Below are positions 1 to 64,000 of a stretch of DNA of 64,000 nt, in pieces (positions within the stretch are counted from its first letter, which is position 1; every line of letters begins with the position of its first letter). Source of the DNA: Eledone cirrhosa (taxonomy: Eukaryota); the NCBI GenBank assembly GCA_964016885.1, contig OZ024741.1, forward strand, positions 351,106,001 to 351,170,000, written 5' to 3'. The translations under genes and the position numbers were made by a program. The notes beneath the pieces were generated by a model. It saw nothing but the letters and a program-made list of their open reading frames with translations, ran no database searches and was not told where the DNA came from.

Positions 1-1300
1 GTCGGCTGACCTTGTCTTGCTCATACGGGAACTGATTCTGTCTCGATTTCTACAGCTGGATGCCCTTCCTAACACCAACCCCATTTACAGTGAGTACTGG
101 GTGTTTTTTTTTTTTTGCCGTGGCACCTCCACGACCACTTTGCAGTGGAATGATAGGGACCCCAGTCCTATCATCTCATTTCTACAGCTGAGTAAACTGG
201 AGCAATGTGAAATAAAGTGTCTTGCTCAAGGAAACAACACATCACCCGGTCCGAGAATTAAACTCACAACCTTTCAATTGCAAGCCCAATGCTCTAACCA
301 CTGAGCCATGTGCCTTCTATTGTTGGCAATGTTAGGTCAGGTGACCATGTCTTGCTCATAAAGAACTGATTTTGGCTTGGTTTCTACAGCTGGATGCCCT
401 TCCTAATGCCAAGTTCATTTACAGTGAGTACTGGGTGTTTTTTGTTGTGATTCCTCCACGACTACTTTACAGTGTGGACTGGGTGTTTTTTACCGTGTCA
501 CCATCACGACCACTTTACAGTGTTTCGGCCTGTTCTCATGAAAGATATATTGGCGGGTGGGATGGAGTGGTGCATACTGTATGTATGTTTCAGCCTTGGC
601 CTGGGCCCGTGGGAAGTTGTGGTTTCTGTATTACCTCATAACGCCAGAGATCTTGGTCCTGTGTCACTGCCTTTCAGAGGTGCAATTGGGCAAAGTCGGC
701 TTTTATCACTTCATCTCAAGTCTTTCTGGGACTTTATGTAGCTGTCATCCTTCATACGAATCACATGTCCATACCAACATAATCTCCTCTCCTGCACACA
801 TTTGATTCCTCTTATGCCTAGTTTCTCTTTCAGTTTGTTTATGCTTTGCTGTTCGCGTATATTACTATTACACATCCATCGGAGCATACAAGCTTCATTC
901 CTTTCTAATCTACGCAAGTCTTCTACACACAGCGCCCAGCTCTCACTACCATGCAACATTGCCGTTCATATGCACACATCATACAGTCTACCTCTTATTC
1001 TGAGGGAAAAGCCTTTTGTATCCAGCTGTGGCAGTAGCTCCCTCAACTTCTTCCATCCCGTTCTTTCAGAACACCTCCCTCCGCTGCTAATTCGGTATTG
1101 TTTTTCCCAAGTCCTCCCAGACTTTGATGTCACTTGTTTTCAGTGATTGTTTGCTGCTTACTGTCCTGGTGCAACTGCTACATGTAAAGCCTACATTCTT
1201 AACTAAACTTCCTGAGATCTCACTACATCTCTTATGTACCCATAGTTTGCATATGGGGCAGAGGATGGAGTTTCTACCTACACCTCTCCTACATAATGAG
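1..1300 (-). mobile_element. Degenerate RTE-clade LINE 3' fragment (PHD, thumb and 3' UTR modules), interrupted by a SINE at ~170-320
   Basis: Minus-strand translations CSLCRRGVGRNSILCPICKLWVHKRCS and MLHGSESWALCVEDLRRLERNEACMLRWMC match the 2729-4123 ORF; UTR motif ctggatgcccttcctaa at 56 and 390. Confidence 0.85.
170..320 (-). mobile_element. tRNA-derived CORE-type SINE
   Basis: Reverse complement reads ggcacatggctcagtggttagagcattgggc (A box)...gtgagtttaattctc (B box)...ccttgagcaagacactttatttcacattgctccag; related copies at ~8800, ~16150, ~62860. Confidence 0.7.
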
Positions 1301-1344
1301 CACACACACACATATATATACACACACTCACATATATATATATA

Positions 1345-2176
1345 CTAGCCGAATTACCAGCGCCTTGCTCCGTTTCACTCATTTTTTTTGTAAGAAAATG
1401 ATGATTGATTTTAAATCAATGATATAATTTATGGAGAAAAACTCAATATTACTCAATGTAAATATAATGCATGAAAAATTGGAAAACATCATTTTTTGTA
1501 ATATATCAAATCAAAATTGCATTATTAAATCTTATTCTTATTTTGTTTCTTGTAAATAATTTTTTTCAAAATATCAATTGAAAACTTTTGTGAATAAGCA
1601 TCATATCTTGTCATTTACCTATGGTTTAAGTTTCATATATCGAAAGGGAGAAGTTTTCAGCAGGGGTTTGTACCCCTGGGGAACCCTAATAGGGGGTTTA
1701 ACCACGATTAAGGTGTCTTATAGTATTGAAATTTTGTGAATAGGCATCATATCTCTTCATTTATCTATGGTTTAAATTGCATATAAATCGAACCGAAAGA
1801 ATTTTCACCGGGGATTTTGTGCCCCCTGGTGAACCCTAATAGGGGGTTTAACCCCCATTAGGGTATTGTAATTTTATTGAAATTTGTTGAAATGATGTGA
1901 ATAGGCATCATATCTTGTCGTTTACCTATGGTTTAAATTGCATATAAATCGAAGGTAAAGTTTCAGCGGCGGTTTTGTGCCCCCGATGAATCCTTTGATT
2001 AAAATGAAATATACTTATACAAGTACCCTGGGCAATGTAGTTTCAGAATATATATGGTTATGGGGGTCTATCTCCAAAACCATAGGAGTTTGTAAAATCT
2101 TGGTCCATTTATTGGCCAAACTTTTCACTATAGGGCGTTTAACCCCCATTAGGGTGTCTTAATATTATTGAAATTT
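1345..2176 (-). mobile_element. Non-autonomous Helitron-like fragment with internal ~150 bp tandem repeats
   Basis: Minus strand ends ...cggagcaaggcgctggtaattcggCTAG|T (GC-rich subterminal segment then CTAG at 1345-1348); repeat units begin tgtgaata at 1589, 1735 and 1896. Confidence 0.55.
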
Positions 2177-2222
2177 GCACACACACACACACACACATAT
2201 ATATTTATATATATATACACAA

Positions 2223-2261
<39 letters not shown>

Positions 2262-2301
2262 CACACAAACACACACATATATATATATACACACACAAAC
2301 G

Positions 2302-2335
<34 letters not shown>

Positions 2336-2342
2336 CTTAATG

Positions 2343-4628
2343 ATGATGGCGTACTTGCCATCACTGACGCTGATAAGAAGGTAGCTTGGAAGTGTCACTA
2401 CGAAAGGCTTCTAAATGGGAGAAAGACAGTCTCCCCCACATCGACCCAATAGAGGGACCGGCAGTGTTAGTCGAAGGTAGTATAATAAGTAAGGCAATCA
2501 AAGATATGAAGATGGGTAAGGCGGCTGGGCCTTCGGAAATAGTTGCTGAGATGCTGAAAGCCTCTGGAACGGTGGGACACACCATGGTCACCCAGATAGT
2601 AAACCAAGTCATACAGAATGGGGTTGTTCCGAAGGACTGGCGTAGCAGCATCATCATTAACTGTTACAAGGGTAAAGGAGATGCCCTAGATAGGAGTAAC
2701 TAGAGGCATTAAATTAATCGACCAGGTCATGAAGGTCACGGAAAAAGTAATAGCGCAACTAATCAGAGAGAGAATTGATCTAGATGAAATGCAGTTCGGT
2801 TTTGTGTCAGGCAAAAGTACCACAGACGCTCTTTTCATTGTACGACAACTACAGGAGAAGTACCTAGCTAAAAGTAAACCCCTATACTTAGCTTTTGTTG
2901 ACTTGGAGAAAGCCTTCGACAGAATCCCCCATTCCATTATCTGGTGGGCTCTTAGAAAACTAGGTGTTGACGAATGGCTTGTGAGAGCTATACAAGCCAT
3001 GTATAAAGAAACAGTCAGCAAGGTTAGAATTAACAACGAATATAGTGAAGAGTTTAGTGTAAAAGTTGGTGTTCATCAGGGCTCTGTTCTTAGCCCCCTA
3101 CTATTTATTATTGCCCTTCAGGCTATAACAGTGGAGTTCAAGACCGGCTGCCCATGGGAACTCCTATACGCAGATGATCTAACGCTCATAGCTGAATCAA
3201 TGGCTGAGCTAGAGAAGAAATTCCAAACATGGAAGCACGGCCTAGAATCAAAAGGCCTTAAAATTAACCTGGCTAAGACTAAAGTTCTAGTTTGTAGGAA
3301 AGAAAATAAGGAGACGGTCCCTTCCGGGAAATGGCCATGCTCAGTGTGTAGGAAAGGCGTAGGTAGAAACTCCATTTTATGTCCCAAATGCAAAGTATGG
3401 GTGCATAAAAGATGTAGTGGGATCACAGGTAAGCTCACTAAGAACATAGATTTTACATGTGGCCGGTGCTCTGGTGCAATAAGTAGCAGCAAGTGCCCAC
3501 AAAATACTAGCTTTTTCAATTGCGCAGAGGGTTCTATAGAAATAGTGGACAGCTTCCGTTACCTGGGTGACAAAATCAGCAGTGGGGGAGGGTGCTCTGA
3601 AAGTACAGCAGCTAGAGTCAGAACTGGATGGAAAAAGTTCAGAGAGCTTATACCACTATTAGCCACTAAAGGGTTCTCCCTAAAAATGAAAGGCAGGTTG
3701 TATGATGCCTGCATACGAACAGCAATGTTGCATGGCAGTGAGACCTGGGCATTGTGTGCAGAAGATATACGCAGACTAGAGAGGAACGAAGCTTGCATGC
3801 TCCGCTGGATGTGTAATAGTAACATACGTGAACGGCAAAGCATAAGCGAACTAAGGAAAAAATTAGAAATAAGAGGGATCAGATGTTGTTTACTCGAGAG
3901 AAGGCTACGTTGGTATGGTCACGTGATGCGCATGAAAGACGACAGCTGTATAACAAAGTGCAGGGCAATAAAGATAGACGGTAGCTACGGAGTAGGCAGA
4001 CCCAGAAAAACCTGGGACGAGCTGATAAATTCCGACCTCACACACTTACACCTCTCCAAGACAATGTCACTGGACCGAGACCTTTGGCGGTACTCAGTAA
4101 TAGAGAAGACCCGCCTTACCTAAATACAAAGTAAAACCTACGACAGTCAGTAGGCATCTCAAACAAAATACACCCTCGTCCCACCACCCCCACCCCATCC
4201 ACACCGCCCCTTTCAATGTAAAGTTATGTTGGTGCCACAACATCCAGGCCGAAACAAATGAGATCGTGTAGGTGTCACGACAAAAAACACACAGTCCTCG
4301 CTGTAATGTGGCCGTGTAGGCAACACGGTAAAAACCTCCCAGCCCCACACTGTAAATGTGGTTGGTGTTAGGAAGGGCATCCAGCTGTAGAAAACCCGCC
4401 AGACAGTCCACGCTGTAATGTGACTGTGTAGGCAACACGGTAAAAACCTCCCAGCCCCACACTGTAAATGTGGTTGGTGTTAGGAAGGGTATCCAGCTGT
4501 AGAAAACCCGCCAGACAGTCCTATGCGAGCAAGACAATCACTCTTGCCTCAAGTGGGAAAACCCCCATCCAAACCCATGCAAGCGTGGAACACGGACGTT
4601 AAACGTTGATGATGATGATGATGATGAT
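2343..4628 (+). mobile_element. 5'-truncated RTE-clade LINE with (GAT)n tail
   Basis: RT motifs KAAGPSEI, FVDLEKAFD, GVHQGSVLSPLLF, LLYADD; frameshift near 2703; 3' UTR ending ggacgttaaacgttgatgatgatgatg. Confidence 0.95.
2729..4123 (+). CDS. RTE reverse transcriptase (partial ORF) with internal PHD-like zinc finger
   Basis: 464-aa ORF; YADD active site; WPCSVC...ILCPKCKVWVHKRC...FTCGRC (C4HC3); thumb region RRLRWYGHVMRM. Confidence 0.9.
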   Translation: MKVTEKVIAQLIRERIDLDEMQFGFVSGKSTTDALFIVRQLQEKYLAKSKPLYLAFVDLEKAFDRIPHSIIWWALRKLGVDEWLVRAIQAMYKETVSKVRINNEYSEEFSVKVGVHQGSVLSPLLFIIALQAITVEFKTGCPWELLYADDLTLIAESMAELEKKFQTWKHGLESKGLKINLAKTKVLVCRKENKETVPSGKWPCSVCRKGVGRNSILCPKCKVWVHKRCSGITGKLTKNIDFTCGRCSGAISSSKCPQNTSFFNCAEGSIEIVDSFRYLGDKISSGGGCSESTAARVRTGWKKFRELIPLLATKGFSLKMKGRLYDACIRTAMLHGSETWALCAEDIRRLERNEACMLRWMCNSNIRERQSISELRKKLEIRGIRCCLLERRLRWYGHVMRMKDDSCITKCRAIKIDGSYGVGRPRKTWDELINSDLTHLHLSKTMSLDRDLWRYSVIEKTRLT

Positions 4629-4815
4629 ACACAAACACACACACACATATTTATATCTTTTAGCAGAGCATTTTAATATTGCCACTCAATGAAAACCCTT
4701 TGTTTGTTTGGAATAAATGAATCTTGAAAATTAGGAGTGCCTGTCAGTGTGTATGTGTTTGTCTACTTAGCATCAATTTACTACTCTCCCCTACCACCAG
4801 AAAATGTATAAATAC

Positions 4816-4887
4816 CACTATATTGACAGTCGGCTTTTCTGATGATTTCCTCCGAATGAAACAGTTCTAGTCCTGTTGAAGCCATTT
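4816..4887 (-). CDS. Candidate internal exon of the gene starting at 10660 (E-MASTGLELFHSEEIIRKADCQYS-G)
   Basis: taatatAG acceptor and G|GTATTT donor; 72 nt, phase 1/1, open and in frame with the phase-1 end of exon 10567-10669; lies in non-repeat DNA. Confidence 0.3.
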
Positions 4888-4989
4888 CTATATTAAATAT
4901 ATATATATACTCTTTTAGCTGTTCCAGCCATCCGGCTGAGACCGTGATTGGGCACTGCCCTTGTTGCTATCTCCAGCCTGTGTTGGCTG

Positions 4990-5280
4990 GCCATTGATGT
5001 AAGAGGGAGTTCGTTGCTGCTACCCTTAGGTTACCTTTGTACCGTGATGTGGGCTCATCCGGGATCCTGGATAACAGGGTGTCGAGAATTTTCTTGAAAA
5101 TATCCATGGCCACACCATGTAGATCTCTCAAATCCCTCAGCAGTTTGTTGAAGAGTTGAGGGCCTTTGAACCCCAGTTTATTGCAATATCTGCTTCTTGT
5201 TCTAGATGTGGAAGACGGGACCTTTGTCACCACACAGTGACGTCCTGTTCGGGGGTTGGTCCCGCTCTCAATACCAAAGC
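4990..5280 (-). mobile_element. CR1/L2-type LINE 3' fragment
   Basis: Translation GPQLFNKL..DLRDL....DIFKKILDTLLSRIPDEP resembles a CR1-group ORF2 C-terminus. Confidence 0.65.
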
Positions 5281-6174
5281 CTTCATAGTATCAACATGGT
5301 CTCCTGGTCTCATATAGAAAACCTCAAATAAAAAGTCAAGATTTGTTTCGATTTAATAGAGCAGAAAGAATTCACGTCAGAATATTCCAACCAATCCAAC
5401 CTATATCAGCTGAATAAATATGTATATGGAGATATATATACACACCCACATGCACATATATATATATACACACACACATGCACGCACACACTCAAACACA
5501 CACACATACATACACGCATGCATGCATACATGATGGCTGCCCCCTCATTATCGAGTATGGCCATTGCACGAAATACCATTATTAATAATTATTAATTAAT
5601 TCTATCGTGCAATGCCTGTACATGAAGATATTTTTTTAAATGAGGAAAGACTGCACTGAGCCAATCCCACTCTCTGAGCGACAGTAGCTATAACCCGAAA
5701 AGAAAATATCAACATCATCGGTAACTACTGAGCCGCAGGTTTTATATCGGAGTTATCCCAGTTTCCTGAGTTGCCTTCTCCTAGAAGAATGCCCTGACAA
5801 AGACTAGGGGTCCTTCACTCCCAGTGGTTTAACCACGCGATCGGGTGTCCAGCCCAATTATTTCTATGTCCCCGCGCATATACATACACATGTACCCATG
5901 TATATACACATATACATATACATACATATGTACATGTGTATATACATATTTACACACTTTTGGATGGCTGTTGACTCTTATGAGATCTTCCGCCCTTTGT
6001 CAGGTTTTGTTTTTTGTCCTGCAGGGTGTCCAAAATCACCCTCCTCACCAAGTAAACTTGGTGGGGTTGCCGGTTTAGTCGCCGACGACCCGACCATGTG
6101 ACAGGTTGTACTGGGTTACATGTTACCAATAGCAATCACGAGTGACCCGACATACATCCATACATACATACTAC

Positions 6175-8535
6175 ATAATGCTGCAAACTCGTGTTCAAGT
6201 ATTGCCATCGCCCGATGTTCTGGCTGTATGTTCACATGTATCTTTTAAGACCTCCCATGCTTGTACATTTCTTACACCTTTTCAGATCATGATCTACATG
6301 AGGTCTACTGATATAACTTTGTTCATGTCTAATCAAACCAGCTTTGCTCAGGCTGACTCGACCACAGTGCTGGCAAACCAGATGATGTTCAACAGCAGGC
6401 AGTTCAGAACAGTCTCAATCCTCACCTTTCTTTTCAGTGTTAGGTGTTCTCTCTGACGAGTTTCAAAGTGTTCACCACCCAACTTGATCAAACGTCTCCA
6501 CTTCACATGCTCGTCAGCCATTTTCTCCCATTTGTCAGATGAAATTCCAGCACAAGCCAAGGTGCTCCTGATACAGTCCCGGTACCGCCTTTTTGGTTTA
6601 TGTGGTGGTCGCCTTCCTTCACACAGTTCTCCATAGAGAAGTTGCTTTAGAATACGATCATCAGACATCCGGACCACGTGACTGCACCACCTCAACCGAT
6701 ACCGAAAGATTATGCTCTCTATAGTCACGCACCTGCTCCGTTCTAGAACTTCCAAATCACTGGCGAACATTTTCCACCACACCCCAAATAACTTATGAAG
6801 AGATTGTTGGTGAAATCTCTCCAGATCCTTGAGGTGCTTTCTGTATATGACCCACGTTTCACAAACATAAAGTAAAGAGGAGACGACACAAGTCAGATAC
6901 ACTTTCACCTTGGTTTCGATAGTGATACCTCGTCTGGACCATAAACGTTGATGCAGCCGTCCAAAAGCATCACTGGCTTTCTTGATTCTTAAGGATATTT
7001 CATTATGATGTGTGCATGAAGTGTTCAACGTACTACCAAGGTAAACAAACTTGTCAGCAACTTTTAGCCTCTTTCCGTACACGTACACACTTGGTGCAGT
7101 GTACTCGTTTCCAGGTACTGGCTGATACATCACAACAGTCTTTTCCAAGCTTATTGTGACACCCAAAGTGCTGCAAGCTGCAGAAAAAGAGTTCATAATA
7201 TGCTGCATGTCACTTTGTGAGTGTGCAAAAAGATCGCAGTCGTCTGCATACAAAAACTCTCGGATTATAGATGTTAATACTTTTGTGCTTGTACCAAAGC
7301 GCCTGGTGTTGAACAACCTTCCTGAAGTGCGATACCTGATGTAAACCCCATGAGAACAATATTTGAATGCCATGAGAAACACTATCGTAAAATATAAGGA
7401 AAACAGAGTTGGAGCCGGAATGTCCCCCTGCTTCACTCCATTTTCAACTGATATTGGTTCAGAGATGCTACCACCAATACTGACCAAAGCCTTCATGTCA
7501 TCATGGAAAAGATGCAGAATCTTCTACCCTACCTTGGATTTTTTTCCCACAACGCAGTTTGATTGACAGTGTCAAAGGCTTTTGTCAAGTCAACAAAGAC
7601 CTGGTAAAGGTCCATACATTGTTCGATACACTTTTCTTGCAGCTGCCGAGCAGAAACGATCATACCCACTGTTCCTCTTTCGTTTCTGAACCCACACTGC
7701 GACTCAGGCAACACATTCAGAGCAACTCTTGGGATCAATCTATCCATCAATATTCGACACGACTTTACCAACTACTGAAAGAAGGGATATGACATGATAA
7801 TTGCCACATTTGTCCTTGCTGTCCTTTCCTTTATGGAGAATCACCATGAGCACATCCTTCTTGTGGGACATTCTCATCTTCCCACACCGTTTTCATGAGG
7901 TCAGTCAGGCGCTGCGTGAAGTTTTCACCACCACACTTCAAAACCGCTCCACTCAGACCATCCATACCAGGAGACTTACCACAGTTCAGCTTATGCACAA
8001 CAGAAGTCCCCTCTGCAAGAGAAGATACATTAGCCATCTCATATGCATCACTGGTTCAATAGGAATGGAACAAATGAAATCATCATCAACCTGGTTTAAG
8101 AGCTCATCAAAGTGATCTTTCTATCTGTCGAGTGTCTTTTGGGTCACGCAGTAATTGCTTGCCATCTTTCGATCTCAAAGGGGCCACTGGAGAGCTGAAA
8201 GGGCCATACACCTCTGTGAGTAGAAGGTGCAGCAGTTTCACATTGTTGCCGTCAGATTCCACTTGAACTTCATCTGCTTTGTTGCTCCACCAGGTATTTT
8301 GCATAGCCCTGAGTTTCACCTGCACTTCCTTCTTTACCTGTCTGTAACGCTCATAATTGTCACCAACAGAGCTACCACCTTTAAGAACTGCATCAAGTGC
8401 CTTTTGTTTTCTGTCAGCAGAGCCTTGACCTCCTGGTCATTCTCATCAAACCAGTCCTTGTTTTCTTGTGACAAAGCCAAGGACCTCTGCTGAAGCCTCA
8501 TAGACCGAGCTCCTGAAGTCCTTCCAGTTGTTCTC
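6175..8535 (-). mobile_element. Degenerate RTE-BovB-like LINE
   Basis: Fragments LPESQCGFR, FVDLTKAFDTVN, GVKQGDIPAPTLF, FLYADDCDL, RLRWCSHVVRM, LKQLLYGEL with several frameshifts. Confidence 0.9.
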
Positions 8536-8796
8536 AAACACGCATGCATACTTACATATATACATGTATACATACATGCATACATAAATCCATCCATCGA
8601 TACGTGTATACATACATACATACATACAATGGTTAAAGTGTTTGGGTTCATATTTGGGACCGGGTAGTTATTGAATCAACCTGATATCAATGTTTATTAT
8701 ACAGCACACTTCCTCTTTGGTATAATATGACACATAGTAATATCTAACATAGTACCCATCTAATCTGTTATAATATGATTTACCTTTCCTCTGTGA

Positions 8797-8905
8797 AGGC
8801 ACATGCCTTGTGGGTTACGGTACTGGACTAACCATTATAAAGTCATGGGCTCGTTTCTTCGATCCTGCAACATGTTGCGTCCTTCAGTAAAATACTTTAG
8901 TTCGT
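8797..8905 (+). mobile_element. Degenerate tRNA-derived CORE-type SINE head
   Basis: ggcacatgccttgtgggttacggtactggact...gtccttcagtaaaatactt, similar to the copies at 170-320 and 62860. Confidence 0.5.
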
Positions 8906-9234
8906 GTAGCATCTTCTACCAGGACTTGCGGCAGACAGATAATATCAGTAATGGAAAAAACCTTGTTTCATTAGTATGACCTGGAAATCAGTTCCACTCT
9001 ATTTATCTTCTTTATTAAAGGCAATCAAATTATTTTTTATTTTATTCTTTTTCTTATTTTTCCATGTTTGTTAAATAAATTCCAAAAAATGGAACTAAAT
9101 TGAAATTTTGTAATAAAATTTCCATAAAAGTTAATGTTTACAATACAATAAAATGTAATAAAATGTATTGAAGTCGACGAAATGTGGACCTTCATTTTTG
9201 AAAGATGGATAATGCTATAAGCAGACCTTACAAT

Positions 9235-9464
9235 ATTGTACCACAATTTTCCTTTGTGCAAAGTGGGCAGCCGAATTTAGGAAAGGATAGGGGATTCTTG
9301 AAGATGACCCAATGTCTGGACGTCCTACAACTGCCACTACCGAGGAAAACATTGATCTCAGTACTGCAACACCGATGGAAGTGTGTGGAACGCAAGGGAG
9401 ACTATGTTGAAAAATAAACGTCATTTGGTCACATTCCATGAGAGTATCTTTGTCAACCCTTGTA
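9235..9464 (+). mobile_element. Internally deleted mariner remnant
   Basis: Reads KWAAEF..G..LEDDP.SGRPTTATTEENID (mariner HTH region) joined directly to the C-terminal QHRWKCVERKGDYVEK*. Confidence 0.75.
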
Positions 9465-9499
9465 TCTATACGCAATATACGTAAAGATACAGAATTGCG

Positions 9500-9794
9500 G
9501 GCACTACAACGCTATTAGCTGTCATATTTGTTGGTGAAAAAAATTTGATTATAAAACTTAAATTTATGAATGACTTGTTTTCTACATTGATAACCATGAC
9601 TTGTTTTCTAATTAAGTTAAATTTGTTTTCTAATTTGGCCCTTTTAAGGGCTACCTATATTTTCATTTAAGTAACTCCACTTACATCGATATGTTTTATT
9701 AAAATAACGCGTGGTAATACGGAAATAAACGATGTTTACGATTGAGAAGGTTGACGAAACTTTCACTTCTGACAGCTAATAGCATGGTAGTGCC
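9500..9794. mobile_element. MITE-like element with 25-bp terminal inverted repeats
   Basis: ggcactacaacgctattagctgtca (9500-9524) vs tgacagctaatagcatggtagtgcc (9770-9794), 2 mismatches; no clear TSD. Confidence 0.55.
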
Positions 9795-9986
9795 TTTTTT
9801 TTTCTTAGCGAACCCCAGCAGGTGCTTTTCTATAAATTTACCATTTTTTTCTTATATATTATTTCTTAAATATATATATATACATGTGTTTATACACATA
9901 TATATGTGTGTGTAAATCTACATACGTGTTTATACGTATTTCATACCATATAGTTACTTCCTACATGTGTTATGATTTATATTATA

Positions 9987-10088
9987 ATCCCGCCGAGGTT
10001 AACTTTGCCTTTCATCCTTACGGGGTCGATAAAATAAAGTACTAGTAATGTACTGGGTAATTGCTGGCCTAAAGTAGAAACAATTATA
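9987..10088 (+). mobile_element. 5'-truncated tRNA-derived SINE (Meta/MESC-like core)
   Basis: ccgccgaggttaactttgcctttcatccttacggggtcgataaaataaagtac, the same core as the full copy at 57725. Confidence 0.85.
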
Positions 10089-10566
10089 TTATATATATGC
10101 ATACGTACATATTTATATATACAGAGAGAGAGATATTAGTGGCAGAAAAGATAGTCTAGGTGTAAGGAATAGCAACCAAATCCCCCTCAAAACCACACCT
10201 TGTCTTTTGAAACGATAGTCCTTGGTATACATACAAAAGACGGGATTGTCACAAGTGGAATTCCTTTGGTTCAATAGGTTTGCTGGATTGGGACAGACCT
10301 GGTGTTAAACAATGCCGAGACATAAAAGAGAGCTGTGGTCACAAAATGAACGATGATGAACCATTAAGAAATGTGTTTGCCATAATGAAATTAACGACAA
10401 CCTTATATTTTAGAAGTACCGTGTATCAATTATATTTCATTAGCTACGTATTTCAGTGTATCGTGCATATTTGAGCGGCAGAGACTTCAACACATTGTTT
10501 ACGGCAATAAAAGGTGTCCATGTGATAAGCATTAGAAATGTAAGATAAAATAAAAATGACACTTAC

Positions 10567-10660
10567 CCATTCTGGACGGGTCATCAGCGTCAGCCACAAG
10601 CTGTACGTCATGTTTATCTGTGACCTCCGTAGATCCATAACTACTACCGTTTGTCTCCAT
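10567..10660 (-). CDS. Probable first coding exon of an unidentified host gene (METNGSSYGSTEVTDKHDVQLVADADDPSRM-)
   Basis: Pyrimidine-rich acceptor ctccttccccAG (exon starts 10669), ATG at 10660, 31 open codons +1 nt, perfect donor G|GTAAGT at 10566; unique sequence. Confidence 0.6.
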
Positions 10661-12769
10661 TAGTACAGACTGGGGAAGGAGTAATACAGGTAGCAAACTC
10701 TTCTTATTTTGTTTAAATCCAACAAATGAAGTGTAGATATCTATTTATCTCTCTCTCTCTCTTATATATATATATATATATATATATATTGATATGCGTG
10801 TGTGTAACTTTACGGTCTTAAGTGTTGCTTCTCAACCAGAAAGGTAGAATGCGTTAAACACATGTAAAAAAAAACACCGTTTCCACCTTGTTTGATCCAT
10901 AGCGGAGCATTGTAGATAAAAGAATTATAATGATGAATGTACGAATATTTGAATGAATTAATCTACCCAAAGAAAATTGTCAGGAGACGATTAAATATAA
11001 AAAGCGAGACACGTTGTATATAGTGGCTAATTACAGATGGTATTGTGGTTGTAGTAGTGATAGACTGCTGCTTATATATATTAGTATTAAGAAACGAGAG
11101 AGATAGACAGCAGAAGGTCTTCAGAGAAGAATGTTTACTCATGCAATGTTTCGGCCCTTAACCTTTTACATTGTAAGGGAGCCGAGCCGCATTCGGGTCA
11201 TTTATCCTGAGTGCCCTTCTGATGATACATTTTAGCCACTTTGATATTGGAGACTTGTGCATCTAAACCGTGTGGGGTTCTGTTCCTCCCCGACAAGATT
11301 CGACTGGGACGTCTCTCCGCTGCCACTGCTTTCTTGAGTTGTGTTAGAAAAATAAGGTTAATACAGCTGGTGTTGTGCAGTGTGGATGTATGTAATACAG
11401 CGATTTAGACTGCTGCTCCTGCTGTTTCGATAACATCGCTGCAACAACTGTTTAAGCTGCATTTGTTGTTGTAGTAGTTATTGTTGCAGCAATAGAAACA
11501 ACAACAACTGCTGCTGCTATTTGCCGCTGTTATTGATGATGGCAATACTTCACTTCCTTTTAATGTTAGTTATGATGGTGAAGTCATTGCAGCAACAGTG
11601 TGCAGTCCATTTTTTTTCTATTAAATTCCCGATCAGTTGTGCAGTAAGATATTGTAATAGAAATTTGAAGAAAAGACGTTTAAGGGGAGCATTTAGTGCA
11701 TATTTTTTAATGAAATTGTGCAGAGATGTAGATTACGATGTAGATTGTGTTCATTTTTCTCTAAATGCTTCCATTGTTATATATAATTCTGTTCGTTAAT
11801 GTTTTTATTGACTGAATACTTTCAATTTATGCCTTCCAACTTCAGGATAATGTCAGGTTTTATACGGAAATGTAAAATTGATATCTATATCTATGAAATG
11901 CGAAAAAGAAAAATTATCATGTTTGATTTCATTGAGATAATCGTAGTCTATTCCTTTAAAAATGTGTCTCTGCATATGTTCATAAAATGTACATTATTAA
12001 GAAAGTTATGTGGTAAGCAGTTAACTGTAGGTATGTCAGATTAAAAGAAAGAGAGGTACGAGAGAAGAGAGATATCGAAAACAGAAAGCAAAACTGAAGG
12101 GGTGGGAGAATAAGGGGATTGCGTGTGTGAAGGGGGCAGAAAATGAAAATAAAACGGGAAATAAGGACAAGAAGAAACTCCTTAGGAAAGTTCTTTAAAA
12201 TTTTGGTGCTGGTGATTATGGAGAGGAGGAAAAAGAAAGAGGAATAGAGCTGTTTGAGACCGCACCTGGTTATTTAATGCCTAGACTAGTCTGTGCACCC
12301 CATTCTCCTAAATGAAATGATTTCAATTTACAGTTTGATGTGCTGACGATCGTAGTTTTTTTACACTTCTTGCTCTGACTACACTAAGAAAATGACTAAG
12401 GTTGCATTTTCCACTACACAGTCCACATTTACCCATAAAAAATCATGTGACGGATCATACAACCCTTTCCACATTATATATTTCATTTAATAAAACAAAT
12501 TTATTATAAAACTGTGATCCTCTAAGGTTCGGTAATGCGCTTCTGTATGGAAAGAGTGTATGTAAGAGAATGAGAGGCGGGGTACGGTGGATATAAAGAG
12601 ACAAACAAAAATCCTATAAACCTTCTATATTGAAAATGACGGCCATATCCAACATGTGATAATGGTCCACATATATATATTTGAATATGTTTCTTCCGTA
12701 AATGAGTTAACACCTTATTTTCACTTTTTTTTTTTAATCATTTCCTTAATTACGTACTTCGTTTCGGCT

Positions 12770-12960
12770 ATGCTCCCGAAGCGAATTCGCAATCGGAACG
12801 GAGTGAACGATGTATCCGCAAGATACCGACGAAAGGATAAATTCCGTTGGGCCGAACATGTTGCAAGGTTTACTGACAACAGGTGGACCTGTAGTTGTAG
12901 TGTGGTATCCAAGAGATAGGAAGAGACTACTCGGAAAACGACAGTCAAACGATTTCAGTC
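12770..12960 (+). mobile_element. Old RTE LINE 3' fragment
   Basis: IRNRNGVNDV...KFRWAEHVARFTDNRWT...WYPRDRKR. Confidence 0.65.
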
Positions 12961-13214
12961 AAAATGAAAGAGAAAAGTGTATTCAAGGGAGGATTGGAAA
13001 CGTATTGTGATGTATAAGGACAACCGATAGTATGGTCGATCCAAAGATCTTTAATTATAATTATTTAAGCAAATCATCCAGTAGATCAGATAGAGTAATT
13101 TTACTTTCACTTCAAAAGAGGAGAAATAGAAAATAAAGGTGATAAATAATGGGAGTGTGAGGGAAGGAAATGGAATAAATAAGGGACGAGAGAGAGAGAA
13201 ATAAAGGAAATTAG

Positions 13215-13590
13215 ATAAGATGATTTGATCGAGATTTGGCTGTTATTTGTAGTAACACGCAGAAGCATCGGCATAAACCTGGCCCTAGCCTTGTTGGCAG
13301 AAGCAAAGATGAGTGATAACCGTGAACTACGTTAACTAACGTGTCCTTCCTTTTTAAGACTATAAGATGTGATTTTTAGAGAAATTTAGCTCTTATTTCT
13401 AGCACGTCAAGTGACCACGGAAAGTCTCCCTCGTTGACATTATCCAATGTATCCTTCCTATTTTAAGATGTGCTTTGAAGAAGATTTGGCTGATGCCTTT
13501 AACATGTGGAGCAATAGCGTAAAAGCTCCTGCTTACGCACAGCGTATCTCGGACTAAATTATTCAATGAATCCTTCCTTTATTTAATAGA
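13215..13590 (+). repeat. Degenerate tandem copies of an interspersed repeat module
   Basis: gagatttggctgttatttgtag / gaaatttagctcttatttctag / gaagatttggctgatg recur here; reverse copies at ~10165, ~16465, ~38155 and ~61245. Confidence 0.6.
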
Positions 13591-13811
13591 GGGGAAAGAT
13601 ACCAGTCACCAGATTAAGTTTTAGAGCTTTCTGCTCGTCGCTACTCAAATGAAATCTTTCTTAAGAATTATAACTGAATCCCATTTTTTTTTTTTTTTTA
13701 AATCAATCATAATTTTATGGAAGAACCTTTGTTAAGTTATGTTCCAAACAACAGCTTAATGGTGATAAACTTAGATATATTACTAAATCTATCGAAATTC
13801 TTGATAGATAA

Positions 13812-14307
13812 GGTAAATTTATAGAAAGATACTCCCACCGATTTCAGTAAGAAAATTTGTTTTTCGTGTGTTATCAATTAAACTTTCCTCATTATATGAT
13901 TATAAAGTCTTTTTCCCCTGAAAAGGAGGGGAGATGGAGGTAGGGTCGGACCTGACCCCTCCCTGAGTGTTCTTTATCCCCAACCATAAATAACCCTAAC
14001 TTCAACTCTAAACCTAACCACAACCCCCGGGGAGGGGGTGAATAGTCCGAGGGTTCCCCCTCTTGCTTTTTACGAGGAAAGTCCTTTGCAGCGTGTTCGG
14101 AGGTAGGTAAGATTAGTTTGTAGCACAAGGGGGGGGGGGAAGGGGGGAGGGGATAATAAAGAAAACCCGTGGGGTCCGATAGTCACCCCCCACCCCCTTT
14201 CCAAGAAAAATGTCCTTACGTCGATATTAGGAGGTAAGTTTAATTGATAGCACACGAAGAAAAAATATTTCCCACTGAAATCGGTGGGGGTGTCTTTCTA
14301 TAATAAT
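13812..14307. mobile_element. MITE (family A) with long imperfect TIRs and degenerate TAACCC repeats
   Basis: ggtaaatttatagaaagatactcccaccgatttcagt... vs ...actgaaatcggtgggggtgtctttctataataat; second copy at 20900-21383. Confidence 0.75.
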
Positions 14308-14820
14308 TGTTTCTACTTTTGGCACAAGGCCAGCAATTATTCCAGTGAATTACTGGTACTTTATTTAATCGACCCCGTAAGGATGAAAGGCAAAGTTAAC
14401 CTCGGCGGGATTTGAAGAGGTTAACTTTGCCTATAATAATTGTTTCTACTTTTGGCACAAGGCCAGCAATTACTCAGTACATTACTGGTACTTTATTTTA
14501 TCGACCCCGTAAGGATGAAAGGCAAAGTTAACCTCGGCGGGATTTGAACTCGGAATTGGAAGGGCCGTAACTCTATACGTCAAAGCATGGCGTCCGACCC
14601 TCTACCGATACTGCCAAATAATAATAGTTTCTGATTTAAGCACAAAGCCAACAATTTGGAGGGCGGGAAAGTCGATTAAATCGATCACAGTGCGTTACTA
14701 GTACTTTATTTTACCGACCCCGTAAGAATGAAAAGCAAAGCTAACCTCGGCAGGATTTGAACTCAGAGCGTAAAGAGACAACTGTACGCCACAAAGCATG
14801 TTGTCCGCCGCTCTACCGAG
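14300..14820 (-). mobile_element. Three tandem Meta/MESC-like tRNA SINE copies
   Basis: Core cgaccccgtaaggatgaaaggcaaagttaacctcggc at ~14370, ~14502 and ~14716. Confidence 0.9.
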
Positions 14821-15109
14821 TAAACAAATATTTGAAAATCAAAGGCAGTATATTTGTAACAAAAGAGTTTAAAATATAACAAAGAACATTAAATGAGGTT
14901 TCATCCTGCCAATGTTGATAAACTAACGTACCAGCCAAGAAGTGTCATGAACACTGCCCTGACTAAACCATAAAAGAAAAAAAATCAATGCTTGTGTATA
15001 CGTGCATTGGATTTTCACACAAAATCACAATTACATGAATTTTATAAAGGTCTAAACCAATATCTATGATATATATACTTGAATTTTTAGGTATTCAATA
15101 AAGAAATCA

Positions 15110-15920
15110 ATATGTCCGTTAGTCGTGTATACTTCCGTTTTTAAAATACCCGCCATTTTCATAACAAAATAAAGGACACTTTAATTTTCATTTACAAACC
15201 TGCTAAATGGCTATGTTGTTTAGGTCAGGTACAGTTCTGCGTTTCACCCATTGAAAACGTCCATGATCTGGATAGCATTTTATTCCGTCTTTTCTTTTAG
15301 TTCATTTTATTAAAGTATAACGTCAACATAATATTACAAATGAAATAAGAAAGGAAAGGAAAAAAGAAAAACACACACACAAGCAGGTAATATACACATC
15401 TAGGACCACATACAACAAAGGGCAAGCGAAACGGGTGGACAAACGAACCGCTGCCAGAGCAAAAGATAAAAGTATCACGAGGAGCTCTGGGAAACCTCTC
15501 TAATATTTTTTGAGGCAAGCCGGCAGCTCGCAGCGTTACCTCGGGTGATGCGCTGGAACAGCCAAGCGCCCTCACGAGCACCAACAGTTATCTCGGTTAA
15601 GCGAGCCGCCAGTAGAGACAAAAACCTCGCAGTCATTAGCCCGACTTCCCCGACTTATGTTGATCAATAACCGCAACGATGGTGTGTTTTTTTAAAGAAA
15701 AGAACAAAACAGAAACAATCAATTTGTCATCGAACTTGTAGCTGTGGAGACTTCTGACGTTCTTGGTCTCCGAACCATTCTACTCACTACCATCGGAGTG
15801 AAGTTATCCACCTGCAGGAACGAGCTCTGCCAATTGGTATGGCTATTTCAATGCGTCTCTTTCGGCGCAACGTTTTCTCCATTCCCCCTGTTGGGACCAC
15901 GAGGTGGTGTCAATTTATGG
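15110..15920 (-). promoter_or_regulatory. CpG-enriched segment, candidate promoter/5' exon region of the minus-strand gene at 10660
   Basis: Locally high CpG in an AT-rich background; AAAATGGCGG (YY1-like) and CGGAAGT (ETS-like) on the minus strand at ~15130-15160; donor-like GAG|GTAACG at ~15539. Confidence 0.35.
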
Positions 15921-16149
15921 TAAGCTAATAAGAGGATAGATGACCCTAGTAATCAATATTATCATTCTGTAAGTGCTAACTTAATATGATCTATGTATGG
16001 GTTACTATTATACTTGATGTATTTAAAAATAACAGATTTGTATTTTTGTTGAATCTCCATCGGTTCCGACGACGAATGTTCCAGTTTAACGAGCAAGTGA
16101 CTGAGTATTCCACAGATATGCATCCTTAATCTCAGGAAGATCATGTGTG

Positions 16150-16300
16150 ATAAGGCTAGCCTTTCAATCTACAGGCACAACTCATTTTCATCAGCTGAAT
16201 GGACTAGAGCAACGTGGAATAAAGTCTTGCTCGAGAGCACTCTACGCAGCCGGAAATTCAACTCACGATCTTGAGATCGTAAGCCGAACACCCTAGCCAT
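16150..16300 (-). mobile_element. tRNA-derived CORE-type SINE
   Basis: tcagctgaatggactagagcaacgtggaataaagtcttgctc...ttcaactcacgatc...cgaacaccctagccat. Confidence 0.6.
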
Positions 16301-18071
16301 GTAGTAGACTAAAAAAAAATGTTAAGCCACGAACTTTTTAACTACACAGCCATACCTAATACTAAAGAATATTACCCAGTCAACTCTTTGTCCTTATTGC
16401 GTTTTAATTATTGAAACTTTCCAGATATTTGAGCTAGTGATTTTCTACCTTGTCGCTCAATCTGCTATAAATAGCTACCTAATCTCCCTCATATCGCACA
16501 CTAATCTTGAAAAAACTACGACACATTGGTTAAACTATGCATAACAAATGTTGGAATGTCTCTAATTATATAATTGCCCAATTAGGAGTCGACTCAGAGC
16601 AGAACAACTGAACTATTTTTCAAGAGTAACAAAATAAACGGGAAAAAAGATTTATAAATAATGAATTCGTATATTTTATAAAGAAAACGTTAAATCGCTT
16701 TAAAATATTTTATAAACCACGTGTTTTTAATGTATATATAATTGTGTGCAACATGTTTTCAAAATTTATTTACATGTTTTCATTTTTTTTAAAAAAATAA
16801 TAATAATAATGATTTTCTAAAATATAATAATGACAGAGCGCTTATATCGCGTCATAAACCCATAAAGAGTTTAAAAAGAGGGCACCTTAGTCGTCCATTA
16901 ATGTAATATCTTTTTTTAAATGCACTCTAAATAAATTATTCCTTCTGTTATCTGACTTAAAAGGTTGTTGTTTTTTTTTTGTTTGTTAGTTGTTGTTTTT
17001 TTGTTTACTTGTTTCTTGTTTTTATTTGTGGAAGTGAGCAATCCGATATACTTCATGCGTGTGTTTGCTTTGTAATCATGAGATTTCGCATTCGATTTTG
17101 TTGCGTGGCACCTTTGGCAAGAATCTGCCACCATCGGAAGAAGGGAGATTGGTTATGTGGGGCTGGGTTGGATAAACCAAAATAGATATGCAGCATATTA
17201 ATAAACACTGGGCCTGACTTGATAGGTAACGGATATTCGGGTGGGTTTTAAGACCCAGTCCGCTTCTGATTTCGATTAGATCGAAGCTATGTAAGTGAAA
17301 CTGGGTAAACGGTAACTATAGAAGCTTGTTAGATGGACTGTAGTTGTCGTTCTATGGCTGGGGCCCAGCTTATTTTTACTTTAACGCTCTAAGTTTTCAC
17401 AACAATCTGCCCACTCGTAAATATATTTGAAGTAACAAACCTTTTTTTTTAAAGATATTTTCTGCTAAATCATTACAGGATATCAAGTGTTAACGGTTTT
17501 CAGCCCGCCCTATTGCCCAAATGTCTGTAAGATCAACCTGCCTCTGATCTGATAGACCTTTAAGGATTTAGTGATAGAGTTCATTTACATTGACCAACTA
17601 TTGTTGTCTTAATAGCAAAGGCACTGGGCTGTGGTTGTTTTACACCTTGGTGATAATCTTCGGTTAGTAACTTCTTTGCGTTCGTTTTACGTCACTTTTA
17701 AGTATCACAGACGTTCAACAACATCCAGCAATTATCCCAGTGCATTACTGGTGCTTTATTTTATCGACCCCATAAGGATGAAAGGCAAAGTTAACTATAG
17801 AAGTCTGTTAGATGGATTGTAGTTATGGTTCAGGAAAATGAACAGTACCTGATCTGTATATGTAAATTCCGAATCTTTGCAATTAGTATAAATGAATGTA
17901 AAATTAAGCTAGTGCCGTGACGGCGATGTAAAATTAAATTACTGTCCATAATCAAACGTTATTATCCAACTTAATTTCACATTACATATTTAGAAGAAGT
18001 TAATAGATGATATATGTGTATGTATTTGTGTATTGTATCACAGAAATCACCATTGAAGCAGTTAAAAGCGA

Positions 18072-20313
18072 TGTAGTGACCTACATTCCCCGGGCTCACA
18101 TACATTCTCTGTGCGTGATTTGGCTCAGCTCAGCCAATCAGCGCCAGTAGAAGAGAATGTATCCCTACGCGCCCTGAGGGAGAAAATCCCCGCGAAGATT
18201 TGAAGAATCTCTCTCTCGCACCCGGAACTTCGAACCAGCAACACGTACAACATGTGACGGTGAGATTTTGCACTTTGGCCTGCCGGCTTTCCGGCACACT
18301 CCCTTTTGTAACCTCATTTTATGTGTAACTTCAACCATACAAGTTAACAAACATTATTTGTGCTACAACAAAAATAAACATACATTTCATCTCTAATTTC
18401 TGCTGTTGACATCATTATTATGTTACTGGTGTCTCAATAACATTTATACACCATGTTGCTAAAAGTGGTGAACCCGACGTGATGAATATTTTCAGTTCAA
18501 AATATTCCTTTTGAAATAAAATTTAAATTGGCAGTGTATGTATAAAAAAAAAAAAAAATTTACGCCACGAGGAAATTTCAAAACGGCTACCACCAAGTAC
18601 CAGCCATCAGCAGCAACACATGGCTAACTATTAACCAACACCAGGGAATGGCTTGTAACTTTACCGACTCAACCACCATACCTTCTGTCTCGTTACCATA
18701 AGGACTCGAGAAATTAAGACATTAGTCTTCTCACCACTATGGCGTCAGACGTGGCTGCCATATTGGTGACTCTAGGTTCTTCAACGCTCGACTTCGACTC
18801 TACAGAAGATTCATTGTGACTTTGCTTTAACAACAACAACAACTCTACTAGCTCCCTAGTAAGAGCGATCCCAAAGAAATGTCAAAGAAAAGAAAAGCGA
18901 ACTTTTTGTTATAAGAAAAGAAACAATTCTTTCTTTCTTCCTTTTTTTTCAGGCATTTATTTTGGACATTTATTTTTTTTAAACTGTATTATATGGAAAT
19001 TCATTTTTTTTTCTATCATTGTATATATGACTGCATCATTTTCTTTATCATTGTATATATGACTGCACCCACACATTTATTTGTTGTTTTACATGCCTGC
19101 ATATGCACACATTTCTTTGTCACCCACCAACATGTTGTTCTTAGTATATGTTCTTCAAACGTAAGATGATCGCGATTTCCCTTTTCACCTGGTTGAGGTG
19201 CCGTCACATGCTAGCGACTCAGAGCTTAATTCACCTGGATTCAAACAGGCACCGCAACACGAGAATCCTAATTGCAGCTGAACTCAAACAGTTTCGCATC
19301 TCGTTGCACACTCATCGTCCATAACAACCTCCATCTTGTTACCTTACCCCACTCACTGGGTAAACAACAAATAGAACTGGACTTGTCAGCATTTCCACCA
19401 CTTCTGTGGATTCGCCGGAATTATGGAATCTACACTGCAACTACTGCCCACCTACAGATTCAACTTGCTTTTTTCTTTTCAAAGCAACCAGCCATTTTTT
19501 CCTGGCTCCCTAGCACTTTCGGCAATACATCTGGGAGGCCGACATTTTCTTGCCAGCACTGGTAAACTACCATAATAGCTTCATCCACAGCTACTGGTAC
19601 AACACTTACCATTAACATTTAATGCAAGAACAGCAACTTCGCCCATGTCAGACTTTATCCGTTTTCTGTTAGACCTTTGGTGGTCACGTATAAACTACAC
19701 AACAGCTAGTCATTTGACACAGCGGCTCAACACGGCCCTTAGCGCCTCATTTTTTTTCTTGCATGCATCCTTCTGCTCAATTATTTTTTCACTGATGTGC
19801 TCTTTCAGCATTTTTTCTTGCTGATTCAATAATCTGTATCGTCTTCCGTCTAGAGGGGGAGTATTGTAGTGATCTACATTCCGCGGGCTCACATACATTC
19901 TCTGTGCGTGATTTGGCTCAGCTCAGCCAATCAGCGCCAGTGGAAGAGGATGTATCCCTATGCGCCCTGAGGGAGAAAATCCCCGCGAAGATTTGAAGAA
20001 TCTCTCTCTCTCGCCTCCTGAATTCCAAAGTGGTAACACCTGCGACCTTAGCATGAGATGATTCCTTTCTCATAATCCTTCGCCACCAAGAAGAATGCAA
20101 CCGGCAGCCTAAGAGCCTAAGAAGATGTTAACATCTCCTAGAGAAGATCTCTGTTCTTCTCTACACACTTCATCCTAGGAATTGTGATCCACGGGTAATG
20201 ATTCATTTATATTAATCCCTTTGACTTCTATGAAGTAAAAACATCACAACACACACCGGCATTTATTGTCTTTTGTAATAATTTTATATGTACACCGATA
20301 CTAATCTCCTAAA
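18072..20313 (+). mobile_element. Non-autonomous Gypsy-type LTR element (TRIM/LARD-like)
   Basis: LTR starts TGTAGTGA at 18072 and 19866, near-identical over ~150 bp; PBS tggtgaacccgacgtgat at 18466 (tRNA-Trp 3' complement, 1 mismatch); PPT agagggggagtat just before 19866; GCGA duplicated at 18068-18071 and 20314-20317; no long ORF. Confidence 0.8.
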
Positions 20314-20317
20314 GCGA

Positions 20318-20706
20318 TGTGGTAAATAGCATCATACAACTTTATAAGGTTTTTAATATATAATTTATTTACAAACCGATTACAAAGGTTTAGTTGGCAT
20401 GCCATAAGAAATGAATAGACAAATTAAGATGCTGTAAAAGAAGACGCGGTCGGGTGGCTGAAGTAAGAAGTCCGGCCACGGTAAAGTTTGGTAGCTACAT
20501 TTTGGAATATTTGTTAAGCAAAAACAAATAGGTGTTATCGTGACGGAGTCTAGATGCAAAGAGAAAGTTTATCGAAAAGAAGCGGGAATTTCTCCCTCTG
20601 GGCGGAAGTTGAGATACATCTCCCTACGCTGGTAGCGATTGGCTGAACTGAACCAAACAACGTACGGGAAAAGGTATCAATGAGGCCAGGAAGGTAGCTT
20701 GCTACA
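20318..20706 (-). mobile_element. Inverted solo LTR of a related family
   Basis: Reverse complement tgtagcaagctacc...tttggttcagttcagccaatc...gatgtatctc...cccagagggagaaattcccgc is homologous to the 18072 LTR start; TGT...ACA ends. Confidence 0.65.
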
Positions 20707-20899
20707 CATACATTTAAATTTACATATACAGATCAATCGAGTATTGTTCATTTTCATTTTAATGCCAAATTGATAATAATTTTCTTTTCATAGATATTAT
20801 TATCAATTAAAGCAATAAAATGAAAATGAACAGTACCTGACCTATATATGTAAATTCCGAATGATTACAATTAGTATTAATGAATGTAAAATTGAATTA

Positions 20900-21383
20900 G
20901 GTAAATTTATAGAACATCCCACTCAATTTCAGTGGGAAACGAGTATTTTACCTCGCATTTGTTTTTCGTGTGCTATCAACTAATCTGACCGCCGAACATG
21001 CTGCAAGGGACTTTTTTTCTCGGAAAACGGAGGAGGAACGAGGGGGACCTCCCCCCGGAGTTTTCTTTACCATTTAATGAACATTTTTTTATGTGTTATC
21101 AACGAATCTGACCTCCAAACACTAACCATAATCCTTACCTTAACCCATCCGACATTTGTCGTGTGGTACGGCTGATTAAAAAAAACGAATAATATAACAC
21201 ACAGGGAAAAAAATAGTAAAGAAAACTTCGAGGTCCCCCTTCTCTTCCCCGTTTTCCGAATGTGGGTGTGGGGGTATTTCTGGCATGTTCGGAGGTCAGA
21301 TTAATTGGTAAAACATGAGAAAAAAATATGAAGAAAAATAAGTATTTTCCGCTGAAATCGAGAGGGTGTTCTATAATAATACC
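20900..21383. mobile_element. MITE (family A), second copy
   Basis: ggtaaatttatagaacatcccactcaatttcagt...gctgaaatcgagagggtgttctataataatacc; internal actaaccataatccttacctaaccc. Confidence 0.75.
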
Positions 21384-21579
21384 GAAGATTTCCTCTGATA
21401 ACTTTTAAACAAAAGAAGGGGCTATGAATGTGTGTCGTTGATGCTTTTCCTTTTTTCAACGTAAGGGATGTGGAATCGCAAGAATTGAATATTGTTACTT
21501 TTGATTATGAAGTCGATCCCCTTAGAGCCTAATAATCCACAGGCGATCAAAATTTAAGTAAAAAATGTATGAATGAGGC

Positions 21580-22230
21580 CTAGAGAGACTTCAATGCACA
21601 TGTTGGCACAGGTCGACTGACACGGAAAGGTGTGATTGGAACGAACGCCGATCCTGATCTAAATACAAATGGAGAAGCTTTATTAGACTTCTGTTATAGT
21701 AACACAAAGACATCCATAGATACACATGGTATATCAGGGACAGATCAGTAATTGATTTTGTTATTGTCTCTGAGCTGGATGTTCATATTAAGAGAGGGAT
21801 GAGTTATCAACTGATTACCTTCTAGTTATCTGCAGTCTGAGACTACCCAGGAACTAAGGAAGCTCACAAAACTGTCAAGTTCAGGTCGCCTGTAGGATAA
21901 AATAGGAAATGTTGGCAGATAAGAAAGTCAGGATCAGACATGCAGATACTATTATATCCAAATTCAGAGAACTCCCTGAGCAAACTTAGGACGTTGAAAC
22001 GAAGTGGAGACTGTTTAACGCAGCAATTTCTCTTCCAGCTGTTAAATACTGCGAGCTAAAGTGGCTTGGTGTGGCACAAGGTGCCAGCAGCACCTCTTGG
22101 TTCAATCAAGGTCAAAGATGTCATCCAAGCAAAAGAGGCCTACAAAGCTTGGCTTGGAAATAAGTCCTTCTTGCACATGTGATACAAGCAGGCACTAAAA
22201 GATGCGTTCCTGATAGCAGATGTGACGGAG
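21580..22230 (+). mobile_element. Degenerate RTE LINE endonuclease fragment
   Basis: GDFNAHVG, NTNGEALLDF, YTWY, IDFVIVS and TDYLLV motifs with many lesions. Confidence 0.7.
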
Positions 22231-22249
22231 GACTTCTTATTACGAAGTC

Positions 22250-23170
22250 AACAGATAGCCTGCCAGAATACTATCTGAAGTCTTAACTTTGGACGCTTTA
22301 ACTGTCTCTGCTGCGATTCTTCATGCCTACTAGTACTGCAAGTGCAAGAAGAAGGACTTATTTCCAAGCCAAGTTTTGTAAGCCTCCTTCTTTGTTTGAA
22401 TGGCATCTTTAACCTCTTGATTGAATCAGGGGGTACTCCTGCTATCTGTACCACATCAAGCCTCTTTCACCTGCAGCATTTAACAGCTGTAGCAGAAACG
22501 GCTGCGTTGAATAATCTCCCCTCTGTCTCAACGTCCTCAGTTTGCTCAGGGAGTTCTCTGAATTTGGATGCAATAGTATCTGCATACCAGATCCTGATTT
22601 CCTTATCCAACAATGCTTCTCACTTTATCCTGTAGGTTGTCCTGGACCTGCCAGTTTTGTGAGCTTCCTTGGCTTTAGTATAATTAGATAGTGATCAGTT
22701 GTCAACTCTGTCCCTCTCTTAACACGAACATCCAGCACAGAATCAAAGAGATCAGAAACAATAACAAAATCAATTATTGAACTCTGTCCCTGATTCCCCT
22801 TATACCATGTATATCTATGGATGTCTCTGTGCTGGGAAAAGGTGTTCATAATAGAGAGTCCATTGCTAGAATGGAAGTCTAGTAAGGCCTCTATTCGTAT
22901 TTAGATTGGGATCGCTGTTGCTTTCTATACCACGTGGTCAGTGCCAACATGTGCATTGGAGTCTCCCATCAGGACATATGACTCAGTCTTAACTACATCT
23001 AATGCTGCAGTGACTTCATCAAGGAAGGACCTGTATTCGGACTCCTTGTTTACACCACCCACAGAGACCTATCTTTCAGCCTAAGCTTCAAAAGGCAAAT
23101 CCTCCTTCCTAACGGGATCCAGTCCATAACACATTCTGACAGCCAGGGGTTTGTCAGTATCCCCACTTCC
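22250..23170 (-). mobile_element. Degenerate RTE LINE endonuclease fragment, opposite in orientation to the 21580 copy
   Basis: MNTFSQHRDIHRYTWY...SIIDFVIVSD...DVRVKRGTELTTDHYL. Confidence 0.75.
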
Positions 23171-24890
23171 ACCTATGTAACAAAAATTTTTTTTATCTGT
23201 TCCTGGCTTGTAATCACTTTTCTTGTGTTGCTTAGGTCCCAAATAAATTAAAAAAAAGTGCTATTAAACAGTTAAAAGTTTGGGTTTGTAAAAATTCTAA
23301 GCTATTCACTAGAATTATTTGTATGCTGGATTTTACGTTGTATGTAAGTTTAATTTGCTTATGTTAAATGATTTTTTTATATATGTTTCAGGTTAAATTA
23401 TAAAATAAAGAGTAATACCTAAAGAAAATTATAAAAGTGCAATAAAGTATAAAATTGTTAAAAAGTAGATTAAAGAGATTTATTGATACTGGATTTTCGC
23501 ACCCTGAATAAAGGGTAATTTGTGTTTTAAGCATTCGTCTCCAGGATGTAGCAGTGGAACTTGGTCAAGGAGGAAGTGCAGGTGAGAAGTCGACACAAAC
23601 CTTTCTCAGGCTTTTACACTCTTAGGAATGGCCTCTGCTTCTGCCATGACGTGCCTGGACTGTTTGACGTTATTGGGTGTCGTTTGTGCCCAAGGAGTGG
23701 CGGCTATCTATAGACAGCTCCACCACAAGTTTGAAGGCTGTCCTCCTCCACAATGGAAACAAGTTCCCTACACTGCCCCTTGCTCATTCAGTCTGCCTGA
23801 AGGAAGATTACTACATTGTGAAAGTCCTCTTGGAAGCTTTGCAATACAACCAGTACAATTGGGAAATCATTGGAGACTTCAAGATGGTGGCTTTCCTGCT
23901 TGGACTCCAAGGAGGCTTTATCAAATTCCAATGCTTCCTCTGCCTCTGGGACAGCAGAGCCACCTCTGACCACTACAAAAGAAAGAACTGGGAGCAGCGA
24001 ACAGAATTTGTAGTTGGGACCCGGAACGTCATGTGGGAGCCACTGGTTGATCCCAGGATTGTGCTCATGCCGCCACTGCACATTAAGTTGGGGTTGATGA
24101 AGCAGTTTGTGAAGGCTCTCAACCAAGAATCAGCCACTTTTAAGTACCTTCTTGAGTTCTTCCCCAAGTTATCTGAGGCCAAAATCAAAGGTGGAATTTT
24201 TGTTGGACCTCAGATAATGAAAATGTTTGAGTCTACCGAGTTCTCCAATAAGCTCAATAGGATTGAGAGAACAGCATGGAACTGTTTCAAAGCAGTTGTT
24301 AAGGGCTTCCTGGGCAACTACAGAGCTGAAAACTACCAGCAACTGGTGCAGGATCTGATAAAGGCTTTTGGCGCCATGGGATGCAGGATGTCGCTTAAAC
24401 TCCATATGCTGGACACTCATCTGGAAAAATTCAAGGACAATATGGGCACCTACTCAGAAGAACAAGGCGAACGATTCCACCAAGATGTGAAAGAGATAGA
24501 GCAGAGGTACCAGGGCCACTACAATGAAAAAATGATGGGGGATTATATCTGGGGGCTAGTGCGGGAATGCGACCTGGACTACAACCGCAAATCCAGGAAA
24601 TCCAGTCATTTCTGACGTGTATAAGTTGCTTTATAACTGTTATTTGTTTTTGCTTGTTTGCTTTTGATAAGCTTGTGTAATAAAATAAATATATATTCTG
24701 TTGATTTAATTATATGAACTGATAAATTTTAAAATGTGCTTTTTCTTGAAAAATATGAAAATTTCGAAATATCAAACTCCTGACCACAAACCCAAACTTC
24801 TGATTAAATAATAGTGGTTTTTATAATAATGGGATATAACAAACCATGAAATGACACTTAGAACCGGGGAACAAAAAAATATGTGTAATT
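23171..24890 (+). mobile_element. CMC/Chapaev3-type DNA transposon, internally deleted
   Basis: Left end cctatgtaacaaaaattttttttatctgttcctgg and right end aaatgacacttagaaccggggaacaaaaaaa (imperfect TIRs) flank the transposase C-half. Confidence 0.75.
23677..24615 (+). CDS. Chapaev3-like transposase, C-terminal part
   Basis: EWRLSIDSS...LKAVLLHNGN, GDFKMV, CFLCLWDSR, PPLHIKLGLMKQFVKAL, SLKLHMLDTH, SEEQGERFHQD. Confidence 0.85.
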   Translation: MSFVPKEWRLSIDSSTTSLKAVLLHNGNKFPTLPLAHSVCLKEDYYIVKVLLEALQYNQYNWEIIGDFKMVAFLLGLQGGFIKFQCFLCLWDSRATSDHYKRKNWEQRTEFVVGTRNVMWEPLVDPRIVLMPPLHIKLGLMKQFVKALNQESATFKYLLEFFPKLSEAKIKGGIFVGPQIMKMFESTEFSNKLNRIERTAWNCFKAVVKGFLGNYRAENYQQLVQDLIKAFGAMGCRMSLKLHMLDTHLEKFKDNMGTYSEEQGERFHQDVKEIEQRYQGHYNEKMMGDYIWGLVRECDLDYNRKSRKSSHF

Positions 24891-26049
24891 ATTTCTCACT
24901 GAAATCAAGGGGATGTTCTTCTATAAATTTACCTACTATATATCTACAGTTAACTCAAAGATTTTCACTTTTTTTTTCATTCATTTCTTTTATACAATGG
25001 CTTAATCTAAACCCTGTAGATCATATTAGCTGATTTTTAATTTCATTTCAATATAGAAGGACTATAGAATTTTACCTGTTTAATTTACATTTGTGTGTAA
25101 TTCTCTGTCCTGGTACGCTTCTTCCATGTGAATGTTGACTGTGGACTATGTCTAATCCTCTGTACCACACAGTCAGGATGTGTCAGTGTGGGTATATTTC
25201 TACATCTGTGTGCAATCCCCTTAAGTAGCTGTGTTTCTGTACCTCTGTAATTCTTTATATATTACTTTTTGTACTTGTGAGTGTTCCATTTTACCATCCA
25301 GTACACTGTAAAGTGATAAGTGTTAGAAAGGGCATCCAAAAATAAGTTAAGATGACACATAAAGTTCAGGGGTGCAGTGTGGCTGTCTATGTCTGCAACT
25401 TTTGATGTTGGACACAGCAATCACAGGAGAGGTATATATGGGTAGGGTGCTACAGTTATAGTTCTGAACTTATTGATGGTATGCATCTTATCACAATGTT
25501 TGAGGTTGATATTGCATGCAGCTACTTTTGTGTACAAAGGGTCGGTTTTTTTTTTTTTGTATGGCCTGAATAGAAAAAATAGTGTTTTTCGGATGTTATA
25601 TGTAATATGTGTAATGAGAATGTGTTGATGTTGAAGGAAACTGGGTTATCATGTGTCCCATTGGAAGGATATTTTCATGATCTTTTTTCATGGAAGTAGA
25701 GCATCTTTGATATGGGGTGTTAGGTTGCATTTAGATGACATCTGTGTGTGTGTGAAACGTTTACGAGAAGCAAAGGATGGTACTATCCATATAAGAATGT
25801 GAGCTGATTGTCTTGTATTTTAATTGAAAGAATAAATAAACACTCCAAAATAGATAAGTCTAATCTACATGCTTCATATTACTAATTGTTGATATTAAAA
25901 TATATATGAATATGTAGAAGACTTAGAAGTGAAATCCCAAGCTTGGAATCAAAACCTCAAGAGGTCATGGGCACTGTCACAGGATACAAAGAAAATGGAG
26001 ACATCAGCTGAGACATAAAACATCATCTAGTTGAATAAGTGTGTGTAGT

Positions 26050-28560
26050 GTTACATTCAATCATCCTGAGATCGATTGGGAAACCTTTCGTTGGCCACAA
26101 AGTGCAAACGATTTCCTTGAACTAGTGCTGGACTCAAACTGGTCACAAGTAGTCACCTCTCCAACAAGAGGTGACAACACTTTGGACCTGATCTTCACCA
26201 CTACTCCTGAAGTGGTTATCAGTTGTAGTACTGAGGAACCTCTAGGCGACTCTGATCATGCTATGATCATTGCCAATCTGGCTCTTGCGGGCAGCAACAA
26301 AAACCAGAGCCATCTCCAATCTGCTTGCTTTGATTGGAAGAAAGCAGATTGGAACTTGTACTGCACTGAGCTACAGCGCCCAAACTGGCATGAGATGTAT
26401 AACTCTGGAGATGTGAACACTATACTCCAGAGCATCCTGGACTCAATATGGATAGCGTGTGCAGCATCGGTGCCACGTAAGCAGAAAAAAACCACCCGAA
26501 AGTGCAATTTGGGAAACTTCAGCGGTCCGACTTGCCAGGAAAGAACGTCGGAACACTGAACGGGAATATAAACTGCATAAACCAGATGCCAACAGAAAAA
26601 AGCGGAATAAATCTTCTAACCATCTCAAGCAAGTGACAAAGAAGGCAGCGCTTGAATTTGAACAGTGCATAGCAACCAATCCTGACAGTAAGGTGTTCTG
26701 GAAATATGTTCATTCAAAGCAGAGACCTCACTCTCCAGTTGGTCCTCTTCGCAATCCCCTCACAAGCCAGATCACTGACGATCCCAAAGAATGCGCAGAA
26801 CTAATTGCTGAGTGCTATGCAAGTATTTTTACTGTTGAAAACCAGAATGTACCATCTCCACCATCTCTAACATCAAATTCCATAACAACTATGGAATTTA
26901 CACCTGCAATGTTGCGACGTCACCTTAAGAATAAGCGCAACTATGCCTCCCCTGGTCTTGATGGTGTTACATACCTGCTTCTCAAACGTGGCGGGTATTT
27001 CCTTTTGCGCCAGCTTTCTTTCTTCTTTCAATACTGTCTCAACAATGGTGCTACTCCGGAGCAGTGGAAAACTGCTAGTGTGATTCCCCTGTTCAAAAAG
27101 GGCAACCGCATGTCACCTGTCAACTATCGTCCAGTCAGTCTTACTAGCTGTATGGCCAAACTGATGGAATCCTGTGTCAGAAAAACACTTTGGAACTTCT
27201 GGAGCTCTCACAGCCTCACCCGGCCCTCGCAGTTTGGATTTATCCCTAACTCCAGCTGCTGTGATTAGCTTATCGAGTTCCTTGAAGACATCACCAGGAT
27301 CATTGACAGCGGCTCATGGGTGGATGTTGTTTACCTTGACTTTGCTAAGGCTTTTAATTCTGTGCCACACAAAAGACTTATGGCGAAACTCTCTGCAATG
27401 GGTGTGAGGGATGATCTTTTCGACTGGTTGAAATCCTTCATTCTCAGCCGAAAAGAGGTAGTCACGGCTCTACGACAGCATTCTTCACCATATGAGATGT
27501 CATCTGGTGTACCACAGGGATCTGTTCTTGGTCCCCTTTTGTTTGTGGCATATATTAATGACATAGATGCCAACTTACAGAATGCCACGGTACTGAAATA
27601 TGCAGATGACATCAAGTTGTACCTTGAAATCAAGAGGACTGATCCTGAAATCTACAACTCTTTCCTACAAACAGACCTGAACACAAGGCAGCAATGGATC
27701 ACAGACTGGCAACTGAAGCTGGCTGTGGACAAGTGTACCACCATGCATTTTAGGAGGAAAAATCCAGCGTCCACATACTCCCTCCACAACACTGATATCA
27801 AGAAGTCCTCTTGTGAACGTGACCTGGGCATTACTGTCAGCAGCGATTTGCGTTGGACAAAGCATGTCTCTAAGATTGTCAAGAAGGCCGAGGGCGTCTT
27901 GGCATCACTCAGCAAGACCTTTGTAAGCCGCTCTCCAGCCATCTATTTAAAACTGTATACAGCTATAGTACGACCACACTTGGAATTTGCATCATCAGTC
28001 TGGAACCCCTATCTTGCTCAGAACATTGACCGCCTGGAAACTGTTCAGAGACGTGCAACCAAGCGCATACCCTCCATCAGACACCTACCATACTCTGAAC
28101 GCCTTGCTTCCCTGGGCATGGTTTCATTGAAGCTCCGACGTCTGGCAATGGACTTGATAAACACCCACAAAGTGATTAACCATCTTGCCAACAACAACCC
28201 TGAGCACCTTTTTGATCTCCATGTGTCTAACACACGTGGACATGCCTACAAAATCAGAAAACAGCACAGCTTCCATGACTTTCGTAAACATTTTTTCACG
28301 CTCAGAGTTGCTGAAGCATGGAACAAACTGCCTGCGTCAGTTGTTAGCTGCCGAGATACTGCATCCTTTAAAACACTCATGCTTCCTGAAATACGCCAAA
28401 ACTACACTTGATGTACCCCTTCCATACACATGCATACATGTGTATATCACGACTCATGCACTGTTCATTTTCCTGACGTTTGTATATTATCCTATGTACT
28501 ATACATACACTTTTTGATGAGTTGTAGTGCACCTGAGCACTGTACACAATATTTCTACAG
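26050..28560 (+). mobile_element. CR1-clade LINE, 5'-truncated (EN end, RT, C-terminus), disrupted by a frameshift and a stop
   Basis: PTRGDNTLDLI, SDH, SPGLDG, NYRPVSLTS, YLDFAKAF, SGVPQGSVLGPLLF, YADDIKL, VRPHLEFASSVW, RKHFFTLRV. Confidence 0.95.
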
Positions 28561-28763
28561 TAATGCACTGGGTAATTGCTGGCCTTGTGCCTAAAGTAGA
28601 AACAATTATTATTATTATTCACTAAATTGAACATAAACAAAAATATATGTATATCTATGTCTAACCCATGGTAGCGTGGAAGTTGGACGTTAAACGAAGA
28701 TGATGATGATGATGATCACTATTTTCCACTTTGTGAGACAATGGGTACTGACAATCCTTTTAA

Positions 28764-28973
28764 CTCTTTTGCGACAATATTTCTAATGAAATACACTGTA
28801 TTTAAATTAATTAATGAAGAAAATTAAGGGATTTATTAAAACCACTAATGATTTCATTATTCTAAGATAGTAATTTAACATAGAGTTCTCGTATAGAATT
28901 GTTGGAGGACAATAATTTAGATAAGAATCTTTTAAAATGAGCTGGTTTTGGTCAGGTTAGTATTAAAATGGTT
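28764..28973. mobile_element. piggyBac-like MITE
   Basis: TTAA-flanked (ttaactctttt...aaaatggttaa); inverted homologue at 53978-54305. Confidence 0.55.
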
Positions 28974-28983
28974 AACATTCTGA

Positions 28984-28987
<4 letters not shown>

Positions 28988-29070
<83 letters not shown>
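28988..29070. repeat. (TA)n microsatellite
   Basis: About 80 bp of pure TA repeat. Confidence 0.95.
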
Positions 29071-29077
<7 letters not shown>

Positions 29078-29161
29078 AAAGGTAAACAGAAATAACAACA
29101 CAATCGGTACAGTATATCGAAGGTATATATTAGGTCAACGCTTGATATAGCAGGAAGAGGG

Positions 29162-29197
29162 TCTTAACGTTTCGGATGCTAGTCTTTCATCAGAAGA
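29162..29197 (-). ncRNA. Minimal type I hammerhead ribozyme (PLE-associated), with a stem II mismatch
   Basis: RNA: UCUU CUGAUGA A AGA CUAGCA UCC GAAA CG UU AAGA. Confidence 0.65.
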
Positions 29198-29429
29198 AAG
29201 AATGAGAAATAAAATAGATTGAGGGGACGGGCGGGTTGGAATTGCAAAAAATGTCTTTAGATAAAAATAACAGGTCTATTCATGTTGACATCTCTTGCAA
29301 AACTGTTGGTGCTGGTGTTTTGTGTATGATTTGTTTTTTAGAAAAGTGGATGATGGCAGGCGTCTACCTGAAATAGAAAAAAAACGTTTTGTAAAAAGAG
29401 CTATACTTGAGCACGTGCATAAGCATGAG

Positions 29430-29432
<3 letters not shown>

Positions 29433-29514
<82 letters not shown>
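29433..29514. repeat. (TG)n microsatellite
   Basis: About 80 bp of pure GT repeat. Confidence 0.95.
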
Positions 29515-29518
<4 letters not shown>

Positions 29519-30189
29519 ATAGGTCCGTACGAAGCTAAGAAGAAATGTGTGTGTATATGTGAGTAAAAGAGTATGTGTGCAGGTAAGTAAGAAGCTATGA
29601 GAAAAAGTATGTTAATATAAGGGTGTGTATTAGTAGTAAGAGAAGCTGTTAATAATCAAGAGAAAGCGATAGGAATCAAGGGGTGTGATAATGGACGGGG
29701 TATTAGAGAAATTGGGGAGGTGAGTTGAGTCCAAGAGGGGAATAGGACCCAAGACAGTGAATCAGACTTTGTTCAGTCTTGGTGCGCGAGGCCTGTGATT
29801 CATGATGTAAAAGGACACCCACGACTGAAACATGTAGAGAAGAATAACTAGGAGAACAGAAATGACGGGCGGCAGGAGTATCCAAACTGAGCCGTATGTC
29901 CCTCAAATGTTCGGTAAAATGGTCCACCATTGGCGTCCCGTTTGTCCAATATATAAAGACCCAAGGAATGGCGGATACAGAAAAACCCGTTAGGGCCTAT
30001 AAGAGTGGTGAGGGTGGAAATAAAGGGACAAGTGTTGCAGCGGGAATGGGAACAAGGATGAGAACTGGGTGGGGTCGTGGGAGAGGACGAAAAGGAACTG
30101 CGAACCAGGAGGTCGCGGAGGTTGCGGCCGCGCTTAAAAGCAGTAATGGGTGGGTTTGGAAAAAAGTGAGAAGTGATGGGGTATATATA

Positions 30190-30576
30190 TATTGGCAGAA
30201 TCAGGAAAGCGTCGGACAACATGCTTTGTGGTTCTGAATTCAAATTCCGCCAAGGTTAGCTTTGTCTTTCATCTTTACGGGGTCGATAAGATAAAGCACC
30301 AGTAATGCACTGGGGGAATTGCTGGCCTTGTGCAAAAAGTAGAAACATTATCATTATTATTATTATTATTATTATTGCTATGCTTTGTAGCATAGAGTTA
30401 CGCCCCTTTATGATCTGAGTTCAAATTCTGCCGAGGTTAACTTTGCCTTTCATCTTTACGGGTAGATAAAATAAAGCACCAGTAACGTACTAGGGTCGAT
30501 TTAATAATCGACTTTCCCCTCCCACCAAATTACTGTGCCTATACTAGAAATCATTATTATTATTATTATTATTATT
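30190..30576 (+). mobile_element. Two tandem Meta/MESC-like SINEs with (ATT)n tails
   Basis: Cores at ~30248 and ~30430; tails cattattattatt. Confidence 0.85.
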
Positions 30577-31319
30577 GGTGACCTACGTAGTAAATCGTAT
30601 TATCGTGAGCTCCGCAAAGGTTTGTTATTTTTAGTTGTTTAAAATTGCCATTTATGGAAATTTTTTATTGTTAACTGTATATAAGCGCACATACATTGTT
30701 TTCCGAAAAGGATACCCAAAAAGATTGGGGCCTTGAGCCCAAAATTTAAACTTTTTATAATTATCAAACAAAAAAACATTTCTTTGAAAAATCATGGCCG
30801 ACTCACAGCTGAACCCAGTAGCTGAGAGCCTTCCTCACAAACTAACACCTCACACCGACACCACCATTGTAAATATTACTACGTTTGCCAACACTAAAAA
30901 TATAAGCAGTAGCAATATTTTAAATTTGTCTCAGGCAGACATTCATTTCCCGCCATTACGAATGACTGCAGGTGTTAAAGCCCCCCCCCCCCCACCACCA
31001 CCACAACGACAACAGAAACAAAAGAAAAAAATAAATTAACTCGTGATATCGAAATGAATTCAACTAAAATGAACTCTTCCACACCGAACACCACTGACGC
31101 CACCACCACCACAACTGAAAATAAAATTAACAATAACAAAAATAACGATAACAACAACAGCAACAATGAAATTAAGAAAACCACCCTGAGTTTTGCCAGA
31201 GTAGCAAAACAGTGCGAAGCATTCCAGGTAACTCAGGAGGAATTAGGAGAAGCCAAAAAAATGGTAAAGAAAGACGGGTACAAGGTCAGCCCCCCTCCTC
31301 CCACACACACCTAATAAAA

Positions 31320-32678
31320 TGGAGCATCGGCGCCTATGCACCGTGTCTTATCGGACGATTAACATAAAATCGCGCCGAGTGGAACGGGCATCCGAGTCAC
31401 AAATCCAAAAAGCTTTGGGACATGTGTGGGCAAAAAAAACCCCACATCAGACGTGGGCAGAAATATGGAACCGTGGACGTGTTCTTTGAAACACCACAGG
31501 AGGCCAGAGAACACTCCATGGCCCCATTAAGAAGTGACGACTTCACACTCGTCCTAAGCTATTGTGGCCAGAGACTCGTGAAGATCAGGGTGACCCACGT
31601 TCCACCGGCCATCGAAATTCCCTGGCTAATAGCTGCCGTCCTCGCCGGCATCGAAGCCAACACCAAGATAATCAAAATAGCGAAAGAAAAGCAGGAGAAC
31701 TGGTCCGGATCTGGGATGGAGCTCCTGATCCAAGCGGACCAAAAAAGCATTGAGGAGATCCCAGAGGTAATAGACCTCACTGACGGCAGCCACCTCACCG
31801 TAATCGTCGAGGGCAGAAGGCCTAGGTGTGTCGTTTGTGGGGAAGGAACCCACCTAAGGGCTTTCTGCCCTCAGGCTAAAAGGTTGAGGCCACCTCTCTT
31901 ACCCACCCCAGTGACTCAACCATCAACACCACCAGCAGCAGAGATGGCAGCAACAACTGTAGCAGCAACAACAGAAGCAACTGTAACAGCAACAACCCCA
32001 GCAATAGTAGCAAAACCAACACCACCACCACCCAACGCGCCAGAACTAGCACCAGCGCCTACACCATCCACCACGCCACAACCAAAACCAACGCCTGTGA
32101 AGGATTTTCCACTCCCCGGCCTATCACAACTGGAGACAGATTGTGACGACGAGGAGTGGGAAACGGTATCAGGAAAAAAGGAAAAAAGAAACCAAAAAAG
32201 AAAAAATTCTCTTCCCTCCCCCTCCAAAAACAAAATACAGAGGGAAACAAATAAACTATCAAACAAAAAAGTTAGGACAGATATGCCACCATCCACACCA
32301 GCATCACCAACACCATCACCATCATTAACCCCAACACCACCATCACCAACACCACAAAAGTCACCAAAAAGCGAAACAGAAACAAACCCACAACAAACGC
32401 AAACAAAACAAAACAACCAAAACGATACACACTACACAGCATTAAATTTGAACAACAACCAATTATTACACTACATCCAACACAACACCAGCATCACAGA
32501 AAAATACTACACAACAACCCAAAAGTTCACACCACCTCCACACATACAAATCACTCGCATCACACAGAAAACGTACACGACACCAAAACAAAAATTCCCC
32601 AAAGACATCGGAGACTTCCGACAAGCACTCTCCAGGAGGATTTATAAGGACATCCTTCCGGAGGAGGCCACAAGCTAG
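31320..32678 (+). CDS. Tx1 ORF1 (gag-like; zinc knuckle and Pro/Thr-rich region), frameshifted at the 5' end
   Basis: VEGRRPRCVVCGEGTHLRAFCP (CX2CX4HX4C); EEWETVSGKK. Confidence 0.8.
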
Positions 32679-35600
32679 TGGCCGTCTATGCCCCGACAGG
32701 AGCAGGGCGGCCTGATTTCTTCCGGCGTCTGAAGACCTTTCTTGGAACGTCCCGCTCTTTAGTGTTAGTGGGCGACTGGAACGGGATCTTAGATGCACAC
32801 TGGGACTGTGTGGGATTAGCGGATAGGGAAGGAGGGTGCAAGAGCCTCACCAACCTGCTCAGACGTTTTGAACTGTCTGAGAGGTACCTAGTGGATTTCC
32901 CGAATGTGCCAATGTGGACTTGGACAAATCGCGTAGGGTCATCCAAATCATATCTAGATAGAGTATTTTGTAGGGAAATAGATAGGTCTAGCATAGGCTG
33001 TCCACAATTCAAGATAGTCAGCTACACGGACCACAAATTCGTGATCTGTGTGCTTGACTTAAATAGGCTTCATAGACGAGGACCCGGCTACTGGAAGCTA
33101 AACGCGTCCTTACCAGCGCGCAAGGCCTACAGAGACCGGATTAGTGAACTAGTTAAGCGGGCGCTGACGGGGGCCATCGTCAACAACAATTGGTGGTTTG
33201 CTCTGAAAAGAGCGATTAGAATAGAGTCCATTAGGTTTAGTAAGGCTTTAGCAATAGAGAAAAATAGAGCAGAGGGAGAACTAGTTAGAAAATTAGACGA
33301 GGCGCTTGCGGCGAAATTGGCCCTTGACCAATTCTTCAATGCAAAGCACGAAGGCTGCGTTGTCAGAGCTAGAGTGTGTGCTCTCAGACACGAGGGGACG
33401 AAAGCCGTTCAATGGGCCCGAGTGGCGGAGGCGCGTCGTGGCAACAAAGCCACGATCCGGTCTTTGGTGGACCACGACGGGCGCATGCTACTCGATCCCG
33501 GGCAAATGTGTGAAGCTTTTCAGCGACACTTCGCACAGCTGTTCGGGGTCAGCGGCGAGCCTGATCGAGGGATGGACTTTAGTGTCTACCTCGACGGACT
33601 GCCGCAGATCTCAGCCACTGAGGTGGTGTGTTGCGAAAAGCCGATAATAGCTGCTGAAGTACGGGAGGCAATGACTGGCTGCACAAGGGGTAAATCGCCT
33701 GGTTTGGATGGTCTGTCCTATGAACTTTACGTACAGATGCCAGACTTCTTCGGAAGCCTCTTGGCAACAGAACGGGAGAATTCAACTGGCAACAGAACAG
33801 GAGAATTCCCAGCTCTGTGAGTCGAGGAGCTGTGGCGCTGCTGAGAAAGAATCTGAACAAGGGGGATAACATAGATAATTTCAGGCCCATAACTCTGCTA
33901 AACACAGAGTTCAAGATTTTGGCCAAGGTGCTAACAAAGAGGTTGGCGCTTGTCGTTGGTGGTCTGGTGGGAGAGGCGCAGACATGCGCCATTGCCGACA
34001 GATCCATCCACGACAACCTCCACCTCATGCGATACATCGTAGAGAGGGTAGCTAGGGAACCTGGCACGGGTGGGTCCTTGATTAATTTAGATCAGTCGAA
34101 AGCTTTCGATAGGGTCGACCATCGTTACCTAGCGGCAGTCCTTAGGGCAGCTGGCTTTGGGCCCGTCTTCAGAGGCTGGATCGCTGCCATGCACAGCGAC
34201 ATCTGCTCTGTGGTGAGAGTGAACGGTCACCTTTCGGAACCGTTCAACATCATGCGCTCGGTCCGCCAAGGATGTCCCCTCTCGTCCCCCTTGTACGTAT
34301 TGACTCTCGAGCCATTACTGTACAAACTGGAGACGTTGAGGGGGGTCCCGTGCGAACTAGGATGCGGAAGATCCGTGTCAGCATATGCGGACGATGTCAC
34401 CGTAGTGGTGTCGAACGCCAAACACATCGAGGTGATCGGCACTACACTAAGAGAATACGAAGTGGTGACAGGTGCAATGATCAACCAGGAAAAGTCAGTG
34501 GGCCTGCAGCTTGGCACCTGGAGAGGCAGGTCCATGCCGTCCAACAGCGTCATCAGGCGCTGGACGGACGGACCGGGTAAATTGCTAGGGGTCTGGTTCG
34601 GTCCGGACCTCCAGACGGACAAAAACTGGGACGAGGTGACGAGCAGGGTGGCTTCTCTCACCCAGAAATGGGCGGAGAGGAAGCTATCCCTGAAAGGTCG
34701 AGCAGAGGTGGCTAACGCGTACATCGCGTCCGTCATCTACTACCGCCTGACCGTTGTACCTTGTCCTAAGCCCCGCCTGACTGCGCTGGAGCGTTTGCTC
34801 TTTCGCTTTTTGTGGAAGGGACGCGCTCCGATGGTCAGGCGGTCCATCTGCTGTCAACACCCGCTACGTGGAGGGCTGGACATGCCGTGGCTGATGATGC
34901 GCAGACACGCGCTCAGGCTACGACATCTCCACCTCTTCCTCGACGGTGATCAGGTGTGGTCGCCGTTTGCTAGACACGTCTTTCCCCAGCTCGTCTCCTT
35001 GACGGAGCTGAAGTCCTGGGTCAAGCGAAGACCGAGAGGGAGCGCTTGGAGACTGGAATGTCTTCAGGTGCTCACAGCCCTCGACCAATCGGGCAATGTG
35101 ATCGGTGGAAACTCCACCTTGGCGTTCTATAGAGGATTAGTGGAGGGGAAGAGCGACGACGTACTTGGAGAAACTCTAGGCGTCGACGAAAATCAACTAG
35201 CCAATCTCTTAGGAAGGACTTTCGGGCCGCGGCCTATGGACAACTTCCATAAATCCCTGGCCTGGCAGTGCTAACGAGGAGCTTTGCCAGTTCGGGATAA
35301 ACTCTACAGACATGGAGGTGCCGTCACCCGGGCATGTCCGAGATGCGCGCAGGGCGACGAAACCGTCCTGCACGCACTCGTCCAGTGTCCGAGCATTGCT
35401 GACTTGTGGGTTTATGTCGAACACCTGCTGTCATGTGTAGGACGGATCCAGCTATCAGCTGAGTCCATCGTGAGGATTGCCCCACCCTTTTCCTTTAGCC
35501 GGGAAGGGCAGGCAGTTTTTATCTGTTTGGTGGCCATGGCGAAAGAGATAGTATGGTGGACACGTTTGAAAGGGCTGAAGACGAGCACTTACCTCTTCGG

Positions 35601-35718
35601 TGATGCCCTGATTAACTTTTTCAAATTTCATTTGAAAAGGAAAATCAGGGTAGAGAGGGAAGTGCTCTCTTCCCAGCATTTTGTTGAAAGATGGGTGAGA
35701 GAAGCAAGTATGGCCTGA
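32678..35718 (+). pseudogene. Tx1 ORF2 (EN-RT-zf), disrupted
   Basis: VYAP, GDWN, SYLDR, TDH, GYWKLN, KSPGLDG, FRPITLLN, LDQSKAFDRVDH, VRQGCPLS, AYADDV; frameshift ~33790, stop at 35272, EN N-terminus missing. Confidence 0.9.
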
Positions 35719-36017
35719 GTATATGTCTGTAAATTAAAGGTGGAAAACTGGGAGAGGGCACTTGCCCTGGTGGTCAGGGTCACTGTGGCCTTTTAATGGG
35801 CTTTCTCCACAAATGTCCCTCGGAAGTCTCCCCCCTATTGGGGAATTTTTCATTGTTATTTTTTGTTACATCCTGTTTTTGTTTTTTTTACACACAGAAA
35901 TGCCCATTTGTACCATCCTGTATTGTCCTGTACTGTCCTTAATGTCTACTTTATGTAAACCCTTGTGGTTAATAAAGAAAGCATTATTATTATTATTAGT
36001 AGTAGTAGTATCAGTAA

Positions 36018-36052
<35 letters not shown>

Positions 36053-36370
36053 TTACAGATTAAAAGTTTAAGCAATAAATTACTGCTTTCACCCTTTCTG
36101 AAACTGATAAAAATTAATGTGTAGACACAGAAGCAAATATTTCAAAGAACTAACAACCAAATATCGCCTTTAGAAAACAAGAAGACAAAACAGTCGTATT
36201 TGCAGACGTTCTCTTGAGATGGGCGAAATGGATGCAAGGATAATTATGTCATTATGTGGAGCGAGAAGAACAAATTTTTGCTATGGATAAAACATATTCT
36301 TGCTATGAAAAATCAGGAAATTAATATTCTTATCGAGTCCTGTTCGAATTTTGGTCTTTGTATTTATTAT

Positions 36371-36437
<67 letters not shown>

Positions 36438-36440
<3 letters not shown>

Positions 36441-37334
36441 GGTGCGGACGGTATTTGTTCGAAAGATTACTGTCTAGGAAAAAGTAACACAGTAGTTTTA
36501 TTTTTTAAGATTTATTTATCAAACTTGGGTCAGTTTGTCTTCATGACTTGTTCTTTCGATCTCACTCGATAAACCCGCCATTGGCTTTGATGACGGCCTC
36601 AAGGCGGCCTTGGAACTGGCTACAGGCCTTCGTCACTGTCCCCCGATTTAGGCCTCTAAAGACACTTGTGATCCTGGCCTTCAGATCATCTTTCGTATTA
36701 CAACTAGATTTGTTGGTGCCTCGTTCCACTGCGCCCCACACAAAAGAAGTCGAGGGGGTTGCAGTCAGGCGAGCTGGGGGGCCAGATGTCAGGTGAAGTG
36801 TGGTCGACGAAGTTCTCTGACAGCCAAGCTTGGGTCTTTCGGCTGGTATGGCAGAGTACTGAGTCTTGCTGCCACACATATGGCCTACCTGCAGCTACCT
36901 GGTCGTCGATCCAGGGCTTTACTACCTTGCTCAGAACGCGGATGTAGCCATTGGTGTTCAGCTTGAGGCCCTCAGGGAAGAACTCGGGCGTTCTGAAGGC
37001 GTCAGATCGTCGATCATGTGTTTTCCTCTCTGATGTTGCTTCGTAGTCGAATCCTGAATTTTCCAATTCCTTTCTGACTTTTTCCCCCATTCTCCTGCTG
37101 ACGCTGAGAAAGTCTGAAATTTCCTTATTTGTCCTCCCAGCGCGGATTCCAAGAAGAACTCCGTGTCTCTTCCACAAATTTGGAGGTTCAAAATTATTCA
37201 TAATCAATTATTCTGAAAATAAATAATGGAAATATAGTCACTGTTTTTATGAAGACAAGAGTGACAATGGAAGTAAAAACAATTTGCATAAAATTAACAG
37301 TTGAAAACTGTGAACAAATATCATCCGCACCCTG
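36438..37334 (-). mobile_element. Tc1/mariner maT (DD37D) element, internally deleted, inserted in (TA)n
   Basis: TIRs cagggtgcggacggtatttgttc / gaacaaatatcatccgcaccctg; 37 residues between QQD and PLD (WQQDS...WPPSSPDCNPLDF). Confidence 0.9.
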
Positions 37335-37350
37335 TATATATATATATATA

Positions 37351-37569
37351 TATGTAAAAGGTGAACAGAAATAACAACACAATCGGTACAGTATATGGAA
37401 GGAATATATTAGGTTAATGCTTGAAATAGCAGGAAGAGGGTCTTAACGTTTCGGATGCTAGTCCTTCATCAGAAGAAAGAATGAGAAATAAGATAGATTG
37501 AAGGGATGAGCAGGGTGAAATTGGAAAAAATGTCTTTAGATAAAAATAATAGGTCCATTCATGTTGGCA
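37351..37569 (-). mobile_element. Penelope-like terminal repeat, second copy
   Basis: Highly similar to 29072-29290 and abuts (TA)n. Confidence 0.8.
37441..37476 (-). ncRNA. Minimal type I hammerhead ribozyme (PLE-associated)
   Basis: RNA: UCUU CUGAUGA A GGA CUAGCA UCC GAAA CG UU AAGA; stem I UCUU/AAGA, stem II GGA/UCC, palindromic ACGU stem III. Confidence 0.75.
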
Positions 37570-39854
37570 GGATATCCATAGATAAAATGCCAAGGAAAAC
37601 GATGGTAAATCTATTGCAAGAGAGCTTATTTAGTATAATTAAAATTTCATACACTTAACATGTATGCACAACCTTAGGTTTTGGAGTCCAGTTATGGCCA
37701 CCACTGTATATTTTATTCTAGCATCCGATGAGAGGTCTGTATTAGAATAGCTCCTCCATTATGCAGCTACATGTTAAATGTATGAAATTTTAATTATACT
37801 ATATATATATATATATATTTATATGACATTTGGGAAAAGGTCATACAATCCAACTGGGAGGAGCCTGGAGAAAAGAAAGACAGCAGCAAACATGTGAAAA
37901 AGTGGTGAGATCTGATGACAGTATGTTGGACTTCATAATGGACATGATAAAGAACTGCAATGTATTTGGAGAGACAATGTGTTAAAACAGACTTGTCTGA
38001 CTCTGACCTATGTCGATATGGAAAAATGGATATAAGAATGATGATGATAGTAGTAAAATTTACCTTATTAAACATTGTTTCACAATATAGAAAGTTAATA
38101 ACAGGAAAATTATTTCTCATACCAACAAGGGAGCCTCTGTATAGACCTTTGATCTACTAGAAATAACTTCTAAATCTACACCAAAGCATACCTAATTGTC
38201 CTAAAAAGAAGAAGAGGACATTGAATAATGTAGTCCTAAATAAATACCACTGATCATAAGTCTACTGGATTATGACTGATATAGGAGTTAAACACCTGTC
38301 TAATATTCAATATATCTTATTTCAGTACCCACAATACACAATTGGTCTAAAATACAAGATTTGCATATCCTACTTCTGAATTAGCTTGACATTGAAGATA
38401 AATATATAAAACTGTTTTGAGTCATCACTTTAATCTATTTAATAGCTTAGATGAAGAGAAAAGGAGTTTAGATTATGAGATTCCATCATCATCTGTTCAG
38501 TTGACAAAACCTGTTTGGTGGTATAGCTACCTGCTAATCTATGTTAATCCCTAATAATATTTGTTTGCAGGCAAGAGATGTAATGAGTGCTAAAAATATC
38601 TACTTTAAGTGAATTAATACATAGTCAGGATAATAATTTAGAACAACTGCAACAACAACAATATTATGAGGAAATGTTAAGTAATATGTGACATTTAACC
38701 ACATATTTATTTCAAACATACATTGGTTGTTATAAGTTATTAACAATGAGGTGGCACTGAAGAGAAAATGTGTTGTATTGTTGTTGTTGTTGGGGAAGGG
38801 GGGAATCAATCTTTTCACAAACTTTAAAAGACAGATAAGTGAAGACTATACTATGCATGCATAGACCATTAATGCCTGAGGGAGTCGTACGGGTGCTGTA
38901 TTGACATACATAGGGCATTTTAAAACCTGGCAGAGCCCATCTCCTCTTCAGGTCTGAATACAGCAGATTTTTTCCAGAGAAGGATAGAGAGTGAGAGAAT
39001 GGAAATGAGAAAAAGATATAGAGGAAGAATAAACTCCAGCATTAGACTAGTACTTTTTTAATTGACCTCGAATGGATGAAATGCAAAGTTGACCTTAGAG
39101 AGTAGAGTGCCGAAACGAATACCACAAAGCATTCTATCCAACATTCTAATGACTGCCCATACACAGCTGTAGGAGTTATCTTGAAATAGTAAATGCACTC
39201 TGTTAATCTAGATCAAAGGTTCTCAACGGGGGGGGGGGGGCGTTTCGTAGCTCCAGGGGAGCGTTATGTAGTAAGGGGGCGTTAGGGGGTCCTTTGAAAC
39301 TTTGGGGGCGCTAGAAGCCCCTTTAGTTTGGTAAGTTTTATAAGTCATATTTGTACGTCTCTTAAACAGCCAGTGTGAATGGATTTGAATGAAGAAAACG
39401 AAGAAAATAAATAAAAGAAGCTTGTCAACGAATTCCCTAGGGAGATAAAAGAAAGTCTAAAGAAATCAAAGAGAATGAGGATAAGGACTACTTCAACAGA
39501 AATGACAACAAAAAGAAGCAATGGTGGTGAACATACACACACATACATACATACACACACACACATATATACACACACAGGCCGGCATTAGTGTTTGATG
39601 AGGTTGAGAACCTGGTCAGCTTTCAGCCAGAGTTGTGGTATTTAATCTCCCGAGGTAATAAAATCTGGCGACAAAATTTTTCTCCTTACCAAAAAAGAAC
39701 ACATAGATCATATCAACATCCTTACACACTTAAATATATATGCATGTATATATACAAATGTACAAATGCTTAGCTATATACATACGTAAACGTATGCATG
39801 TATATATGTATGTATGTAGATCTATATGTATATATATATATAAATCTACATACA

Positions 39855-42110
39855 TCATCATCATCATCTTCATCATTTTATGTCCGTTCTTCTCTGCTTG
39901 CAAGGGTGGGACGGGTCTTATTCAGCACAGCATCTCTCCACTTGTTACGGTCCTTCGTCATCTCCACCATGAGCTTCAGCGATCTGAGGTCTGTTCTCAC
40001 CACCTCCGCCCATGTTTTTTGGGTCTACCTCTACCACGTCTTCCTTCAACTCGTACACTATATTCTATCCCTCTCAGACACAGTTTCTCTCTCAACACAT
40101 TCATGCTGGGTCGTTCACGCACATTGACACTGCACATCCAACGGAGCATGCTTGCCTCATTTCTCTCCAGCCGTCGCATATCTTCTGCAGTTGCTGCCCA
40201 TGTCTCACTACCATGCAGCATCGCGCTCCTCACACAGGCATCATATAACCGGCCTTTCGTACGCAGGGATAAACCCTTCTTCATCAGCAGAGGAAGTAGC
40301 TCCCTAAACTTCTTCCAACCCGTCCTTATTCTAGATACTATGGCCTCGGAACACCTCCCTCCCATGCTAATCTGATCTCCTAGGTACCGGAAGCTATCCA
40401 CCACTTCTATAGCACGCGCCTGCATTTGAAAAATGTGTCTATCAATGCGAATTCTACTGTCTAATTTCCCTGTACATCTACTGCATACATATTTCTCCCT
40501 ACTTGTTAGTTTGCCTGCTATCCCACTACATCTCTTGTGTACCGAGGATCTGCATTGTGTGCATTTTATAGAATTTATGCCAGTTCCTTTTCTGCATATC
40601 GAACATGGCCATTTCCCTGATGGAATCAGAGTTTTGTCCTCTTTTCTACTCATCAACACTTTTGCCTTAGCTAGGTTTACTCTCAGTCCTCTTGCTTCCA
40701 ACTGCTGTTTCCATAGCCAGAATTTATTCTCTAGCTCCTCTACTGATTCTGCTATAAGAACCAGATCGTCAGCATAGAGAAGTTCTCATGGACAGCCAGT
40801 CTAAAACTCCTCTGTTATGGCTTGGAAGACTATAATGAACAAGAGCGGTACTCCTATTTGTACCTGGAATTCCTCACTAAACTCAATTCCTACTCTGACT
40901 TTACTGACAGTACTTCTGTACAAAGTTTGCACTGTCCTCACAAGCCATTCCTCAACACCTAGTTTCCTTAGGGATCACCAGATGACAGATCGGGGTACCC
41001 TATCAAGAGCCTTCTCTAGGTCAACAAAGGCTAAGTATAGTGGCTTATTCTTCTCTAAGAACCTCTCTTGTAATTGTCTCACCAAGAAGAGGGCATCTGT
41101 TGTACTCTTCCCAGGCACAAAACCAAACTGCATCTCATCTAGTTTGACTCTTTCTCTAATTAGTTATGCTAATATCCTTTCTGCCACTTTCATAACCTGA
41201 TCCATCAGTTTTATACCCCTATAATTGCTCCTCTCCAGAGCATCCCCTTTACCTTTGTAGCAATTTATGAGAATATTGCTGCACCAGTCTTTGAGTATGA
41301 CACCACCATATATAGCCTGTATGATGATGCGTGTAACCAGTTTAGTGCCTAAGTCCCCTGATGCCTTCAGCATCTCAGCAACTATCCCCGATGGTCCAGC
41401 AGCCTTACCATTTTTCATTTCCTTAATCGCCTCTTGGACCCTATATTCGTCAATTTCAATAGCTGGTCCCTCTGTCGGATCTACTGAGGGTAATTTCTCT
41501 CTCTCCCATTCGTTCTCCACATTCATCAGTCTCTCATAATGACATTTCCAGGCCTCCTTTTTCTGATCATTCGTGACACTAAGTACACCGGCATCATTCC
41601 GGACACATTTATCTCCAACAACATCCTGATTTGCATTGACAAACTGCCTTGCAATGTGGAACACTGCATGCCTCTGATCTTCCCGTCGCAGAACATTGGC
41701 AAACCTCCTACTCTCAGCCTCCCTGCGTGCTAAGTACACCTGACGTCTAGCTTCTCTCTTAGTGGCTGTATATCCTTCCCTACTCCCAACCTTTTTCCAA
41801 GCCTTCCATGCTAGTATTTTGTCTCTAATAGCCTTATCTACTGTGCTGTTCCACCACCAGGTCACTCTCTGTCTGGTTGGAGCTCTGCTCCAGACACAAG
41901 TTTCATCAGTAGCCTGTAGTAAGTTGTCACGTAAGAAATTCCAGTTATTATCTATGTCATACGTCTCTAAATTGTCTTCTTTTTCGTCATACACATCTTG
42001 AAGGGCTTTCCTAAATTTGTATTTTAGTGAAAGGTCTTTTAGCTTCCAGACCTTTCTTCTCCACACCTTCCTGTATGTCTCATTCCATCTCTTGCTTACT
42101 GAGATATCAC
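39855..42110 (-). mobile_element. Degenerate PHD-containing RTE LINE (distinct subfamily)
   Basis: TWWWNSTV, KAAGPSGIVAEMLKA, NYRGIKL, KWPCSICRKG..CTQC..VHKRC, MLHGSETW; (GAT)n tail. Confidence 0.9.
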
Positions 42111-42139
42111 TAAATATATATATATATATATATATAAAT

Positions 42140-42174
<35 letters not shown>

Positions 42175-42379
42175 TAAATATATATATATATAAATATATA
42201 TATATATGTGTGTGTGTGTATAATATATATATTATACACACACACACATATATATATATATATAAATTAGCGAGAATCGTATTTCGGCTATTGGAAATTA
42301 GCGAAAAACAACTTCCGAAATGTGTGGCAAGCGCTCAATAGAAACGAGTGAACTAGAGTGAAAACATACCTTAAAAGGC

Positions 42380-42454
<75 letters not shown>

Positions 42455-42744
42455 GCAGTGTGACAAGAAGCTTGCTTCCCAACCACATATTTCCGGGTTC
42501 AGTCCCCCTGCCCGAGCCGACCAAAGCCCTGTGACTGGATTTGATAGGATAGACTGAAACTAAAAGAAGCCTGTCGTATATATGTATATATGTCTGTGTG
42601 TGTCTTTGCGTTTGTGTTTGCCCTCCCACCAGTGCTTGTTGGTTTGTTGACGTCCCCATAACTTACCAAGGTGATGCTCCAGCATGGGCATAGTCCAGAG
42701 TTAGAAAAAAAGTAAAATATGAGTGTGTGTGTGTGTGTGTAGAG

Positions 42745-43148
42745 GAGGGCTCTCAAACTCAAGGACACAAATGGGCCATTACGTCCTGGGGGAGAGGCAC
42801 AGTGGGCCAAACGTGGTGGTGGGTGAAGATTTTCACCAGTTATAATCATTTCTACTATAGGAACAAGGCATGAAATTTGGGGTTTAGGGTTCAGTCGATT
42901 GCATCGATCCTAGTACACAACTGGTACTTAATTCATCGACCCCAAAAGGATGAAAGGCAAAGTTGAGATCGGCGGAATTTGAATTCAGAACGCAAAAACG
43001 GAAGAAGTACCGTTAAGCATTTCGCCAGATGTGCTAACGATTCCACCAGCTCACCGCCTTATTTTCGCCAGTTATAATGGAAAATGAAATATTGGTTCTA
43101 CCACGGGCCACAGAAAAGTAGTTCGCGGGCCGCATGTTTGAGCCCCCT
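42745..43148 (+). mobile_element. hAT-Charlie-like MITE interrupted by a SINE
   Basis: Left end gagggctctcaaactc...gggcc; right end gcgggccgcatgtttgagccccctg. Confidence 0.6.
42847..43060 (-). mobile_element. Full-length tRNA SINE with 18-bp TSD
   Basis: TSD attttcaccagttataat (42829-42846) / attttcgccagttataat (43061-43078); Meta/MESC-like core. Confidence 0.85.
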
Positions 43149-43159
43149 GTTGGAGATAG

Positions 43160-43680
43160 ATATGTTTCTTTATTAGCCACAGGGAGACAAATACAAAGGG
43201 GGAAGTTTACATAGAATAAAAACGTGTAAAATAGTATCACAATGCAATTTAAAAATTAATCGATTTACCCCAATAGGGGGAGACATTTCATATGGGTAAC
43301 ACATACCCCCAAAAGAATGTGCAACCCCCATCTCCAGGAGTACGAAGAGTTTGTACCCCTTTCCTCTCTTCCTCTTTTTCCTCAACCTACAGGCTGATAT
43401 ATAGAGAAGGCCCATTCACTCGGGCCATTCTCGCCACTTTCACCCACCTTCCATAAAACTTGCTGGGGTACAGCACCTCTCTCTCCATCCTCATTCTTTT
43501 TCCAAAGTGGTATTTGAAAAAAAGAATCAGTTGTTGGCCAGAGAGAAAGGTGTCTGACCTCAGCCCTTTTAACCTTGTCCACCATACAACCTCTTTCGCC
43601 ATAGCGATCACACAAAGGAAAACCACCTCTTCTTCGTTTTTGAAGGAGGGTGGCAGTTTGATCATGACAATGGACTCGGA
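43160..43680 (-). mobile_element. Tx1 3' fragment related to 30577-35982
   Basis: ESIVMIK.PPSF..EEEVVFLCVIAMAKEVVWWTRLKGL; ends gtggctaataaagaaac. Confidence 0.85.
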
Positions 43681-43761
43681 GATAGATAGATAGATATGTA
43701 CGAAACACACACACACACACATTTCTTACTCTCTCTGTCCCTCCCTCTTTCTCTCTTCATT

Positions 43762-43807
<46 letters not shown>

Positions 43808-43927
43808 TGTGGCGTTGTTGAAAAGAGCAGTGGCCTTTGACCTGGCAATAAAAAACTGTAGACAAAATTCTTTCTGTCCCCAAACCAAGGCACACACACA
43901 CACATAAGTGTGTGTGTATGTATATGT

Positions 43928-43958
<31 letters not shown>

Positions 43959-44427
43959 CATGCGTGTCTATGTGTGTGTGTGTGTCTGTGTCTGTGTACC
44001 TATCTATGTATATATAAGGGATACAAATACTACTTTCTCACTGTCACCAAGCTTCTCAATTCATTCGTTGCTAAGTATTTTATTTTGCTACGAGGTATTT
44101 TATTTTGCAAGGTACTATTTTTCCCCTCAGTTTGTGATTTCAGAGAAAGGTAAGAAATTCTTCATATTTTGCATCGTTTGTATTTTGACTTTACAGTTTG
44201 AATTGTAGAATTGTTTATCCAATCAAAATATTACAGCAGCTAACAGTGAAATATAGAATTAAAAAAAAAGCTTTTTCAACTGAAATCAAGTCTTTGAGAA
44301 CATTGACGTCTATTTTTCAAAAAATATATAATTTGAAATAGTTTGCTTTTGTTTTGGACTGAAACTTTTTTTGTATTTAATTCGTACGGGTATTTTTTAA
44401 AGATCTTTTTAAAAATTCTAATTTGAT

Positions 44428-45180
44428 TTGGCCCATTACGTGCACTGCGGCATTCATATTTCTCAACTTATTATAACTAAGTCCGTACAACAAGCTTCAC
44501 TTATCAAAAATGTTCTAGATTACGTGAATGAATTGCGGAAACTATATAGTACATCAGGGAAATTTAAGCACGCATATTTATCACAACATGATGAAGAAAA
44601 TGAAGTATCGTCACCACACTCCTTAAAACCTGTGTGCCCTACTCGATGGCTAACACGATTTTTCTGCAGTCAAAGCCCTTTTTGACAATTATTCAGATGC
44701 CCCTATTTCTTTACAAGCGGCAACAAATGAGTTTGGCACCAACATTGGATCCAGAGCTAATGTTATTCTTACGTGTCACTCTCCAGGCCAATGTGTTCTT
44801 GGATTGCACGTTGTAGTTCCATTACTTCAATTCCTTGAAGGATTGAACAGATCTTTTCAAAGTACCACCTTCAATCTAGGTAGCATGTTGCATAGTGTCA
44901 AACTGGTGCAGGAGGAGCTAAAAAATCTACGCAGTGAAGAAAAATTTCAGGAGCTGAAAAAATGATTTATCAACTCGATATTTCTCCTTTGGAGCTACCC
45001 AGACAACGAAAAGTTCCTAAAAGATACCAGGAAGCAAATGCGTTGAAATATCAACACTGCACTGCTTTGGATCATTACAGAGTGCAGTATTTGCAGGTAG
45101 TGGATATTGCAATATCAAATTTGAAAGATTATTTTTTTTCACAGGATTTAGCAGATTATGAAAAACTGAGCAATATTTTC
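44428..45180 (+). mobile_element. hAT transposase fragment (ZMYM1-like / Tip100-type)
   Basis: YVHCGIH, LKPVCPTRW, LELPRQRKVPKRY, HYRVQYLQVVDIAISNLKDYF. Confidence 0.7.
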
Positions 45181-46140
45181 CACCAAAACGAAATGCACGA
45201 GGAGCTTCTCTTCACTCTGAATCTAGCCACAGATACTAAAGGCATCTTTGAATCCATCAAGGGATACCTCGAAGAAAAAGAGATACCTCTTAACAATATT
45301 GTATCATGTGCTATGGACGGCGCAAGAGCAATGGTCGGCCAACATAAGGGTTTTGTCTCTCTTCTGAAGAGGGAAAATCCATCTGTATTTGCTGTTCATT
45401 GTGTCATTCATCGACAACACTTGACTGCGAAGAAACTCAGTGAGCCGCTGAGCAAGTCTTTGCAGGTAGCCATTGATGTCATCAATTATATCAATCGCCA
45501 TGCCCTCAATGAACGAATTTTCCGGCAACTGTGCGAAGATAATGATGAAGAATTCGTCGAGTTGCTCCTTCATACTGAAGTGAGGTGGCTTTCAAAGGGC
45601 AAGTGCCTTACTCACTTCTTTGAACTGTTCGACTCTATCATTGAGTTTTTTCGAGGACGCAACACAGAACTGTATAAAAAACCCTCAATGTGTGGCAAGA
45701 CTGCGCCTACCTCGCCGACATCTTCGACAAATGCAATAGCCTCATTATGGCTTTGCAGGGGGAGAAGATCACCTTGTTTAAAGCAAGGAATACTGTGAAA
45801 ATATTCCTGGCCAAATTGAAAGTCATCGAAAGGAATCTTTGTCGACAGGAATTCTATAATTTTCCTAGTGACGACAATGTTCAAAACATTGTGAGTGATG
45901 ATCAACTCCAAATTTATACCGCGCACCTCCGTGCACTACAAGACAACATGAGAGAACATTTGTCGACCTTTTGCAGATGGACATCCCAATGTGGATAGCA
46001 GATCCCTTCATAGCTAACGTCAACGATTTGGACGTTAAATTTCAGGAAGAATTAATTGAACTTCAGATAGATGACAATATCAAAATTAAATTTTCCAAAA
46101 TAGGTGAACCCCTTTTTTGGATGCAAGAGAAAATTCAGCG
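45181..46140 (+). mobile_element. hAT Charlie/Buster-type transposase fragment
   Basis: EELLF, SCAMDGARAMVG, HCVIHRQHL, LLHTEVRWLSKG, AYLADIF, QEELIELQ. Confidence 0.85.
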
Positions 46141-46534
46141 TCGCGGGATTTGAACTCAGACCACAAAGGGCCGTAACTCTATGCTGCAAAGCATGCCGTC
46201 TGACCATCTACCGATACTGCTAATCCACTGCATTTTTCACTAATAATATGCAAATTAATACGTCCATTTCAGGATACTACTATAAATGATAAGATATATA
46301 AGCCCCGCAACTATGTATCTCCTTGTGGTTGATTAGAGGATATAAATGCCTCCTGATGAAATCCCAACTTGGTTCGAAAACCAGTTAAAGGTATCATTTT
46401 TTCAATTTAAAGACAACTACGTATATTTGGCATACTTACAAGTCTATAAACTAAAAATATGTAAATTTATATACACATTTATGCAGTCTCAGTTACTTCT
46501 ATTCTATTTTTATACAGATATAATTTGATTATAT

Positions 46535-47850
46535 ATATGAATTGGAGGCGAAATTCCAAACCTGGAAGCATGACCTAGAATCAAAAGGTCTTAAAGTCAA
46601 CTTGGCAAAGACTAACGTTCTAGTAAGTAGAAGGGAAAACAGAGCCCAGATCACCCCAGGGAAATGGCTCTGCTCAGTGTGCAGAAAAGGAGTACATAGA
46701 AATTCCATCCTATGTCCCAAATGCAAACTATGGGTACACAAAAGATGTAGCAGGATCTCAGGCAGGCTAACAAAGAACTAAGGTTTTACATGTGGCCAGT
46801 GCGCAGGGGCAGGAGCTCTCAGGATACAATCTTCAAATACCCAGAGGGCTCTGTAGAAGTGATAAATCGTTTCTGTTACCTGGGTGACCAAATCAGCAGT
46901 GGAGGAGGGTGTTCCAAAAGCACAGTAACCTGAGTGAGATCGGGTTGGAGAAAGTTCAGGGAGCTACTACCGCTGCTAACTACAAATGGTTTTTCCCTCA
47001 AAATGAAAAGCAGACTGTATGATGCATGTATACAAACAGCAATTTTGCACAGCAGCAAGACCTGGGTACTGTGTGCAGAGGACCTGTGAAGATTGGAAAG
47101 AAATGAAGCCTCCATGCTTCAATGGATGTGCAATAGCAATATACAAGAACAGCAAAGCATAAATGTACCGTGTGAGAAATTAGGCATAAGAGGGATCAGA
47201 GGCAGTGTGCAGGAGAGGAGATTGCATTGGTATGGACATGTGATGCGTATGAAGGACAACAGCTGTATAAAAAGGTGCAGAGTATTGAAGTTGACAGTAG
47301 CCAAGGAAGACTTGGGATGAGGTAATAAAAGATGACTTTGCACAATTACACCTCACATGATCTCTGGTGTTATGCAGTATTACAGAAGACCCACCCTCCC
47401 ATATGCTTGAGCTGAGGCATATGTGTAGTAGGCAACACCTTCTCCTACCATCTCCCCTATACCTACAACCCAAATTCACAAGGCATCTTCACCATCCCAC
47501 CCGAGTCCCCAATCCACACCATAAAATGGTTCCCTTGGAGCCACGACAAAAGTGGTCATGTAGGTGTCACGATAAAAGCACCCAATCCACACTGTAAAGT
47601 GGGTGTGTAGGTGTCACGACCAAAAGCAGCTAGTCCTCACTGTAAAGTGGTCATGTTGATAACATGACAAAAAATGTCCAGCTCACACTGTAAATGTGGT
47701 TGGCGTTATGAAGAGCATCCAGCCATAGAAATCAAGCCAAAATCAGTTCTGTGTGACCAAAACACGGCCCTCCGACCTGATCTCTCACAAAGAGACAACC
47801 TGTCCTACCCATGCTAGCGTGGAAAATGAATGTTAAACAATGTTGATGAT
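46535..47850 (+). mobile_element. Degenerate PHD-RTE 3' fragment with UTR
   Basis: KWLCSVCRKGVHRNSILCPKCKLWVHKRCS; ERRLHWYGHVMRM; UTR modules. Confidence 0.85.
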
Positions 47851-48099
47851 GTGCGCATGTACACACACCAATATGATATAGTGTAGATGTAGAAATTGTA
47901 AATTAAATAAAAACACAAATAGGTAAAAGTGTGTTATTATATATATTTTTATAATTTCTTCAAAGTATCTAGAATACTTGTAGGCCCCCACTGAAACAGG
48001 CAAGAATGACATGACATGACTTAAATCCAGCCTGGACATCTGTGGTTTTTCTGAAACTTCTAAAAGAAGAAAAAAAAACATGGCAGGCAGTAAGGCATT

Positions 48100-51000
48100 T
48101 TCGAATAATTTTGAGAGAAATGTTTAAAAAGTTTTGTCCAAAATATTTTTGAAGAAACGCTTTAAATTTTTGAAAATATTTTGAGAAAATTTTGTGGAAA
48201 ATTTTGATGAAATACTTGACAAAAATTTTAGAATAATTTCAATTAGATATTAGAAAAAAAAAATTTTTTTTATTGTTTATAGAAAAGTTTTGTAAAATGT
48301 TCTTAATAATTTGGAGAGAATATATGTTGAAATTCTTTATAAAACTTTAGTGAATTTAAAAAAAATAAATTTAGATATAACTTTTGAGAAAATAGGAAAA
48401 TTCTTTGAAAAATATTTGAAAGAATTTTTGTGAAATTTTTTCGAAAACATTTTGATAAAAATTTAAAGAAAATATTTGAAAATCTTTTGAGGATAATGTG
48501 AAATAGGGGAGAGTATCTTTGAAATCTTTGGGGGAAATATCTGAGAAAATTTTGAGTAAAATCTTAGAAAACTGTTTTTTTAAATGTTGAGAGAATATTG
48601 GTTGAAAATTTTATAAAATGTTGGCAACATGTTTTTACTAAATGTTTAAAGGAAACTTTTGAGAAAAGATTTTGATAAAACTTTAAAGAAAATTTTGAGG
48701 AAAATATTTTAGAAAACTTTTCAGAAAAATTTTAATTAAATTTTTGGGAAAGGTTTCAAAAACTTTTGAGAGAAATGTTTAAGAAAGTTTCCCAAAACAT
48801 TTGAGGAAATTTAGAAATTTTGAATTTTGAAAGCATTTGAGGAAAACTTTTGGTGAAATTTTTTCTAAAAGATTTTGATAAAACTTTAAAGAAAAATTTT
48901 GAGAAAACTTTTTGGGAAAACGTTTTGGGAAAAGTTTCAAAAAATTTTGATAGAAATGTTTTAAATTCTTTCAAATATTTTTCCAAGATTTTTCATAATA
49001 TTTTCTCATAAGTTTCCTCTAAGTTTATTTTTTTAAACTTTGCCAAAGCTTTATAAAGAATTTCAACAAATATTCTCTCAAAATTATTAAGAAAATGTTA
49101 CAAAACGTTTTTAAAAACATTTTTTTAAAAACCAGCTTAATTTTCTTTTAATATCTAACTGAAACTTTTGTCAAGTATTTCCTCAAAATTTTCCACAAAC
49201 TTTAACAAATTTACCTCAAAATGTTTTCAAAAATTTAAAGCGTTTCCTCAAATCATCATCATCATCGTTTAACGTCCAACTTCCACGCTTGCATGGGTTT
49301 GGACGGGAGTTTTCCCACTTGAGGCAAGATTTATTGTCCTGCTCGTATAGGAGTCTGGCGGGTTTTCTACGGCTGGATGCCCTTCCTAACACCAACCACA
49401 TTACAGCGTGGACTGTGTGTTTTTTTTGTCGTGACACCTACACGACCTCATTTGTTTCGGACTGGATGTTGTGGTACCAACATAACTTCACATTTAAGGG
49501 GGTGGTGTGGATGGGGTGGGGGTAGTGGGACGGGGGTGTATTTTGTTAGAGGTGCCTACTGACTGTAGGTTTTGCTTTGTACTTAGGCAAGGCGACTCTT
49601 CTGTATGACTGTGTAGCGCCAAAGATCTCGGTCCAGTGACATTGTCTTGGAGAGGTGTAAGTGTGTGAGGTCGGAATTTATCAAGTCATCCCAGGTTTTT
49701 CTGGGTCTGCCTACTCTGTGGCTACCATCAATTTTGATTGCCCTGCACTTTTTTATACAGCTGTCGTCTTTCATGCGCATCACGTGACCGTATCAATGTA
49801 GTCTTCTCTCGAGTAAACATCTGATCCCTCTTATTCCTAATTTCTCCCTTAGTTCGTTTATGCTTTGCTATGAGTGTTAGATCATCTGCATATAGGAGTT
49901 CCCATGGGCAGCCGGTCTTGAACTCCTCTGTTATAGCCTGAAGGGCAATGATAAATAGTAGAGTGCTAAGAACAGAGCCCTGATGAACACCAACTTTTAC
50001 GCTAAACTCTTCACTATATTCGTTGTTAATTCTAATCTTGCTGACTGTTTCTTTATACATGGCTTGTATAGCTCTCACAATATTTGTGAAAACTTTTAAA
50101 AACATTTCTCTGAAAGATTTTCGTTACTTTTCCCAAAATTTTATTCAAAATATTTCTGAAACGTTTTCTAAAATATTTTCCTCAACATTTTATGAAAATG
50201 TTTTCGAAAAAATTTCACCAAAATTTCCTGTAATTTTTTCAAAGTCTTTTCTGAAAATTTTCTTCACAGTTTACTAAAAACATTTGGCCAAAATTTTCGC
50301 CATATATTGTCAAGCATTTAAAAAAATATTTTTCTAAAATTTTACTCAAACGTTTCTTAAATATTTTCTCAATCATTTCAAAGATAACCCCCCCCCCTCC
50401 ATACACATTTTCTTCAAAATATTTGAAAATATTTTCTTTAAATTTTTTAGCAAAATGTTTTACAGAAAATTTCACCAAAATTCTTCAAAATATTTTCGCC
50501 AGACTTTTCATGAACATTTCTCAAAAGTTTCATGTACGTTTATTCTTTAAAATATCGCCAAAATTCTATAAAAAATTTCAACAAATATTCTCTCAAAATT
50601 ATTAATAAAATATTACAAAACTTTTCTATATACATTTTTTTAAATCATTGTAATACTTTTTCTAATCTCTAACTGAAACTTTCATATGTTTCATTAAAAC
50701 TTTCCACAAAATTTCATCAAAGGTTTTCCTCAAATGTTTTAAAAAATTTATCTCAAAATTTTCGAAACTTTTCCCAAAACTTTGATAAAAAGTTACTAAA
50801 AAGTTTTCTCAAAATTTTTCCTTGAAAGTTTCTTTAAAATAATATTTTCGCAAAATTTTCTGCAACTTAAAAAAAAATATTTTCTCAAAGTTTTTATCAA
50901 CCTTTCGCCATATATTATCTGAAATATTAAAAAGAATAGTTTTCTAATATTTCTCAAATATTTCCCCATTACATATTTTCTTCAAAAGATTTTCAAGTAT

Positions 51001-51360
51001 TTTCTTTAAGATCTTATCAATGTTTTCGAAAAAGTTTCACCAAAAATCTTTTAAAATATTTCCCCGAGTTTTTCATATTTTCTCAAAAGTTTCATCTAAA
51101 TTTATTTTTTAAAATTCGCCAAAATTTTATAAAGAATTTCAACAAACATTCTCTCAAAATTATTAATAAAATGTCACAAAACTTTTCTATATACCTTTTT
51201 TTATATCATCGTAATATTTTTTTCTAATATCTGAAGTTTTTCTCAAAACTTTTGTCAAGTACTTCATCAAAATTTTCCACAAAATTTCCCCAAAAGTTTT
51301 CAAAATATTAAATATTCCTAAAATATTTTTGAAAACTATTTGAAACATTTCTCTCAAAAT
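48100..51360. repeat. AT-rich modular array with an inverted (foldback-like) junction near 48960
   Basis: GAAAA-rich left arm and TTTTC-rich right arm; marker tttataaagaatttcaacaaa at ~49050, ~50566 and ~51127, and reverse-complemented at ~48325; further copy at 54305-54835. Confidence 0.75.
49253..50080 (-). mobile_element. Internally deleted RTE copy inserted in the AT-rich array
   Basis: Near-identical to parts of 2980-4628; YADDLTLIA is joined directly to the 3' region, so PHD and thumb are deleted. Confidence 0.9.
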
Positions 51361-51399
51361 GCCCTTTTTTAGTTAGTAGTGGTTGTAGCTCTCTGAATT

Positions 51400-53450
51400 T
51401 TCTCCATCTCGTTCTTACTCTGGTTACAGTACTATCGGAACACGCTCCTACACTGCTGATTTCATCACACCGGTAACGGAAAGAGTCGGCTATTTCTATA
51501 GTACCGTCTGGGCATTTGAAGGAGCAAGTGTCCTATAGACACTTGCTACATACTGTACCTGAGCATCAGCCACACATAAAGCCTACGTTCTTTGCTAGCC
51601 TGCCTGTCATCCCACTACATCTTTTATGTACCCATAGCTTGCATTTGGGACATAGGATTTAATGTCTACCTACTCCTTTCCTGCACACTGAGCAAGGTCA
51701 TTTCCCAGAGGGGATCTGAACCGTTTTCTTTTCTACATACTAGGACTTTAGTCTTTGACAAGTTAATATTAAGATCTTTTGATTCTAGGCCATACTTTCA
51801 GGTTTGGAATTTCTTCTCTAATTCTGCCATAGATTGAGCTATGAAAGTTAGATCGTCTGCATACAGAAGTTCCTACAGGCAGCCAGTCTTCAACTCTTCT
51901 GACATCGCCTGTAGGGCAATAATAAACAGGAGAGGGCTAAGGACGGAGCCCTGATGAATACCTACATGTATGCTAAATTCTTCACTATAGTCATTGTTAA
52001 TTCTAACCTTGCTGACTGTTCAGCCACTCATCTACTCCTAATTTTTTAAGAGCCCACCAGATAATTTACTTTTAGCTAGGTACTTCTCCTGCAGTTGGTT
52101 CATGAGGAAGAGAGCATCCGTTGTACTTTTACCTGGCACAAATCCAAACTGCATTTCATCAAGGTTAATTCGGTCCTTAATCAGCTGTGCGATGACTCTT
52201 TCAGTGACCTTCATGACCTGACCTGGTCAACCAACTTAATGCCTCTATAGTTTTCTGTCTAGAACATCTCCTTTGCCATTGTAGCAGTTGACGATGCTGC
52301 TGCTACGCCAGTCATTGGGTATGACCCCATTTTGTATTATTTGGTTTACTATACATGTGACTATGGTGTGTCCCATCATCCCAGGCGCTTTCAGGATCTC
52401 AGCAACTATCCCCGAAGGTCCAGCTGCCTTCATATCTTTGATTGCCTTTCTTACTATACTATTACTAACTAGCACAGCTGGTCCCTCTGTTGGGTCAAAC
52501 TATCTACATCCCATTCATTCTCCTCATTTAGTAGTCTTTCATAGTGGCACCTCCATGCTGCTTTATTTTCAGCATTAGTGAAGGCAAGTTCACCATTATC
52601 ATCATGGACACACTTCGCAATCCTGAACACCTCACACCTATGGTTTTCATATTTCATAACATACTTAAATTTTTTATCTTCTGTTTCCCTTCTTGCAAAG
52701 TGCACTTGTCGCCTAGCTTTTCTCCTAGCCACCTGGTAATGTTCTCTACTTCCTCCCTCCTGCCATTCTTTCCATGCCCACCTTTTGGCCTTAATTGTTT
52801 CCTCCGCCCTACTGTTCCACCACAAAGTCACTTTCTTTCTCCCTAGAGGCCTGCTCCAGCCACAGATTTCATTTGTTGCCTTCAGTAGGTTATCTTTCAG
52901 GAATTCACACTGCTCCTCTATATTGTATATCTCTATTTGCTCTTTCTTACTATCAAAAACATTGAGTAACGTGTCTCTAAATTTGTTTCTGGCAGTAGGG
53001 TCCATCAACTTCTACATTCTTCTCCTCAAGGTTGTTGAGATAGTGACCTTGTAGTCAGGGCTAGACTAACTATTAGGTTATGTTGGAAGGTGCATTCTTC
53101 ACCAGGAAGGGACTTTGTGTTTATAATAGTCACTTCGTCTCGTCTTCTGGTAAGGATAAAATCTATCTGGCTGGTGTACTCCTCTGAAATATAGGTGATC
53201 AAGTGATTGTCTGTTTTTTTTAAAGTTTGTGTTACAGATAGGTCATTGGTATCACAGAATTCCAGGATAGTGTAAACTTCCTCATTTCTAGTACCAAACC
53301 CATAACTTCCATGGATCCCGTCATAGCCATTGCAGTGTTGTCCAACATGCCCATTAAAGTCACCAGCAGTAATTATGTAGTCACTGTCATTTATTTCAGA
53401 AGTAATGTGCATTAGGGAATCATAGAAAGAACCTGTCTTTTATAAAGTTT
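51400..53450 (-). mobile_element. Degenerate RTE LINE (EN to PHD)
   Basis: AGDFNGHVG, SQIDFIL, QHNLIV, TLWWNS, AAGPSGIVAE, YADD. Confidence 0.85.
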
Positions 53451-53713
53451 CAGAAAATCCTGCTTAGGGGAAAAGCAGTAATTCATTGCTTAAACTTTTA
53501 ATCTGTACTACTACTACTACTAGTGATAATAATAATATATATATATATATATGGGATAACAAGTTATCGTTATAGGTAATCCAGTTAGAGGTTGTGAGTA
53601 CTCTGCGTCGTGGATAGATTTAACATACGGCTTTGTTTGACTCAACGAAATGCTTCCATAATTATGCAGCGAGTTCGCGGTAATTTCTATGCAGGTTATA
53701 CTTGGTGTAATAA

Positions 53714-53948
53714 TAGTTAAAGAATGAAGAGTAACATGGTTGGCTGTACAATAAGGGCTTTATTTAAAGTACTGACAATTGTTTCGTTGATGTGTTGACC
53801 AGAGGTAAATAATGTATTGGAGATCGAGTGACGCAACTTCAAGCGATTAGCGAACTCTAGACTCACCTGATCAACGAAACAATTGTCAGTACTTTAAATA
53901 AAGCCCTTATTGTACATCCAACCATGTTACTCTTCATTCTTTAACTAT
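53714..53948. repeat. Near-perfect ~78-bp inverted repeat
   Basis: atagttaaagaatgaagagtaacatggttgg...ctgacaattgtttcgttgat vs atcaacgaaacaattgtcag...ccaaccatgttactcttcattctttaactat. Confidence 0.9.
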
Positions 53949-53977
53949 ATATATATATATAGTAGTCAGAAAGTTAA

Positions 53978-54305
53978 CCCTTTTAATACTAACCTGGTCA
54001 AAACCATCTCATTTAACCCTTTAATGTTCAAACCGCCCAAAATTCTCTACCTTTTTCTGTTGAAACAGGCTGTAACTGGTTACTCAAACTGATGTTAAGG
54101 TATTGTTCTCAAAATAAATACTTTCAAAATCTCATAGATTCGATATTATGTGAGTTAAAGCCTTTACCATGAAAATAAAATAGTATATATAGAGTAATGT
54201 GAATGCTAAAGGTTTAACAAAATTCTTATTGTCCTCCAACAATTTTATGAGAACTCTATGTTAAATTACTATCTTAGAATAATGAAATTAGTGGTTTTAA
54301 TGAAT
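53978..54305. mobile_element. piggyBac-like MITE containing a nested TTAA-flanked MITE (54017-54213)
   Basis: ttaa|ccctttaatgttca...tgaatgctaaaggt|ttaa; the outer element matches 28764-28973 reversed. Confidence 0.65.
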
Positions 54306-54835
54306 TTGGCCAAATTTTTATAAAGAATTTCAACAAATATCCTCTCAAAATTATTAATAAAATGTTACAAAACTTTTTTTTCTAATATGTAACTGAAACT
54401 TTTCTCAAACCTTTCGTCACGTATTTCATCAAAATTTCACCAAAAGTTTTCCTCAAAATGTTTGCAAAATTTCCGCAAATATTTTTGAAAACTTTTTTAA
54501 ACATTTCTCTCAAAAGTATACAGAAAAATTTCATCAAAATTTTCTTAAAGTTTTATTAAACATTTTCAAAAAAATTGCACCAAAACTTCTTGCAAAATTT
54601 TCTGCAATTTAAAAAAATTCTTTCTCAAAATTTTCCTCAAAGTTTACTAAAAACATTTGGCTAAAATTTTATAAAACTTTCAACATATATTCTCTCAAAA
54701 ATTTTTAAAATAGTTTTCTAAGATTTTACTCAAAATTTTCTCAAATATTTCCCCAAACATTTCAAAGATTTTCTTTAAATTTTTATGAAAATGTTTATTT
54801 TTTAAAAACTCGCCAAAGTTTTATAAAGAATTTGA
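54305..54835. repeat. Additional unit of the AT-rich modular array
   Basis: tttataaagaatttcaacaaatatcctctcaaaattattaataaaatgttacaaaac, as at ~51127. Confidence 0.75.
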
Positions 54836-55444
54836 TGTACGATGAGAATTCTGCTTTATAAATCACATATTTTCCCTGTTAAGCTTTCAATGTTGCATTG
54901 ACTGTGTTAGATTTTACATATTCATACATCAGATATTCTGTTAAATAGTGTGTGTTACATATTGCACATTATATGTTTAATCTTGTTATATATTGCATAT
55001 TATTAGGGCTGGTACTTGAGTATTTAGTGCCCCAGTCTAGCCCCAAAATGTGGGCCCTATCTCCCAAATAAAATAATTTCAACTTACAGTTTAGCAAGTT
55101 GATAAACCTACTTTTTGACAAGTCTTGCTCTGACCACACTACAAAGATTACTGAGCCTGCATTTTCTGCTACACAGTCCACACTCACCCATGACATTTCA
55201 TAGCATCATACAACCCTCTTCATCACTTTGGATATTTCCACAACACTGTTATGCAGCAAAGATGTCTATTGTTCACAGGAAATTGTTATATATTTAAGTT
55301 AATTATACGAATTTGTATAAAACTGTTATACTTTAAGATTCAGTAGTGCACTTCTTTGAGGTCTATGCCTTGGGCAGCTGCTTAGTTGGCCTTAATGGTA
55401 GTTCCAACCCAGACAATTTATGATACTTTTGTCACGTTACACCT

Positions 55445-55630
55445 ACACTATTACATACCAATCTGTCCATATGTTACTGTACTATTACATACCAATCTGT
55501 CCCCATGTTACTACATACTGATCTGTCCACACATTACTGCACTCTAATACTAAACTATCCACCTGTTACTACATACTACTCTGTCCACATGTTACTGCAC
55601 TACTAATACTAAACTGTCCACATGTTACAC
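55445..55630. repeat. Degenerate 25-33 bp minisatellite in the putative 3' UTR
   Basis: Repeated catgttactgcactattacataccaatctgtcca variants. Confidence 0.8.
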
Positions 55631-55723
55631 GTCTTCCATATTACATATTCTATGTTCCATCTTCATTTTAAAATCTTCCATGTTAAGTCCTTAGAGAAAG
55701 AGTCCTCTCTCTAGTCAAGCTTG

Positions 55724-55837
55724 TCAAATTGGGGACATCCGATGGATAGTGGTCAGTTTGTTCAGCTCATTTCGCCATTTCTTTTCCTCTTTCTTCCATT
55801 TTTCTGATTCAGCACCAATAACCATCAAACGCAGCAT
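55724..55837 (-). CDS. Schlafen/AlbA_2-domain gene, terminal coding exon (MLRLMVIGAESEKWKKEEKKWRNELNKLTTIHRMSPI*)
   Basis: Acceptor tttaccacAG, phase 0 matching the previous exon; charged helical tail; TGA at 55724-55726. Confidence 0.7.
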   Translation of the reverse strand: MLRLMVIGAESEKWKKEEKKWRNELNKLTTIHRMSPI

Positions 55838-56261
55838 CTGTGGTAAAGTTTAACAAAATATATTAATTTGTTTGAAGCATCATCACCATCATAATTGTAT
55901 TCAGTTTATTCATTATAACAGGCAAAACCTACATAAAAAATAAAAGAAGAATAGAAGTCGGCCATCAGAATATTATCTGCCTGTTGCAACTCCTACCAGA
56001 AGTATCACCACTTTTATGAGGAGATAACATTTGAACTCAGAACATACAGAACCGAAACAGATGCCACAGAGCATCACAATCAACTCTGCCAATCCAACAC
56101 CAATTGGCTGCTACATTATTTATCAACCCTCAGAGTGCAGAGATCCAGAACAAATACAAAATAATTTAACTCCTAACATCCTGCAATGATTTACTAGAAA
56201 ATCTCTAAAGATTGGTTAGTTAATTTAGATGGTTATAGCATCTCTACTAGTAGATACATCA

Positions 56262-56800
56262 TCATCATCATTTTATGTTTGCTTTTTCATGATTGCAAGA
56301 GTTGGCCGAGCTTTTTCCAACATTCCTTCACTCATCAGTCCTTTATCATCTCTATGAGATTCTGTGATTTGAGATCAGTTCTCACAACCTCTGTTCAGGT
56401 CTTCTTTGGTCTCCCTCTACTGTGACTTCCCCACACTGGGATTTCTTGGAACCTCTGTTATGGCCTGGAGAACAATAATAAACAGGAGTCGGCTGAGGGC
56501 AAAGCCCTGATGAGCACCTACCTGCACATTGAATTCCCTACTAAACTTTACTGACAGCTTCTCCGTACATGGCTTGCACTGCTCTCATCAGCTACTCTCC
56601 TATGCTTAGTGTTCTTAGGGACCACCAGATGACAGATCGAGATATTTGTCAAAGGCCTTTTCCAGATCAACAAAGAGCTTACACTTAGCTAGGAACTTCT
56701 TTTGTAGTAGTTGTCATCTAAACAAGAGGGCATCTGTGGTGCACCACCCTTGCATAAAGCCAAACTACATCTCATCTAATTTGACTCTTATAACTACAGG
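56262..56800 (-). mobile_element. Fragmented RTE LINE in intron
   Basis: Remnants of VDLEKAFD and VGAHQG.ALS.LLF; (GAT)n tail. Confidence 0.7.
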
Positions 56801-57074
56801 GCAAAGAAACTCCGCTACAAATACAGTTAGAAGATATACAATTAATAAATAAGAAAGGTCATCAACATATTGTCTGAAAATAAACATACCACCAGATATG
56901 CACTGATGGGCATTTGACTGAATATCTACAGATACATAACACTATAAACACAATGTAAATTTGCAATAGTAGGTTCTTTCAAAAGATAAATGAATTGTAT
57001 TTGATCTTGGAACTGTTCAATAACAACTTTCTCCGAGATAAAACTATAATAGGTAACATACAATGAGCCTGTCT

Positions 57075-57600
57075 CTGATATATGTCTATAGTGACTCTTT
57101 TACTTCTTCCCACATCCTGGATGCTGTGGTTAGAGCAAGAGCCACAGCCAAATGGAACAAAATCCTAAAACACCGTGATCTGTCGGCCAACTACATTTTC
57201 CAGCCTGTGGCGTTTGAGACATTTGGGGGAGTTGGGTTACTGACTGCGAGATTCCTATCTTCATTGGCGGCTCACCCAACAGAAGTAACTGGTGAAGCTT
57301 GTGAAGGCGCTTGGTTGTTCAAGCGTATCAGCCTCGCCATCACCCGAAGTAATGCCACGAGCGAACTGGCTTGACTAAAAAATTATTAGAGGGCTTTCCC
57401 AGTGCTCTTTGCAATACTGTTATCTTTTACTCTGGTAGCAGTTCGTTTGTCTACCCCTTTCGCTGATGTGGTCCCAGATGTGTGTGCTCCTGTGTTTTTT
57501 TGTTTTTTTCTTTTCTCTTTCTTTTTTGTTTTGTTTTCCCTTTCCTTTATATTATTTGTTTGAGCTTTCGTTCTGTAAGCATTGTATTATTATATTTCTT
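57075..57600 (+). mobile_element. CRE-clade (restriction-like endonuclease) retrotransposon 3' fragment
   Basis: K..KHRDLSANYIFQPVAFETFGG.G....RFL..LA....EVTG...E..WLFKRISLAITRSNA. Confidence 0.75.
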
Positions 57601-57724
57601 TTTATACAACAGTGAATTACAAATCGTAGTGTCAGTATAAGATATGACCCAAGGAATCTAAAGTTTGTAATTGCCTCAGATGTGTTACACTTATAAGTGT
57701 CTCCCATTATTTGTAACCTATCTC

Positions 57725-57912
57725 GGGCGGTGAATTGGCAGTATCGGTAGAGCGTCAGACACCATGCTTTACAGCATAGAGTTATGGCCCGTTACGTTCT
57801 GAGTTCAAATCCCGCCGAGGTTAACTTTGCCTTTCATCCTTACGGGGTCGATAAAATAAAGTACCAGTAATGCTCTGGGATAATTGCTGGCCTTGTGCCA
57901 AAAGAAGAAACA
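57725..57912 (+). mobile_element. Full-length tRNA-derived SINE (Meta/MESC-like core) with 19-bp TSD
   Basis: A box tggcagtatcggtag, B box gagttcaaatcc; TSD attatttgtaacctatctc at 57706-57724 and 57913-57931. Confidence 0.95.
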
Positions 57913-58064
57913 ATTATTTGTAACCTATCTCAGATTGATAGTTGAATGAAGCTCTATCGAATTTACTTATCAACATTTTTAGAGCTTATGTGTCTTAATG
58001 GCGATCTGATTGCTGCTTCAAACACATCATTTTACCATATACTGGAAAAGCACAGTCAAACATT

Positions 58065-58763
58065 CTAGGGCAGGTAAAATTCCTGAGATCCATGGACGAG
58101 TTCTCTCCAGCGGTCTCTGTCCCTCATTATCGCTGCCATGTCCTGCGTCTCCAACAGACCAGTGTCTGTCCTTAGGGCATCAACATACATTAACCTTGGT
58201 CTTCCTCTTCCAGTGTGTCCATGTAGGGGCTCCCACAGGAGCACTGAGTGCAATGTCAACTCTGGATGTTGGTGAGCATGTCCAGCTAACCTCAATCTCC
58301 TCTGTGTCACTTTTGAGTTGACTTTTGGGAGGCTCCCATACAGCTCTGAGTTTTTCATCTTCAGTGTATACTGATTAATGTTCAGAGCCATCCTCAGCAT
58401 TCTCGTATAGCACCCATCCACCATCTGAGTGAGTTTCTTGGTCAGTGTCCAAGTCTCAGACACGTACAGCAGCACAGACTCCACTACAGCAATGAAGAGG
58501 TGGATTTTCAGGTCTTTACGAAGGTCCGACTTCCACACCGATCTCAAGCTGTGGCACGCCGCCCAGGCTTTGCTCTTCCTCTCAAACACATCATCTTCCG
58601 TATTCCCAATCTTTGCTCCCAAATACAGGAAGTCCTCAACCAATTCTAGCAGCTTCCCGCCTACATTAGTGATCCCCTCTGGCTTCTCACCATTTTCTAC
58701 CAGATATTTTGTTTGAATCTCATTCATTCTCAGCCCCACACTCATCGACACAGAACCATACAA
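58065..58763 (-). mobile_element. RTE-X-like LINE 3' fragment
   Basis: VEDFLYLG, KSKAWAAC, VESVLLY..ETWTLT, DGCYTRMLRMAL, RRLRLAGH. Confidence 0.85.
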
Positions 58764-59673
58764 CTATTTCAGTACACAGTCAAACATGTGTGCTAGTAAA
58801 TATAGGTGTTTAGACATATCTATGTATAGATATATATTTGACTGCTTAACCTCACTGCTTTCTTTTTTAAGGGTTGGACAGTGTATGTATATATGTACTT
58901 ATATATTTGTGTGTGTGTGCTTGTATATATGGGTTAGTGACCCATATCTAGTTATATATCATACTTGGCTGCTTGATAGTGACTACCAGAGCAAGCAGCC
59001 TGCTGTTTCTCACACTATGAGAGAGAATCTATAAATATTTAGTTAAAATCTATATTAAAGTCTTAGTAAAACATTTATTTTCACACAGACCTTTAGAAAT
59101 AAAGTGTAGAATAGGAAAATTGATTTGGACTTGTACTTGGTACAATTGATGCAGAAATTGTGGCTCACCAAACAGAAAATTTGTAAATTTATGACACTAT
59201 GAAGGAAACACACCACAAAAGACAAATAACTACGTGGAAAAAATCAAATCCTTGGAGAACAAATTTACAATGTATCCAGTTTTGTCACATCCTGGCTCAC
59301 TTATTTACTAAAACTTTTACTCTTTATCCCAATTAGATCATCATCAGAACAAATTTCTCAGTTTAAAAGTTTACTTGTATAATTTATTTTAGTTGATCAA
59401 TAGTAATTTTTTAGAAAAAAAATAATAACCGATTTATAATAATGCTACTAGTAATAAGTAATATTATTCAAGTTATGCTTAAATAGATTGGTTTAACAAT
59501 TAAACCAATCTATTTCCCTCTGGACTGGTACCCCATTTATTGATGAAATGCAAATTTGGATATGGTGCAATAAGATAAAACAAATACGGAAGTATTTAAT
59601 CTAATGTTCTAATAACTCCAATTCACACATTTACTATGAACAGAACCTGGATTAGAAAGAAACTATAACAGAC

Positions 59674-59765
59674 CTCAGCATCAACAAGTTGTGTTGCATC
59701 ATCTTGCCGAAAATATGACTTGCCCTTAAAAGAATAGAAAATGTCCTGTGCAAATGTGGAGATTT
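59674..59765 (-). CDS. Schlafen/AlbA_2-domain gene exon (E-ISTFAQDIFYSFKGKSYFRQDDATQLVDAE)
   Basis: Acceptor ttttcttttgtcacAG, phase 1 in and 0 out; resembles the AlbA_2 C-terminal 'VIEI...Y...GK.Y.R..' segment; donor GTCTGT is weak. Confidence 0.75.
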
Positions 59766-62006
59766 CTGTGACAAAAGAAAACAAAAAATAACATTTTGAT
59801 GGTTATTACAGTTAAAACTTGGTGGAGAAAGAAATATTTTACAGTGTTAATCTCAACTTGAAAGATTAAACAATTTTTCAATATTTATATCTATTAAGAC
59901 GACAGCTGCATAAAGAAATGCAAAGCACTCGAAGTTGATGGAACCTATGGAAGGGGAAAATCTAGGAGTACTTGGGATGACATGGTGAAGACTCACCTTA
60001 TACAGCTGAATCACCTCATGAAGGAGATGATACAGGATTAAGTAGACTGGTGATATGCTGTAGCACAGAAGACTCACTTTCCCACACAAGCGTGATGAAA
60101 GGTGCATAGAGAAGATGGTCCCCACCTTAATCCTGAAGAAGTAGAGGGATGGAACATTTAGGTCCCTGGCTGCCAGGATACCCCCAGATTTCCCTACTTT
60201 AATCTCCACCTTACTCCTCCTCCATCTCACACTCTTCTTCCTTGTCCAACCCATTCTAGCATGGAAAGTCCGAGTGAACGTTCCCTGCCCAACCCCTTAC
60301 ACTCATATCCCAAACTTACCTAACCTGTCAACCTCTTGCCAACATGGAAAACCATTCACATCCCATAATATAACACCAGACACTATTCACTTACTTCAAG
60401 ACCAACTGCATTACTCGTGCCTTCCTCTGCCATTGCAGAATAACCCACCCCAACTCCGGCAAGCAGCATATAGCCCCTCCCCTCATCAATACTTCTCCAC
60501 TCTAGTCAAGGACATAATTAACACCTAGTGTTATAATGAGGTAGTGCTGCTGCTACAATAAAAAGCTCTATCCATACTGTAAGAATGGTAGTACTGGTGC
60601 CATGATAAAAAGCACCTTGTCCACCCTGTAAGGTGATAGTGCTGAAATCATAGTAAAATGATTCCAGTACATGCTGTAAAGTAGTTGGCATTATGAAGGA
60701 TATCCAACCATAGAAAACCAAGTCAAATATGGATCATATAAGCAAGACATAGTCACTTGACTTGTCTAGCCTCATAATGTGTCAGTCTAACTCATGCAAG
60801 TAGGGAAAATGCTGCTGATGATGAAGAAACAGGCACAGATATGGCCAGGTAGTTAAGTTCGGATTACAATCATGTGAATTTGGGTTTGATTTCACTGCAT
60901 AGCATTTTAGGCGTCCAGTTTATCAATTTGGTCGATGCGAAACTGTGCAGAAGCCCATCATATATCTATATATGTGTGTATAAGTGTTTGTATTTATGAA
61001 TATCTTTATGTTGACATTTCTTAAACAACTGGTTTCATGGGTGAAGATCTGTGGAATAAGTACCATTCTTAAAAATAAGGGTTGGTGTATAATTTAAAAT
61101 ATATTTAATCTTTTAAGGTGACATTAATATCCACCTTTCCCCAATTATAATCTTATTAATAACTTATCTCAGCTATATAAATATCTAAAGAAACATATTT
61201 CTTTCTTAAAACAAAAGAATATTTTTTTTATATCATTTAACTTGCTAGAAGTAGCTTCCAAATTTCCTCAGATCACACACTAATGTTTTAAAAAAGGTGA
61301 CATCTAAGATTACATTGTAAAATCAGTAGTATTAGATAGATGACGTCTGAAAAAAATGGTGGATATAGCTAGAACACTTTCCATCATCACTCAGGACTAA
61401 CTTTGGTGTGTAAACAACACTATACACTATTATCAAACAGCAACACAAATGTTTTAAGGCCATTTTCCTTGGATAAACTTTGTGGACCCCAAAACAGACT
61501 TCATACGCATCATGGGGTTCCTTCTGAGGCAGTTTTACAGCCAGATGCCTTTCCTGGTACTAACCCTTTCATATACAGGAATATGGTGTCATCATCATCA
61601 CTGTTGTTTTAACATCTACTTTCCCTGCTAGCAAGGGTTGGACAGTTCTACATAGACCAAGTACTGAAGCAGAGACACAGATCTTCCAAGCAAGCCAGGG
61701 ATCTGTCTCGCTTTCTGTATGGTCAACACTCCACAAAATGCACAGGAGAGGTTGTCATGCCTTTGACACAACTGAGGGTCCTCCCAACCCTTTTGTTTGG
61801 CAAAACTTTTATGGCTGGATGCCCTTCCTACCACCAACCAGATTACAGTATCTACTGAGTGCGTTCATCATCTAGATCACCAACACTGAGGAGGTTGTCA
61901 TGTCCTTGACACAACAGAAGGATCCTCCTGACTCTTTGTTTGGCAAACTTTATATAGCTGGATGCCCTTCCAACTAAACCAGATAAATACAACTGTAAAT
62001 GCTTAC

Positions 62007-62213
62007 CAATGACATGTAGATTTGAATGCATTTTCTTAGCATCAACAACTAACTTGAAGTTTACATCTATGTTATGTATAACGAGAGGTTTCATCAACTG
62101 AGTAAAGATCTGGTCACAATGTAAACGAAAAGTGTCTTTTTGTTCTCGTGATAAAGTCACACCAATCACTTCATAGCTGTCACTGATTCCGAAATACAAT
62201 GTACAATTTCTTT
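62007..62213 (-). CDS. Schlafen/AlbA_2-domain gene exon (Q-RNCTLYFGISDSYEVIGVTLSREQKDTFRL...LHVI)
   Basis: Acceptor ttttctacAG, donor G|GTAAGC, 207 nt phase 1/1; TLYFGISD..V.G is the AlbA_2 core. Confidence 0.85.
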
Positions 62214-62859
62214 CTGTAGAAAATATATATATATAAGAGTGATTGGTATTTATATACATGTTAGTGAGTAATAGGTTTACTAGGTAGCAAATATATATTT
62301 TATTATTGTTTTTTAACACTTACAAAGGAGTTTTTGTAAGGGACAACAATGATGATGATGATGATAATAATAATAATAACTCCACCACAGTTGCTGCCTC
62401 AGTGATAGCTGGAACAGGCAACAGCAGAAACAACAACAAAAACAACTAAAAGGCCAGGAAGGGGTCTTTAGCCTAGGTTAGTGACCTTCCTAATGATAGT
62501 ATGATAGTGTCCACAATAAAAGCACTGGTAGTTGTGCAACCTTATAAACGCAATTCTCATGAAAATGTTCTTACTCTGGCTATCTCACTTTCAGGACATC
62601 CTCTCCAACAACTTCTAGAGAGTTTCCCTTGCAGCTGAAGGAATCAATTTCATGTGTGCTGATGCTAGTGTTGGTGCCAAAATAAAACGCACTCAGTCAA
62701 GTACAGGGTTGTATGTCAAGCCCCCAGCCCACCTGGACGTCTGAGGCTCTGCCTGAGTAATGACTGATGTGTGATGACATGTCCAACAATTGCTAGCAAC
62801 AAAAAACGGACGTTAAACAATGATGATCATCATCATCATTATATATATATATGAATATA

Positions 62860-63150
62860 TGACGCATGGCTTAGTGTTGGGCATGCAATCGTGAGGTTGT
62901 GAGTTTTATTCCCGGACCGAGCGATGTGTTATTTCACATTGTCCAGTTTACTCAGCTGTAGAAATGAGTTGTGATGTTACTGGTGTCAAGCTGTATCAAC
63001 CTTTGCCTTTCCATTGGACAACATTGGTGGCAGGGAGAGGGGAGACTGGTATGCATGGGTGACTGTTTTCTACAAACAACCTTGCCTGGACTTGTGCCTT
63101 TAGGTCCAAATCCCATGGTCATTCGTGACCAAAGGAGGTCTTTACCCAAA
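62860..63150 (+). mobile_element. tRNA-derived CORE-type SINE
   Basis: gacgcatggcttagtg...gtgagttttattcccggaccg...ttatttcacattgtccagtttactcagctg. Confidence 0.65.
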
Positions 63151-63464
63151 ATATATATCATCATCATCACTTTTACGTCCATTTTTCCATGATTGCATGG
63201 GTTGGATGGGTCCTTCTCAGCACGGCATCTTTCCACTTGTAACATTTCTTTGTCATCTCCCCTGTGAGTCTCATTGATTTGAGGTCAGCTCTCACAACCT
63301 CTGCCCAGGTCTTTCTTAGTCTACCTCTACTGTGGCTTCCTTCCACTGGCATTTCCTGGCACTTCGTCACACAATGATCATCATCCGTATGCAAATAAAT
63401 AGATGGATACATAAGGATAAACAGGTAAGTAGATAAAGAGTATGAGAATAAATGTATAGCTTAC

Positions 63465-63572
63465 GGCAATTTAACATTCCACACACTGTTTTACCAATAT
63501 CAGTCACCTGATTTCTTTTCTCTACAGGGAGAATTGCATGAGTTGCATCTTTAATGAAAGGCACTGTGGCAC
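63465..63572 (-). CDS. Schlafen/AlbA_2-domain gene exon (ATVPFIKDATHAILPVEKRNQVTDIGKTVCGMLNC)
   Basis: Acceptor aaacttccAG, donor C|GTAAGC, 108 nt phase 1/1; IGKTVCGMLN matches the AlbA_2 'K.vcAflN' helix; upstream exons lie beyond the window. Confidence 0.8.
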
Positions 63573-64000
63573 CTGGAAGTTTGATGAAAATTATTAGATA
63601 CAGGCATGTATTGACTAAAGAACACTAATTTGTAAGGAGTAAATAAACTTAACATACTGCAAAATGGTTAGCGATTGAACAGAGACATATAGGGTTGAGC
63701 GGACTTTCAAGTCTGGCTGAACATATTATAACCTCTCTAGTGCTGCACCCAGTATATTGTCAGGTGATTGGCTTATAAAGGGCATTCAGTTGTAGAAACC
63801 ATGCCAAATATGGAACATAGTCTTAGACAATGACAACTTGTCCAACACTTGCCAGCACAGAGAGCAGATATAAAATTATGATAAAGATGATGAAGTCATG
63901 CAAATGTTTAAATTTAAGAAAAAACACACACAATAGATACAGAAACATAAAAGGCAGAAAAGAGTGGAAAATGATGTGTTAAATAAATAAAATATATACT

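Follow-up and report, generated by a model that had tools for sequence, protein, structure and literature searches.

The stretch of DNA analysed here (the window, 64,000 nucleotides from Eledone cirrhosa) carries on its minus strand the last four exons of an 11-exon gene. The encoded protein, 540 residues long, runs from an ARM solenoid through a linker to a Schlafen AlbA_2 domain and a C-terminal helix, ARM and AlbA_2 being its only domain parts. Exons 1-7, which encode the ARM solenoid and the linker, lie past the window's end, so that the window holds exons 8-11:

63465..63572, minus strand: exon 8 of 11, phase 1 to 1; first AlbA_2 strands and degenerate motif
63552-63550, 63537-63535 and 63531-63529, minus strand: codons of K375, A380 and L382 in exon 8, at the E, E and K sites of active Schlafens
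62007..62213, minus strand: exon 9 of 11, phase 1 to 1; AlbA_2 core
62181-62179, minus strand: codon of D415 in exon 9, the aspartate that follows the core strand and the sole tetrad site retained
59674..59765, minus strand: exon 10 of 11, phase 1 to 0; last AlbA_2 strands and part of the predicted partner interface
55724..55837, minus strand: exon 11 of 11, phase 0; C-terminal helix, with the stop at 55726-55724

An earlier note on this DNA had proposed these four exons, and they hold: each is preceded by AG, the first three are followed by GT, and they are entered in phases 1-1-1-0. In local BLOSUM62 alignments against the C-terminal part of the Octopus bimaculoides orthologue (LOC106871329, about 70% identical), each of them scores 114-274, compared with a maximum of 43 among the 1057 stop-free segments of window positions 1-55000. 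The last exon does end at 55724 as the note said, but its peptide had been misread as stopping after ELNKL: nine further residues precede the TGA at 55726-55724. The seven upstream exons, whose recovery had been advised, were found and complete the open frame. One version of the exon 6/7 model, with 89 nt and an acceptor at 64056, was replaced by 73 nt and an acceptor at 64060, because the donor is better and the orthologue's junction residues fit. The gene can hardly be called hidden, since O. bimaculoides, O. vulgaris and Argonauta hians already have annotated orthologues, listed as uncharacterised proteins. The O. bimaculoides RefSeq isoform X3 is shorter by exactly 69 residues, the length of the 207-nt exon at 62007-62213, and exon 9 is skipped there in frame. 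Contigs of the sequencing runs X1-X3 (one sample, which may be the assembly's own) span all four exons, with no differing letter in the listed pieces; no splice joint at the exon ends appears among these pieces, which come from that one sample and have no bearing on expression. A search for RNA runs that carry the stretch listed none, which says nothing about expression either. No tRNA gene was found in 55000-64000.

Domains and fold

The N-terminal half of the protein is an ARM solenoid, which the earlier note had missed. It is homologous to the solenoid of a family of ARM-Tudor-AlbA_2 proteins (VIA Z 23.0, rmsd 2.7, 249 aligned, residues 10-287), a comparison of the ARM part only, in listings filled by ARM proteins. 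The family's ARM profile gives 59-99 bits on four of four cephalopod N-termini and at most 6.1 bits on shuffled sequences, these shuffles, and not generic ARM proteins, being the controls. Identity to O. bimaculoides is 72% over the AlbA_2 domain and tail, and 68% over the N-terminal part.

The orthologues match the AlbA_2 profile PF04326 at 42.9, 41.6, 44.9 and 28.2 bits, above its curated cut-off of 25.3; exon 9 alone falls below it (18.7 bits, E 0.0026). The domain assignment by profile is that of the orthologues. There is one PF04326 stretch per protein and one Schlafen fold per chain, as seen in the orthologues and in the AlphaFold2 model. This model of the O. bimaculoides orthologue, with pLDDT mostly between 86 and 97, matches the folds of SAMD9 and SLFN5/11/12/13/14 in Foldseek, the closest solved ones being the SAMD9 tRNase and then SLFN11-14. 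The C-terminal helix had been described as charged, which fits its middle, where 12 of 20 residues are charged. The description misses the heptad hydrophobic residues of the exon 11 helix, a feature common to an intact paralogue and part of a predicted dimer interface; the tail is charged and not transmembrane.

The catalytic motif and the wider family

At the position of the ExxxxExK motif the protein reads K-x4-A-x-L (K375, A380, L382), and a profile-profile comparison aligns the dead family with the intact one across this site without a gap (probability 99.9, E 5e-35). The catalytic tetrad is intact in none of the five cephalopod proteins and in none of the Tudor-bearing relatives counted (33 out of 40 matches); it is complete in 34 of the paralogue family's 35 rows and in 62 of 102 other matches. 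The upstream exon does not supply the missing acidic residues. The catalytically dead domain suspected earlier is thus borne out. In SLFN14, even E-to-Q or K-to-R changes in the motif are reported to abolish cleavage (PMC12215978). Judged from its sequences, this is an ancient pseudo-nuclease family. Degenerate and intact rows cluster in a 141-row quick tree (8 changes versus 46 when shuffled), which carries little weight because the catalytic columns were used.

The nearest relatives are uncharacterised ARM-Tudor-AlbA_2 proteins of sponge, annelid, tick, locust, molluscs, hemichordate and amphioxus, so that a family first taken to be molluscan extends animal-wide. Their Tudor insert, of about 220 residues, sits inside the ARM solenoid and matches PF00567 and extended-Tudor structures. 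Its cage is degenerate: among the 19 of 25 inserts with a core match (two of which may be spurious), none has an aromatic residue at one cage site and none has the Asn, at positions that we take to be those of SMN. No description of this architecture, an ARM with inserted Tudor joined to a dead Schlafen, was found in the literature. The insert is missing from the cephalopod versions. In the window gene it is absent between residues 130 and 131, the best match in 184 kb of window and flank having an E of 2.2, and a search of low sensitivity with P0013 as query found no Tudor-bearing second copy in the same genome. In a tree of the AlbA columns only, the Tudor family forms a group (99/93) to which the cephalopods do not belong, and in one of ARM and AlbA columns they fall inside a mollusc-rich clade (88/98, long branch); the cephalopod stem amounts to 1.3-1.5 changes per column.

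The intact paralogue and the predicted complex

The same genome encodes an intact single-Schlafen gene on contig C24, the window gene being on C2. No further AlbA_2 gene was found by a family search that also missed the exon-split window gene, and the query P0025 for an SLFNL1-like gene matched the C24 gene only. The range of the paralogue family is similar to that of the dead one, animal-wide from sponge to amphioxus, and named representatives of both come from O. bimaculoides, Argonauta, Mercenaria, Mya, Branchiostoma and members of the genus Haliotis. Among those of the paralogue family's 36 matches that carry a name there is neither a tick nor an insect, although ticks and insects have the dead family. 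Two members of the paralogue family bear the NCBI title "schlafen-like protein 2". The branch that holds the octopods has a longish stem (0.58), too weak a sign for co-evolution to be claimed.

When the dead and intact proteins of O. bimaculoides (LOC106871329 and LOC106880676) were folded together in ESMFold2, in runs made without alignments of our own, the pair scored 0.75 and the best of three controls 0.15, the controls being unrelated proteins that included neither another Schlafen nor a coiled coil. Runs share at least 97% of their contacts, and the partner's pLDDT is 85. In calibration on microbial pairs, 51 of 78 solved ones came up to this score mark, as did 2 of 108 mismatched ones; on eukaryotic pairs, 39 of 65 that were novel and solved did so, and 2 of 126 that were unrelated. 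In 10 of 12 calibration cases a close cousin of the true partner passed as well. The predicted interface is a parallel coiled coil of the two C-terminal helices with an added strand contact. Of its residues, 24 of 28 are identical in the window protein, compared with 68 of 100 over residues 436-535, and the C24 paralogue keeps 26 of 33. None of the partner's motif positions (28-36 and 83) is among the interface residues listed. The two helices come from paralogous proteins and align in register, which makes the predicted interface pseudo-symmetric; either protein paired with itself might reach an equal score. Charge complementarity between the helices is weak, with means of -1.5 and +0.2, and +2 for both in the E. 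cirrhosa genome. The suggestion that the window protein is a partner subunit thus draws on structure prediction and on shared taxonomic range.

Known systems and competing readings

There is an even chance, in our view, that the window protein is the non-cutting half of a two-chain RNase, paired through its C-terminal helix with the single-Schlafen protein of C24. On the predicted model, it is likely the dead half of a heterodimer resembling C. elegans PUCH (TOFU-1/SLFL-1, TOFU-2/SLFL-2, SLFL-3/4) together with the PETISCO subunit TOFU-6. Each chain there also has one Schlafen fold, and a chain without catalytic residues stands beside a chain with them: TOFU-1, which lacks them, binds TOFU-2 and contacts the extended Tudor of TOFU-6 (PMC10567574). 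Both systems have a link to an extended Tudor whose cage is degenerate; the worm has this Tudor in trans, the non-cephalopod relatives as a fused part. The title borne by two members of the paralogue family is the name given to TOFU-2. Unlike PUCH, the cephalopod system has an ARM solenoid and a predicted coiled-coil dimer; PUCH needs a third, membrane-anchored subunit, and none was found here. PUCH cleaves capped piRNA precursors that have U at position 3. No match was identified as a TOFU protein, in a search most of whose matches carried no name. The coiled coil and strand contact would lay the two Schlafen folds side by side, like the active and inactive folds of TOFU-2 and TOFU-1. The intact paralogue would do the cutting, the dead chain would stabilise it and shape or aim the RNA cleft, and the ARM solenoid (with the Tudor outside cephalopods) would dock the pair on a protein partner. 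The most plausible setting may be a germline small-RNA pathway; the relatives' Tudor domain and the likeness to PUCH would be compatible with an anti-transposon or piRNA role.

Other systems share parts of this design. Among solved structures, the AlbA_2 tRNase of SAMD9/SAMD9L comes closest both in sequence (E 0.004) and in fold (Foldseek E 2e-5), but A and L stand at its E196 and K198 sites in the window protein, which is without the STAND architecture and has no SAM, SIR2, P-loop, TPR or OB parts. Vertebrate SLFN5/11/12/13/14 have the same fold (Foldseek E 1.4e-4 to 3.3e-4) and join two of them into a nuclease, whereas the window protein has a single one, has lost ExxxxExK and contains no helicase part. 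Vertebrate SLFNL1, with a single C-terminal AlbA_2 and a long helix, is the best Atlas structure match (TM 0.84, residues 350-540). However, its catalytic residues are reported as kept (bioRxiv 10.1101/2024.01.12.575368), and no ARM region is among the families listed for its Atlas cluster. Orthology to SLFNL1 was rejected, as catalytic residues and N-terminus differ. The relatives' insert matches the structures of extended-Tudor piRNA proteins (TDRD1, TDRD2/Papi, Tudor, Spindle-E), from which it differs in being ARM-inserted with a degenerate cage. The piRNA argument depends on a Tudor module that is missing in cephalopods.

The dead domain could instead bind RNA as a stand-alone scaffold or self-dimerise via the same helix, the ARM solenoid recruiting proteins while the paralogue works separately. 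This is possible, if rather doubtful: a pseudo-symmetric interface, helix charges without clear complementarity, the lack of tick or locust among named members of the partner family in one search and the separate contigs of the two genes would all suit it, but the heterodimer scores 0.60 above its best control and the sponge-to-amphioxus range is common to both families. We consider it improbable that the dead protein is a brake, holding a potentially toxic RNase off until the ARM senses a signal in innate immunity or stress, with tRNA cleavage as in SAMD9 or SLFN11. The same predicted interface and the nearest solved folds would agree with this, as would the toxicity that isolated AlbA_2 domains can have (Avs9, PMC12680541). 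Direct blocking of the site is nevertheless unlikely because the listed interface excludes the partner's motif residues, and the relatives' Tudor domains point to germline RNA pathways.

An active nuclease with a rebuilt site, in which D376, D392 and D415 bind metal non-canonically, is very unlikely. D376 is retained in five of five cephalopod and 28 of 33 Tudor-family rows, and E218 and D241 of SAMD9 stand opposite D392 and D415 in the alignment (roles from PMC10246899; alignment numbering counted by hand). However, the intact family has D376 as well, so that this residue is likely structural, D415 is N in two of five cephalopods and D in none of the 33 Tudor-family rows, and the motif lysine is gone in all 38. 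SAMD9 itself requires all four acids (E184, E196, E218 and D241) and K198 (PMC10246899), the counterparts of E196 and K198 being A380 and L382. Least credible of all is a relic that has drifted since the loss of the Tudor module. The long cephalopod stem would fit such decay, as would the missing Tudor module and the loss of the second motif glutamate, which 25 of 33 relatives keep; against this stand 540 stop-free codons across 11 exons, 52-70% identity to other octopods, and a 534-residue relative found whole on contigs of at most 2.4 kb, as spliced mRNA would be.

In the literature found, nematode PUCH is the only demonstrated nuclease made up of several single-Schlafen chains, and its authors speculate that more multi-chain Schlafen nucleases exist. 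The window protein and the C24 paralogue are a named candidate pair outside nematodes, in which the dead and the intact subunit are both conserved and the interface is predicted, and both genes occur in tractable animals. A wider and rather doubtful reading is that the ancestor of animals already had a PUCH-like nuclease: a dead ARM-Tudor-Schlafen and an active single-Schlafen chain, from sponges to amphioxus, would form a coiled-coil dimer cutting germline small-RNA precursors, with worm TOFU-6 Tudor and TOFU-1 as a split form and cephalopods rewired by deletion of the Tudor. The pseudo-nuclease family stands even if the pair is not real, and it exposes an animal-wide architecture in which an ARM solenoid with an inserted Tudor is joined to a dead Schlafen domain.

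The gene and its surroundings

The spliced Schlafen/AlbA_2 gene proposed in the earlier note is real, conserved and catalytically disarmed. Its four exons, here exons 8-11, carry the AG/GT ends and 1-1-1-0 phases claimed for them, and they stand far above background, since their similarity to the Octopus bimaculoides orthologue LOC106871329 is 114-274 versus 43 for the best of 1057 background segments. The last exon is present, but the end of its peptide had been misplaced: the frame runs nine residues further, to a TGA at 55726-55724. Exon 9 alone matches PF04326 below threshold; as a query it retrieves LOC106871329 and the O. vulgaris orthologue, and the full protein retrieves an Argonauta orthologue in addition. 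By tblastn and splice-site inspection of 120 kb of flank, seven more coding exons were located past the window's end (numbering continues past 64000; place in the contig, C2, is 351106000 plus the number):

73500-73044, minus strand: coding exon 1, with the ATG, ARM solenoid
72221-72051, minus strand: coding exon 2, ARM solenoid
70710-70573, minus strand: coding exon 3, ARM solenoid
69399-69267, minus strand: coding exon 4, ARM solenoid
67931-67859, minus strand: coding exon 5, linker
65896-65824, minus strand: coding exon 6, linker
64060-64004, minus strand: coding exon 7, strand before the motif

The eleven joined exons form a 540-codon frame with zero internal stops, and every intron is GT-AG. 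With an earlier exon 6/7 boundary, identity is ~70% with the O. bimaculoides and O. vulgaris proteins and 52% with the Argonauta one. Among the RefSeq isoforms of LOC106871329, X2 is missing precisely exon 3 (46 aa) and X3 precisely exon 9 (69 aa). A 534-aa relative is contained whole in contigs no longer than 2.4 kb, consistent with a spliced mRNA. The in-frame skip of exon 9 in isoform X3 (P0003) removes the AlbA_2 core and keeps the ARM region and terminal helix. Beyond the window (L002), an in-frame stop separates a splice acceptor at 73513 from the ATG 13 nt downstream, which implies an unlocated non-coding first exon, and two AG acceptors separated by 4 nt (64060/64056) precede exon 7. 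The window also holds the following elements:

57696-57982, last intron: short, extremely high-copy element, probably SINE-like (summed contig depth ~7 million versus ~15-90 in exon-holding bins)
58065-58763, minus strand: 232-aa frame inside the last intron, which we take to resemble the C-terminal part of an RTE-type LINE protein
31368-35718, plus strand: run of long frames, presumably LINE-like (first ORF, endonuclease, reverse transcriptase)
23668-24615 and 44422-46153, plus strand: frames assumed to be transposase-like, the second in several pieces

Protein architecture, catalytic site and relatives

In the AlphaFold2 model of the O. bimaculoides orthologue (mean pLDDT 85), a low-confidence linker joins an ARM solenoid (Z 23.0 in VIA, rmsd 2.7, 249 aligned) to a Schlafen domain, best matched by SAMD9 and SLFN5/11/12/13/14, and a 40-residue helix ends the chain. 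Active Schlafens require ExxxxExK, and E-to-Q or K-to-R changes abolish SLFN14 cleavage (PMC12215978); SAMD9 requires E184, E196, E218, D241 and K198 (PMC10246899). The earlier note's view that the domain is catalytically dead holds: profile-profile alignment with an intact family (probability 99.9) has no gap over the motif and places K375, A380 and L382 on the E, E and K sites, leaving D415 as the sole remaining site of the tetrad (these three plus a later D). Exon 7 adds no acid in register. The tetrad is found in 0/5 cephalopod proteins, whose motif-site residues vary.

The gene appears to belong to a larger, unstudied animal family. A profile search over 1.84 billion representatives gave 179 matches (150 listed). 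Most of the top non-cephalopod ones are uncharacterised, measure 750-1100 aa and match Tudor, ARM and AlbA_2 (28 proteins scanned). Named sources, from 20 matches looked up by name, are bivalves, gastropods, a chiton, amphioxus, a hemichordate, an annelid, a tick, a locust and a sponge. The sponge protein P0033 is a member by AlbA_2 domain and tree position; a Tudor match was sought in it and none was found. A Tudor-insert profile found 40 carriers, of which 33 were counted once 5 near-duplicates, and 2 rows with a gap at one of the sites, had been set aside. The tetrad, its lysine and its aspartate are each kept in 0/33, the second glutamate in 25/33; among the matches listed, 62 of the 102 others have an intact tetrad. 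Three longer degenerate AlbA_2 proteins (P0069, P0142 and P0154, 990-1361 aa) sit on their own branch, two with the Tudor insert, and are possibly a second dead subfamily.

In a Haliotis model, ~240 aligned residues of the ARM solenoid (Z 25.3, rmsd 2.4) are spread over residues 5 to 488, which marks the Tudor module as an insertion. The structures that this module matches are extended Tudors, and its cage is degenerate at what we take to be the cage positions. The insert (residues 119-334 of the relative P0008, and its counterparts) appears circularly permuted, since the segment that presumably ends canonical extended Tudors precedes the first strands; the tandem Tudor structure 4q5y aligns with it over 228 columns versus 117-138 for single Tudors. 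In cephalopods the module is absent at the expected point (residues 130/131, inside exon 1), and it was not found in 184 kb of window plus flank. An ARM plus AlbA tree (29 rows) puts cephalopods within a mollusc-rich clade (88/98), and an AlbA-alone tree (50 rows) puts them outside the Tudor-bearing family, each time on a long stem.

Candidate partner and possible roles

One further AlbA_2 gene with an intact motif was found in this genome (contig C24, L014:1423-2226), a count that is a floor, as the same search missed the gene under study. Its family has 36 matches, the named ones from sponge, coral, brachiopod, annelid, molluscs and amphioxus, and the tetrad is kept in 34 of 35 aligned rows. 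H38, H99, H160 and C168-W-C170 (P0167 numbering) are invariant there and may form a zinc site. NCBI labels two members 'schlafen-like protein 2'; this is also the proposed name of TOFU-2 (PMC10567574), from which the label probably derives.

O. bimaculoides residues 345-542 were modelled with the paralogue, without alignments. The heterodimer scored 0.75 versus 0.15 for the best of 3 controls, with at least 97% of contacts agreeing between runs and a partner pLDDT of 85. In calibration the mark was reached by 51/78 solved versus 2/108 mismatched microbial pairs and by 39/65 novel solved versus 2/126 unrelated eukaryotic pairs, but also by cousins of true partners in 10/12 cases. The modelled interface comprises both terminal helices and a strand region; of its residues, the protein under study and its paralogue in this genome keep 24/28 and 26/33 unchanged.

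The most likely reading, at about even odds, is that the gene's protein would be one of two chains in a Schlafen RNase, the one that does not cut. In C. elegans, dead TOFU-1 binds active TOFU-2 and also the TOFU-6 extended Tudor domain, whose cage is degenerate (PMC10567574); there the dead Schlafen and extended Tudor are separate, whereas the Tudor-bearing relatives have them fused. By this analogy, the pair might have a germline small-RNA role; as cephalopods lack the Tudor, their version may serve another pathway. Since the terminal helices of the two proteins are paralogous and in register, the modelled contact may instead be a family-wide homodimer mode, and SAMD9 domains are likewise dimeric in crystals (PMC12331169). 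A homodimeric scaffold is a less probable but serious alternative. We consider it rather unlikely that the protein inhibits the intact nuclease, improbable that its active site has been rebuilt, and most improbable of all that it is a relic.

Earlier work has established the Schlafen fold, pseudo-nuclease subunits and PUCH. A full-text literature search, read as titles and abstract starts of non-subscription papers, returned nothing on the ARM-Tudor-Schlafen family or these octopus genes; the AlbA_2 trees of PMC12680541 and the supplements of bioRxiv 10.1101/2024.01.12.575368 may include members. The family now has a concrete, predicted candidate partner.
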